DNA of 64,000 bases from Octopus vulgaris (Eukaryota), in NCBI GenBank assembly GCA_951406725.2, contig OX597821.1, positions 12,772,001 to 12,836,000 of the forward strand, in the 5' to 3' direction. Shown here piece by piece: positions 1 to 64,000 of this stretch. Positions within the stretch are counted from its first letter, which is position 1, and every line of letters starts with the position of its first letter. The notes under the pieces were generated by a model. It was not told where the DNA came from, did no database searches, and saw only the letters and a list, made by a program, of their open reading frames with translations. Both the position numbers and the translations under genes were made by a program.

Positions 1-140
1 GTCTACCAAATCCACTCACAAGGCATGTCGGACCGAGGTTATAGTAGAAACACTTGCGCAAGGTGCCACGCTGTGGGATTGAACCCGGAACCATGTGGCT
101 GGTAAGCAAGCTACTTACCACACAGCTACTCCTACGCCTA
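1..140 (-). mobile_element. tRNA-derived SINE family A, head portion (cut by window edge)
   Basis: Reverse complement matches the head of the copies at 5285 and 16942 (GCTGTGTGGTAAGTAGCTTGCTTACCA...GGTTCCGGGTTCA). Confidence 0.85.
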
Positions 141-326
141 CATATTATATAATATCTAACATAAACTCGAAAGTTAGCTATCCATTCCCTAAGAACTTGC
201 CCTCGTTTGTTACCCAGCAAAATATTAGCAGACGCAGTAGATCAAAAGGGTTTGATGACAAACTTATATGTAACAATAATGAGGTCATTAACTGTTGCCT
301 TATTCGCAATTGCCTAATTAAGGGAA

Positions 327-654
327 GTGAAGGTGCGTGGCTTAGTGGATAGGGCATTCGGCTCACGATTGTAAGGTCGTGAGTTCGATTCCAGGCGACG
401 CGTTGTGTCCTTGAGCAAGACACTTTATTTCATGTTGCTCCAGACCACTCAGCTGGCAAAAATGAGTTGTACCTGTATTTCAAAGGGCCGGTCTTGTCAC
501 ACTGTGTGTCACGATGAATCTCCCTGGGAACTACGTTAAGGGTACACGTGTCTGTGGAGTGCTCAGCTACTTGCACGGTAATTTCACGAGCAGGCTCTTC
601 CGTTGATCGTATCAGCTGGGACCCTCGTCGTCGTAACCGACGGAGTGCTCCTAT
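327..654 (+). mobile_element. tRNA-derived SINE family C, full length with 14-bp TSD
   Basis: Pol III A-box TGGCTTAGTGG and B-box GTTCGATTCC, body GTGTCCTTGAGCAAGACACT. Flanked by direct repeat CCTAATTAAGGGAA (313-326, 655-668). Homologous copies at 38683 and 55718. Confidence 0.9.
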
Positions 655-2535
655 CCTAATTAAGGGAATGACTACGGGACTAAGGTCCAGGTTGATAATG
701 GATCTACATGAAAACTTACACGATTTGCCATGGCGAAAATTATGCATAAACTTTCGTATGATCTCAGCAAAGAAAGTTTGAAATGAAATTGATAAGTGAA
801 AATAAAAATTCACCGCTCTGTTCAGTTTCATTTTTAAACTACTTGACCAAGAAACAGTATCGGAAAAGGACTTCTGAAAGATGGCACGTTTCATTACTAG
901 AACCTTCTACGATAGGAGGGGAAAGTGGTAGAAGTAGTAATAGTAGAGGTGGTGTTGGTGGTGGTGGTGGTAGAAGAAAATAAAGAGCAGATGTAGAAGA
1001 TGATGACTGTGACGTAGTGACAACGACCACGACCACGACGACAGCGATGACGATAATGATGATGCACAAAAACAAAAACAAAAACAAAAACAAAAACAAA
1101 AAAAAATAACACAACTGCGCCAATGTCAGATGTTCGGAAGTAGGCAGTATAACAAGCTGTTATTATGAGCCAGCTGTATAAATCATGAAATCAATCACAG
1201 ATCTCCTATAAGAAAAACAAAATTACCAAATACTGGAAGAAGGATGAAAGCAAACGTCTGCTCCGATGGGATTTGAGATTTGAGCTCATATCCAAGGGAA
1301 AAGAAACTAAATATTACCGAGCCTTTAGTATTCATTTTTTTGGCATCCATTTTCTTTTCTTATGTGTTCCTGAGTTTCTTTTGATTCGGAAATCATTTGT
1401 ATGTTCTTTTTGGGCTGTTGCATCTTTTACCGTTGTTGTTTTTGTTGTCATTATTATTGTTGTTGATGTTGTTTTTGTTGTAGTCTTGTTAGGCCTATAC
1501 ACATCAACAGTTAATCCACAATCAATCCCGGCATTCCCTCGTGTTGCACAATGGCTTGAATCAGGAATGTAACTGGTTGATTAGATTCTTCTTTCGTCTT
1601 TCTTCTTTCTTCTTTCCTCTTTCTTGCGTTGTTGTTAGTTAGTTAGTTATTGTATTTCCATGCTAGTGTTGTAATATTACTGATCCATTTCAAAAGGCTA
1701 ATAGAACTACACAAGTACACAAACACACAAACGAACACAGAATGACACACAGACAGACGTTCTCATATTAAGGTGAATTATTTGAAGTCGTGTCAAGATG
1801 CTTTGCAGCGTGTTGTTGGTGTAGTATCAATATGAAAATTTAGATTGTTCCGAGTGGAATTGCATATAAACGGATTCTTCAATTTACTCTCAGAACTACC
1901 ATTAACTACTGCTTCAACAGCAACAGTCGCAACAACAACATCAGCAATAACGAACAGTACACTAACAAGACAAAAGAGTGAATTCAATGAAACAATACCT
2001 GGATATCTTCAGAAAGTTGTGAATCTTCCTTCGTAACAAACGTTCTCTGAAGAAGTTCCAAATTCCAAGCAAGAATTGGCTTCCTTTATCTCTTATCTAC
2101 TCTACATGTGACATTCCCATTGAAGAATATGCTGGAGAGTGTGAGAGATGATATATATGTATATGTGAACGTGTGTGCATGTATGTGTCTGTGTGTTATG
2201 CTTGTGTGTGTATTTGAACATTCAAATACACATATACACATGTATATGTGATTGTATGCGTACGAGTGAGTGTATATATCTGTGTTTCTATGGATATGTA
2301 TGTGTAAAGAGGCAGAGAGAAAGAGAACAAGACACGTGCATGGTTATATATCTGTGTATATAAATGAATACATGTGTGTGTGTGTGTGCGTGTGTGTATG
2401 CAGGTGTACGTGTGGTGTATACACAACGTATATATGAAAATATATATATGTGGACATATATACTTATACACACACACACATAAATATATATATATACCTA
2501 CATATAAATATATATATGTATATGTATATATAGAA

Positions 2536-2567
<32 letters not shown>

Positions 2568-3458
2568 GCGCATTCATAAGTACATACATTTATACATATA
2601 TACAGACACATACACACACAGTTATATGTAATGAGAGATGGATAGAAAGTGATACGATGATGTTATACGATCAAAGCCATAAAAAGATATAGCGATTAGC
2701 TTTCATTCAATTCCAGATCAAACCTTATTATCACCATTCGAACGTATCGATGTGTCCTTGTTAAAAGACAAACGCAGAATTATGTAAGCGAGCAAGCGAG
2801 TGTGAGAGGGGGGAAGTGCAGAGAGACTGAAGTACAGATGGTGTGAAGGCAGAGAGTAAGATAGATGGATAGATAAAAAGAGCGAGAGGGGGAGGGAGAG
2901 GCACAAAGAGAGAGAGGCATTGATTGACTCTTCATGAAGTTACAATAGTTTATTAATAATGGTTGATAATGACATCTGAACTAAATCTTATTATTTTCTT
3001 CCCGTAGCTGATATATGAACACCGTTCATCGTCGTCGCCGTTGTCGTCGTCATCGTTGTCATCGTCATCTTCATCATCATCATCATCACCATTATCATTA
3101 TCATTATCATCATTACAATCATCATCGTCGTCAACGTTATCATCACCATCTCATCATCATCGTTATAATCATCGTTGTCGTCGTCACAGTTATCGTCGGC
3201 GACGGTATGTCATTATCGCCATAATCATTCTTCTCCACCACTGCTTCTTCATCCTTGTCCTCATCCTCCCCCTCCTCCTCCTCCTCCTTCTCACCATCAT
3301 CATCATCTATGACACCACTATTACTGCCACCAGCTTTGCAATTACCAACATTATAATTTTTCGTTCGCTTCTTTTTCTTCTATTAGTAGTTATAAGTAAA
3401 AATGTTATTATTCTTCGTGTAACGTCATTTATGTTCTTGACACTGTAATTGTTGCTTT

Positions 3459-3883
3459 TCTTCTTCTTCTTCTTCTTCTTCTTCTTCTTCTTCTTCTTCT
3501 TCTTCTTCTTCTTCTTTTTTTTCTTCTTTTTTCTTCTTCTTCTTTTTCGTTTTCTTCTTCTCCTTCTTCTTCTTCCTCTTCTTCTTCTTCCTCTCCTTCT
3601 TCTTCTTCATATTCTTCTTCTTCTTCCTCTCCTTCTTCTTCTCCTTCTTCTTCTTCTTCTTCTTCTTCTTCTTCTTCTTCTTCTTCTTCTTCTTCTTTCT
3701 CTCCTTCTTCTTCTTCTTCTTCTTCTTCTTCATCTTCTTCTTCTTCCTCTCCTTCTTCTCCTTCTCCTTCTTCTTCTTCTTCTTCCTCTCCTTCTCCTTT
3801 TTCTTCTTCTTCTTCATCTTCCTCTCCTTCTTCTTCTTCTTCTTCTTCTTCTTCTTCTTCTTCTTCTTCTTCTTCTTCTTCTT
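3459..3883. repeat. Long imperfect (CTT)n microsatellite
   Basis: Seen directly; explains the poly-K and poly-F/L ORFs in the track. Confidence 0.97.
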
Positions 3884-4040
3884 CTGCTTGTCTTCATTTC
3901 CACGTCGAAATACTCTTAGTTATTCCAAATAAAACTTACAACGTCCCAAATAAGGAAACGGTTTTATTTCTTATCCTAATACTAGACAACTACTTCATTT
4001 TATCGACCTACAACTGGTGAAAAAGCAAAACAGACTTCGG

Positions 4041-4154
4041 AAGGATGAAGGGCAAAGTCAACCTCGGCGGAATTTGAACTCAGAACGTAACGGCAGACGA
4101 AATGCGGCTACGCATATCGCCTGGCGTGCTAACGTTTCTACCAGCTCGCCGCCT
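4041..4154 (-). mobile_element. SINE family B, partial
   Basis: Reverse complement of GGCGGCGAGCTGG...GAGTTCAAATTCCGCCGAGGT..ACTTTGCC.TTCATCCTT, as at 8744 and 31755. Confidence 0.85.
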
Positions 4155-4479
4155 TATTTGATTACCTGTTGGATTTTTAGTTAATTTTGGAAGACAATTT
4201 GTTTACAGAAATATTTAAAATAAGATCCAAGAGAGTGCTGGATTATACACCGCATAGGATTTGGACTAGTGTTTTTATGTGGGTGCTTCTTATTATACAC
4301 GGAGAAATGGTAAACAACCTCGATTAATTCAGGTCCTGTATGGGATCTTGTGACGTTGCAACGCTTCTTTGCATACATTATTTGACTGTATCTGCTGGGG
4401 TTGTCTCGTGAAATCCTCCGATCCCCAACAGATCCTATACTCGTGAAATACTTTCTCATCAGCATTGAACACTAAGGCA

Positions 4480-4900
4480 TATGGCCGACCAACACATGCT
4501 GTCATCCCAGGCGGAGCCTCTGAGAAAAGAACATGAAATGCAGAATCCAATCTGAAAAATGATGCAACAAGTTCAAACAATCTAAGCCGACGCTCCCAAA
4601 TCATACTAGTAACAAAACGCATCCAAGGATATGAGTATGGTCGTTGGTTGCATACGAAACCCAACGTCATCCGATGAAGCGTCCCGGCACCAAAGGAGTT
4701 CAGTCGAACCCTAAGTGCTCCGAGCAGTGTCTATGTTTCGTAACTCTACAGCAAGAGAAGGAGTACAAACCGTTTGTCCTTAGCTGAGGCATCCGCTGTG
4801 CCAAACACTCGTGCCCAGTAAGTTCACAAGTGCGCCAGCACGTCCAAGTTTTATCTCGGCATAAATATCCCAGACATCACAGATTTCAAAAGTGGAGTAA
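4480..4900 (-). mobile_element. Degenerate RTE-clade LINE fragment (3' part of ORF)
   Basis: Translation AEIKLGRAG...VWHS and SYET*TLLGALRVRLNSFGAGTLHR...FVCNQR...MRFVTSMIWERRLRLFELVASF...VGRP resembles the RTE C-terminus (YGCETWTL..RL..F..R.LRRI..W.D.VSN...RQLR.FGHVAR...GRP). Confidence 0.65.
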
Positions 4901-5284
4901 AGCTGCACGTTATGTCACAACAGACAGCGTAAATACTACTACAATGAGGGACTAAAAGAATTGAAGGAAAATATGAGCCTCGATTTGTTACCAGAAATAA
5001 AGATAACACATAAACAGCAGGAGCAACAACCATAACAGCTGGAGCACCATTCGTACGCTTAGCAGGGACTGTAGTATCTCTCATGTGTGCAACTTTGCAA
5101 TTGATGCTAGAATTGCGCAAAATTTCCCATAAGAAAATGGATATGGGTTTCCCCAACGAAGAGAACAAAGCATAAGAAACATCCGTGGACATGTATCAAT
5201 CGCACTATTCAACATATTTCGAGAACTAAAAAGAAAGAAATTAGGAAAAAGAATGCAAGATATGATGAGATATGAAAAAAATAA

Positions 5285-5706
5285 GGCGCAGGAGTGGCTG
5301 TGTGGTAAGTAGCTTGCTTACCAACCACATGGTTCCGGGTTCAGTCCCACTGCGTGGCATCTTGGGCAAATGTTATCTGCTATAGCCTCGGGCCGACCAA
5401 TGCCTTGTGAGTGGATTTCGTAGACGGAAACTGAAAGAAGCCTGTCGTATATATGTATATATATGTATGTACGTATGTGTGTGTGTTTGTGTGTCTGCGT
5501 TTGTCTCCCTAGCATTGATTGACAACCGATGCTGGTGTGTTTATATCCCCCGTCACTTAGCGGTTCGGCAAAAGAGACCGATAGAATAAGTACTGGGCTT
5601 ACAAAGAATAAGTCCCGGGGTCGGTTTGCTCGACTAAAGGCGGTGCTCCAGCATGGCCGCAGTCAAATGACTGACAGAAGTAAAAGATAAAAGAGAATAA
5701 AAGAGA
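5285..5706 (+). mobile_element. tRNA-derived SINE family A, full length
   Basis: tRNA-like head GGCGCAGGAGTGGCTGTGTGGTAAG...GGGTTCAGTCCC, internal (TA)/(TG) tract, A/G-rich tail; several homologous copies in the window. Confidence 0.92.
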
Positions 5707-7051
5707 CCTGGGTAACAATTAGTCATAATGTCTAATACAAAAGTAGAAACCTGTTTGCCCACAAGCATAACTACAATTGTGACAAACACGAAGGAACCAG
5801 TTAATCTGTACGAACATCATCAAAACCTAAGCATTCGTTCGCAAGTACATAAAAAAATAGTAGCATCAATTGAAGCAGTGAATTGATCAAGGAACTCAGT
5901 AAAAACAACTTGAACAGCAATGGTTTGTATAATAACAACAGCTACTCGCAGAGCACATTCTCCGATTCATTAGAGCTCGAAAACGGCAGTGGATGGAGGG
6001 AGTACAAAGGTTGCTGTAATAAAATATGCACAAAAATGTAATGCGCATTAGAGGTTTGCATATTACTAGAGTAGAAGTTCAAACTCAGCGTAACAATTTT
6101 CCTGGAAAAAATTTGGGGCCAAGCAACTTGTAGAGAGTTTTTATGAACATTTTTATATCTTCAGAGGTGCAGTTTACTCGTTCTTCTGAAACAAGATAAC
6201 TGACTTCATTCACTTTTTCTTCGCCTCCCTAAACTGTATTGAGAACAGAATAACTGTGGAACATATAGGTTTAGAAGCAGAGAAGCTTCCTTAACGATTT
6301 CAGGTTACTAGATATAGATGCATTAATTGTCAACGAGAGCAATATTTCTGACAAGTAGTCACTCACATTTACTAATAATTAAATGGCTAACGCATTTCAG
6401 TAGGGCTGGAACGACTGACATTGCAGAAATATTTATATTTTTACATACAATTCATCTTTCTAGCCACAAACAGACTAAGTCACAAGTAGCTCTGTGTAAT
6501 CAGAATAGAAAGAAATATCTTTACAATCGCATATACGTAACCTGGAGCAAGTCTGCGAGATATTTTCCCATAAACTTATGCCAATGGCGACTCTTAATGG
6601 AGTAAGTGGATGACTAGAGGAGCAATTTTGATGACACTTTAGCATTAAGGAACTCGTATAGAAAAGCAACATTCTCTGAAGGACTTGCAAGTAACGACTT
6701 AAATATTTAAAATGTGTTACTGTCTCCGTGAACAAAATAAGTTCTAGATAGAGCATTTTGTTTTCCAGTAGACAGGAGTGAGGCAGAGCGTTCACAATTC
6801 TGGCAGATTGCATGCACAGACCATAAGTTTGTGAATCTGCGATATCTGCTTTCACATATATTATACAAACGCACATACACACATAGATACATATGGATAC
6901 TTAAACAATTAGATAGATATACAAACACACATACACACACACACACACATATGCATGTATATATGTAGTGCATGTGTATATGTACCCGTACCATTTATCT
7001 GTACATATATATATATATATGTATGTATATATGTGTGTGTGTAATTATATA

Positions 7052-7120
<69 letters not shown>

Positions 7121-7125
<5 letters not shown>

Positions 7126-7192
7126 AAGGCTGTGTAGATTTTAGAACGTTTATAGATCTATAAATGTTCTATAATCTACACAGCCTTGGTTT
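7121..7192. repeat. Near-perfect spacerless 72-bp palindrome next to (TA)n
   Basis: 36-bp arms AAACCAAGGCTGTGTAGATT(T/A)TAGAAC(G/A)TTTATAGA with 2 mismatches. Confidence 0.9.
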
Positions 7193-7727
7193 TTTATCTC
7201 ATTATGAAAAAAAAAATTGTATACACGCGCTGACATATGACCAAAGTTGAACCCCTTATTCGCATAATCACCGGACCTGGAACTTAACTATGATCTATCT
7301 ATAGCACTTATTCAGCATTACCTGACACCTTTGGGCCTCAATGACACCATTACATCTCATAACCTCCTATATATATATATACACGCACCCACAGAAAATC
7401 TGTTGGTTTATGATTCAGGTATGGATGTTTCAAAAGAAAACCAGAATCGGTTTACTAGCGGATGATCGGAAACGAATATTAGTGAGTACTGAAAAGCGGA
7501 ACCCTACCATTCTAATGTATTATATCCGTATACATAAGTATATAAATATACGTGCGTATTTGTTTGTATGAGTTTATGTTTGTGTGTGCTCTCGTGTGTT
7601 AATGTGTGTTAGTAGGAGCAGTTACATTTTGATAGTGTACGCAGACACACTCATATATACACATACATATATACACACATACATACATTCTTATATGTAT
7701 GTCTGTATTGATATATGTATATATATA

Positions 7728-7806
<79 letters not shown>

Positions 7807-8471
7807 TGCAGGTATGAGTTCAGGTATCTATTTATGTTTGTGTGTGTACGTGCGTGTATTGATAGGCTGCAGTGTAAAAATCAATAATCCTGATAAGTAG
7901 TAACGATAGAAAAAATATAATGTTTGAATAGTACAATGTTTTACAAGAGAAAATTAGTTATTTGAAATAACTGCATTCAATAAATGTGACTTAATGATCA
8001 GTGAAGCAGTGAATAAGAAAATGGAACAATAGACGATATCCGTAATTAGACCACTATTTAACGCTAAAAGGAACGCACAGAGTAGAGAATTCCTTGATAA
8101 ATAAATATATTCTTCCAATTACAAAATATATTCTGATATATTAGAGAAACTGCTGTATAATGTAGAATGATGATTAGGCACACTATTATAGTCAGAATAA
8201 TGTTTCTTCAAAATTATAGTATTATATGATGTTATTAATATTATTGTTAATATAATGTACAAGTAAAATTTATATATCGAACTCTGATTTCTTATTGTTT
8301 TCAGTACAATTCTGTAGCGATCTGAGTTCAAATTAAGTCGAAAATCCTCTTTGATGGCTTATCTTCATGCAGCTAATATACGTTTCAAATTGTCGCACAA
8401 GGCCAGCAAATTTGAGGAGTAAGTAAGTCTCTTACATCGGCCCAAGTAATAGAGGGGTGCGTATTTTATGA

Positions 8472-8520
<49 letters not shown>

Positions 8521-8743
8521 GGTGGTGGTGATGGTGGCGAGGTGGCAGAGTCGTTTGCACGCCGGGCAAATTGCGTTGTTGTATCTCGTTCGTATTTACG
8601 TTCAGATTTTGAATAAAGTATCGATAAAATAAGTACCATGCGAACATTGTGTTCGACGTAATCAAGTTACAAACCTACCACGAAATTGCTGGCCGTGTGC
8701 CATTATTTGCAACCGTTACTGTCATCATTATTAGTTTCGACCA

Positions 8744-9500
8744 AGGCAGCGAGCTGGCAGAAACGTTAGCACGCAGAGCGACATGCTTAGTGGTATTTCG
8801 TCTGCCGTTACGTCCTGAGTTCAAATTCCGCCGAGGTCGACTTTGCCTTTCATGCTTTCGGGGTCGATAAATTAAGTAGCAGTTACGCACTGGGGTCGAT
8901 ATAATCGACTTAATCCGTTTGTCTGTCCTTGTTTGTCCTCTCTGTGCTTAGTCCCTTCTGGGTAGTAAAGAAATAGGTATTTCGCTTGCCGCTACGTTCA
9001 AATTCCGCTGAGGTCGACTTTGCCTTTCATCCTTTCGGGATCGATAGATTAAGTACCAGTTATGCACTGGAGTCGATGTAATCGACTTACTCCGTTTGTC
9101 TGTCCTTGTTTGTCGCCTCTGTGTTTAGCTCCTTGTGGGTAGTAAAGAAATAGGTATTTCGCTTGCCGCTACGTTCAAATTCCGTTCAGGTCGACTTTGC
9201 CTTTCATCCTTTCGGGATCGATAGATTAAGTACCAGTTATGCACTGAAGTCGATGTAATCGACTTAATCCGTTTGTCTGTCCTTGTTTGTCCCCTCTGTG
9301 TTTAGCTCCTTGTGGGTAGTAAAGAAATAGATATTCCGTCTGTCTCTATGCTCTGAGTTCAAATTACACCGAGGTCGACTTTGCCTTTCATACTTTCGGG
9401 GTCGATAAATTAAGTACAAGTACCAGTTGCGTACTGAGGTGGATGTAATAGATTGGCCGTGCCTCCCCAAAAATTTCGGACCTTGTGCCTAGAGTAAAAA
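8744..9500 (+). mobile_element. SINE family B (Deu/Nin-like central domain), one full head plus three 5'-truncated tandem units
   Basis: GTCGACTTTGCCTTTCATCCTTTCGGGGTCGATAAATTAAGTACC occurs four times about 180 bp apart; the motif resembles the Deu/Nin SINE domain. Confidence 0.88.
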
Positions 9501-9937
9501 AGATTAGTTTTGATCAAACTAAAGCATGAAGGAAATACAAAAGGCAAGTGGTATAGACAATTTCACAATAACTACCTCTATTCTACAATACCTGCCCTTC
9601 CACCTGAGTTGGATATGATCATTAATATGATTATTCTATTATTTTAAGGCTAATTTTAGAATACCTTTACCTAACTGAATAGAGAAAATGAAACTTTGGC
9701 GTTAACCGCGGGAAGGTTCCTTTCATTGGCATTAATTTAGTTTTAAATATCATATGGTGAAATTTTCAACGTCACGTTTTGTATTTTCCATGCCATAAAT
9801 AGTTAAATAATGCATAATGTTTTTCGAGAATAGGGCTTTTCCAGAATAATGCTTAATCATATATTTCAGCTATTCATATTTAATATCTGAATGGGAATAT
9901 TTAGTATATGTCAACTTGACATTATTCCATTAGAACG

Positions 9938-9990
<53 letters not shown>

Positions 9991-9997
9991 GTGTATG

Positions 9998-10030
<33 letters not shown>

Positions 10031-10060
10031 ATGTATGTATATATATTACTTTATTACCTT

Positions 10061-10305
10061 TACTTGTTTCAATCATTTAACTGCGGCCATGCTGGAATAC
10101 TGCCTTCAGTCGAACAATTCGATCCTAGGACACACACACACACACACACACTCACACACGCATATGTATATACGGTTTCAGTTTCCGTCTACCAAATCCA
10201 TTCAGAAGGATCTGGTCAGTCACCAAGGTGCCACGCAGTGCGTCTGAACCCCGGGCCAGGTGGTTTTGAAGCAAACTTCTTACCACCCAGCCACGTCTGT
10301 GCCTA
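10061..10305 (-). mobile_element. Degenerate SINE family A
   Basis: TTTCAGTTTCCGTCTACCAAATCCA and TGCGGCCATGCTGG segments match family A. Confidence 0.75.
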
Positions 10306-10640
10306 TACCTGCATACGTGCATAATTTCAAAGTATACAGGAAAGCAAAAACAATTCTTATTCCCAAATTATTTATAACTGTTCTTTGATGGCTGGTTAAA
10401 TAGTTCAACCTCTCTCTCTCTCCTTCTCTGTCCCCCTCTCTCTCTCTCTCTTACCTTCTCTCTCACCCTCCCATTTCTTTAATTGTCTTTCATTTTTTAT
10501 CCTTCAAAGTTTGCAGATATGTATGCATTTATCTGTCTCTATATAAATGTCTATATATTTATCACTTACATAAGTACCATCCCTACTGTTCTGTCAACAC
10601 ATGTATGTACATATACGTCATTCCTTTCAGTCAAAATATG

Positions 10641-10802
10641 TTAGTTAGTTAGTTAGTTAGTTAATTTGGCTCAAAAGCAAATAGCAAGGCCATGTAGGGG
10701 GACATGGAGTTAAGTACAGGGTGGTGCCCATGTAAAGAGTTCAGGCCACTTGAGGTCCAGGGAGGCTTTGAACAAAGCAGTCGTCGGCATCTTCACCATC
10801 TC
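10641..10802 (-). mobile_element. 3' end of a CR1-like LINE with (AACT)n tail
   Basis: Minus translation EMVKMPTTALFKASLDLKWPELF resembles the CR1 ORF2 C-terminus (VV.A....FK..LD..W), followed by a short UTR and (TAAC)n tail. Confidence 0.6.
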
Positions 10803-11180
10803 ATTTCTTTCTTCCTTATATTATGATATAGATCAGCTTTCATGTAACCCTCTCTCTACGGCTTTCTCTCTGATTGTACTAGCTCCAAAATTTAGGAGCT
10901 TGTTTTCATACTATTTCCACAGAAACCTCCCAAGCCTAATTATCATTCCCAGTCTCATCCACTGACACTAAACTAGACACAACGAATTGGCTCTCGTCGG
11001 CGGGTTGATGGTGCACTTAGACTTAGTCCTTCTTTCTACTTTTGCAACAGAAACTATTTTGCAACAGAAACTATTTTGCAAATATTCAAGAAAAATATTA
11101 GTGATACCGATTCATTCAACTTGAGTGGGCCACATACATGAATCATTCTGTCTTTATGCGTGTGTATATATACACGTGAT

Positions 11181-11350
11181 TGATCGCTAAATCCACAAGT
11201 TTATTTGATTCTCTCTCAGTTGACTTCCACGTATTCCTTTCTGATGAATTGCGTAAAAGTCTTTCTCACTTTCCCGAGATTCAAACTGATACACCTGCTT
11301 GTTGTTTATAGACCTGTCTTCGACTTCCGTTTCTCTATAAATTTCAACTA
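11181..11350 (+). mobile_element. Short TA-associated repeat with remnant minimal hammerhead motif
   Basis: Shares TGATCGCTAAATCCACAAGTTT and CGTAAAAG.CTTTCTCACTTTCCCGAG with 58476-58627; CTTT-CTGATGA at 11237-11247; ends at (TA)n. Confidence 0.65.
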
Positions 11351-11490
11351 TATACATACATACATACATATATATATATATTCATACATGCACACACACA
11401 CGCATACATATAAACATACATGCACACATATATATATATACACACAAACTCACATGTATGTATATATATATCTGCCTATCTATCTATCTA

Positions 11491-11539
<49 letters not shown>

Positions 11540-11550
11540 ATATAAATATA

Positions 11551-11614
<64 letters not shown>

Positions 11615-11736
11615 TATATATATATGTATATATGTATACATTGCTCGACATAAGAGTTACAGTCACAAATAGATCGTAATATGATGTCGGCCTCGACGCA
11701 TGATGGTTTAACATCCAATAATATACCTGTTATAAA

Positions 11737-11945
11737 AGGCGATGAACTGGCAGAATCGTTATTAGGGCAACATTCTTAGTGGTATTTCGTCCGTTTTTAC
11801 GTTGTAAATTGAAAGGCCGCTGTGGTCGAGTTTGCTTTATATACTTTCGGAGTCCATAAAAAAAGTACCAATTAAGCAACGGAGTTGATGCCATCGACTC
11901 AGCTCCTTCTCGGATACTGCCGGTCTTGTGCCAAACAGTTGAAGA
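11737..11945 (+). mobile_element. Degenerate SINE family B
   Basis: GGCGATGAACTGGCAGAATCGTT...GGTATTTCGTC...GGTCGAGTTTGCTTT. Confidence 0.7.
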
Positions 11946-12728
11946 CATTAATATAGCTTTTAGACTACTGAAACAGGTGATTGGTTTTTAGTGGTGAACA
12001 TTTGTGTAGGACAAGCCACACCTTCAGAAAAATGACGATATCACAATACCAGTAAAATACTTGTTACAAACTCGATGAACAACACATTGTTCCTTAGTCT
12101 ATTTCATCTCTGGAGTTATTTGCGATCTCCACGGCTGACATTCCATCCAATCCTGATACGCAAACACTAAAAATACACATACATACATGCATGTATACAT
12201 ACGTATATGCATGCATATATGCATGCAATAAATCTTCGTTTATAACTATCATCATAGATGCATTAAGTAATGTACCAACAAATTTATACAAAGTCAACAA
12301 ATAATAGGTATATCGAAGAAACGGCAAAAGAAATTGTCGCGGATTCTCGAAATCCAATTGTACAGTGAATATTTGTAAGACTTAGGAAGATTCTCTACCT
12401 GATATACATTTGGTGAATGGATTTACGCACTAGAATGTGTGCGTCGACAGCTCAACCAGCATACCAACTAAAACATGCGTCTACAAACGTCAGAAACTCT
12501 CAACTAATAAAGTCATGTCCTTTTCTTAGAGACCTGCTCCAAGTTTCTTAACTCAAAATGTCTTGTCACTTTGTTAGAGACCGACTTATATTCTCTTAAG
12601 TATAACTAGAAACCATCTGAATATTGGAAAAGATTTACCTGTATGACTTCCATTCGAACCGGTATCAAAATGCCGACAACATTTTGACATCCGGTGACGT
12701 GCCTATAATTCATGTGCTGTCTCTCATG

Positions 12729-13069
12729 TCATGAAAATGAAGTTCTCACAAAACAGTGATTGTGTTTCGGTATATCTTCCGTGAGGATGACGTCATGCCA
12801 CCTCACATTTTTGAACAGGGACTTAGGTTAAATTCAGAAGTGGTTATTTGAGAATTTCTACTTCTTCAGTCTCAATTTCAGATTTCTGAATTCTCCTGAT
12901 CCTAATCATATTGGTTATTATACGTAGGGACTGGTTGAGGAATATGCCAACCGCTCTGCCTCCAATACTAAGGCCACGCTGGTCGCGAGGAACACAGTGA
13001 GGAACACATGTAGATGGTCCCAGAGCCGCGTGGAGGCCGTGGTAGAAGTTGAAGGCCGTTACGTTCAAT
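12729..13069 (+). mobile_element. Tc1/mariner (maT/DD37D-like) transposase remnant
   Basis: Translation VMKMKFS..TVIVF...EDDVMPPHIFEQGLRLNSE, then NSPDPNHIGYYT*GLVEEYANRSASNTK, then CRWSQSRVEAVVEVEGRYVQ*; matches the GDVMPP, SPDLNP and RLEAVV..GG motifs, with internal deletions. Confidence 0.75.
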
Positions 13070-14187
13070 AAATTATAATCAAATTAGAGATATACGAACA
13101 TGTGCAAGTACGTCTGTGTCTGAAGGAGTGTGTGTGTATGCGTGTGTTTTCCTGCGCTTGACAAGTGGTGAGGATGTGTTCAGTTCATTGTAACCTAACG
13201 GGTCTCCGAAATGGAATGATAAAATACGTACCAAGCTTAAAAAAGAAGTACTAGGCTGGAAGGATTTGACTGAATCATTGTAAACGTGCCCCTGCACGCT
13301 GAAACCAATACTACATTTAAGATAAATAGCGGATATACGTAGAGACACATGCAAATATACATACATACATGCTTACATACATATATGCTGCATACATACA
13401 CACACACACACGTAAAGACAGAGGGACAGACAAAATGTTTGTTCGGGCTAAATTTCGAAGTCTGTATAAAAGTTGAGAAAATCCCAAACTAAGATATTTT
13501 AAAAAGTAAAATATATCAAGTAGATAATGGCCGGGAGTAACAGTGCCTTACATATAATAATCTTTGAGATTATGATGTGCGGGGTGCGGTTCAAATATAT
13601 GCCGCAGACTTTCAATGTGTAGATGCAGTCAGAATATCTGTTGTGTTTCCTACTGCTGGCCACGGTTTTGTAGTCTCCGTTGCAGCTGTCCGTTTGATAT
13701 CATTGAACAGCTGTTATGCGAATAATCATGAGGGATTTTCCGTGTGTTAATTTATCTTTATTTCCGTTGAGGGCTTATACACCCCAATATTAGACTACAT
13801 GTATTAGCCAATACACGGTGATCGCTTATGAGCTTTAAGCTTATAAAATGTTATCATTAACTAGAATAATAACTCGTCACACCTTTCCAAATCATCGTAG
13901 ACTTAAACACACGCACGCATACACACACACACACACACAAAACACACGAACACATACACACAAACTGAAGAAGATTGGGAAATATTGAACAATTATTCTG
14001 GAGTCAGAGGTAATGCTAGTTCAAATGTTCAAAAATGGATATTTCTGTTCACGAAAGGTCAAGTAATTGACTCTCTATACATAAGAATTAAGGAAAACTC
14101 TCATAACACATAGATAAACTTATGAACATATATATGCACACATACTCTCTCACATACATACATAATACGTACACACACACACACACA

Positions 14188-14263
<76 letters not shown>

Positions 14264-14533
14264 TCCTAAGTACTTATGTATATTAATTCAAACCAAGATT
14301 GTAGACACGCAATATCTATTGATATCCTGAAGTGTCATCATTTAACGCAGGAAAATTAAGAACCTTCAGTGAGGCATAAACATAGACACTCATTATTGAA
14401 AGCAATATAATGCATGTTTACATACATACACACACACACATATATATATATATACATACATAATTGTATACATGAAAATTTACGTATGTCTGTAGGTATA
14501 AGTTTAGATTTACACGTCTCTAAACACGTATAC

Positions 14534-14594
<61 letters not shown>

Positions 14595-15197
14595 AAGTGT
14601 GACTGTTTGTGACGATGTATTCCTGTGTGGGTTTATGCATATAAAATTGTATACACTATATTCAATCCTTAATTGCTTTTGAATGCACGGTTCTAAAATT
14701 TCACGAATAAGAATAAGTAAAAGAGATGACTGTCAAAGATGTGCCAAATACCGGATGCATGTTAAAGGTTAACTACATCTTTCAGATAACTTGATTGTTT
14801 TTGATGTATCTATACATTCAGACTTCTTGAAATATATAAAACTGAAAGTTGAACAAAAGACAGATATTTATGTCTATACATTAAAATCCAACTCTCATAC
14901 TATGAATCTGGTTTAAAATCGAAAATACTTTCTCTACTAAAATGTCATGATAAATGACAAAGTTTTCCTAAGAAATGTCAACAATTTAACAATCAAATGT
15001 GACGAAACTGAATCAGCGGGATGCACGACGCTGAGGAGAGTTCACATTTTATAGGTGATAAAAAATTCTGGGATGTTATTGAACATACAAGTTTGCTGCT
15101 TGGATCATGATTACTGCATCCTTGTCACTCTATCCCTCTATTAAGTGTGTGATCATATATAAGTAGACGTACATGTTATATCTTTATATATATGCAC

Positions 15198-15289
<92 letters not shown>

Positions 15290-15412
15290 CTTTCTGTAGA
15301 AGAGCGTAGGCTTGAAACGTAAAAGACCTTTTCTATTCCTGAGCGTTATACTAATATATTTGTTTGTTTTGTACACCACCTGGCTTCGTCTTTTGTTTTC
15401 TTCGTAAACTGT

Positions 15413-15416
<4 letters not shown>
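15290..15416 (+). mobile_element. Short TA-associated repeat with minimal hammerhead-like motif
   Basis: CTTT-CTGTAGA-A-GAGC gtag GCTT-GAAAC-GTA-AAAG; related to 11181 and 58476; flanked by (TG)n and (TA)n. Confidence 0.65.
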
Positions 15417-15452
<36 letters not shown>

Positions 15453-15529
15453 ATAGAAATGGTAAGACAACAAAAGAATGAAAGAGACCTCGATATTATG
15501 TAAATAGAGGAATTTATTTGCAAATGTAA

Positions 15530-15590
15530 TATAACTCCGAGTTTCGGATGCCGAGGTGAAAATCCACGCCGCCATCTCTTCAGTTATCCG
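15530..15590 (-). ncRNA. Degenerate type-I hammerhead ribozyme motif
   Basis: Minus strand: ATAA-CTGAAGA-GATG..GTG..CAC..CATCC-GAAA-CTC G GAG-TTAT; cleavage-site region appears damaged. Confidence 0.5.
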
Positions 15591-16830
15591 GCCATCGGAA
15601 AAATACTATGAAAAATTACCGTTATACAAAGGGAAACTACTGTGTGATTGACCGTTATTTTGACAAAAGAGCTAAGTGAGGGACGGGAGTAATTGTAAGG
15701 GGGTAAAAAAGTTCATAGTATTCGCGTACAACACACACACACACACAGAAAGAGAATGAGAGAGAAATAGATAGATATATATCCGAGTTTGTATGATTGT
15801 GTATTGAATAATATATCAATCAATTAAATTCCAGCCTTGTCTGTTTTCCATGCTTTATCCTTTACAGTTTTTACAATATCTCAATGAGAGAATATTATAT
15901 ATTTACTAGATTACTCCCTGACCCGTTGGATCACAGACAGTTCATTTTAGAAAATATTGAAGCTGATTTCAACATTGTATTTAAATGAAAGTTATTTTTA
16001 TGATTATTGAGTTAAATATTCCAATTCGTTCTCGTCCTCATGGTTCTGGTTTACAAATTTATGTTTAAAGTTTTATTGATTATTTACGACCTCTAATAGA
16101 AATAGAACTTCCGCTATAAATTTGAACTCTAGTAACAACATTTATTTATGTCATACGTACAAACTTCTACAAAAACGCGAAAGGAATTGTTATAAAGCGT
16201 AAACATAAAATAAATGGAAATAATTTTCCCAGTATTATATATTCCCATTTCAGGGTTACGTTACTTTCCGAGTATTTTCAAAATATGCGCTGTTTTTGCT
16301 ATTTAAGAAGGCGACCCCCAAAAGAACTGAGTATCTCAGGAATCTGTAGTCTGATTTACGCGACACTTGCTTTATTCCGTTTATATTCACATTTAACGGT
16401 AACTTACTTTCAGAGCATTCCTCTATTATGTGCCAGGTTGGCTGTAGTAAAGTACAGACAAACCTGCAAGTAAGCACATACATTTAGTAGTATATAGATA
16501 TTTTGTGATGAAAACAATACTTGCATGCGTTACGCAATGATCAGTTTTATGTAGTAGTATTAGTGACAGACGTGTTTCACAACTGACAACTATATGTACA
16601 TACATATATGAGGGATGACCACTAAGTGGACATCCATTATGCTAGAAGTCGACCACCTGGCGTTTACTAACTTTTCTGGAGAACATTCCTATCTTAGTGG
16701 TATGTAATATAATTTTTTCTGAATCATCAGATTTTTCTATATGTTAGACCACTGGTTTAAATTGATGTTAATCAAATTAATATTCAATTTTTCTTTTCAC
16801 CCGTATTATTTTAAATATACATACATAAAA

Positions 16831-17308
<478 letters not shown>

Positions 17309-17408
17309 ATATATAAACTTAGATAAACTTAGATATGTTTCGACCAAAGATTGGTCCAGGCAATGTCTAACTTAATAGCACCAACTGATAGGATTATTCG
17401 AATCCTGT

Positions 17409-20360
17409 TTAAGTCAAGTTTTGTTCAAGTAGTGAGTTCTTGTTGGGTGAGTTGTATCCAATTATGGGTGGCTTATCTGGTATTCTTTGAAGGAATCTAT
17501 CCAGACTCTGTTTAAAGTTGATGGGATCCTTTTCCTCTTTGATCTCCCTCGGGACAATGTTAAATAGGGCAGGGCCTGTTGAGGAAAAGAAATTATGTTG
17601 CAGTGTACATGTATGTTGTGATCTTGAATCAGGCAGGGGACGTATAGCCCGTGGTCCAAGTCATGGATGAACCTTGAAGCTAATGTTTAGGTCGTTTGGG
17701 CAAAGTTGGCGGTATATTTTCCACATCGTACAAATGATGTACCGCTCACGGCAACGCTGGAGGGAGTAAAGTTTCAAGGCTTTAAGGCGATCCCAATAAT
17801 CGAGAGCAGCCATGCTTTCAATTTGTTTAGTGAGTGCCCTCTGGGGTGACTCAATTCTGGAGATGTTTTGTCTTGTGTGAGGAGACCACAGTGGGCAGCA
17901 GTATTCAAGGTGTGGCCGTACAAAGGAGGAAAAAAGTGGTATGATGACACCTTGTTCTCTGGACCGGAAAGTTCTTAAGATCCAGGAACTCATCCTACGA
18001 GCTATATCGACCTTCTTGTTGATGTGTGCACTCCAACTGAGATCGTCATCAACAATTACACCCAGGTCTCTGATATTGTCAGAGGCTGTGAGCGGTTCCC
18101 CTGAAGGAAGAGAGTATGGTTGTTTTAGTGAGGAATTTCTTCCAAAATGCATCAGCTCAAATTTTCCCCTCATTCAGTTGCATTTTGTTTCTGTCTGCCC
18201 ATTGACTCACAGCATATAGATCAGACTGGAGTTGAGTTCGGTCTGCTTCTTCATTGACGATTTGCTGGAGCTTAGTGTCATCAGCAAATATTTTCACTTT
18301 GCAGTAATGTACGACACTGGAAAGGTCGTTTACGTAAATTATGAAGAGTAGCGGACCCAAAACAGTTCCCTGGGGAACACCGCTGGTGACTTTTGCTGGG
18401 TTTGAGTGGATTCCATTAACTACAACATGTTGTGTTCTATTCGCCAGGAAATACTTCATCCAGTGTAGAACTTTTCCACGGATTCCAACGTTTGCCAATT
18501 TTGAGAGTAGGATGTTATGGTCTACCCTGTCGAACGCTTTACTGAAGTCAAGATATATGACGTCAGAGTTCGAACCTGTTCCCAAGGCTTTGAGTACATC
18601 TTCAATGTGGTGTAAGAGCTGTGTTAGACAGTCCCTGCCACAGCGAAAGCCATGCTGATTTGCATTTAGGAGTTTGTGGGTCTCCAGGAAGTCAGCTATC
18701 CTTGATCTTAACACTCTTTCAAACACTTTAATGATGTGGGAGGTGAGTGAGATTGGGCGATAGTTGACTGCGAGGGATCTGTTTCCCTGTTTGAAAACCG
18801 GGATGACCGACTGGGAAAGAAACTGTTTCGGTATATATCCTGCGTCTAACGAATTACTCCAGAGGTTGGTCAGAGGGACTGCAAGTTGGTATCTACATTC
18901 CTTCAGGAGACTAGCGGGAAATCTATCAGGGCCTACAGCAGAGTAATGTTTGACCTCATTTATTGCTGCTACGATGTCGGTGGCAGTGAAGGTTATGTCT
19001 GATATTTTGTGTTGGGAGTCAACTTGGTTCGTTTTCCTTACGTCAATATCAGTGGGAACACTAAAGACAGAGCAGTATTGCTTCTGCAGTATTTCTGCCA
19101 TTTCTTTAGCATCGTGTTGGGGAATGCCGTTATCATCAATCAATGGCCCAATGGGTGAGACAGTGGTTCTATGCTTATTTGCATAAGAATAGAACACTTC
19201 TGGGTTCTGTTTGATGTTTTTGATTACCCATTGTTCCTCCACAGCTCTTTGATTTTCAATGGAGGTTTTCATGTTGGTCTGCAGATGAAGTTTTTCCAGC
19301 TCTAGTCTTTTCATTGTTGTTGAATGTGGATGTTGTGTGTGGGAATATTTTAATTGGTTGATATTTTTGTTGAGTCTTTTGATGCGCCTGATGAGTGTTT
19401 TTTTCTTTTTAGGGAGCCGGTTTCTGTTTGTGTGAGTAGATTTCTTGGGAGTGTGTTTAGAGCATGTATAGGTGACAATGTTTTCAAAGTACTGCCACGC
19501 GGACTCAATATGAGAGGAATTGAGAGTAAAAGACCAGTCGATGGAAGACAGATCCTTTCTGATTGTTCCCCAGTCCGCTTTGTGGAAGTTTATGTTGTCA
19601 AATGGGTGCCATGGAGTGGGATTGGCTGGTTTGGTTTTTATATGTCGGGAATAAAGATTGCAGTGTACCATGTCGTGGTCTGAGAGAAGAGTTTTTTCGA
19701 CTGAAATACTGTGAACGTAGCTAGGGTGATTGGTCAATACCAGATCCAAGATCGTTTTATTCTGTCTCGTTGGTTCAAGCACTAGCTGAGTCAGGAAATA
19801 CTCATCCATCAGATTAAAGAGCAGTTCTGCTGCTGCTCTATCTGATGTAGAGCACTTGCCTAACTTCAGAGTATTTGTGGGCCAGTTCACATGAGGGAGG
19901 TTAAAATCACCCATCACTAGTATGTTTCCGGAGTGGTACTTCCGAAGGAAGGACTTTAGAGGTGCCTGGGGAGGCCTGTAAAGACCAACAATGGTTATGT
20001 CCTTGGCTTTGTTGTATAGTGATACCGATTCACAGTAGCCATTGGAAAATATGTCCTTGGCATCAAGTGAAAAGGAGTCATGGATAAAGATGGCTGTCCC
20101 TCCCTTATTTCGGTCTGACCGATCCGCACGAACAATGGTGAAATATTTTATTTTCACCTCTGCGTCCATATGGGTGTTGTTCAGGTGAGTCTCGGTAAGG
20201 ATAAAGAAAGGAAGCAATGTGCCATTTCGGCAAGCCAACTCTCTATATATGGGATCTTCCATTTTTGGGCAATAATTGATGGGTTGATGCAACGTACATT
20301 TAACAGGAATGTCGAGGTAAGGGAAGTTGGTAATGGGTGAGTGGTCCTTGTGATTTGCAT
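17409..20360 (-). pseudogene. LINE ORF2: APE endonuclease + reverse transcriptase, frameshifted
   Basis: APE motifs LTETHL, GGTAIF, YRPP, MGDFN, LDLVLT, SDH; RT motifs NYRPISLTS, QHGFR, YLDFSKAFDRV, GVPQGTVLGPLLF, IFADDTKL; CR1-type tail RPHLEYCCPLWSP. Frameshifts near 20230 and 18170, TGA at 17661-17663; conserved N-terminus LNVRCINP lies in another frame with ATG at 20360. Confidence 0.93.
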
Positions 20361-21557
20361 AGATGGTTGGTGATAGCTCGCTGGATCTCCTGGCTTAGGT
20401 CGGCCTTCATATTTTCTAGGTATGTCAGTAAAAAAGAGTTACTTGTTTGGTTTGCCACTTGGTCAGAGGATACATATTTCATGTTGGCGTTATTTGGTGT
20501 TTTTTCATGGTTCTGTCTACGTTGTTTGATTGTAGGAGGGGAAACGTGGTTGTATTTTGTTCTTGTTGTTGTCCTAAATTTCCTCTGTTCCTGTTTATAT
20601 TTATTCTGTGATCGTTTTGTGCCCTTCAGATGGTGGTGGTTGCATCCTGGGTTCAGGCACATCCTTTGTAAGACAGACGTTTGGCACAGTTTAGGATGGA
20701 ATAAGGTGCAGCCATTGCCTTTTATGCATCCGTATTTAGTATCAGAACCATGGATTCTGTATTTAGGACAGTATTTGGGGTGGAGGTGGGGGCAATTTTT
20801 TCCTTTTATACCGTATGGACAGGTGCCCATAACAAGTCTACGACATAAGGTCTGATGGGAAAAAGCACAGCGTCCATTGTTGTTTGTGCCGCTGGGGCCA
20901 AATCTACAATTGCCTTTAGAATAGTAACGGCAGGGGTTTTTATTTGGTTGTAGTAGTGGTTTTTCTATTCTGGCAGTAGCAGCAGTAGTGTTAGAAGCAG
21001 TTTGTTGGTTTTGTGATGGTGGGTTCTGGCTTGCCAGGATGTGGCCAAATCTGCAGCTGCCTTGAGAGTAGTAATGGCAGATAGTTTTACGTGGATGTAG
21101 TAGTGATTTTCCTATTGTGGCAGTAGTAGTAGTAGTGGAGAGTTGTTTTTATTGTAGCAGCATTGGAACTTGACTAGTGGTAGTATTAGAGTGTTGTTGT
21201 TGTTTTTGTTGCTGTAGCGAAGGTGAAACTTGACTTGGTTCATCAGGTGCTGTTGTCAATGGAAGTAGGTCAGTTGATTGTTGCTGTTGAAGTGACCCCT
21301 GACCTGTTGGAATTTGGTCATTTGTTGTACTGGATTCGTTGGCAAGAATGGTTCTCAGTGTAGCCATGTGCGCGTGAAAAATAGGGAATATCCTAACAAT
21401 TTCTTTTATTTTACTTTCTATCTGTTTTACAGATCTGTGAAAGGATTTTTTCGTTACATCCTCTGTTATTAGCTTCGTTGTGATGGATGAACCAAGCGTT
21501 AATCATTGCAGTAATTTCATTTTCAACCCAGCGGCGTTTTTGAAAATTATTGGCCAT
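20300..21557 (-). pseudogene. LINE ORF1 with tandem CCCH zinc fingers
   Basis: Track ORFs 21149-21367 and 20300-20830 share a frame, separated only by TAA at 21149-21151; read-through gives four CCCH fingers plus one partial finger. N-terminal ATG at 21557 is in a shifted frame. Confidence 0.8.
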
Positions 21558-21671
21558 ATTCAGTGGGGTAGTGTTGTGTAATATATATATGTATGTATGT
21601 GTATGCGTGTATATGTATATGTACACCAGTTATTGATGGCTTGATGTAAAGTAGTGAATACACCGTTATAC

Positions 21672-21743
<72 letters not shown>

Positions 21744-22226
21744 TAAAAATACCTATATAAAGCCTACATATCCTCATGTACTACATTCATCCAGAACGTA
21801 CAAAATTTCTCAGAATCTGATTTGTATATGCTTTTCACTATAGGATTTTGTCTTCAGAGTTCAAGATACCATTGGGAAATGTGTGTTAACAGTGCTCCTG
21901 TTTTAGCGATGTAGCGGATTCTAATTTATTGTAGTTTTCGCAGGGCTACACCATTCACAAATGACGTATAAAACTCTGAAGCCAGACAATAATAACGGTC
22001 CCTCTATAAACAATTAAATAAAACATATGGTGAATCTTGTGAAGTCCTGCAATGCTATTATCAAATGACTTCAAGGGGTAAAACAGACAAAATCACTAAA
22101 AGGACTCCAGTATACATTTCGAACATTCTCTTCCTTCTTAGTTTTCGAAGACGAAACAGAAGAGCAAAATTCGAATTTTTCTTCGTATATTCGCGATTTT
22201 TCAGGGTCGTTATGTATGTATTTATA

Positions 22227-22278
<52 letters not shown>

Positions 22279-22282
22279 CACA

Positions 22283-22318
<36 letters not shown>

Positions 22319-22568
22319 CACATATACATATATATACATATATATGTATACATATACATATATATATATATATATACATATATATATACATATATATGTA
22401 TACATATATATATATATACATACATATATATATATATATTTACATATACATACACACACGTATATATATATATACATGCATATATACACATATACACACG
22501 CATATATATTTATTATTTATATACATACATACATTCATGTATACATATATATATATATATATACATTC

Positions 22569-22700
<132 letters not shown>

Positions 22701-22936
22701 TCTCAATTTGTTGATAGGAAATATTTTGAATATCGTAATAAACTCCTATTCCATTACGCCAACCACAGCCTGATTATGCAGGCTGGTGAACCAGTCGTTT
22801 TGGGTTGCATCGGGCTTTACCGATGTAATGTGGGATAAATATAGTAATCATTACAATAATCCTTATACATGGAACTTATTAAAAATTTAATGCATAAAAT
22901 ATTTATACATTCCATCCAAATATTATAGTTATTATT

Positions 22937-22976
<40 letters not shown>

Positions 22977-23445
22977 AATATATGTATTTATATATATTGT
23001 TAAAACAAGAAAAATGAATGAACATGCTTTGATGCAAAACAATTATGTCTATGCAGTGGTAACAGATGCTAGTTGCTGCAGTAATCATATCATAGTATAA
23101 CATACATTGTTTTATAAATAATTACGTAAATAAATATCATCTAGCAGGAACTGTACACTGGCATGTCCTCATGTGATTTGCTTTGATACCACGTTATGAC
23201 GTCATTAGACAGGTAATATTGAATACATAGTCATGCATCCACGCACACACCCATACATACGCGCATGCGCACATGCACAAACACACATATATAAAGGAGA
23301 TATTATCGTTTATAATACCAGTCGCTTAGTATGCTTAATAAAACCACAACGGTAAAAAATTATCAATTAATAATAAAGGGTACTAACAAACAGTACCGTC
23401 ATGCTAATTATAGCAGTAAACATGACCGAACCACCTATTTTCTCT

Positions 23446-23878
23446 CAAACACAAAGGGGAAAGCGGGCAACTGAATAAAATTCCAAAACTCCGGACCAGT
23501 GACGAAGATTAAAGAAACCAGACAAACCCGTACAAACGTGATTTCGAACTTTGAGAAACACTCTTATTTCATCTTTAGCGACTCCAGAGCTATAGACTTT
23601 ATTCATCTCACCAATTTGTACGCTTATTGTTTTTAATGCCAAGGCGAATTTTAGAATGCTGCTGCATTAAAAACGTTGAGGGTATCCATTGGTGAAATGA
23701 ATAATCGCTGTAACCCTAGGGTCAGTAAGACTCGCTGAAGACGAAGTAAGAGGTTTTCTCAAAGTTCGAAATCACAGTGACAGGGGTATGTCTGGCTTTT
23801 TCAATTTTCGATCATTTTGGCCAGTGTTTCGGGATTTTAGGATTTTTATTCATTTGGCTGCTTTTACCTTTGAGTTTA
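23446..23878. repeat. Diverged inverted repeat (~140-bp arms) with hammerhead-like motif
   Basis: GTGATTTCGAACTTTGAGAAA..CTCTTA at 23538 is the reverse complement of 23745-23775; right arm has CTGAAGA...GAAA-TCAC A GTGA. Confidence 0.75.
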
Positions 23879-23949
23879 AGTGAAAATTTGTGATTTGGTC
23901 ATTTTGACTGCTATATTTAGCATGCCGGTACTGCTTGTCAGTAACCTAA

Positions 23950-23988
<39 letters not shown>

Positions 23989-24021
23989 ATAATATATATA
24001 TATTTATATATATATATATAT

Positions 24022-24061
<40 letters not shown>

Positions 24062-24063
<2 letters not shown>

Positions 24064-24450
24064 TTTACTTGTTTCAGTCATTTGACTGCGGCCATGCTGG
24101 AGCACCGCCTTAAATCGAGCAACTCGACCCCGGGACTTATTCTTTTGTAAGCCCAGTACTTATTCTATCGGTCTCTTTTCCCGAACCGCTAAGTAACGGG
24201 GACATAAACACACCAGCATCGGTTGTCAAGCTAGGGAGACAAACACACTCACACAAACACGCACACGCATATATATATATACATATATACGACGGGCTTC
24301 TTTCAGTTTCCGTCTACCAAATCCACTCACAAGGCTTTGGTCGGCCCGAGGCTATAGTAGAAGACACTTGCCCAAGGTGCTACGCAGTGGGACTGAACCC
24401 GGAACCATGTGGCTGGTAAACAAGCTACTTACCACACAGCCACTCCTGCG

Positions 24451-24453
<3 letters not shown>
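24062..24453 (-). mobile_element. tRNA-derived SINE family A, full length, in (TA)n
   Basis: Reverse complement of the 5285-5706 copy. Confidence 0.92.
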
Positions 24454-24511
<58 letters not shown>

Positions 24512-24810
24512 CCATCATTTTATCTTTTCATTTATTAATCATACATCTGCGCATTCGATTGTTTCATGTTTTCGGCCCCACATGTAATGTTCCCACATAT
24601 AATGTTCTGTATCGTCCCCACTTTGTTGGTCGCTTGCGGACAAAAAAAGAATAAGTACGTAGCAGGCGGTCAGACATAGTAGTGCCTTTACTGGTTTTAC
24701 TAAATATACAATATACCGAAGTGAGCGTTATAATAATCCAACATTTTAAGGATTCCTAAAATGTATATTCGTGCATTTACGCACACGTGCACCTTTGTTT
24801 ATGTTTACGT

Positions 24811-24873
<63 letters not shown>

Positions 24874-24896
24874 GAGAGAGAGAGAGAGATAGAAGT

Positions 24897-24970
<74 letters not shown>

Positions 24971-25526
24971 TATGTATGTGTGTGTATGTCTATGTGTGTG
25001 TGTGTATATTATGTACTATACACACACAAACACTCAGATCACACACATACACACGCACACATATAAATTGACAGCAACAATCTGAAAATACTTCTCTGAG
25101 TTTGTGAAATCTGATGCAGTTCATATTTTCAAAACCAGGGTATATTAGACTCGTGTTATTTAAACTGGACTCTATCATCATAAATGGAATATTGGCAATA
25201 ACGCCCGGCGCAAGATGTAGAAGAACATATAGCGAAATATATATCTCCGATTACCTTCCTATACAATGGCCATAAATATATTTTAACTTTCTTCCTGTAT
25301 TAAACGTTTACTTCTTAATTATTGCTAATACTTCAAATGAATGGTTATATAGTTCTTATAAATATGCATGTATATGCTTAAGTGTACGTATGAGGATATT
25401 TTCCCGATCGTGAACAGACAGCGCCAGTTTAGACATGAACGCAAACACACAAACGCTATTTATACGTAAAATCACGGTCACATCCATGCCTGCATACATA
25501 TCTTAATAAAGGCACAAATTCATACT

Positions 25527-25563
<37 letters not shown>

Positions 25564-27785
25564 GCATATACGTAGCCATATATATATACATATACATACA
25601 CGTACGATCGCGGTTTCAATTCATGGAACCGGTGGTGTAATGTGTTGTTGAGGGAAACACTCCATTTCATGTTGCTCCATTCCACCCCCCTGTAAATCAG
25701 TTACCCTGCAAATATTGTTCCAATCTAGAGAACGAGTCTCCGGCTTTATGCATGTTCAGGCCCGAGATAGCAATGTTCAGAAGACTTACTATATCTTTAT
25801 GTATGTTTGTTTATGTTTGAGTATTTATATGTGTATTTGTGTTTATGTGTGTGTGTATATGTGTGCCTCTGTGTGTGTGTGGGTGTCTATGTATTTGTTT
25901 CCATACACATTTTCAAATTTGTTTGAATTAAGCATTATCAGAAGCAGCTAGAATATCATTTCCTGAAACTTATTATACTCAAGATAATTGTCACTGGATG
26001 AATTCAAAATCATTTTAAAACTTTACTTCTAAGTGTTGAATGTGACGCTTCCTTGACAGAAACAATACTATTTCATTGAGGGTACCACAATGTAACTGGG
26101 CTCCAGTCTATAAGGCTAATCAATATTTAATCAGCTTTGATTTCTGAGTTATAGCCCTTGCATAATTTTAATAACTTTCATTAAATCAAATGTAATTTTC
26201 TTCTTTCCCTTTTTTGTATAATTTTTATTGATTAGAAGTGATTTTTGAATCCCTCAACAAAAGCAGTCACTCACCATTTTAAGTAAAACTGTATATAGTT
26301 TTACTGATTAAACTTACCAAGTTAATGACAGTAAGGTATAAATAACTGGACTAAGTTTGAATTATATATTTATACTTGGATTTTTACAGAAAAAGTCATG
26401 ATTTTTTTTATTTTAAATACATATTCTCATATAGTTTCGTTTAATTTTAAAATTCCATTACTCTAGTGAACGTACCAGACACTAACTAATGATTAAATGA
26501 TTATACGTCTGGGTTGATAGCAGAAAAATGCAATGGCGTCTTTTATAATCAAATTAATCAATTGATTTTTGATAATAATCTTTTGAAGTTCATATAAGAG
26601 AAGAAGAGGAGTGTATCGTTAATCACAGACGTTGGTTCATACATTACACATACATAGAAGTGAATAATAATGTACATTACAAAATAAACATAAGCATAAT
26701 CATAGAAATGCGCACACATTCTCACACAATGAAGTAAATCGTATTGAAATCACAAGGAAATATATCTTTCTCTTTTTTCCAATGTTTACAGCTATATTCT
26801 TGGTTGTTATCAAAGTTTGTAATCATTTAGTCGACTAAAATTGTCATTATTTAAAACCTCTGGCAAGCATGAACTGACATTTAAAGAGATCGCTTCACAT
26901 GTACATGTTTGATACGTAATCTATCTTGTCCCCGAGGCAAATATTTTTTTTATTATAACCTCAGGTTTATTAATGTCTTGTGATTAGAGTTTGTTACACG
27001 GAAACTCTGAAGCAGCCAATTAAACACTCACTGACGGTACGAACAGCTGCTCAGCTGTGACAAATTTTCGTCTCTGAATTTTTAACACAAATAATTCATA
27101 AGAGATAATATCTCAAGAAAAGTTCCGCAATAAGTGGTCAATCGACAACGTATACAGATTCTGTATAATACACAGATGGCTGTTTCAAGTTAATATTGCT
27201 TCGAGTGTGCATATGTTATTAGCATAAACCTTTTCCTTATAATTTTCTGATTGAGACACCTTTAAACATAATCAGCAAAACGTATCATTGTGTATCTTTA
27301 TTGGCTTTATAACTAATTTCTTTATTGTCATGACCTTACATTTTAATATAAAGTTTATTTAGCAATGAGCTTTAATACGGCTGTTACATTTCAAGCAAAC
27401 AATACGGTTGTTTTATATGCTAACCGTGACATCTAAATATCGATGAATTTACAGTGTACGGTCTTGTGAACGATTGCTTTATTATGCAATACATAATAAG
27501 ATTTTCTGTTCTCTGTATGTCGAAAAGCAATTCGAACGACACACTTGGCATGTATCATTTCTCAGATCCGCCCCACCGTGTTTTAGCTACACAACACCAA
27601 CCACTGTTTAATATTTTCCCAGGAAGCTCTATGCTACTGAAGAAGGATATTTTTACCATTTAGATGCAAGCATTTCTTCAGAGCATAAACCTGTATTCAT
27701 GAACCAACGGCGGTGCTTCTATGCATTTTTGAAACCTTCTGTCTCAACACGATATTATCGCTTCCGTTTTTCGCAAATGCCTGCC

Positions 27786-27858
<73 letters not shown>

Positions 27859-29459
27859 GCCTTAATAGTTACACAAATGGATTCTTATTTTATAGTAGCA
27901 ATTGTCAATTGAAGATTAAATTTGTGTTGCAATTATTTATTGTCTTTGAAATAAAGTAAAATAAATAAAATAACAAATTTATATAATTTTCCAAAAATCA
28001 TGGAAACTATAACTATGTATAATGGAGAAACTGAGCTATCTTAATTTTTACATGACATTAAAGGAAATAAATATTAATTTAGAAAGGAAAATTATTCATT
28101 CACATAGACTACATCGTAAGACTAATTTGAAATGGTAAAAGCAATTTCATTTTATAAAAACAATTTTGAATTAAGTAATATTCTCTAAAATTACCTTCTT
28201 CTTACGATAGTCCAGGATTTTGGCACTGAGCTCTGCGTTATACTCAGAAGCCACATCGAAAACCTCTGAATAATGTTTTGTTTTTTTAGTTGAACGACTA
28301 GTTCCATTTATATTCGGTTTAATTTTCTTTATTTCTATATATCAGTCTCTACCTATTTATATTTTACATCTTATTTTACATTGCATTTAAAAGTAATTAA
28401 CTTGGAAACACAAATTTAATCTTCGACTGGCAATTATTTCAGCGAAACCAGAATTTGATTCCTTTGATTGGATTCAGCCGTACTTTTATCATTAGTGTTT
28501 CTATTGCTGTTGTTGCTGCTGCTGGTCGTTTATGTTGTTTTAATTGTAGTCGACGCGCGTTTCAATGCCTTCGTAATTATATTTATATAAAAGCATTGTG
28601 TAAGATTTATACAATTTTCTGCTCGACTCTAATTACATCCATGGCAACAAGTTATGAAATAGGCTGGGGTAAGATTGTTAATTTATATACTAAGGAAAAT
28701 TCTTTCAAAGATTTTAATTTATAAAAGATTGGAGTTGTCGATTCTGTTTTGAGCCAAGTTATTCCTGATCGAGAGCTATGACAATATGTGATGACAGTAA
28801 CTAACTTGTCGTGGTATGTTCTTGGCGTACATATTTTTTTTAGGTCGGATGTACCTTCGAGGGGCGCTGGCTGATAGTGGTAGCAAGTTGATTAATGTCG
28901 CGACTTCCATTTATAGTACATAAGTAAGAATTGCGATTCCACCCAGTTTTCTCTTTAAATTAGAAGGCACGAAACATCACATGTCAGAGATTTTGTGCTA
29001 TTTTGGTCAAAAATTCAAATTTTTAATATTAGATGAAAAATTGCTGTTCGTTTTTCTTAAATTGTATAGATTTAATGTAGTCTTCATTTTCATATTTTAC
29101 AAGGAGGAAGTATAGTTGAAGTTTCATTTCTTAAATGTAACTTTACGCAGGATATTATAGTTTGGTTTCATAAAGACGATTTATGACACATATATACTTG
29201 CTTCCGTGTCACAAGATAGATTAATGGTCATTCGTTTACGTGCCTACGTATACTGTTAGCCTCAAAATGGGAGGAAGGGTTGTAATTTTTCACAGTTCTT
29301 TCCCGGGTATTGCTTTCTAGAACAGAACTTGATTAGATATTTATATCTTGTAAAGTTACACGGCTTTTAGCAAAATTACATTTTTTTAAACGTTAAGTAG
29401 CTATGGCTAATAGGAATTTGCCGTCTTTCTTCGTAGTATCAGGTGGACTGGGATTAGAG

Positions 29460-29740
29460 GCATGTATCACTCAATGTAGAAAGGGGACAACAACATACAT
29501 TGAGGAGATAGCACGTAGCATAGGTGAGCGGATAAGTGATCACTGGCGGGAATTCAAGGTGGACAATAGCTCGTCAGTGCTCTACCAGCATGTTCAATTA
29601 GAACATGGAGGCTTGGTTAATAACGTATGTGTTAAGATATTATTGACACATAGAACAGAATCGACATACCGAGAGATTATGTAGGCCACACAGAGTTGTA
29701 GGTAGACCGAGCCACAACAGAAAACATGAGTGGAATAATA
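29460..29740 (+). mobile_element. Penelope-like GIY-YIG endonuclease remnant
   Basis: CITQCRKGTTTYIEEIARSIGERISDHW...SSVLYQHVQLEHGG...VKIL...REIM*A matches C..C...YIGETxR...R..EH...H....H...IL...R...EA. Confidence 0.7.
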
Positions 29741-30281
29741 AGACACCACACTCCACCACAATACGCAACCTGATGACTAAAGACAGAATGAGAAGAATAA
29801 AAGTGAATCAGATACCAACAACGTAATACATAAACATATATACAAGCACAGAAGAGTCACACATAATAATGATTCAATGAGAAAGAAGAAAATAAAATAA
29901 ATAAAAGAAACTTGTACAAACTAATACTCAAGCCCATATACACGCATAAAAGACAAACATAATAAAACACTTCGACACGTACACTAGATAAACATACTAA
30001 ATAATTACCACACACAGACGCAAACGCAGATACAGTTATACATTTTCACCACACAGCGACGAAATGGAAAAAAGTAGAATAAGGGGAGGCATGTCAGATA
30101 ATGATCCCCTGAAAAGGTCACAGGTAAGAGGTTTGATAAAGAAACCAAAATAACGATAATAATAATAAAGCTCAAATGAAGACCAAATATGTAGGAGGTG
30201 TTGAATTGGCAAAACATGACCATCCTTAAGTATAACAATAGTATGTTTCAACACACGATTTCTCATCAAGAACCTTTTAAA

Positions 30282-30322
<41 letters not shown>

Positions 30323-31152
30323 TATGTATGTATGTGTGTATGTGTGTGTGTGTTGTGTGTGTGTGTGTATGTGTGTGTGTGTGTGTGTGTTTGTAAATCC
30401 AAAAATTAGAACAAAAGCGCATCAGACGACATTAAATCATTCGAACAGATAGACAATATGAAGACGGACAGGAAAAGAAATAAAAAAACAACAGAAAAAA
30501 CAGGGATGGGTCATTCGCTAGTTATTACCATCAGTCAAGTTACAAAATTATCCTTACAGTTTCGGGCAGTTACACTTGAAACTGTTCAGATCTGGTTGCC
30601 CTCCCCACAACAAATCTAAGCTAAGGCCAATAAATTTTGGGGGAGAAAGCAAGCGAATTTGTACGACAACAAAGGCAAAAAACGGAGAGTATGTTACACA
30701 CTTACAAATACAAACAAGAAAATAACGACAGCTTTCTTCCGACTTATAAAGATGAATCAAGTTGAGCTGGCGTATATAGAGTGAAAGCCTTGAGGCAGGA
30801 ACATAAGAGATGAAAGTCAAGAGAAAGGAATATGAGAGATGCTTCGTGGCTGGGAGTCAAGCCAAGAAAGAAAGATCATGCCTGGCCGAACGCCGGTCAC
30901 CTGGAAGAAGAGATATGTAGGAGACAAAGGGATTGAAAGATTAGGGGAAGGCGAGAACTAGAAGAAATTAAAGGGACAAAGAAATTTACCATGGACATAA
31001 ACGAGGAAGTGAGGTATAAATTAAAGAAAGAGAAGGCCAATAAATATGAGAGAGGGGGATCGAGAAAAAGAATAGAGGAAATATGAGAGTATGAGGGAGA
31101 GTAAAAGAAGAGTAAAAGAGTCATAGGGTTAGAAAAAGTGTTCATATGGTGT

Positions 31153-31183
<31 letters not shown>

Positions 31184-31506
31184 AGCCCCAAAATAGAACA
31201 AAACGCAACAGACGATAATAAAACATCCGGACACATATACGATGTATATTTGTCTCTGTGTGTGTGGGTGTGAGTGAATATATATGTGTGAGTATACATA
31301 TATAGATAGATGGATACTTATACATATATATATATATATATATATATATTCATAGACATTGATATATATTTGTATATACAAATCTATATGAATATGCATA
31401 CGTAACATATATAATACATACATACGTTTATACATACATACATATATACATACATATATACATACACACATACATGCATACATACATACATACATACATA
31501 CATAAA

Positions 31507-31540
<34 letters not shown>

Positions 31541-31754
31541 GCTGCATGCGTATCATAAAATAACGCAAGCCGGAAGCAATAAAAGCATGTGTAACCGTAT
31601 TCATAGTCAGAAAATAATCTTAGCAAGTTGAATTGAATTACTCATTGCTTTATTTAACGTTAAACTATGAAGTTATAAATATTTCTACCAATTTCGATAG
31701 GTATCAATGCAATATACCATTGTAGAGTGACATAACAGTAACTCTCCGAGGATA

Positions 31755-31971
31755 AGGCGGCGAGCTGGTAGAATCGTTAGCACGCCGGGCGAAATGCTTA
31801 GCAGTATTTCGTCTGCGGTTACGTTCTGAGTTCAAATTCCGCCGAGGTCGACTTTGCTTTTCATCCTTTCGGGGTCGATTAAATAAGTACCAGTTACGCA
31901 CTGGGGTCGATATAATCGACTTCATCCGTTTGTCCCTTCTGTGTTTAGCCCCTTGTGTGTAGTAAAGAAAT
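31755..31971 (+). mobile_element. SINE family B, single unit with TSD
   Basis: Flanked by direct repeat AGTAACTCTCCGAG (31737-31750 and 31972-31985). Confidence 0.9.
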
Positions 31972-32566
31972 AGTAACTCTCCGAGAATATGAGATTCAGA
32001 GAAGCATTGCTCCTGAGCTATTCTCTGGAGATGGCGAAGAAGTATTCATTTGCCAATATTTCGTAGGCTGCAGATGTGAGATACAAGAAGGAGGAATGAT
32101 TAGTTGATATAATGAGAGTTGCTCTTTACCGTCAGAATATCGCACCGAAGCTAGGTTTCAAACTTGTACATGCAGTTCAATAGATAGATAACGACGGATA
32201 ATTTTGGATAGACCAAGTGTGAACTGAATAAATATAAGAAAAGGAAACTTACTACAGTCGGTTACCTCGCAAGCTAGTTGTGATGAAAAAGAATCTGAAT
32301 ATTGTAAATGTCAAAACAATGTAGTGGATTAGAAGATTGGAGTATAAAGGTTTCCAAAGGCGATCATAGCGTGATCCGACTGTGAAATTGGGATCAACAC
32401 GTGCATGAAATCTGGGGTCTTGCTACATAAGATTTTTGCTGAGAGAGTAAAAACACACTTAGAGAATGAGATAGGATCTTAAATAGATTGCCGTTGTGTA
32501 TCTATATAAAAAATAGCGGTATTCTGAGAGTTCTTAATAAAATATTTGCAAGCGCGCAAAGAAGTC

Positions 32567-32619
<53 letters not shown>

Positions 32620-33295
32620 TATATAATTTTATTTGAGTATAAGTTACTCTTCCTGGACCAGTACTTTTGCATTACTGGATAAGCTATGATTTTCAGAAAC
32701 GGAAATTAACCAGCTAAGACGCACAGTACGAAAAACAATCTATAAGCTCAATAGACAAAAATGTATATAACACTATTCTCTTGTTCAACATACGGCCTTC
32801 ATTTTCTTATCTGCGTTCCGAAATTCCGAAGATGAAGCTTTGTATCATTGTTAGAAACCTTTCCCGACATTACAAGAAGACTTGAAATAATTAAAACTAG
32901 AAGACATGGCTACATTCACACAAACACACACACACACAGACACACACACATGCACCCACCCCCACACCATGTATAAACACACAATATGATAAGGAGAAGC
33001 TACAGAAATAAAAAAAAATAACCGAGTGAGAAATAAAATTATATGTAAGCACAGGTGTGTTATTATCTGTAATTCGTATGTTAAATCATAGAGGGAACTG
33101 TGAATAGATGTCAGTGTGACATGCGCTATACGTACTTATATTCGTACTGGAATATACAAAGAAATTCTCACGACGTTGAATATGTGGAAAGACTTCATGG
33201 CATCTGTAACGCATAACACGTGATCGCTGCGTCTGCGCTGCTCGGTGATGATGATGACTGCTTATAGGTAGTAATACGCTACCCACATAAGTTCT

Positions 33296-33897
33296 TATTT
33301 CTTTACTGCCCACAAGGGGCTAAACACAGAGGGGACAAACAAGGACAGACAAACGGATTAAGTCGATTACATCGACCCCGGTGCGTAACTGGTACTTAAT
33401 TTAACGACACCGAAAGGATGAAAGGCAAAGTCGACCTCGGTGGAATTTGAACTCAGAACGTAACGGCAGATAAAATACCTATTTCTTTACTACCCTCAAG
33501 GGGCTAAACAACACAGAGAGGACAAACAAGGACAGACAAACAGATTAAGTCGAATATATCGATCCTTGTGTGTAACTGGTACTTATTTCATCGATCGCGA
33601 AAGGATGAAAGGCAAAGTCGACCTCGGCGGAATTTGAAGTCAGAATGTAGCGGCAGATGAATTACCTATTTCTTTACTACCCACAAGGGGCTAAACACAG
33701 AGGGGACAAACAAGGACAGACAAATGGATAAAGTAGATTGCATCGACCCCAGTGCGCAACTGGTACTTAATTTATCGACCCCGAAGGATGAAAGTCAAAG
33801 TCGACCTCGGCGAAATTTGAACCCAGAACGTAACGTCAGACGAAATACGGCTACGCATTTCGCCCGGCGTGCTAACGTTTCTGCCAGCTCGACGCCT
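33296..33897 (-). mobile_element. SINE family B, one head plus two truncated tandem units
   Basis: Three copies of AAGGATGAAAG.CAAAGTCGACCTCGG about 180 bp apart; head next to (AAT)n. Confidence 0.88.
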
Positions 33898-33900
33898 TAC

Positions 33901-33965
<65 letters not shown>

Positions 33966-35185
33966 TAATAAGAAGAAGAAGACCAACAACAACAACGACA
34001 ACAACAACAACAACAAGAGTAGTAGTAGGAGGAGGAGGAGGAGGGGCATTAATTATGATCATATTGGTGACAACGATGACGATGACGACTGCGTTGTTGG
34101 AGATTGTGGTAGTCTTAATAATGATGGTGATGATGGTGATGATGATGTGAAAAGATGAATAAAGCGGATGAATGGTCTGAGAAACGGAAGAACGAGAATT
34201 GCAAGGGGAAAGAAAGGAAAACTAAAAGAAGGAAGGAAGAAAGGAAGGAAGGAATGTGAAAAAGAAAGGAAGAAAGGAAAAGTAAGAAAGGAAAAGAAAA
34301 TAGTAAGGAAGAAACTAACCAAGAAAGACGCTCTCTTATGGAGAACGAAACTAGAAATGTTGATCGTATTTCTGCAGAAATGATTATTGAATAAAAGTTA
34401 ACGGCAACGTTTTCTTTATTCTTGCAACAGTATCGTTTTAAACGATTGATTGCTAATGAATCAAATTGTGAATACTCAATTTAGAACCATTTTTGCAGAT
34501 GGACGAGAACCGCAATTTTTAGGGAACTACAAACATTGCTAATTTAGGGAGAAGTATATTTTTGTTTTCTCTTTAATTTTGGTTTTGTGATTTTATTTTT
34601 CCTTAATCGTTATTCTTTTAGTTTAGTTTTATTTTGGGTTCCTTTTCTTATTTCTTTTTACACGAGTGTGAAATAACTGCTCAGACAAATTTTCTTTAGA
34701 TTACACTCGTCAGTAAAGTGCTGTAGCTTAAAGCTAAGGAAAATAACGGAGGGGAAAGTGAAGAGTGAACATAGAAGATAAATATATATGCGTGTGTGTG
34801 CGTGAGAGTTGTGTGTGCATATACGTGTGAGAGTATGTGTATATCGAGAGAGAAGGAGAGAAAGAGAGTCAGGTGGGAATCAGATATACTGAATGGAAAA
34901 GAGTGAAATGGAAATTGAAGAGAATTAGGTATAGGGGGAGATTCAAAGAGAGAAGGGGGAAAATTATAGCACCGTGGGTAGTAGAGCATAATTATAATGA
35001 ATTGAAATAGGAAACGTTATATACACACACACATATATATACATACATACACTCACATACACATGCACACACATATATACTCACACACCTGATGCATGGA
35101 TGTATTTACATACGCAGTCATTGGACGTATCCATCTAGCTACACATTTCTTTTGTTTACTATATATACATCCATATTCATAAATA

Positions 35186-35241
<56 letters not shown>

Positions 35242-35938
35242 ATATATATATATACACATACATATATATATATGTATGTATATATATATGTATACATATA
35301 TATATGTATGTATATATATATATACACATACATATATATATATGTATATATATACACATATACATATCTATATATATGTACGCATTTATATACGTAAATA
35401 TATATGTATATTATGTATATATATATATGCGTGTGTGTGTCTGTATGTGTGTGTGTGTTTGTATGTATGCATGCATATACAGCTGTATTATAAATATTCA
35501 TTTCTTATATATATACATATGCTCCTGTTTGTATGAATCTATGAATTTATGAGTTGTTATATATTGACCTGTCTAAGTTATTCATCCATATTTCTTCGCC
35601 TATCCATCCATACACACATACATTACAACCTACACGCACACACGCGTAAAACCACATGCTTGTACACACAGACGCATACATGCACACATATAGATGTTGA
35701 TATATGCATAAATGCCCGGTGTAGCGGGATTTTCCTTCCAATGAATTAGGCGGAAATTGCAGAATATGCACACATAAACGTTGCATCTGGAATTCACAAT
35801 ATACCTAATACTTTGATCAAGTATCAGGTGACTTCATGTCATGTGTGTGATGAAGCTTTCGACTGTTGCAATCAGCGTTTTTAGCTTATGCATGTCTGTT
35901 CTTACAGATTATATATATATATATATATATATATATGC

Positions 35939-35973
<35 letters not shown>

Positions 35974-36172
35974 CACAAACATACATATATGTATGCGTAA
36001 GTATTTGTGTATGTATGTATGTTTTAATGTATGCATGTATATATATATATGTGTGTGTGTGTGTATATACATATATGCGCATATACGTGTATATATATAC
36101 ATACATACATACATACCATATATACTTGCTGATAATTATCATGTATACAGTAAGACAAAAATAAAATGAAAT

Positions 36173-36241
<69 letters not shown>

Positions 36242-37142
36242 TTATTAATAACGCAATGATGTCCATGATGCACATATATTAAATATATATCGTATATCTA
36301 CAATAGTTAGATAACGGAATACTTTGAAGTAGGGAATATTTTCCCTACGATGAAAAATATATAGAATATCCTTGACCGTTATACTTTCATCTCACCAGGA
36401 TCTGAAGCCACGAAGAAATCGAAAATAACAGGTAAAATGCAAAGTAATTCTGCATTTGAAATTTATTAATTCATAAATTTCGAAATTTTTCCGATACGAT
36501 GATTCCAATTTCATAAGTATACACGATGTTCAACGTTTGTCTCATATTACTACTCTTCACTGAAAATTGGGAAACAGGATCTCTTCGATTCCTTTCAAAC
36601 CTTAACGCTAGAAATACATGAAATTACAACGACACATGATAACCGCTTTTTGCAATAAATTTATGAAACCAGATCTTTATCGATTTAGAAAATATTTAAA
36701 TTTTACATCATTGTTTGCATGGTGTTTATGTTTACAATCATACAAACACACACACAGATACGAACACTCACACACACACATCTAATTTCAGCCCCACATA
36801 CGCACGAATGTGTTTATGATATATTCAGAGATGCTTTCATACATAAACAGACTCACCAAAACAAGCCAACCCACATATAAATATATATATACAAAGGCAA
36901 TTACACAAACACGCACTCGAGCACACACATACACTTGGACGCACTCACCTGCGTTCATATATAATATGAAATGATGAGAAATACAACACTGAGTTCCACT
37001 GGGAAAGAATTATTAAAGATTGCAACAGCTGGCACCTCGTATTTGCTTATTCAAATTTCAAGTTCCAGATCTTCATTTTGGATATGAAGTGCAGTAGAAG
37101 TAAGCTATACTTAGGAATATATATTTTCCAATCATTATACGC

Positions 37143-37371
37143 TTACTCTTTTACCTGTTTCAGTCATTTGACAGTGACCATACTGGAGCACCGCCTTTAG
37201 TCGAGCAAATCGACCCCAGGACTTATTCTTTGAAAGCCTAGTACTTATTCTATCGGTCTCTTTTGCCGAACCGGGGACGTAAACACAGCAGCATTGGTTG
37301 TCAAGCGATGTTGGAGGGGACAAACACAGACACACAAACATATATACACACAGACACACACACACACACAT

Positions 37372-37431
<60 letters not shown>

Positions 37432-37593
37432 GACGGGCTTCTTTCAGTTTCGGTCTACCAAATCCACTCACAAGGTGTTGTTCGACCCGGGGCTATAGTA
37501 AAAGACAGTTGCCCGAGGTGCCACGCAGTGGGACTGAACCCAGAACAATGTGGTTCATAAGCAAGCTACTTACCACACAGCCACTCCTACGCC
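37143..37593 (-). mobile_element. tRNA-derived SINE family A
   Basis: Reverse complement of family A with expanded internal (CA)/(TA). Confidence 0.9.
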
Positions 37594-37918
37594 TTATTAT
37601 TATTTGAAGACTCTTACTTTCTATCTCTTTTATTTGTTTCAGTCATCGGACTACGACCACGCTGGGGCACCTATAATTATACGAATGCGAATCACCAGGA
37701 AATTTTCGCTGAAATGTGAAAGACTGGAGTAAATACGAACACTTGGCATTGCAGCTACATTTCTATAGGTTTGCCATTTACCATTGACTCTCAGTCAAGT
37801 TTTGATTCCAAAGGTCAACCAGCGTGTAAACATAATGACAACACACTTTCACAATCTTCGACCATTACATGTATTTGTTTTTGTTTTTTGCCTATATATT
37901 TTCTTTTCCTTTCATTTC

Positions 37919-38012
37919 TTATTTCTTTACTGCCCACAAGGGGCTATACACAGAGGGGACAAACAAGGACAGACAAACGGATTAAGTCTAACAACGACCA
38001 AGACATGATGCA

Positions 38013-38087
<75 letters not shown>

Positions 38088-38213
38088 ATTGACCCCCGAA
38101 AGGATGACAGGCAAAGTCGACCTCGGCGGAATTTGAACTCAAAACGTAGCGGCGGATGAAATACCGCTAAACATTTCGCCCGGCGTGTCAACATTTCTAC
38201 CAGTTCGCTGCCT
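37919..38213 (-). mobile_element. SINE family B interrupted by a short insert and (TA)n
   Basis: Family B tail (37919-37988) and head (38087-38213) separated by AACGACCAAGACATGATGCACCA(TA)n. Confidence 0.8.
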
Positions 38214-38682
38214 TTCATTTCTTTCCAGTCATTTTCTGCTTTTGTTTTGTTCTAATCAAGTGGGTAGTTATATATTCTTCCTATATACCCCAAACAATGT
38301 ACGAAATTTACCGCATTTCAGACCCAGCCTGATGACCAAACACAGGATATTCGAAAAACCATAACTACCATATGTTGGTGTGGCTCAGTATTCAAATATA
38401 ACTGGACACCACGGCAGAGCATGCAATAATAAGAACGATGCGGAAACGTCGGCTGGGAACAATGCATAATAAATGTTTCTTGTGTCTATCTTAATTCCTT
38501 CTACATTATCTCTGTATATTTAAACTATTAATGCTCCTAAGGACTATAACAATCACAAACCATCACACTGGCTGTAGACAGATTAGTGATACTCTTAACT
38601 GAAGCCCTAAACATACCAGTAGGAATCGTAAATCTAACGACCAGGACATGATACAGCATATATATATATATAAGTGATGAAA

Positions 38683-38994
38683 GGAGCACTCCGTCGGTTA
38701 CGACGACGAGAGTCTCAGCTGATACGATCAACGGAACAGCTTGATCGAAAGATTAACGTGCAAATGGGTGAGTATTCCACAGACACGTGTACCCTTACCG
38801 TAGTTCGCAAGGAGATTCAGCGTGACACAGAGTGTGACAAGGCTGGTCCTTTGAAATACAGGTACAACTCATTTTTGCCAGCTGAACGGACTGGAGCAAC
38901 GTGAAATAAAGTGACACAACGCGTCGCCGGGAATCGAACTCACAACCTTATGATCGTGAGCGAGCCGAATGCCCTAACCACTAAGCCACGCGCC
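38683..38994 (-). mobile_element. tRNA-derived SINE family C
   Basis: Reverse complement of 332-650. Confidence 0.9.
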
Positions 38995-39004
38995 CTCTAT
39001 ATAT

Positions 39005-39083
<79 letters not shown>

Positions 39084-39476
39084 TACATATATACATATAT
39101 ATATAGGTTATAAAATGAGATAGGGGTTGAAAATTCAACCCACCATGGGATAATATATATCCAATATACTGCTAGATAGGTACCCAACAAAAATTAATAC
39201 ATAGATGTTAAAAATTGTCAAGCAATCAGTTCATCTATTGTATTAAATGGGTAAAGGTAATAATATTACCGTAAATTAATACTACAAAATTAGAGAATGG
39301 AGAAACATACTTAAATCAATAAAACATCAACTATCCGATGATACTCAATCCATACTTTAATACACCATTACATAGGAGTAAAGGCAATATATAAAATGAA
39401 ATGAGATATACAGTAATAGTAAAAGTAAAAAGATAAAGAGATATAAGTAAAAAATTACAAATATAATATGCAAATA

Positions 39477-39600
39477 AATCAAAACTGACAGCTGTTTCGG
39501 CAGTGAGGACAGTCATACCTCATTTAACCTATAAGCCATAAAGGCAGGTATAAATGAGGCATTAACAAAGATGCCCCACGGCCTCTTCAGAGAATTAAAT
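39477..39600 (-). ncRNA. Type-I hammerhead ribozyme in the PLE 3' UTR (sense copy)
   Basis: Minus strand CTGAAGA-GGC...GCC-GAAA-C AGCT G-TC-AG; mirror of 47291-47414. Confidence 0.75.
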
Positions 39601-39934
39601 TAAATTTGTTATAATAGTGAAAAATATTATATAATCATATACATATAAATATAAAAATATAAAAAAGTAAAATATAAAAACTTATACATCATAATGCTAC
39701 ACTTGTATAATATAATACACATTTGTACAAAAAGGAAGGTAACCAGAACAAAATAAAACAAAATATATAACAGTGTATATATAATATTAATAAGTACCGA
39801 TATCATACATATTTAGCTAATAGTTTTTTTTATAAAAAAAAGGGCTAACACATATGGAGATGAAAAATAATAATAATTAAATCCGTGGTACAGTTCATAA
39901 AATTCTAAAGCTATAAAAGTTAATAAAAATTACT

Positions 39935-39971
<37 letters not shown>

Positions 39972-41702
39972 GTAATAATAATAAAAAAAATACTAAAAAT
40001 AGATACAGTTAAGTTATCACCAAGTCCATCCTTCCAAGATCGAAATAACTATGAGTTAAGAAATGCTGACCACTAGGTAAAGAAAATTTAGATTAATTCG
40101 ATTGGCTATTGGTTTGAAATTTAAATCACAAAAGAAAATTATACGGTTGGTTAGTCAAGGAACGCCAATATTCACACACGCATCTACAGATCAATCGCAC
40201 ATACACACATAGTTATATGTATATACATACACTTGTACATATACATAATCATAAGCAACAACTAACACTTAGATAAACAAATAGGGAAGCAACCATGCTA
40301 ACACTAAGTCCTTCAAAATTATAACTGAGCCTCAATAACAAAAAAAGAACCATCCATGCATTCTATAAAATATTTAATTAAGATATAAATGTATTTTTAA
40401 ATATCAGTATGTTACTAATTCAGATAATTATTTCATGGGTAACTTAAAATTTATAACACCGGTTTGTTGCAGAGTAAACATACGGTTGTTAGGTTTATCG
40501 TAAGTTTGTTATGATTTAAAGTACGCTAAATTATAAAATATAAAATATAAAATATATTAATTTAGATATTATAAATAAGTCACTTATTAACTTAATAAAT
40601 ATAGTGCCAAAATATACCAGTTTAGGCAATAAAAAATAGAGGGGGAAGTATTAATGTAAACGCTTATGAGAACATCACAGAAATTTTAAATAAATTTTAT
40701 ATTATAAAGACTTAATATGAAAAGAGATAAAATAAATAAAAAGGAATAAATACGAAGGAATAAATACGGTTATACACATAATTATAAGTACAAACTAGTA
40801 TATATGTATTCATATATTATTAAAATAAATAAAAATAAATGATAGATATGTATGTATAAAACTACACCAGTATAAGTAAATAAGTAAAGAATAAATAGGT
40901 AACAAATTAGATGACTTGATATGTATGTAAACATCCACACTTAAATAGGCAAATAAATAAATAAATAGAAGACTAGATGCAAATATTGATAATATTACAA
41001 TAAAATGGGAAATAAATAAAAATAAATAAAGTGAATATATATATTTTATATTGTTGAAAGTAAATATGTATGGAAGGATAGTTTAAAGTACAGATCCAGA
41101 GGACTATAGATATAAACTAAATATATGAGGCTGGTAACAATTATAAAGCAAAATGCATGTAAATGAGAAAATGAAAAAAATGAAAAAGGTTTATCAGTGA
41201 ATAGCATAAGATACAAATTAAGGTGAGTACAAAAAGACCAAATATATAATAAAAACCTTCCAAATCAGCACATACAAAAAACCCATAATCTCAACCTAAA
41301 CCCACCAAACTCACAAAAGGCTCTCATATATTACATATTATACAATATCATTACATTATCCAGAGCTAGGTATCTAACCAAGATATACATATATACTTTG
41401 CAATATACTATGCAATATTGGAAAACTTCAAAAATCACACATTACAAGGCAAATACCAAAATGAATATGTTATTTTATGTCATATTGCATTTCTCTTAAA
41501 AAAAAACAAACAAAAACCCACATACAAAAACCAAGAAACCAATAATACTAGACACATCCAATTAGTTATTATACAAATGTAGCTATAAAAATTATAAAAT
41601 TATGAAATTTATAAATTGTATACTTTAGAATTATAGAAGACCACAGGTATATTTAGTTAAAGAAGGGAATTAAAAAATTGATAATAGTGGAAGTGCTAAG
41701 TT

Positions 41703-43037
41703 CTATTTGAATCTAGAAAAGGTGAACGGTAGCCTATGAATACAAAAGAAGTTTTTCTCATTAATGTTGTTAATAATTTGCCGACCCGCTTTAATAATGA
41801 AGAAAATTTCATTAATACATAGAGAGCATTTTTTATTTTTTCCATTATACACAGGTGCTGAAGTTAGTATTTTCCAGTTTAATCTAAAATCTAAGTTCTT
41901 ACTTTTAAGTTCCCAAATATATGCACTTAGCCCTGTAGAGTACATTCTATTTTTATTCCTAAAAGTATATCTATGATAATTCCATCTTTGTTTTATGCTA
42001 TTCATAGTTGCCCCGATATACACTCTACTACTCAATTGTGTATCTACAGTGCATTGGTAAACTACCTCCTTCCTGAGGCATTGATTACCAAATACACATT
42101 TATTTTTATTTCTGCAATTACAAAGATTAACAGAATGAGGAAATCTAAGATTGGACACCACCCCTATACTACTATTCACATTATAAGTGTTACAATTGTT
42201 ATCATCATCCAAACCCAAAATCAACGAATGAGTTAATTTCACATTATCGGCTATATTCCTATCACTAGTACTAGTATTGGTAGTAGTGGTATGATCTATT
42301 ACATTTATATTATCTCTGACAGGTATGGTGCACTCATTATTAGTAAGGAGGTTGCTCCCATTTGTTCCAAGAAAATTTCTATTCCTATTATTAATGAAGA
42401 GGGGCAAGTTTTCCTGGTCTAAATTCAATTTTCTATCCTTATAGAAGTGATCCAGTTTCTTGTTATTAAAAGAGGAGATGATGGTGGCTAGATTATGAGT
42501 AATGCTATATCCCACTCTAACAGTACCGTTGTTAATTAAAGGACTAAATTTATTCCTATCCTTACCAAAATGCCTAAAAATAATATTATGCAAAGCTCTC
42601 ACTATGTTTGTTTTAATCTGCATTGCATACGGGATAATCAACCAAAGAGTATCCTTATCAGAATTAGGATTGCCTATAGAATTAATGTTATTTGTAAAAA
42701 TCCTATTCGTAGACCAACTCATAGGATTACTATTCTTACCACTGTCATTGTTATGTCTATCTATATCAATATTACCATGGTTATTGCGCAAGTAAACTTT
42801 ACCATTATCATGTCTACCATAAGTTTTAATTCGTATATTATTATTAATATTACTACTACTACTCGTATGTTTAGATCTATTTGAGCTACCGTTCACCTTT
42901 CCAAGGTTAACGTCACTTCTACATTTATTATAGGTGTTATCATATATTCTGTTTTTACTATTCTTATGTATATTGTTGATTATCCTAAATCTATTTGTGT
43001 TGTTCTTGATAGTTCTACCTCCATTAGGGGGTTCCCC
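41703..43037 (-). CDS. PLE polyprotein C-terminal part: linker/thumb + GIY-YIG endonuclease with Cys motifs (frame opens at 43037)
   Basis: LWLIIPYAMQIKTNI...HF...NTVRVGYS-like segment, CNCRNKNKCVFGNQC, VVYQC...YIGAT...KQRWNYH, STGLSAYIWELK, WKIL, CSLCINE, CIHR: the Naiad-type arrangement. Confidence 0.88.
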   Translation of the reverse strand, partial: GEPPNGGRTIKNNTNRFRIINNIHKNSKNRIYDNTYNKCRSDVNLGKVNGSSNRSKHTSSSSNINNNIRIKTYGRHDNGKVYLRNNHGNIDIDRHNNDSGKNSNPMSWSTNRIFTNNINSIGNPNSDKDTLWLIIPYAMQIKTNIVRALHNIIFRHFGKDRNKFSPLINNGTVRVGYSITHNLATIISSFNNKKLDHFYKDRKLNLDQENLPLFINNRNRNFLGTNGSNLLTNNECTIPVRDNINVIDHTTTTNTSTSDRNIADNVKLTHSLILGLDDDNNCNTYNVNSSIGVVSNLRFPHSVNLCNCRNKNKCVFGNQCLRKEVVYQCTVDTQLSSRVYIGATMNSIKQRWNYHRYTFRNKNRMYSTGLSAYIWELKSKNLDFRLNWKILTSAPVYNGKNKKCSLCINEIFFIIKAGRQIINNINEKNFFCIHRLPFTFSRFK

Positions 43038-44545
43038 TTAGGTATAAACCAAATCTTACTTTTATATCCTGCCTTAAGTAATGCTGCATTGTATCTATCA
43101 CAGTGTTTGTTAAAAATTTCCTCGTTTGAGGATAAACTAGAAATTCTTTGACTAATGCTACGCACTAGTGCATTTTTAATTTGAGGGGGGTGATTACTAG
43201 AACGGTTAATGTATATTAGGTTAGAATTAGGTTTAATATAGGGTTCATGTAAACCATTAGTAATGTTACAATTAACATCTAAATAATTAGCAGAATAATT
43301 TTCACTTTCAATGATAATGGATAGGCCGAAGCTTTTAAAAAATTTGTTTATTCTTTTTTTCAGAAGATCTAATCTCCTATTTGATGTATTCCTAACACAA
43401 AATAAGGCGTCATCCCTGTATAATCCGCCTTTTAATTCAGGGAATTCCCTACTAAAGTTATCTAATAGATACATCCCAACTAGATCAGTCACCTCCGCTG
43501 AGTCCGGCGATCCCATTGTGATATCGAACAAGTTGGGTGTGTCCTTTCTAGCCCAAAGTTTATTATCAAACTCTATTAAAGTTTTCCTGGCTGTTAGTAT
43601 AACCTTAATCTCCCCCATACTTAATTTAGTGTGTTTTCTAGCAAAAATTAAGGACTTATTTAATATAATAGGGTTAATTGAAGTGTAATAATTCTGTATA
43701 TCGAATTGTATAAATTTATTTCTATTATAGCTAAAGTTGTTACTGTCACAGACCTTAATGGCAGAAAACCAATCCAAAGCACCCTGAGTATTCTTCCAAA
43801 GGTTTAGTTTGATTTTATTGCGGATGGTGGGTAGATATTTATCTAGAATGAGTTTACTTAGTCTGCCTAAGTCAGATTTAGTGGGGCAAATTAATCTGAC
43901 CTGTGTGTTTCCAAGAAAATTCTCTTTATGATCCTTTAGTGTAATTCTCGGTCTGGATGGGGTGTAGGGTTCCGTTTTTTCTTCTAGGTAGTAGTCAAAT
44001 ATGATTTCTCTGATCTCCAGGTTCAGCTTTCTAAGTGTACTAGAAGGTACTACTTTGTATTTCTTGGTTATTTCCTTGTGTAGAAGATCATGATATGCAG
44101 TAATGTCAATGTTGTAGATGTTGTTAGTTTTGTCAGAATGTGTTAGAATGCCACTCTTACCTTTGAGAGTTCTAATTAAGTCTTTCAATTCTCTTTGGTG
44201 CGGGTTATATCTTAAAGGATGATTTCTAAATTTTATGTTTTTTACAGTCTCCCATAGTTCTTGTTCAAAATTGTCTAGATGTATATTTGGTGGAGGAGAC
44301 TTTCTAGATTTAAATGTAGTGCTTGTTAGTTTTAATATTTCTTCATAGGTGCTTCCAATTCCATTACGGATCGTTTCTCCAGTGTGTTGTTGGTTTATTT
44401 TATTATTATAGTTCTCATGGTGGAAAATCCTCCATCTGATCCTATGGATGAATTCATTCATTCTATAAATTAGTTCTTTAGTGTAATGGTCTTTGGTAGG
44501 GATAGGTACATCCTTCATTGATGAATTGATCAGTATTTTCTCCAT
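42980..44545 (-). CDS. PLE polyprotein N-terminal part: reverse transcriptase (first ATG 44545)
   Basis: SMKDVPIP..Y...LI...F..RIRWR, SDKT, ITLKDHKENF, RLICPTKSDLG, FIQFDIQNYYTSI, FDITMGSPDSAEV, GGLYRDDAL, NYLDV, YI...SNHPP. Confidence 0.92.
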   Translation of the reverse strand: MEKILINSSMKDVPIPTKDHYTKELIYRMNEFIHRIRWRIFHHENYNNKINQQHTGETIRNGIGSTYEEILKLTSTTFKSRKSPPPNIHLDNFEQELWETVKNIKFRNHPLRYNPHQRELKDLIRTLKGKSGILTHSDKTNNIYNIDITAYHDLLHKEITKKYKVVPSSTLRKLNLEIREIIFDYYLEEKTEPYTPSRPRITLKDHKENFLGNTQVRLICPTKSDLGRLSKLILDKYLPTIRNKIKLNLWKNTQGALDWFSAIKVCDSNNFSYNRNKFIQFDIQNYYTSINPIILNKSLIFARKHTKLSMGEIKVILTARKTLIEFDNKLWARKDTPNLFDITMGSPDSAEVTDLVGMYLLDNFSREFPELKGGLYRDDALFCVRNTSNRRLDLLKKRINKFFKSFGLSIIIESENYSANYLDVNCNITNGLHEPYIKPNSNLIYINRSSNHPPQIKNALVRSISQRISSLSSNEEIFNKHCDRYNAALLKAGYKSKIWFIPKGNPLMEVELSRTTQIDLG

Positions 44546-44630
44546 TCTTCTAGCAGTAATGATCAAAGGAACAAATATACTACACTAGGGTGTATTCACA
44601 TGCACTATTAATATTTAAATCAATAAATGG

Positions 44631-45179
44631 ATGCTTATATTACACCAGTATGAGCAATTGGGTTTGGATGATGATAACAATTGTAACACTTATAATGTGA
44701 ATAGTAGTATAGGGGTGGTGTCCAATCTTAGATTTCCTCATTCTGTTAATCTTTGTAATTGCAGAAATAAAAATAAATGTGTATTTGGTAATCAATGCCT
44801 CAGGAAGGAGGTAGTTTACCAATGCACTGTAGATACACAATTGAGTAGTAGGGTGTATATCGGGGCAACTATGAATAGCATAAAACAAAGATGGAATTAT
44901 CACAGATATACTTTTAGGAATAAAAATAGAATGTACTCTACAGGGCTAAGTGCATACATTTGGGAACTTAAAAGTAAGAACTTAGATTTTAGATTAAACT
45001 GGAAAATACTAACTTCAGCACCTGTGTATAATGGAAAAAATAAAAAATGCTCTCTATGTATTAATGAAATTTTCTTCATTATTAAAGCGGGTCGGCAAAT
45101 TATTAACAACATTAATGAGAAAACTTCTTTTGTATTCATAGGCTACCGTTCACCTTTTCTAGATTCAAATAGAACTTAG
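44631..45179 (+). CDS. Inverted duplicate of the GIY-YIG domain with junction-derived ATG and C-terminal frameshift
   Basis: Protein identical to the minus-strand EN from LGLDDDNN to NINEK; one A fewer in the run at ~45120 removes CIHR. Confidence 0.55.
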   Translation: MLILHQYEQLGLDDDNNCNTYNVNSSIGVVSNLRFPHSVNLCNCRNKNKCVFGNQCLRKEVVYQCTVDTQLSSRVYIGATMNSIKQRWNYHRYTFRNKNRMYSTGLSAYIWELKSKNLDFRLNWKILTSAPVYNGKNKKCSLCINEIFFIIKAGRQIINNINEKTSFVFIGYRSPFLDSNRT

Positions 45180-46924
45180 CACTTCCACTATTATTAATTT
45201 TTTAATTCCCTTCTTTAACTAAATATACCTGTGGTCTTCTATAATTCTAAAGTATACAATTTATAAATTTCATAATTTTATAATTTTTATAGCTACATTT
45301 GTATAATAACTAATTGGATGTGTCTAGTATTATTGGTTTCTTGGTTTTTGTATGTGGGTTTTTGTTTGTTTTTTTTAAGAGAAATGCAATATGACATAAA
45401 ATAACATATTCATTTTGGTATTTGCCTTGTAATGTGTGATTTTTGAAGTTTTCCAATATTGCATAGTATATTGCAAAGTATATATGTATATCTTGGTTAG
45501 ATACCTAGCTCTGGATAATGTAATGATATTGTATAATATGTAATATATGAGAGCCTTTTGTGAGTTTGGTGGGTTTAGGTTGAGATTATGGGTTTTTTGT
45601 ATGTGCTGATTTGGAAGGTTTTTATTATATATTTGGTCTTTTTGTACTCACCTTAATTTGTATCTTATGCTATTCACTGATAAACCTTTTTCATTTTTTT
45701 CATTTTCTCATTTACATGCATTTTGCTTTATAATTGTTACCAGCCTCATATATTTAGTTTATATCTATAGTCCTCTGGATCTGTACTTTAAACTATCCTT
45801 CCATACATATTTACTTTCAACAATATAAAATATATATATTCACTTTATTTATTTTTATTTATTTCCCATTTTATTGTAATATTATCAATATTTGCATCTA
45901 GTCTTCTATTTATTTATTTATTTGCCTATTTAAGTGTGGATGTTTACATACATATCAAGTCATTTAATTTGTTACCTATTTATTCTTTACTTATTTACTT
46001 ATACTGGTGTAGTTTTATACATACATATCTATCATTTATTTTTATTTATTTTAATAATATATGAATACATATATACTAGTTTGTACTTATAATTATGTGT
46101 ATAACCGTATTTATTCCTTCGTATTTATTCCTTTTTATTTATTTTATCTCTTTTCATATTAAGTCTTTATAATATAAAATTTATTTAAAATTTCTGTGAT
46201 GTTCTCATAAGCGTTTACATTAATACTTCCCCCTCTATTTTTTATTGCCTAAACTGGTATATTTTGGCACTATATTTATTAAGTTAATAAGTGACTTATT
46301 TATAATATCTAAATTAATATATTTTATATTTTATATTTTATAATTTAGCGTACTTTAAATCATAACAAACTTACGATAAACCTAACAACCGTATGTTTAC
46401 TCTGCAACAAACCGGTGTTATAAATTTTAAGTTACCCATGAAATAATTATCTGAATTAGTAACATACTGATATTTAAAAATACATTTATATCTTAATTAA
46501 ATATTTTATAGAATGCATGGATGGTTCTTTTTTTGTTATTGAGGCTCAGTTATAATTTTGAAGGACTTAGTGTTAGCATGGTTGCTTCCCTATTTGTTTA
46601 TCTAAGTGTTAGTTGTTGCTTATGATTATGTATATGTACAAGTGTATGTATATACATATAACTATGTGTGTATGTGCGATTGATCTGTAGATGCGTGTGT
46701 GAATATTGGCGTTCCCTGACTAACCAACCGTATAATTTTCTTTTGTGATTTAAATTTCAAACCAATAGCCAATCGAATTAATCTAAATTTTCTTTACCTA
46801 GTGGTCAGCATTTCTTAACTCATAGTTATTTCGATCTTGGAAGGATGGACTTGGTGATAACTTAACTGTATCTATTTTTATTATTTTTTATTATTATTAA
46901 TTCTTCTTCTTCTTCTTCTTCTTC

Positions 46925-46956
<32 letters not shown>

Positions 46957-47290
46957 AGTAATTTTTATTAACTTTTATAGCTTTAGAATTTTATGAACTG
47001 TACCACGGATTTAATTATTATTATTTTTCATCTCCATATGTGTTAGCCCTTTTTTTTATAAAAAAAACTATTAGCTAAATATGTATGATATCGGTACTTA
47101 TTAATATTATATATACACTGTTATATATTTTGTTTTATTTTGTTCTGGTTACCTTCCTTTTTGTACAAATATGTATTATATTATACAAGTGTAGCATTAT
47201 GATGTATAAGTTTTTATATTTTACTTTTTTATATTTTTATATTTATATGTATATGATTATATAATATTTTTCACTATTATAACAAATTTA

Positions 47291-47414
47291 ATTTAATTCT
47301 CTGAAGAGGCCGTGGGGCATCTTTGTTAATGCCTCATTTATACCTGCCTTTATGGCTTATAGGTTAAATGAGGTATGACTGTCCTCACTGCCGAAACAGC
47401 TGTCAGTTTTGATT
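47291..47414 (+). ncRNA. Type-I hammerhead ribozyme in the inverted arm
   Basis: CTGAAGA 47301-47307, long stem II, GAAA 47393-47396, palindromic stem III CAGCTG, GTC triplet 47402-47404, weak stem I. Confidence 0.75.
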
Positions 47415-47647
47415 TATTTGCATATTGTATTTGTAATTTTTTACTTATATCTCTTTATCTTTTTACTTTTACTATTACTGTATATCTCATTTCATTTTAT
47501 ATATTGCCTTTACTCATATGTAATGGTGTATTAAAGTATGGATTGAGTATCATCGGATAGTTGATGTTTTACTGATTTAAGTATGTTTCTCCATTCTCTA
47601 ATTTTGTACATATATATATACATATATATATATATATACACACATAT

Positions 47648-47903
<256 letters not shown>

Positions 47904-48970
47904 AAGCATATTTTTTATGAGATCATTTCACAAAGATTACTTCTGTTTGAAATCGTGTTTCAAGTGAATGCTGTTGAAATTTCTGAAGGCCATGCTTCCA
48001 ATAATCAAAAGCATTCCTTACAGTTTACATTAGCTTTAATTTTAATGTTAAATAATATTTCTTATATGACACATCTGGCAACTTATCAAAGATTTGAAAT
48101 CTCCTGCTTACGTTACTTTGTCAGAAACCAATTATATGTTGTCAAGTATCGGTATGCATTGTATTAGAACTGTTCTTTACTTATTGTTCTTGATTTAATT
48201 TCTGTTATTTGCTGTTTTTGTTGCCTTTTATTTTCGTTTCGGTCATTTTTTTTTCTGGAGCCAATATAAGAACAAAAGTACATTCGTGTACATATCTTTA
48301 CGCACTTCACTTTTTGGCTTTTGTAAGGTATCTTTATCGCTATAGATGTCTTTATTTTCTGTATGTATAAGTGTGTTTGCTGCTTGTATATAGTATGGTA
48401 GTATGGTTCGATTTTGCTGCATTTAATCTTATTAGCCGTAGTACTGGGGTGGTGGTAGAAGTTCGTTATCTATATTCGTATCTCTTCCTGTAAATGCCTA
48501 TGTTTTTAAACATCTCCATATTTATATACTCACAAATACATGTGCACATACGCACGATAGTATATGCACTACATATATATAATTATATATATCTACACAC
48601 ACGTGCCACGCATATGCGCTTATTTCAATGCTGCTGACAAACTCAATACAATAGCTTAAATTTGGTTCTAATCCTGGTTTTATCTGAATCCCGAAGAAAT
48701 ATTTCAGCAGTCATTGTAATGTAAACAAACATGAGATATCAGTTCAGATTTGAATAGATGATTACGACTAATATGTCACACGCAGCAAGTGTTTGTTTCA
48801 TCTCTTTGCTTTGATCGCATATGGGAAAAATATTAACAGAATCAGATTTCTGAAATGTCGCTTCGACTACCATTAGCAATTTCAAAGGAAAAATTTACTA
48901 AATGCGTATCATTACCTGAGAATATGATTTTATGTGTGTTTGTGTGTGCGTGTGTATAGACACACATATG

Positions 48971-49034
<64 letters not shown>

Positions 49035-49062
49035 TATAGGTAGATAGATAGAGAGAGAGAGC

Positions 49063-49107
<45 letters not shown>

Positions 49108-49110
49108 TTA

Positions 49111-49147
<37 letters not shown>

Positions 49148-49150
49148 TTA

Positions 49151-49220
<70 letters not shown>

Positions 49221-50153
49221 CATATAGATATATATATGTAAACACTCCTAAATATATATAAAATATCCATTCATATACATATACACGCTCAGACACGCGT
49301 GCGCACGTGCATATATAGATATAATTTGCTGAATGGCCTTTATACAGGGTTTGAACATGGGACTGAATTTGAACTCGTTTGAGCTTTGAGTACTTTAAGC
49401 TACTTACATCTTATAGATGCGAACCCTAAATTTAATCATTCACGTTGTGTGTTATTATCCATCCCCACTTCCACTCCTGTGTTTGACAGGAATCTTCTCA
49501 GACGTACCTCATCTAGATGTGTTCTCATCTCATTTTGAAAAATTATCCTGTGTCACACCGGTCAGCAAAAGGACTTATCCTAAAGAGACTACTACTAAAA
49601 ATACCTATGGGAGTTGCCCTACATTCCTTCAAAAAACAATTACAGAAATTTAGTTTGTTACATATACGACGCTCGTGTATACTTTTAAAGTGGAAGTATT
49701 GTGGAATAATTCATTATAGTAGAGTTCTGAGTTTGACAAATAACCATTCTAAGAGAATCTTATTTATAATTGTTGAATGGCAAAGGTTATCTCCTATCAA
49801 TGAAAGTCTTAACCTTGAATTAAAATTTATTTCAGTCAGAATGAGCTTGGATATTCTCTGTGATTATCGTCCGTGACATACGAAATAACACGCAATTAAT
49901 CTTGCAATATTACTCACGATGCAGGAAACTATACCCCGCCCCCCCATAAACATAGTTATCGATGTATTTCTATATATTCCATCAATGAAAGCTGAACAAT
50001 TACAAAACTGTATTGAATTAATACTGCGTAATGTCATCAGCACTTTTGCTTAATTACCTACGTCAAAGTATATGAAACTAAAACAGAACGTGTGTATTTT
50101 ACAATCATAAGCAACATGTATAAAGAAAATCTATCTCACTTTGTAACTCGTTT

Positions 50154-50485
50154 TCTCGTACCCTCACTCTGACCACGGCTTTCAACCGATTCTGATGAAA
50201 CTTGACACACACATAGCCCAATGTCATAATTCAAAACTAACGCAGCGAAAATTTTGAAAAGTTCCCCCAGTTCTGAAAAAAATCGATAAATTCGACATGG
50301 GGTCGAGAATTAGAAACCAAAACCACAGACCGTCTAGGGGACGCAACTCTACCTTTTTTAACTCTCAAAAAAAATTTACCAGCATTTTTTTTCCATTCTT
50401 TTGCTCTTTTTTGGCTATAACTCTCTAAAAATGCTTTATAGTTATTTCCCTTACAAACCTGAGCAACGCCGGGCGATACTGCTAG
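50154..50485 (+). mobile_element. Non-autonomous Helitron-like element, 3' part
   Basis: Ends CCTGAGCAACGCCGGGCGATACTGCTAG|T; homologous to 54574-54968; flanked by duplicated TCTCACTTTGTAACTCGTT. Confidence 0.65.
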
Positions 50486-51491
50486 TTGTACTATAAAATG
50501 TAAAAAAAAACAATCTCTCACTTTGTAACTCGTTACATTTACTGTCCACGAAAGAGCACTGAGTATACGGTTCTTTAATCAAGTATATGGCTCCCAGGAC
50601 CTTTTTTCAATGCCTGATACTCATTTCAGATGATCCTGTTTTTCGCACTAGTATGATGATATAAACGACGCCACTTTTCAAATGATGCCAAAGAAAGACA
50701 CTGGCGATATAAACAGAGAGGGTGCACATACACGTGAGGGCACACATACACATACGTTCACATATAACTCAGTTACGCACACACACACACAAAATAAAAC
50801 ACACGGAAACACGCATATGATGGGCTTGTATATTGTTTCCATCGGTATTTTATCCTCACAAGGCAATTGTCAACCGAGGTCACAGTAAGAGACCCTGACC
50901 CACTAGCCCAAGATGCCTTACTGAACAACAGAACCTGAAACCAAATGTTTCCAAAGCGAATCCCTTACCCACGTAGCTATACCGGTAGCTATGTAGATAA
51001 AATATCTAAAATAAATAAATTGATATGTTCATATACATAAATACATACATACATATATATATGTGTGTGTATTTATATATATAAACACACACACATATAT
51101 ATGTACACTCACACACACGTACATAGCTACATATATACATACAACTTTATCTGATGAATAATCACTCCACTTGATGAAATACTACACAATAGATCAAAAG
51201 ATATAGCTAAAATTTCATACAAAAGCCCCATCGATTATCAGCATGCAACATTTTAGAAACCTCCGATATTTTTTCCCCGGTTTCGGGTAAATTTCAATCT
51301 ATTAAATGTAGTTAAATTTATTTAATATTTTTCTTTTCAGGATTTATGTAAGATTCAAATGATATATTTCGTTATATTAAATTCTTGAGTGGGGTCTTAG
51401 AATGGTTATATGTATTTGTATATAGATGTATCCATAGGTTACCCCGTGTGATTGTAGAGGAATATGTGTATGTGTATAATATATATATATG

Positions 51492-51581
<90 letters not shown>

Positions 51582-51712
51582 AATAGTGAGATGTGTATAT
51601 ATAAATATATGTATATTTATACATACATATACATCAGTTTGAGTGTGTGTGTGTATGTCTGTGTGTGTGTGTGTGTGTGTATACATATATTTTTTATTTT
51701 TTCTCTAATCTT

Positions 51713-52160
51713 TTACCTATTTCAGTCGCTAGACTGCTACCATGTTGGGGCCCAGCCTTGGAGAATTTTAGTCGAATCGAACCCAGTAATTATTTCAGTT
51801 TTAGAGCCTATTAATTATTCTGTCGATCACTTTTGCGAAAACACTAAGTCAAGAGGGCGTAAAGTCTCCAACATTGTCTGTAAAGCGGTGGCGGAGGGCA
51901 AAAACGGACACAAAGACACACGCGCAAAAAAACTCACACACACACAAATACATATATGTGTGTGTGCGTGTTTGAGTGTATACATACATATACATACATA
52001 CATGCATACATATATATATTTATATATATATATATATATATGCACACGACACGTTACTTTCAGTCTCTCTACAAAATTCCTTGATAATGTTTTATTCGAA
52101 CCGAAGCTTTAGTAGAAGGAACTTAAACATTTTGACCCACAGTGGAACTGAAACCGGAGC
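51713..52160 (-). mobile_element. Old degenerate SINE family A
   Basis: Diverged matches TTTCAGTC..GACTGC..CCATG and TTTCAGT.TC.CTACAAA...CAGTGGAACTGAA. Confidence 0.6.
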
Positions 52161-52203
52161 TTATATAGTGATGTATATATGTGCATTTATATATACATGC
52201 ATG

Positions 52204-52278
<75 letters not shown>

Positions 52279-52670
52279 TTATATGTATTTGTATATATAT
52301 ATATTAGCGCACACATATGAATAGATGTATACATACCAACGAATAAATGCACCTGTGTATATATACAAGTACATATTATAATTTGTCTTAGGTATAACAG
52401 CAGCGGTAACCAGTTGTTGGAATGCACACGTTAAGAGTGCTGTGCCAAGTCATCCGCGTCTGATTTACGTCTATTCCATTATATCTTTATTTCTTAAATT
52501 CTGGCACTCAAAGGGGCAGATGATTAGTTAATTTCTGAAATCCACATGATCTCGAAAAGAATTTGACAGGTTGTAAATCTAGGAGCTCACATTTGCCCAT
52601 TTCGGTGCGTATATCTGTTAGTGTATGTATTCTGCATGCGCACAAGAGAGTTTATTTGCATTACTATATA

Positions 52671-52761
<91 letters not shown>

Positions 52762-52995
52762 GTCTGGGTATCTATCTGTCTGGGTGTCTATCTATCTATC
52801 TATCTATCTATCTATCAATCAGTCTCTCCCTCCATCTATTTATTTCTCTATCTATTTATTTATTTATCTATTTATTTATCTATCTGTCAAGTAAGGTAAG
52901 TAGCTTTCAAGCTATCCATGAATCTATCTATTATTTTCTCAATCTATCTTTTTGTATTTATATATTTACGTTCTTGCTTATATCTATACAAACAT

Positions 52996-53043
<48 letters not shown>

Positions 53044-53601
53044 TTAAGTGTATGCGTATATAGATATGTGTATGGGTTTATAAATATCGTGTGTGTGTGT
53101 ATGCGCGTACCTATGCGTATGCATGTATACGGGTGTGTACCTGTGTCTGTGTCTGTGTGAGCATAGGCAGGGCAAAGTAAGTATCCCACAGGTCCCCCTC
53201 TTTTGACTCACATGCAGTTTAACATACCAATCATCTAACACATTTAGAGAAATAGATAAGTAAATCTTCCATTTTCAACTATGGTTCGTTAAACTCTGGT
53301 TTACATATCCACATCTTTAGCAAGTTAATTCTGTTAAGTAACTCTAATTTAGAAGCAATTGCCTTCTGGCAATAAATTTGCTCCGTAGGTATCTTCCAGC
53401 ATAAAACAATTTCATCTAAACCTTGTTTGTTTCTTTCTTGACGGATTTCTTTTTTTATACCAATTTGCTTCTCATGTCATTTATTCATTTTTGAATGATT
53501 GAAACGCATGTACTTTACCTAGAACTGAATAACTCGTTCCTAGAGTGTTAGATTACCAAATTTCAACTGAAACCATTTGTTGTGTTCTCTTCGTCATTTC
53601 A

Positions 53602-53671
<70 letters not shown>

Positions 53672-54170
53672 GCGAAGCTAATAAGTCTTTAAAAACCTGT
53701 GATAAGTCTGTGCATCATCCTCCTCATATCTCTGGAAATTTAAATCTACACTATGGATTCATTCATCTTCTCTTCGAAACTAATAAGCTTTTTAAAAATC
53801 TGTGATAAGACTGTGCATCATCATTAAGGAACTTTGGAAAACTGTTTACAACCTATATCTGCCTCTAATGGAACTATCTCCAATATTTCATGAGTATAAC
53901 CTCACCCACTAAGATGTCTAGAGAGCTCAAATGTATTTTAGCTGATGAGTACGGGATACTTTTATCTGCTGCAATTTTTGCAACTTGTAATAAAGCCTGT
54001 CTTTGTATGAAACAATTGTCCTAAAAACTAATCCATTCTTGTTGCTTCTTTCTCGTTTATAATCACCCCACATTACTGTATGGATAACACCATATAGTTT
54101 TTCTGGTGCATCTAAGTTAAGTACCACATTCAAGTAAATTCATTGGAATTTACTTGAATCTTAATTGCTT

Positions 54171-54233
<63 letters not shown>

Positions 54234-54239
54234 TGTATG

Positions 54240-54497
54240 TTCATTCTCGAGACATGCTTGGCTCATAGGGCCGGTTTTCCGACTTCCTTCGCGTATAGGT
54301 TCCCTACCTGAACGGGACACCGGTCCATCGGAGGTGAGCGGCAAGATGCAGGAGGAAAAAGGGAGAAAAAGTTGTGGCGAAAATGTCAGCAGAAGTACGC
54401 CATTACATTCTGCCGGAGGCGCGTGGAGCTTAGGTGTTTCGCTCATAAACATACACATCGCCCGGTCTGAGATTCGAACCCGCGAGTCCGCTGCCTC
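54240..54497 (-). mobile_element. Probable tRNA-derived SINE (family D), head partly deleted
   Basis: GC-rich island between microsatellites; minus strand B-box GGTTCGAATCTC near its 5' end. Confidence 0.55.
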
Positions 54498-54538
<41 letters not shown>

Positions 54539-54573
54539 GTGTGTGTGTGGTATATATATATATTATATATATA

Positions 54574-54968
54574 TCTTTATATATTAAAAGTAAGGTTGTG
54601 TGCTGTCTGTCTCCTACGATTTAGATTCCTAACTACTCCCACATTTTGCGGTGCACTGTAACCAAAACCGGGTATCTTATAGTCGTGATTCATATCGAGC
54701 CCTTCTGGGTATTAGCGCTCGTCTACGATGTGTCTACGATTTAAAAAAAAAATTACCATCTATTTTTCACATTTTTAATGCATTTTTGGCATATATAAGA
54801 GAAGTAGCTCTCTAAAAATGTATTATTAAATCTCAAAACGTAAAAAGTTACGGTAACACTCCCCTTTGTAGTTAGCCATGTTGAGATGGCTATTATACTT
54901 TACATCTCTAAAAATGCTTATATAGTTATTTCCCTTAGAAACTGAGTAATGCCGGGCGATACTACTAG
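54574..54968 (+). mobile_element. Non-autonomous Helitron-like element, apparently complete
   Basis: A|TCTTTATATATTAAAAG...GCCGGGCGATACTACTAG|T: 5' TC, 3' CTAG, AT target, no TSD. Confidence 0.75.
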
Positions 54969-54976
54969 TATATATA

Positions 54977-55106
54977 CAGGGTGTCCCAAAAAAATGTATA
55001 CACACCTTAAATAATTGTAAATTTGTTATTCTTTGTAAGCCTAGTACTTATTCTATCGTTCTCTTTTGCCGAACCACTATGTGTATACATTTTTTGGGAC
55101 ACCCTG
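54977..55106. mobile_element. Tc1/mariner-type MITE
   Basis: ~28-bp TIRs CAGGGTGTCCCAAAAAA(A)TGTATACACA, flanked by TA. Confidence 0.85.
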
Positions 55107-55717
55107 TATATATATATATAATTTAACTTTTGAACTTTTTAATTATTTTAAACTGACTTTATTACATTTTGAGTATCTGTATGTTATTTTCACCATATAT
55201 AATTTTGTAATTTTCTTTTAGCTTTCACAAGATATCTACGAACTGCCCATTTCGGTGTTTTATTAGGATAGTGAGTTCAGAATGCAAGTAACCCGAGGTA
55301 ATTTGCTTGCAAAGCATCCAAAAACATGCAATTTGTGACTAGTTAAAATAAAGCAATTTTCGTCTGCAAAAGAGAACGTTATATAGTGGCTCTCAGATTA
55401 CACAGCACAATAGCAGCAAACCAAGTGAGTTGATTCTAAGTGGTCGTTGGTCTGTTAGTAAAAGCATCCAAATATTATCAAATTATGACCCAATATCTTA
55501 AAGAAATGGTGACATTTTGCTTAATGTAGTTCTAAATAAACGCAAAAATAATTGCGATCTATAAAGATAGACCTGGTGCTGAATAAAACAATCAACAACC
55601 ACAAAGTGAAATCAAAATTGTGGTATGTAAATTACGATCGATATATAAATGAACAAGAAAATGTGAAGTACGTAAATGGATCTTCGTCGATTTCCACGAT
55701 GTAGATTTAGTTAAATT

Positions 55718-56024
55718 CACTCCGTCGGTAACGACGACGCGGGTTCCAGTTGATCCGATCAACGGAACGGACTTCTCTTGAAATTAACGTGCAAGTGACT
55801 AAGCATTCCACAGACATGTGTATGTATCCTTAACGTAGTTCTCGGTGGTGACTCAGCGTGACACAAAGTGAGACAAGGCTGGCACTTTCAAATAAAGGTA
55901 TTATTCATATTTTGCCAGCTGAGTGGACTGGAAAATATGAAATATAATGTCTTGCTCAAGGAAAACAGAGACCCGAAGGGAATAGAAATCACGATTCGTA
56001 GCCGAATGTTCTAATCACTAAACC
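55718..56024 (-). mobile_element. Diverged SINE family C
   Basis: CACTCCGTCGGT.ACGACGAC...CAGCGTGACACA...TTTGCCAGCTGAGTGGACTGG colinear with 38683-38994. Confidence 0.8.
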
Positions 56025-56072
56025 ATATTATTATTATTGTTAATTATTATTATAATTATTATTATTATTATT

Positions 56073-56625
56073 GAGTGAAAGGGCAGTGCATGCCATCAAA
56101 GTGACACTGGGGTATATATACGAAGCCCAGTATACCCATCATGACTACCCGTCTGATAAAGGTACACCAGGCACATGCAATACAACCATGTGTGCGCGAC
56201 ATGGTGATCTCATATCAAGATAAACAGCACATGACCTTGCAGATGGGGCCCAGTTAGAATTTTCTTCTGGTCGAGTAGCCCATTCCGCTCAAAAGGTCCC
56301 TGGATAAGGGTTGGTTAAGGATGTTGAACAAAACACCCATGTTCCCAGAGGTGATTTATTCAAACCCCAAAGAATCCCTCTTAACACATGCCTATGATGC
56401 TCCACCACTACTTCTGCCCGTGATCAGAGATGCACATATCGTCAACCACTAAGGGACATACTCAACTGATTTAAGGTCAAACAACTCACAAGCAAGTCTG
56501 TGGTATTGAGCAGAATATTTACTGTAGCCCATCTTTTATACCAAGGCAAAACAATGTACACGATAACACTTACAATCAGTTCAGATCAGAAGTCATGACA
56601 GCCACTGCCTGGTACTGCATCAGGG

Positions 56626-56627
<2 letters not shown>
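56073..56627. mobile_element. ~555-bp non-coding element inserted in an (ATT)n tract
   Basis: GC-richer unique segment with sharp borders and (ATT)n on both sides; no ORF. Confidence 0.55.
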
Positions 56628-56697
<70 letters not shown>

Positions 56698-56747
56698 CAT
56701 TATTATTATTATTAGTGGTGGTGGTGGCGGTAGCTGTAGTAGTAGTG

Positions 56748-56860
<113 letters not shown>

Positions 56861-57524
56861 TTCAGCAATACAATTATTAACAGCAGCAGTGGTAATTTCA
56901 AAGGGTTTCATGTAATTTCCGCCTGTGAACTTCAAACTGATTTACCAAGCAAGTTGTCATGTTTAGTAAGTTGGAGAATGAAAAATATGCGTATGCAAAA
57001 GATATTACCGTGATCACGTGGCCAAAATCCAGAAACCTTGCAGATATCCATTATAACTTGACTCAGTTACTTCCTTTAAAACCAGTAGGAAAAATATTAC
57101 TAAGACCTTGCACACTACTCCAACTCCAGCATCAACATCACCACCTGTACCACAACTAACACCGATACCATCGACACAGAAATATATACACTACTACAAT
57201 TGCACAATACGACTTTATTGAATCAGTCCGCCATTTTAGCAGATCTACTGTTACACTAACTCAATTAGCTTTCCGTTGCTAACTGAAAAACCTTTAAGCA
57301 TTACGCTAGTTTGTTTCCCTGCAATATTGCCACTGGTTACAGCATTTTCCTGTTTTCTATTTGTTTTTCGCATAACATCCGTTTTCGTCAAGATTTCGTT
57401 TTCCTCCATACTCTTACCTTCTCTCCTTTTCTCTTTCAATCTCTCTCTCCTTCTCTCTCTCTTTACACACATGCAGACAGAGAGGAAAACAGACAGAAAA
57501 ACAGAGAGACTGACAGACAGACAG

Positions 57525-57563
57525 ATAAATAGATAGACCGATAGATAGATAGATAGATAGATG

Positions 57564-57618
<55 letters not shown>

Positions 57619-57620
57619 GG

Positions 57621-57698
<78 letters not shown>

Positions 57699-57720
57699 GG
57701 ATAGATAGATAGATAGATAA
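57525..57720. repeat. (GATA)n microsatellite
   Basis: Seen directly; another tract at 24897-24970. Confidence 0.95.
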
Positions 57721-57838
57721 ATATATACATATAGATACATATACACACAGTGAAGCATGTCCATATACTTATGGATGTATATATATGTTCATACATGTAT
57801 TTTATATGTATGTATAAATGTATACACAGACACATAAA

Positions 57839-57923
<85 letters not shown>

Positions 57924-58475
57924 ATAGGGATATAGGGAGAGAATGATATATACGTGTGTGTGTGTGTGTTTATGTCTGTGTGTAGGTAGACACATACATA
58001 GATAGATAGTTAGATAAGTGTACATAATGCATGCATGTAAGCAGGCATGTATGTATGTATGTATGTTTGCATGCAACTATACATGTATACATACAACTAT
58101 GCATGTACACATAAAGATGACAAGTAACACAACAATATATCAAGAGCAACAGAAAATCGTACACGCTGATTAGGTAAAATATCCAATTAGACTGAAATTA
58201 ATTTATTTAATGTAAAAACGTTACACACTCACACACACCTCCTGACAATCTGATGCACACATATACACATATACACATACACATAAAAGAAATAATCATG
58301 TGCTGCTCAGTAGATGCCATAACTTTCACCATATATTTATAAAAAATTAGATGGTGTTCTCTGTTATATGTATGTACTTCTGAGTCTGTATATATACCTC
58401 CATATATACTTATATCTATATGTATATATTCATATATGTATAGTTCTTCGTATATACATATATATCACCATGCAT

Positions 58476-58623
58476 GATCGCTAAATCCACAAGTTTTTTT
58501 TTATTCCCTCACTTTTTATTTGCTTTTATTCTATTCTCTTGAAGAGCGAAGGCTCCAAACGTAAAAGACTTTCTCACTTTCCCGAGCGTCAAACTAATAC
58601 ACCTGTCTTTTTTCTGTAAATTT

Positions 58624-58627
<4 letters not shown>
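58476..58627 (+). mobile_element. Short TA-associated repeat with minimal hammerhead-like motif
   Basis: TTGAA-GAGC gaag GCTC-CAAAC-GTA-AAAG; homologous to 11181 and 15290; followed by (TA)n. Confidence 0.65.
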
Positions 58628-58670
<43 letters not shown>

Positions 58671-58673
58671 ACG

Positions 58674-58817
<144 letters not shown>

Positions 58818-60398
58818 TATCTATTCATATATGTGTCTGTCTGTCACTCTAGCTATATGCTACAGCATGAAGTACAAGTAGCTTTAATACAAGAAGGTAA
58901 ATAATATGTAGAGAGACCAGTTAGAAAAGCAATAGTCGTGCAACCGCATCTGGTCGTCCAGAAAACCCTGTGGTTTAGTAGTTTTTTAAAGGCATAGAAT
59001 ATAATCTTGATCAAATTTAAAATCCCGTGGATGGTCGGATAAAATGAAGATATTAACTGAAATAGATCCAAGGGCCAAAACATTTTAGGTCTGCGGGGAG
59101 TAGATATTTTCATATTAGGGAGGCGGCAGAGGACACATTACACAGATTGAAGTGTGAATGCGTTAGCTAATAGAATAAAAGCGTATAAATGGCAGCTGTG
59201 CACAGAACGGAAGAGACAGAGACAGAAAATGGACTGTTGGTTTGCAGCAAAAATAAGGGTTAAACTACAAGAAAGATTAGTAATGGATTGGTTATCACTA
59301 TCAAGTAAGAAGTAGATATGTACTACGGTTCACTATCAAGAGCTGATCAGTATCTGTAGGTATCATTTCTTCCTGGTCCACGCTACATTCACCAAAGATG
59401 GATGAAGGAGATGCATCTGCTTTTAGATAAAACTTAATGCAAACTCTGCCACAGTAAAACTTATAATTCGTTGTGCTTTATTTATTTTTAGAACAAATTA
59501 CGAACAATCGCGTTAAAATGCTTCAATTTGAGTACTTTTAGACGCAGAACGGCGTACTTCAAAACACTGTAAGCAAGTTCGCATTTCGAAACCTTCAAAA
59601 TTAAGAATTATTGTGATTTTCATACCAGCATAATACAAACAATTGTCGCAATTTCTGACGATAAAGAAAGCTACGAGAGTGGGCAGAACTCACATATATA
59701 TACAGATATATAACGTCAAATACATATAAAAATTAAGACCAGTTATTTATAGTTTATGCACATGAACACACAAATGCACATACGCACAAACTAAAAGAAT
59801 TCTCAAATATATATAAAATGACAGAAGCAATAAGACGATATATGGAAAACCTAACATACTTACACATGAACCGTAGAAATGATTAAAGTCTAAGACAATA
59901 TAAATTGCCTATCGGCCGCACTGCACTGGTGAGTACGCAATATAAATTTACATATATCCATGTACTGTGTGCGCGATAAGTGAACCGAGATATGGCAAGG
60001 GATTATTGTAAAGACATTATTGAAACTCATAAACAGTAATAGTTTCCACGAACTTCCTTTCCCCATGGAAGAAAGTTCTCTTCTTACGCTCGGCCTTAAT
60101 CTCTTCTTCCTTTACCTCCTCTTCTATGTATGTAAATAAGTAACTATGTATATGCATACAAACACGCACACACACACACGCATATCAATTTCTATGTATA
60201 TGTATATATACATAGCTACTAGATAGATATGTGTATGGTTATGTGTATATATATATATATATATACATTGAGAGAAGAAAGAGATGGACGCTTCAATTCT
60301 ATGCTGCTGCCGCATTATGTCGTACGTGAATGAGAGGATTTGCATCCCCAACCAAGAATTTTTGATGTAACACACGTCCTTGTGGAAGCTGTTGTGCG

Positions 60399-60474
60399 CG
60401 GCTGAAGAAGGCCTAAGACATACATTATGCATTGTTATAAATCTGTCTAATAAAGGCCCGAAACATATATACTG
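60399..60474 (+). ncRNA. Slightly decayed type-I hammerhead motif
   Basis: CGG-CTGAAGA-AGGCCT..AGACA...TGTCT..AGGCCC-GAAA-CATATA-TA-CTG. Confidence 0.6.
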
Positions 60475-60510
60475 AATCCTTCGCATCATGTTTTTATTTT
60501 ATTTTGATCA

Positions 60511-60608
<98 letters not shown>

Positions 60609-61273
60609 ACTGGTCTCTATAGATGCCAATAACATCGTTACACTGCTTGTATACATAAATTTTTTTCTTATTTCGTTTTTTTCCCCACCCCTCCTTCGTT
60701 CCTTTTTTCTCTCTTTCCCTTTCTTTCGTTCCCCCTCCTTGCTCAGTATATGAGAATTGCTACATAGATGAATTTTAGCTTGCGTGCGAGACGGTTTGCG
60801 TGAATATATGTACACATGCTTTTATGTGTATTTAGATTTATATTCATACGTCTGTATATGTATGCATGGCGTTTACGCGCATCCTTTTGTGTATGTTGAT
60901 ATATATATATGTAGATTTTAATATAAATATGTATTGCAGTATTTATAACAGGTTTAATTTCTATGCATTAATTTGCACTGTCTTCATTAACGTCAATATG
61001 TTTTTTCCTCGGATTTTATAATTTTTATAAGTTTTTTATATATATATACATATATTTTTGACCTTTTTGTTTATCGCTCGAAGATTGACCGTTTTTTCTA
61101 AAGGGCCAATCAAACAAGTCCATTTCTTTTTAAAGGTGTAGCGTTTGTAAGAGTATAGATTGAATTGATATATCAGTTCCATTCTAGCAAAAACTGTCTG
61201 ATGAACGGCAACGAGAAACTCAGAGTAACAGATTTTGTTGAATTTTCTGCTGCTTAAAATAAAGTATATATAT

Positions 61274-61305
<32 letters not shown>

Positions 61306-61308
<3 letters not shown>

Positions 61309-62183
61309 GAGGGTACTATTATTCATAGGTACCGCACGCTAGGAGGGACTTTTGCAGTCAAAACTACTAAAATAAACAAATTGTACCGAATGAAAAACTT
61401 CAAAGCAAGTCATTTAAAAACAGAATGTAGTTACATATCACCTGTGATTTCGAAATCAATGCAGAATATGCCTTCTATGCTCTTCAGTGCAGCGAACTCA
61501 AAATAAAACACAACATTACAAACCCGACAGCCAACCGTAGAATTCGCCGCACCATGTACGAATGTTTATCTTTACATATCTATGAAAATGGCGGGCTTAT
61601 TCGCAATGCATTTCGGTAACAACTTGCCTGCTCAGAACAAAAATTCAGTATTGAACTATTCCGGTGAAAAATATAAATTTAAAATTAAGGATAAAATATT
61701 TATAAGAAATTATCAGTAGTTAGCGTGAAAAACCTCGTAAGAGAAAACATCTGTAAATTTTTCCAATTTGAAAATATTTATTTATATTATATAGAGGGTA
61801 CTATATTATTCATAGGTACCGCACGCTAGGCGAATTCTACGGTTGGCTGTCGGGTTTGTAATGTTGTGTTTTTTCTTATATGTCTTGAGTTCGTGGCACT
61901 GAAGAGCATATAATGCATATTCTGCATTGATTGCGAAATCACAGGTGATATGTAACTAAATTCTGTTTTTAAATGACTTGCTTTGAAGTTTTGCATTCGG
62001 TACAATTTGTTTATTTTAGTAGTTTTTACTGCAAACGTCTCTCCTAGTGTGCGGTACCTATGAATAATAGTACCCTCTATATAATATAAATAAATATTTT
62101 CAAAGTGGAAACATTTACAGATTTTTTCTCTTACAAGGTTTTTCACGCTAACTACTGATTATTTCTTATAAAATCCTTAATTT

Positions 62184-62187
<4 letters not shown>
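61306..62187. mobile_element. Partial-tandem plus inverted repeat element with two hammerhead motifs, in (TA)n
   Basis: Unit 61306-61790 restarts at 61791 (ATAGAGGGTACTA); 61829-62187 is an inverted copy; HHR motifs at 61431-61492 (-) and 61894-61955 (+). Confidence 0.75.
61894..61955 (+). ncRNA. Type-I hammerhead ribozyme motif
   Basis: GCA-CTGAAGA-GCA tat AATGCA tattc TGCATT gat TGC-GAAA-TCAC ag GTGA-TA-TGT. Confidence 0.75.
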
Positions 62188-62257
<70 letters not shown>

Positions 62258-62269
62258 TATATATATAAA

Positions 62270-62989
62270 TATAAAATTAAATAAGGGTAGATATTAATCA
62301 ATTAAAACCAACGGCTTAGCATATTTTAAAAAATCCGAAGATTAAAAGTTGTGTTACATACAAAATTTAGAAGACTGACAACTAAAGTGGACAGCCTATA
62401 TGCTAAAGACAGACGTCAAATCGCCATTACCACGAAGAATGTGTTCTGAAGAAAAATCTCAGCAAAAAAACAAAATGTAAAAATAAGCAAGACAAATAAA
62501 AATATACGAAATAAAAACAAGGATTACCTATGTACCATTGGTTTCACTCGTTAATATTTACGCATATGAACACGCAAATATCTGCAAGACCGTGAGCATA
62601 GCCTGTCGTTTACAAAACATAATTTCCAGAACTAGATACAGAACACCAAAGTGAAGGCATTTGAAAGATACACCTAAATACAATTTGTAGAACATTATAC
62701 ATATTGGATTTGGGTTGAGCGTTCTGTAAGTAGTTCTGGAAATTATGTTTTGTAAACGACAGACTATGCTGACGATCTTGCAGATATTTGCGTCTCCATA
62801 TAGTTAAATGTTAACAGGTGAAACCAATGGTACATAGGTAAACGTATTTTCTTATTTCGTATATTTTCATTTGTCTTGCTTATTTTTACATTTTGGTCTT
62901 TTGGTGAGAATTTTCTTCGTGGTAACCGCGATTTGACGTCTATGTTTATCATATAGGCTGTCCACTTTAGCGGTCAGTTCTCTAAATTT

Positions 62990-62993
<4 letters not shown>
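62270..62993. mobile_element. Head-to-head inverted element (arms 62359-62634 and 62731-62993) with hammerhead motifs, in (TA)n
   Basis: Arms are diverged reverse complements around a ~95-bp spacer; (TA)n on both sides. Confidence 0.8.
62764..62837 (+). ncRNA. Type-I hammerhead ribozyme motif
   Basis: CTATG-CTGACGA-stem II-GAAA-CCA A TGG-TA-CATAG: perfect 5-bp stem I, palindromic stem III, GTA triplet; first stem II pair is T.T. Confidence 0.72.
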
Positions 62994-63044
<51 letters not shown>

Positions 63045-63090
63045 CAATAATAAATCTCTGAACGAGATGTAAACAGTAACCGCTCGACAA

Positions 63091-63223
63091 CGTAAAGTAT
63101 ACTAGCCATCTCAATATGGCTAACCATTAAGGGTGGCAGTTACTGTACGACTCCTGGGGCTAAAAGCTACAGTAACACCCACCCTTAGTGGTTAGCCATG
63201 TTGAGATGGTTAGTATACTTTAC
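63091..63223. repeat. Inverted repeat of a Helitron-internal segment
   Basis: CGTAAAGTATACTAGCCATCTCAATATGGCTAACCA / TGGTTAGCCATGTTGAGATGGTTAGTATACTTTACG; same sequence at 54843-54903. Confidence 0.8.
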
Positions 63224-63227
63224 GTTA

Positions 63228-63303
<76 letters not shown>

Positions 63304-63567
63304 TACATGCATGTGTGTGGAGTTATAATAAAAATGCAGTGAATATCTTCTTTCATGAAATTACTCTCCATCTATGTATTATATTTGTATGCAAACAACT
63401 ATATTGATGTAATTCTGATTGGAAATATTTTGCAGAAAGGCGTCTCAATATTTAAGAAATGATATTATCGATGTAAATATAATTTTTGTGCTTGGTGGTA
63501 AGACAGAGATTTATTTCGCTGGCATTGAGAAAGAATAATGAGACTGGTATCCGTTTCTCTCCATTTT

Positions 63568-63874
63568 GGTAGTAATAGTAGTAGTAGTTGTAGTAGAGGT
63601 GGTGGTGGTGGTTGTGGTATTAGTAGTTGTGGTGGTGGTGGGTGTGGTAGTAGTAGTACTTGTAGTAGTAGTAGTAGTTATGGTGGTGTTGGCGGTGGTG
63701 GTGATGGTGGTAGTAGTAGTAGTTGTGGAGATGGAGATGGTTGCTGTGTGATAGTAGTAGTAATATTAGTGTTAGTAATAGATGCTGTAGTAGTGGTGGT
63801 GGTGGTGGCTCTGGTTGGGGGGAATAGTTGTGGTTGTAGTAGTAGTGGTTGTGGTGATGGTGACTTGGGTTTTT

Positions 63875-63947
<73 letters not shown>

Positions 63948-63952
63948 AAGTA
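63568..63952. repeat. Compound (GTA)n/(GTG)n microsatellite
   Basis: Seen directly. Confidence 0.95.
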
Positions 63953-64000
63953 GTTACACCACCACCTCCAGCTGTACCTGCACCTGTGGGTGCATCAGTT

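What the first reader, a model, noticed from the sequence alone, without database searches (positions are those of the whole stretch)
39107..47608. Naiad-type PLE forming an 8.3-kb fold-back with 2.9-kb arms
Seen: the EN domain plus most of an unusually long (~2.6 kb) AT-rich 3' UTR is duplicated in inverted orientation upstream of the RT start. Arms 39283-42218 and 44658-47608 differ only by scattered transitions, homopolymer lengths and an (AAT)n partly replaced by (CTT)n. Established: PLE insertions often carry tandem or inverted pseudo-LTRs. Inference: read-through transcription would form a multi-kb dsRNA stem, a strong ADAR or small-RNA substrate, with a sense HHR near the 3' end in either direction.
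Basis: partly seen in the sequence, partly recalled or inferred. Interest (0 to 1): 0.75.

Follow-up and report, generated by a model that had tools for sequence, protein, structure and literature searches.

The report
Twin-primed Hydra retroelement fold-back insertion
This 8.5-kb mirror-image insertion is an ordinary product of a young Penelope-type jumping gene (Hydra group, not Naiad); across its relatives the two outer ends always differ by the same 172-base piece, which likely means that both DNA strands at the target are primed on one RNA at two fixed points.

Summary
The inverted repeat is in the assembly as described (arms 39283-42218 and 44658-47608, 98.9% alike). The element is not a Naiad: its endonuclease is C-terminal, it carries a hammerhead core, and its motifs match the Hydra clade. 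It is an oversized Hydra (5.58-kb unit, 960-codon frame, 2.6-kb 3' UTR) inserted in (TA)n. The fold-back is common: 37 of 67 insertions examined are head-to-head, some larger (15.4 kb). All 37 have one end at site A and the other at site B, 172 nt further on; none is A/A or B/B. That sharpens the published 'tail at one end' and fits twin priming on one RNA at two fixed start sites (inferred). This scan noted twin priming before on another repeat of this genome (e1-8672319). The window's frameshift looks like a homopolymer error, and all 10 arm substitutions outside the microsatellite are family polymorphisms, so they do not date the insertion. No short-read contig bridged this junction in 4 runs. 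Read-through transcription, dsRNA and editing at this locus were not shown.

The parts
39107..47608 (.). Whole head-to-head insertion of a Hydra-clade Penelope-like element (8502 bp)
39004..39106 (.). (TA)n/(CA)n microsatellite, left target flank
   Evidence: sequence
39107..44657 (-). Long arm ending at site B: nearly one whole unit (about 25 of the 27 bp that precede it in tandem copies, and the upstream pLTR, are absent)
39107..39278 (-). 172-nt 'tail' between family end sites A (39279) and B (39107); present in this arm only; predicted chain of 4-5 hairpins
   Evidence: fold z -4.24, 0 of 200 shuffles; no compensatory pair in 8 copies
39107..41702 (-). 3' UTR / pLTR-forming region, 2596 bp, AT-rich
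39487..39590 (-). Minimal type I hammerhead-like motif: core boxes intact, 84-nt extended stem II, palindromic stem III, weak stem I; predicted cut after 39487
   Evidence: no Rfam hammerhead match
39918..40012 (-). (AAT)n/(TTA)n microsatellite inside the UTR (approximate limits)
41706..42122 (-). C-terminal GIY-YIG-type endonuclease with CxCx5C linker, no CCHH, CxxC and CxH
42158..42443 (-). Asn-rich insert 2 (about 95 aa) before the EN (approximate limits)
   Evidence: alignment with 9 homologues
42683..43027 (-). Asn-rich insert 1 (about 110 aa) after the RT thumb (approximate limits)
   Evidence: alignment with 9 homologues
43027..43031 (-). Homopolymer run at which the assembled frame shifts; likely a consensus error
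42980..44584 (-). RT part of the frame (RWR, DKT, YRDD; first Met at 44545)
44657..44659 (.). Inversion junction with 2-nt microhomology (44658-44659)
44658..47608 (+). Short arm ending at site A: 5'-truncated copy (EN with a 1-nt deletion, UTR, no tail)
47301..47404 (+). Second copy of the hammerhead-like motif
47609..47899 (.). (TA)n microsatellite, right target flank
   Evidence: sequence

Best explanation
The feature is one insertion of a young Hydra-clade Penelope-like retrotransposon into a (TA)n tract, and its head-to-head shape was likely made by twin priming: both nicked target strands would start reverse transcription on one tandem RNA, one at site A and one at site B, 172 nt apart. 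Shown here: clade motifs, 5.58-kb unit, (TA)n targets, two fixed ends, one A plus one B end in 37 of 37 resolved head-to-head insertions, variable inner breakpoints with short or no microhomology, and arms of one insertion usually closer to each other than to other loci. From the literature: a related PLE protein nicks and extends both strands and starts at two RNA sites that bracket the tail. Inferred: that the two primings are coupled on one RNA (probably by a dimer bound to the structured tail), that the two cDNAs are joined at their truncated ends, and that one-armed insertions arise when one cDNA is very short or lost. The fold-back is a by-product; dsRNA would form only if a flanking promoter reads through it, which was not shown.
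For: Hydra motifs. End rule: of 67 loci, 37 A+B, 21 A with a plain 5' end, 5 B with a plain 5' end, 4 unresolved, 0 A/A, 0 B/B; independent choice of sites would give at most 0.5^37 = 7e-12. L047, one of the 4, is also A+B. Arms that do not overlap or barely overlap (L091 5410-5551 / 4939-5377; L046; L095) are hard to get from one cDNA copying itself. Either end type can sit on the long arm (L015 versus L016). Arms share a haplotype: 0 differences in 2775 (L021) and 4249 (L034) shared bases against medians of 45 and 84 to other loci. 5 of 38 junctions have both breakpoints within 16 nt, 0.45 expected, p 5e-5, as if both polymerases ran off one template end. Ends merge into TA by 0-3 shared bases. 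In vitro precedent: PMC11167929. Intact 960-codon frame in L038 and an extra base at 43026 at full depth in both RNA? runs.
Against: No biochemistry on this element. PMC11167929 saw no difference in start site between the two strands, so coupling is not shown there. Arm identity could also come from gene conversion or assembly homogenisation, and near-symmetric breakpoints also fit hairpin self-priming (PMC3846280). In the window itself the arms differ at 10 family-polymorphic sites in a mosaic pattern, which one template does not explain without polishing errors or later conversion; L024, L025, L033, L081 differ by 8-18. A helix joining sites A and B was not supported (13-14 of 100 shuffles reach it). 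This junction was not bridged in 4 DNA? runs. Samples are the top-scoring 40 of 749 and of 1024 candidates, and two-armed insertions had two chances to enter the second sample.
Confidence: 0.72

Rival explanations
1. Self-priming and resolution: one nucleic acid strand folds back at a microhomology, is copied into a long hairpin, and the endonuclease then cuts the two arms at staggered sites A and B and joins them to (TA)n.
For: Proposed for head-to-head Penelope copies in PMC3846280 (passages); PMC8557442 ascribes the tail to EN-mediated resolution. Explains shared haplotypes and the 5 of 38 near-symmetric junctions.
Against: Most breakpoints are hundreds to thousands of bases apart and 3 insertions have arms with little or no overlap. 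A 172-nt stagger is long for one nicking complex (inference). In vitro, the tail limits are RT start sites (PMC11167929).
Confidence: 0.13
2. Twin priming on two separate RNA molecules, each protomer of an asymmetric dimer being fixed to site A or site B.
For: Gives the A+B rule equally well. The window's arms differ only at family-polymorphic sites.
Against: In the informative loci both arms fall in the same subfamily and are usually nearer each other than any other locus. The window's differences are scattered single sites in both arms, not two haplotypes.
Confidence: 0.08
3. This locus is an assembly artefact (fold-back read or two copies joined by mistake).
For: No bridging contig in 4 of 4 DNA? 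runs. The assembly has homopolymer and probably polishing errors in this family. The (CTT)n tract is unique to the right arm.
Against: The arms end at different family-specific sites and have unrelated outer flanks; a fold-back read would mirror the flank too. 36 other loci show the same layout with different breakpoints. A young insertion can be missing in other individuals.
Confidence: 0.05
4. The fold-back is a selected source of dsRNA (ADAR or small-RNA trigger) for host control of the family.
For: 2.9-kb arms at 98.9% would pair if transcribed. One contig of depth 3.1 in run X2 (guessed RNA) has 15 differences over 42931-43100, and X2's listed changes are 11 A>G of 14 on the antisense strand; two of them are absent from 70 genomic segments.
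Against: No host exon found among 71 filtered frames in 104 kb; no upstream pLTR; no hyperedited genomic copy in 88 loci; that contig lies outside this locus's arms and its junction is not in the assembly; more than half of sampled insertions have this shape, so no selection is needed.
Confidence: 0.02

Closest known systems
Hydra clade of C-terminal EN+ PLEs, including Hydra-1_Obim (Craig et al. 2021, PMC8557442; abstract, sections 3, 11, 15, passages and supplement parts read)
   Same: RT then C-terminal GIY-YIG EN; RW[K/R], DKT, CxCx5C, no CCHH, CxxC/CxH; no insertion-in-fingers; hammerhead near the 3' end; (TA)n target; partial tandems and inverted 5'-truncated copies (one listed for Penelope-13_HM).
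   Different: Unit 5.58 kb against 1.1-3.0 kb listed for the clade (Hydra-1_Obim 2507 bp); 960-codon frame with two Asn-rich inserts; 2.6-kb 3' UTR; tail 172 nt against 30-40; hammerhead with an 84-nt stem II and weak stem I.
Poseidon_Ac (PAc) of the green anole, in vitro (Frangieh et al. 2024, PMC11167929; main text read, parts 1-2 of 4)
   Same: Two RT start sites bracket the genomic tail; both strands nicked and extended; AT-rich target; predicted dimer.
   Different: Other clade; the start sites lie inside the ORF and close together; no strand difference reported and no pairing rule or account of the inversion given. Here the sites lie upstream of the next unit's ORF, 172 nt apart, and are strictly paired.
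Adineta vaga Penelope families (Arkhipova et al. 2013, PMC3846280; passages read)
   Same: [quoted passage not shown]
   Different: 31-bp tail, about 200-bp pLTRs; head-to-head layout explained there by self-priming on an antisense template.
LINE-1 twin priming
   Same: Both target strands prime on one RNA; an inversion with short microhomology results.
   Different: L1's first primer uses the poly(A) end and the second a variable internal site; here both sites are fixed and the arms usually overlap for kilobases.
Naiad clade (PMC8557442)
   Same: PLE, (TA)n target, tandem and inverted layouts.
   Different: N-terminal EN, DKA, insertion-in-fingers, CCHH, no canonical hammerhead: all differ here.

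Membership tests
Naiad | EN N-terminal to RT | tested here: not met
   EN is C-terminal in the natural 960-codon frame of L038 and in the window
Naiad | DKG motif changed to DKA | tested here: not met
   DKT
Naiad | Insertion-in-fingers between RT3 and RT4 | tested here: not met
   RT3-RT4 spacing matches Hydra-1_Obim by eye
Naiad | No canonical hammerhead | tested here: not met
   Hammerhead core boxes present, same form in 96 of 121 matches
Hydra | Single ORF, RT then C-terminal GIY-YIG EN | tested here: met
   Unbroken frames in L038, L033, L047, L046; window copy shifted at a homopolymer
Hydra | RWK-type motif and DKT | tested here: met
   RWR and DKT
Hydra | CxCx5C linker; CCHH absent; CxxC and CxH around the conserved E and N | tested here: met
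   against the definition
Hydra | Hammerhead near the 3' end | tested here: met
   Core and palindromic stem III present; stem I weak; no Rfam hit; cleavage untested
Hydra | (TA)n insertion preference | tested here: met
   TA-rich flanks at nearly all resolved ends (L040's A end is an exception)
Hydra | Generally short (<3 kb), a tendency and not a diagnostic | tested here: not met
   5.58-kb unit
Hydra | RT groups with Hydra in a phylogeny | not tested
   No labelled reference proteins could be brought into a tree; unlabelled top hits share the Hydra motifs
Neptune / Nematis / Penelope-Poseidon | CCHH zinc finger with two Cys between GIY and YIG; DKG | tested here: not met
PLE tail-bearing insertion | Tail at one end of an inverted insertion | tested here: met
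   37 of 37; length 172 nt, not 30-40

The most novel reading that the evidence does not exclude
A PLE RT-EN dimer clamps a 172-nt multi-hairpin RNA element and obligatorily primes the two target strands at its two edges on a single RNA. Head-to-head fold-backs of up to 15 kb are then the default product of Penelope-type integration, which would explain the inverted pLTR, the one-sided tail and a steady supply of long dsRNA substrates in one mechanism.
Probability: 0.45. Interest if true: 0.65.

Novelty: new variant of a known kind. Interest (0 to 1): 0.42.

Why it matters
How PLEs make their tandem and inverted ends is named as an open problem in PMC8557442 (section 15). This family is young, has unbroken frames, and its two start sites are 172 nt apart, so every insertion can be scored without doubt. 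The strict one-A-one-B rule is a sharp prediction for the in vitro system of PMC11167929. It also warns that such fold-backs are routine, and that homopolymer frameshifts and arm differences in this assembly should not be read as biology. The single locus is of little interest by itself.

Tried and rejected
Programmed frameshift between RT and EN: rejected as unlikely. The run varies among assembled segments (C5 32, C4 8, interrupted 7, C6 4 of 51), a second C6 run is short in 21 of 44 segments, yet short-read contigs list no deletion at either run and carry the extra base at full depth in X1 and X2; in X17 the two contigs with an added base sum to the depth at 43052. X19 showed it at only 5.59 of 3406 depth, which I could not resolve. 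Dating by arm divergence: rejected, 10 of 10 substitutions are at family-polymorphic sites. Helix joining sites A and B: seen only because the (TA)n flank was included; not above shuffles in natural context. Covariation in the tail: 0 of 55 pairs compensatory in 8 close copies. Rfam: no ribozyme match. Pfam: no family for the PLE frames. Junction support: none in X19, X18, X14, X11; a hole proves nothing. Expression: no RNA holder listed on record. Hyperedited genomic copies: none among 272 segments of 88 loci. Locus with the X2 contig's junction: 0 matches. Host gene nearby: 0 Pfam hits in 71 filtered frames of 55 codons or more over 104 kb; short exons would be missed. RT tree with labelled clades: not made; a recalled Pfam accession was not in the library. 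One search translated the wrong strand; one search is a bacterial promoter scan and does not apply. In one search rows L011, L101 and L042 were mis-parsed, so I give no microhomology or arm-length tally from it.
Full report
Observation. The window holds one long inverted repeat, 39283-42218 against 47608-44658, 98.9% identical over 2953 columns. The arms differ by 10 substitutions outside the microsatellite (9 transitions, 1 transversion), two 1-nt homopolymer indels and changes in the (AAT)n tract, including a (CTT)n stretch on the right. The element reads on the minus strand: an RT frame at 44584-42980, an EN-bearing frame at 43037-41703, then 2596 bp of 3' UTR to 39107. The right arm is a 5'-truncated copy from just before the EN. 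Both outer ends abut (TA)n. The inner junction shares 2 nt. The left arm runs 176 bp beyond the right.

Clade. Pfam gave nothing for the PLE frames. A natural copy elsewhere (L038) has an unbroken 960-codon frame with RWR, DKT, YRDD, CxCx5C, a GIY-YIG-type EN without CCHH, and CxxC/CxH at the end. That is the Hydra diagnosis in PMC8557442 section 11 and matches Hydra-1_Obim by eye. A search of 1.84 billion representatives gave 314 proteins at E <= 1e-30; most of the 35 long hits among the best 150 show the same motifs. Against 9 of them the protein has two Asn-rich inserts of about 110 and 95 aa; such inserts are described for rotifer Penelopes (PMC3846280, passages). The unit is 5551 + 27 = 5578 bp; published Hydra consensuses are 1080-3045 bp. 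No tree with labelled clades was made.

Family and layouts. A search with the RT region returned 41 matches from the best 40 of 749 candidates; a search with the 3' UTR returned 41 from 40 of 1024. I fetched 39 loci from the first and 27 from the second, and extended cut-off ones. With the window that makes 67. The 3' ends fall at two sites, A (unit position about 5379) and B (about 5551), both merging into TA. Of 67 loci, 37 are head-to-head with both ends resolved, and all 37 have one A and one B; 21 are one-armed ending at A, 5 one-armed ending at B, and 4 unresolved (two with N runs, one cut by my fetch, one dropped by an identity filter and A+B). In the 3'-selected sample 16 of 27 are resolved fold-backs, though two-armed loci had two chances to be picked. 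The window's arms are not the longest: L024, L025 and L034 share about 3.9-4.6 kb and L011 spans 15.4 kb.

Mechanism. Independent choice of end site would give A+B in all 37 with probability at most 7e-12, so the ends are coupled. Inner breakpoints vary over the whole unit; in L091, L046 and L095 the arms overlap little or not at all, which points to two separate primings. Arms of one insertion are usually closer to each other than to other loci, for example 0 differences in 2775 and 4249 bases. In 5 of 38 junctions both breakpoints lie within 16 nt (0.45 expected, p 5e-5; three of the 76 values estimated by hand). PMC11167929 (main text read) shows that a Poseidon protein nicks and extends both strands and starts at two RNA sites that bracket the tail; it reports no strand difference and does not treat the inversion. 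I infer twin priming on one RNA, with the two cDNAs joined at their truncated ends. The tail folds better than all 200 shuffles (z -4.24) but shows no compensatory change in 8 close copies, and a helix joining A to B was not supported. The older self-priming model and EN-mediated resolution remain as rivals. 'Tail at one end' is published. I did not find the strict pairing or twin priming for PLEs in searches (listings only, apart from the papers named); figures were not seen. This scan recorded two fixed start points and twin priming for another repeat in this genome (e1-8672319), which I did not test.

Errors in the assembly. The window's frame shifts at a G5 run (43027-43031). Among assembled segments this run is C5 in 32, C4 in 8, interrupted in 7 and C6 in 4; a second C6 run is short in 21 of 44. 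Short-read contigs list no deletion at either run, and carry an extra base at 43026 at full depth in X1 and X2; in X17 the two contigs with an added base account for the depth at 43052; X19 shows it at only 5.59 of 3406. A consensus error is the likely cause. All 10 arm substitutions are at sites polymorphic in the family, scattered as older-subfamily alleles over both arms. That fits polishing noise or conversion, so the 1% divergence is not an age. No contig bridged the junction in 4 DNA? runs from 4 samples. An artefact at this locus is still unlikely, since the arms stop at different family sites and have unrelated flanks.

Hammerhead and dsRNA. Each arm has a minimal type I core with an 84-nt stem II, a palindromic stem III and a weak stem I, in one form in 96 of 121 matches; Rfam does not detect it. 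In a fold-back transcript it would be paired with its antisense copy and probably silent (inference). This copy lacks the upstream pLTR, and no host exon was detected nearby. No run is on record as RNA. One depth-3.1 contig of X2 has 15 differences over 42931-43100, and X2's changes are mostly A>G on the antisense strand; two of these sites are invariant in 70 genomic segments. That lies outside this locus's arms, has no matched DNA, and its junction is not in the assembly: a hint for the family only. No hyperedited copy was seen among 88 loci.

Verdict. The variant features (size, 172-nt tail, Asn-rich inserts) and the 37 of 37 end rule give a clean test of PLE integration. Interest 0.42. Papers: PMC8557442 (abstract, sections 3, 11, 15, passages, supplement part 2 and passages); PMC11167929 (parts 1-2 of 4); PMC3846280 (passages); 10.64898/2026.07.22.740005 (part 1 of 5, not used for a claim); L1 twin priming is recalled.

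Noticed in passing
window 17412-21502 (minus): LINE-type element: frame with CCCH zinc-finger hits (20300-21148) ahead of an AP-endonuclease/RT frame (18157-20394) that continues in another frame.
   Followed up: partly
window 42885-42900 and 41718-41733: Exact 16-bp inverted repeat between Asn-rich insert 1 and the end of the EN (E 0.006 in a self-search); possible long-range RNA pairing or relic of an old inversion.
   Followed up: no
L093+L011 (G000:C7:51216420-51231835): 15.4-kb head-to-head insertion with a whole unit in each arm and a partly duplicated tail at the B end.
   Followed up: partly
run X2, contig on window 42931-43100: Depth-3.1 contig with 15 differences, in a run whose changes are mostly A>G on the antisense strand, ending in 10 letters that match the tail; possible hyperedited transcript of another fold-back copy.
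   Followed up: partly
window 62359-62993, 62994-63309 and 23353-23971: Shorter self-inverted stretches (73-80% identity); not examined, may be simple repeats or older inverted insertions.
   Followed up: no
window 8743-9421 and 33296-33898: About 180-bp tandem repeat in two arrays of opposite orientation, about 86% alike.
   Followed up: no
window 335-655 / 38679-38991; 5281-5689 / 16885-17237 / 24059-24509: Two dispersed SINE-like repeat families next to (TA)n.
   Followed up: no
L094, L103: One-armed A insertions whose 5' junction carries a few bases of an inverted B end, as expected if the second cDNA was very short.
   Followed up: partly
L014, L028: Copies that run into N stretches inside the element.
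   Followed up: no
L035 (joined with L115): Internal short inversion (unit 2161-2346) between two tandem pieces.
   Followed up: no

What the first reader, a model, noticed from the sequence alone, without database searches (positions are those of the whole stretch)
62270..62993. Miniature mimic of the large Naiad with matching termini
Seen: same layout as 39107-47608, with inverted arms, outward HHRs, a longer left arm and (TA)n flanks. The right arm ends TTCTCTAAATTTTGTA|CATATA versus TTCTCTAATTTTGTA|CATATA at 47594-47614. The left end TATAAAATTAAATAAGGGTAGA resembles TATAAAATGAGATAGGGGTTGA at 39110. The HHRs themselves differ. Inference: shared cis-signals fix where the inverted arm ends and where the 3' end primes, implying a defined two-step integration mechanism.
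Basis: partly seen in the sequence, partly recalled or inferred. Interest (0 to 1): 0.7.

Follow-up and report, generated by a model that had tools for sequence, protein, structure and literature searches.

The report
Retrozyme pair sharing Hydra-retroelement end signals
This 724-base stretch is two back-to-back partial copies of a common non-coding repeat with a hammerhead-ribozyme motif, and its two fixed end points resemble those of a protein-coding Penelope-type jumping gene nearby, which likely means that enzyme family copies it by starting twice on one RNA.

Summary
Observation largely confirmed, labels corrected. The large element is a Hydra-clade Penelope-like element (PLE), not a Naiad. 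The 'miniature' is two 5'-truncated, head-to-head copies of a 527-bp tandem hammerhead repeat, a non-LTR retrozyme. Both families end at two fixed sites in (TA)n: tail-less S1 and tailed S2. The S1 motif plus (TA)7 occurs 1,001 times against 1 control. Pairs carry one S1 and one S2 arm: 23 of 23 resolved large-family pairs; 15 of 25 mini pairs, none S1+S1 or S2+S2. Mini and large ends match beyond chance at both sites, but three other families' ends do not match the mini's, so the signal is not universal. Inner ends coincide in 10 of 26 pairs (1.2 expected), and arms usually share a haplotype, which favours two priming events on one RNA over fold-back (inferred). Tails, inverted arms and two initiation sites are published for PLEs. 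This scan already proposed twin priming for other retrozymes of this genome. New here is the end-signal match to one autonomous family.

The parts
62270..62644 (-). Left arm: 5'-truncated copy of the 527-bp hammerhead repeat (unit positions 153-527), ending at the tailed site S2
62270..62358 (-). 89-bp tail between S1 and S2, present only on the left arm; ends ...CTACCCTTATTTAATTTTATA|(TA)n
62359..62372 (-). S1 motif read through in the left arm (TTCTAAATTTTGTA)
62527..62602 (-). Left hammerhead motif with two catalytic-core changes (CTCACGG in place of CTGAnGA); predicted inactive
62645..62993 (+). Right arm: 5'-truncated copy of the same repeat (unit positions about 78-437), ending at the tail-less site S1; joined head-to-head with about 1 base of overlap
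62763..62838 (+). Right type I hammerhead motif: intact core, 5-bp stem I, long stem II with U.U at its first pair, 3-bp stem III; predicted cut after 62832; cleavage untested
   Evidence: constrained fold -9.3 vs free -10.0 kcal/mol; z 0.02, free fold is not the hammerhead
62980..62993 (+). S1 motif CTCTAAATTTTGTA at the junction with (TA)n
62187..62269 (.). Left (TA)n target microsatellite
62994..63044 (.). Right (TA)n target microsatellite
39107..44657 (-). Large element, main copy: Hydra-clade PLE (RT frame 44584-42983, EN frame 43037-41706, frameshift near 43000, Asn-rich linker, 2.6-kb 3' region, hammerhead core at 39590, 176-bp tail 39107-39282 ending at S2)
44658..47608 (+). Large element, inverted 5'-truncated copy, hammerhead core at 47301, ending tail-less at S1 (CTCTAATTTTGTA)

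Best explanation
The stretch is a head-to-head pair of truncated copies of a 527-bp non-coding hammerhead repeat whose two fixed ends resemble those of the neighbouring Hydra-clade Penelope-like element, and it was likely written into a (TA)n run by that lineage's reverse transcriptase-endonuclease, which likely primes twice on one RNA. Shown: repeat identity, two fixed ends, one end type per arm, end-motif match to the large family, coincident inner ends. Inferred steps: (1) the RNA carries two internal start signals, S1 and S2, 89 nt apart (176 nt in the large element); (2) the endonuclease nicks both strands of (TA)n; (3) one nicked strand primes cDNA at S1, the other at S2, helped by the UGUA/UAUA at each site pairing with a TA primer end; (4) the S2 cDNA either stops near S1 or follows behind and displaces the first cDNA, and both often run off the same RNA 5' end; (5) the two cDNA 3' ends are joined head-to-head with 0-14 bases of overlap or a few filler bases. 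The repeat is non-autonomous and keeps the end signals because the enzyme needs them.
For: Two fixed ends: 32 distinct large-family arms end at S1 (19), S2 (9) or read through into a tandem unit (4), none elsewhere; 34 of 41 mini arm ends in 27 loci chosen without regard to the end fall on S1 or S2; S1+(TA)7 pattern 1,001 matches (some double-counted) vs 1 control. Asymmetry: 23 of 23 resolved large-family pairs are S1+S2, 4 of 27 unresolved; mini 15 of 25 S1+S2, 0 S1+S1, 0 S2+S2. One template: arms differ at no more than 1 segregating site in 19 of 22 informative large-family pairs, including 5 pairs of minority subfamilies; mini arms agree at 47 of 56 polymorphic sites vs 30.4 expected. Inner ends within 20 nt in 10 of 26 pairs, permutation mean 1.2, 0 of 20,000 reach 10. 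Four tailed arms start at or inside the tail (L097, L100, L105, L150), as expected if the S2 cDNA is blocked at S1. Partner: mini-large match at S1 and S2, 0 of 342 background and 0 of 2000 shuffles each; a TTG..CAA hairpin just before S2 is in the predicted folds of the mini (L013), large and related tails. Published: both-strand nicking and extension and two internal initiation sites bounding the tail for a Poseidon PLE (PMC11167929).
Against: All mechanism is read from insertion footprints; no biochemistry. In 3 of 22 large-family pairs the arms are different haplotypes (window copy 9 differences, L115 12, L098 4), so these came from two RNAs or two units of a tandem RNA. Subfamily sharing could also reflect subfamilies active at different times; polymorphic sites are linked. 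The window's mini arms are no closer to each other (10.2%) than to other copies (median 9.4%). 10 of 25 mini pairs have one end off both sites. The motif match is short and AT-rich and weaker with another copy (4 and 36 of 2000). A family whose tail is 73-77% identical to the large element's has ends that do not match the mini's (608 and 127 of 2000). Mini copies are older (5.1% from majority) than most large copies (0.5-6.5% from the window copy). The window copy's own S2 hairpin is damaged and does not fold.
Confidence: 0.6

Rival explanations
1. Two RNAs in a dimeric enzyme: each nicked strand primes on its own RNA, with one subunit fixed on S1 and the other on S2.
For: Arms of different haplotype in 3 of 22 pairs, including the window's large element; PLE protein predicted to be a dimer (PMC11167929); overlapping arms need no strand displacement.
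Against: Coincident, locus-specific inner ends in 10 of 26 pairs and matched rare haplotypes in 19 of 22 are not expected from two independent RNAs; no reason for strict S1/S2 asymmetry.
Confidence: 0.2
2. Fold-back self-priming: one cDNA primed at S2 folds back, copies itself and is cut or stops at S1 (self-priming was proposed in PMC3846280; endonuclease resolution of the tail in PMC8557442).
For: Explains identical arms and near-palindromic junctions in the 10 coincident pairs and the 7 pairs with a longer tailed arm.
Against: Fold-back cannot make a tail-less arm that reaches further 5' than the tailed arm; this is seen in 9 of 26 large-family pairs and in the window's mini (unit 78 vs 153). 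In L097 and L100 the arms do not overlap at all.
Confidence: 0.1
3. The mini is a PLE-mobilised retrozyme, but its end match to this particular large family is coincidence or convergence on T-tract/TA target pairing; some other Hydra-type enzyme moved it.
For: Four of five families examined end S1 in ...TTGTA; age mismatch; closer tail relative lacks the exact motifs; only five families compared, of many in the genome (19,665 first-look EN candidates).
Against: Same-site matches at both ends are the only significant ones among the unrelated families in the 28 comparisons (next best: large S1 vs mini S2, 20 of 2000); large-family subfamilies up to 6.5% diverged keep the S1 motif.
Confidence: 0.3
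4. The 527-bp unit is only the terminal repeat of an undiscovered autonomous PLE, and the insertion is an ordinary doubly truncated PLE copy.
For: Same layout as truncated pairs of autonomous families; L026 has endonuclease-coding DNA upstream of a mini copy.
Against: Upstream of the unit lies another unit, not an ORF, in tandem loci (L007, L012, L019, L022, L023, L029, L030 and others); longest ATG frame in a dimer is 23 aa; L026 is a chimera of separate repeat families. Loci reach only 1.5 kb from the match.
Confidence: 0.07

Closest known systems
Metazoan non-LTR retrozymes (Cervera & de la Pena 2020, PMC7229834, passages read; Li, Clavereau & Pollet 2026, bioRxiv 10.64898/2026.07.22.740005, parts 1-3 of 5 read = main text, supplements closed)
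   Same: Non-coding, low-GC (31%), tandem unit with one type I hammerhead; dispersed high copy; proposed to be moved by PLEs.
   Different: Here the link to a PLE is by two short end signals and insertion geometry, with no alignable body; 'inverted' does not occur in the main text of PMC7229834. Cleavage and circular RNA were not tested here.
Hydra-clade PLEs (Craig et al. 2021, PMC8557442; passages and section 11 read)
   Same: Large element: RT then C-terminal GIY-YIG, DKT, CxCx5C linker, CxxC and CxH, no CCHH, hammerhead, (TA)n target, inverted 5'-truncated copy, tail on one end.
   Different: 5.5-kb unit instead of under 3 kb; RWR for RWK; Asn-rich linker; tails of 68-190 nt in the five families seen, against the 30-40 bp given for PLEs.
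Poseidon PAc of the green anole (Frangieh et al. 2024, PMC11167929; parts 1-2 of 4 read = main text and start of Methods)
   Same: Two internal reverse-transcription start sites bound the tail and match genomic ends; both target strands are nicked and extended; AT-rich target.
   Different: That paper reports no start-site difference between strands and does not tie one site to each arm of an inverted pair; different clade; sites are adjacent rather than 89-176 nt apart.
Adineta vaga Penelope elements (Arkhipova et al. 2013, PMC3846280; passages read)
   Same: Head-to-head inverted pLTRs, tail on one arm, cis-acting termini sufficient for mobilisation in trans, Asn-rich inserts.
   Different: They proposed self-priming; the arm-length data here exclude simple fold-back for 9 of 26 pairs.
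LINE-1 twin priming (recalled; no call)
   Same: Second target strand primes internally on the same RNA, giving an inverted segment.
   Different: In L1 the second site is random and the segments barely overlap; here the second site is fixed and the arms usually overlap widely.

Membership tests
Non-LTR retrozyme (mini) | Tandem repeat unit of a few hundred bp, low GC | tested here: met
   527-bp unit, head-to-tail in several loci; GC 31%
Non-LTR retrozyme (mini) | Type I hammerhead motif in each unit | tested here: met
   Core and stems I-III found by motif scan and constrained fold; core bases 0.94-1.0 conserved apart from the variable N7. Rfam listed no hammerhead among the 150 of 220 rows shown; first stem II pair is U.U
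Non-LTR retrozyme (mini) | No protein-coding capacity, no LTR/PBS/PPT | tested here: met
   Longest ATG frame in a unit dimer 23 aa; PBS/PPT not searched for
Non-LTR retrozyme (mini) | Self-cleavage and circular RNA | not testable with these tools
   No listed holder on record as RNA; only contigs
Naiad (large element) | N-terminal GIY-YIG before RT, CCHH, DKA motif | tested here: not met
   EN is C-terminal, no CCHH, DKT (vs PMC8557442)
Naiad (large element) | No canonical hammerhead | tested here: not met
   CTGAAGA...CGAAACAGCTGTC in both arms, stem II z -4.2
Hydra-clade PLE (large element) | RT with DKT and RWK, C-terminal GIY-YIG | tested here: met
   HSDKTNN, IRWRIF (RWR variant), VVY..YIG; Pfam gave no hit
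Hydra-clade PLE (large element) | CxCx5C linker, CxxC and CxH flanking E and N, no CCHH | tested here: met
   CNCRNKNKC, CSLC, CIH
Hydra-clade PLE (large element) | Hammerhead and (TA)n target | tested here: met
Hydra-clade PLE (large element) | Placement in the Hydra clade on an RT tree with reference PLEs | not tested
   No reference sequences were fetched; membership rests on motifs

The most novel reading that the evidence does not exclude
Penelope-like enzymes read a family-specific two-part address on their RNA (S1 and S2), start one cDNA from each target strand at these two fixed sites on the same molecule, and unrelated retrozymes parasitise one chosen family by carrying only that address, so end motifs alone can pair each retrozyme with its enzyme.
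Probability: 0.35. Interest if true: 0.65.

Novelty: new variant of a known kind. Interest (0 to 1): 0.45.

Why it matters
How PLEs make their inverted, one-tailed insertions and which enzymes move animal retrozymes are both stated as open in the papers read (PMC8557442, PMC11167929, 10.64898/2026.07.22.740005). This locus gives a candidate enzyme-parasite pair with two short, mutable signals, and a young large family (copies with 860-960-aa open frames exist), so both questions become testable in vitro. The component parts are known, and other retrozymes in this genome already gave the same model in this scan.

Tried and rejected
Rfam scan of the window: only microsatellite-driven miRNA hits among the 150 of 220 rows shown; hammerheads were found by motif scan instead. 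Pfam: no family for either frame. Free folding of the right hammerhead: z 0.02, not the hammerhead fold, so energy gives no support. Protein search with the EN domain: the 150 scored hits were all the same family, so other Hydra families were found through tblastn of held loci. DNA search with L026: split into two unrelated repeat families; no clean end analysis. Expression: no RNA holder listed; four runs guessed to be RNA, contigs only, laid at 85%: no conclusion on transcription, cleavage or circles. Universal end motif: rejected; the neighbouring retrozyme (61307-62187) and a second Hydra family have two fixed ends with other motifs. Body homology between mini and large 3' region: none. 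Assembly artefact: rejected; arms are about 84% identical and the layout recurs at many loci. Target-site duplication cannot be read inside (TA)n. Literature: Penelope with 'twin priming' plus three further terms and with 'twin-priming' gave 0 papers; some searches gave the papers cited. The library lacks most subscription papers, and no supplements were read (those of PMC8557442 may list Hydra tails). Look-ups of earlier scan notes by sequence, words and nearby place gave nothing.

Full report
Observation. The stretch 62270-62993 lies between (TA)n runs and consists of two inverted arms joined at 62644/62645 with no spacer. The left arm reads on the minus strand and has an 89-bp outer extension; the right arm reads on the plus strand, reaches about 75 bases further 5', and stops at CTCTAAATTTTGTA. 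The large element 39107-47608 has the same plan: main copy 39107-44657 (minus) with a 176-bp extension, inverted copy 44658-47608 stopping at CTCTAATTTTGTA. The left ends match at 18 of 22 bases. Each match beats all 342 comparisons with 171 random (TA)n junctions from twenty 10-kb stretches and all 2000 shuffles.

The large element. It encodes an RT frame (44584-42983) and an endonuclease frame (43037-41706) separated by a frameshift. The order RT then GIY-YIG, the motifs DKT, RWR, CNCRNKNKC, CSLC and CIH, the absence of CCHH, a hammerhead and (TA)n targeting fit the Hydra clade of Craig et al. (PMC8557442, section 11) and contradict Naiad, which has an N-terminal endonuclease and no canonical hammerhead. 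No tree was built. The family is young and abundant (1,177 first-look candidates).

The mini. It is a repeat with 2,907 first-look candidates, 40 scored. Tandem loci define a 527-bp unit, 31% GC, longest ATG frame 23 aa, copies a median 5.1% from the majority. Each unit has a type I hammerhead motif; in the window the right copy has an intact core and can adopt the fold at 0.7 kcal/mol above the free fold, while the left copy has two core changes. This meets the sequence definition of a non-LTR retrozyme (PMC7229834; bioRxiv 10.64898/2026.07.22.740005). Cleavage and circles are untested. The unit's body does not align with the large element's 3' region.

Two fixed ends. For the large family, a query upstream of both sites gave 32 distinct arms: 19 end at S1 with up to about 6 bases of jitter, 9 at S2, 4 read through into a tandem unit, none elsewhere (counted by hand). 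For the mini, 27 loci chosen the same way gave 20 S1, 14 S2 and 7 other ends. The S1 motif followed by (TA)7 occurs 1,001 times, with some double counting, against 1 for the reversed control. Of the 26 distinct places fetched, 25 belong to these two families (for L124 and L126 only the adjoining partner arm was long enough to align) and L125 matched neither.

One end type per arm. Of 27 head-to-head pairs of the large family, 23 could be followed to both ends and all are S1+S2; 7 of these were picked by their S1 end, 16 were not; 4 ran off the fetched DNA or were unresolved. Of 25 mini pairs, 15 are S1+S2, none S1+S1 or S2+S2, and 10 have one end elsewhere, some from decay or later insertions. 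A neighbouring 492-bp retrozyme (window 61307-62187) gives 14 S1+S2 of 17 pairs, and a second, unrelated Hydra family shows the same two-end pattern. The geometry is thus general in this genome.

The signal is family-specific. Among 28 end-by-end comparisons of four families, only mini-large S1 and mini-large S2 reach 0 of 2000; the next best is large S1 vs mini S2 at 20 of 2000. A fifth family whose tail is 73-77% identical to the large element's uses the homologous two sites, but its ends do not match the mini's. This cuts both ways: the match is not a generic PLE end, but the motif drifts even among relatives, so coincidence or convergence is not excluded. A TTG..CAA hairpin precedes S2 in the predicted folds of the mini (L013), large and fifth families, with different flanking pairs; it is damaged in the window copy. 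The mini is older than most large copies, though large subfamilies up to 6.5% from the window copy keep the S1 motif.

Mechanism (inferred). In 26 large-family pairs (L101, tandem on both sides, left out; four partner ends assumed tailed) the inner ends lie within 20 nt in 10 (permutation mean 1.2, maximum 6), the tail-less arm reaches further 5' in 9 and the tailed arm in 7. Arms differ at 0-1 segregating sites in 19 of 22 informative pairs, and at 4, 9 and 12 in the other three, one of which is the window's large element. Mini arms agree at 47 of 56 linked polymorphic sites against 30.4 expected, though the window's own arms are no closer than unrelated copies overall. Simple fold-back cannot give a longer tail-less arm. 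Two independent RNAs do not explain the coincident ends. Two primers, one from each nicked strand, starting at S1 and S2 of one RNA explain the asymmetry, the short tailed arms that stop near S1 and the coincident ends; mixed-haplotype pairs would come from two units of a tandem transcript or from two RNAs. Overlapping arms then require strand displacement, which is assumed. This extends the in vitro result for a Poseidon PLE, where both strands are nicked and extended and two internal starts bound the tail (PMC11167929), and resembles L1 twin priming (recalled).

Novelty. Inverted copies, a tail on one end, cis-acting termini and PLE-derived retrozymes are all published. Two searches for Penelope with twin priming found no paper in the held library. 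Earlier notes of this scan already propose two fixed start points and twin priming for other retrozymes of this genome; my first reading was written before seeing them and they are not independent support. What this finding adds is a match of both end signals between a retrozyme and one autonomous Hydra family with no other homology, and the contrast with three other families. Verdict: real, a new variant of a known kind, interest 0.45.

Noticed in passing
window 61307-62187: A second head-to-head hammerhead retrozyme pair (492-bp unit, 1,997 first-look candidates) shares the left (TA)n run with the finding; two fixed ends with other motifs.
   Followed up: yes
L224-L253 (e.g. G000:C11:15973688-15977148): A second young Hydra-type autonomous family (copies 99-100% identical), 68-nt tail, ends ...ACATATTGTA and ...CCGTTTTATCAA; short derivatives with its terminal repeat are common, one on the window's minus strand near 48420-48500.
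   Followed up: partly
window 42983-43037: 39 of 150 top endonuclease hits share the same 444-aa frame as the frameshifted window copy, 5 have 860 aa or more (hand count). Either a frameshifted variant was spread in trans or a homopolymer is often misassembled.
   Followed up: no
window 42200-43000: About 200-aa Asn-rich linker between RT and endonuclease, like the N-rich inserts of Adineta Penelopes (PMC3846280).
   Followed up: no
large family, reference positions 4560-4635: 5' truncations cluster just upstream of the (TTA)n tract in the 3' region; possibly a transcription start or RT stop.
   Followed up: no
L026:740-1890: Chimera of a Hydra-like endonuclease fragment, another hammerhead repeat and a mini unit, the last junction at a shared ACTG; may record template switches between families.
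   Followed up: partly
window 63045-63230: A short repeat with about 45-bp inverted arms directly right of the finding; similar sequence follows (TA)n in L077 and L252.
   Followed up: no
window 53942, 61198 (plus strand): Further hammerhead-like cores next to (TA)n-ended repeats; the 61198 family recurs in random samples.
   Followed up: no
L254-L278: Older family with a tail 73-77% identical to the large element's, about 190 nt long, same two-end use; autonomy not determined.
   Followed up: partly
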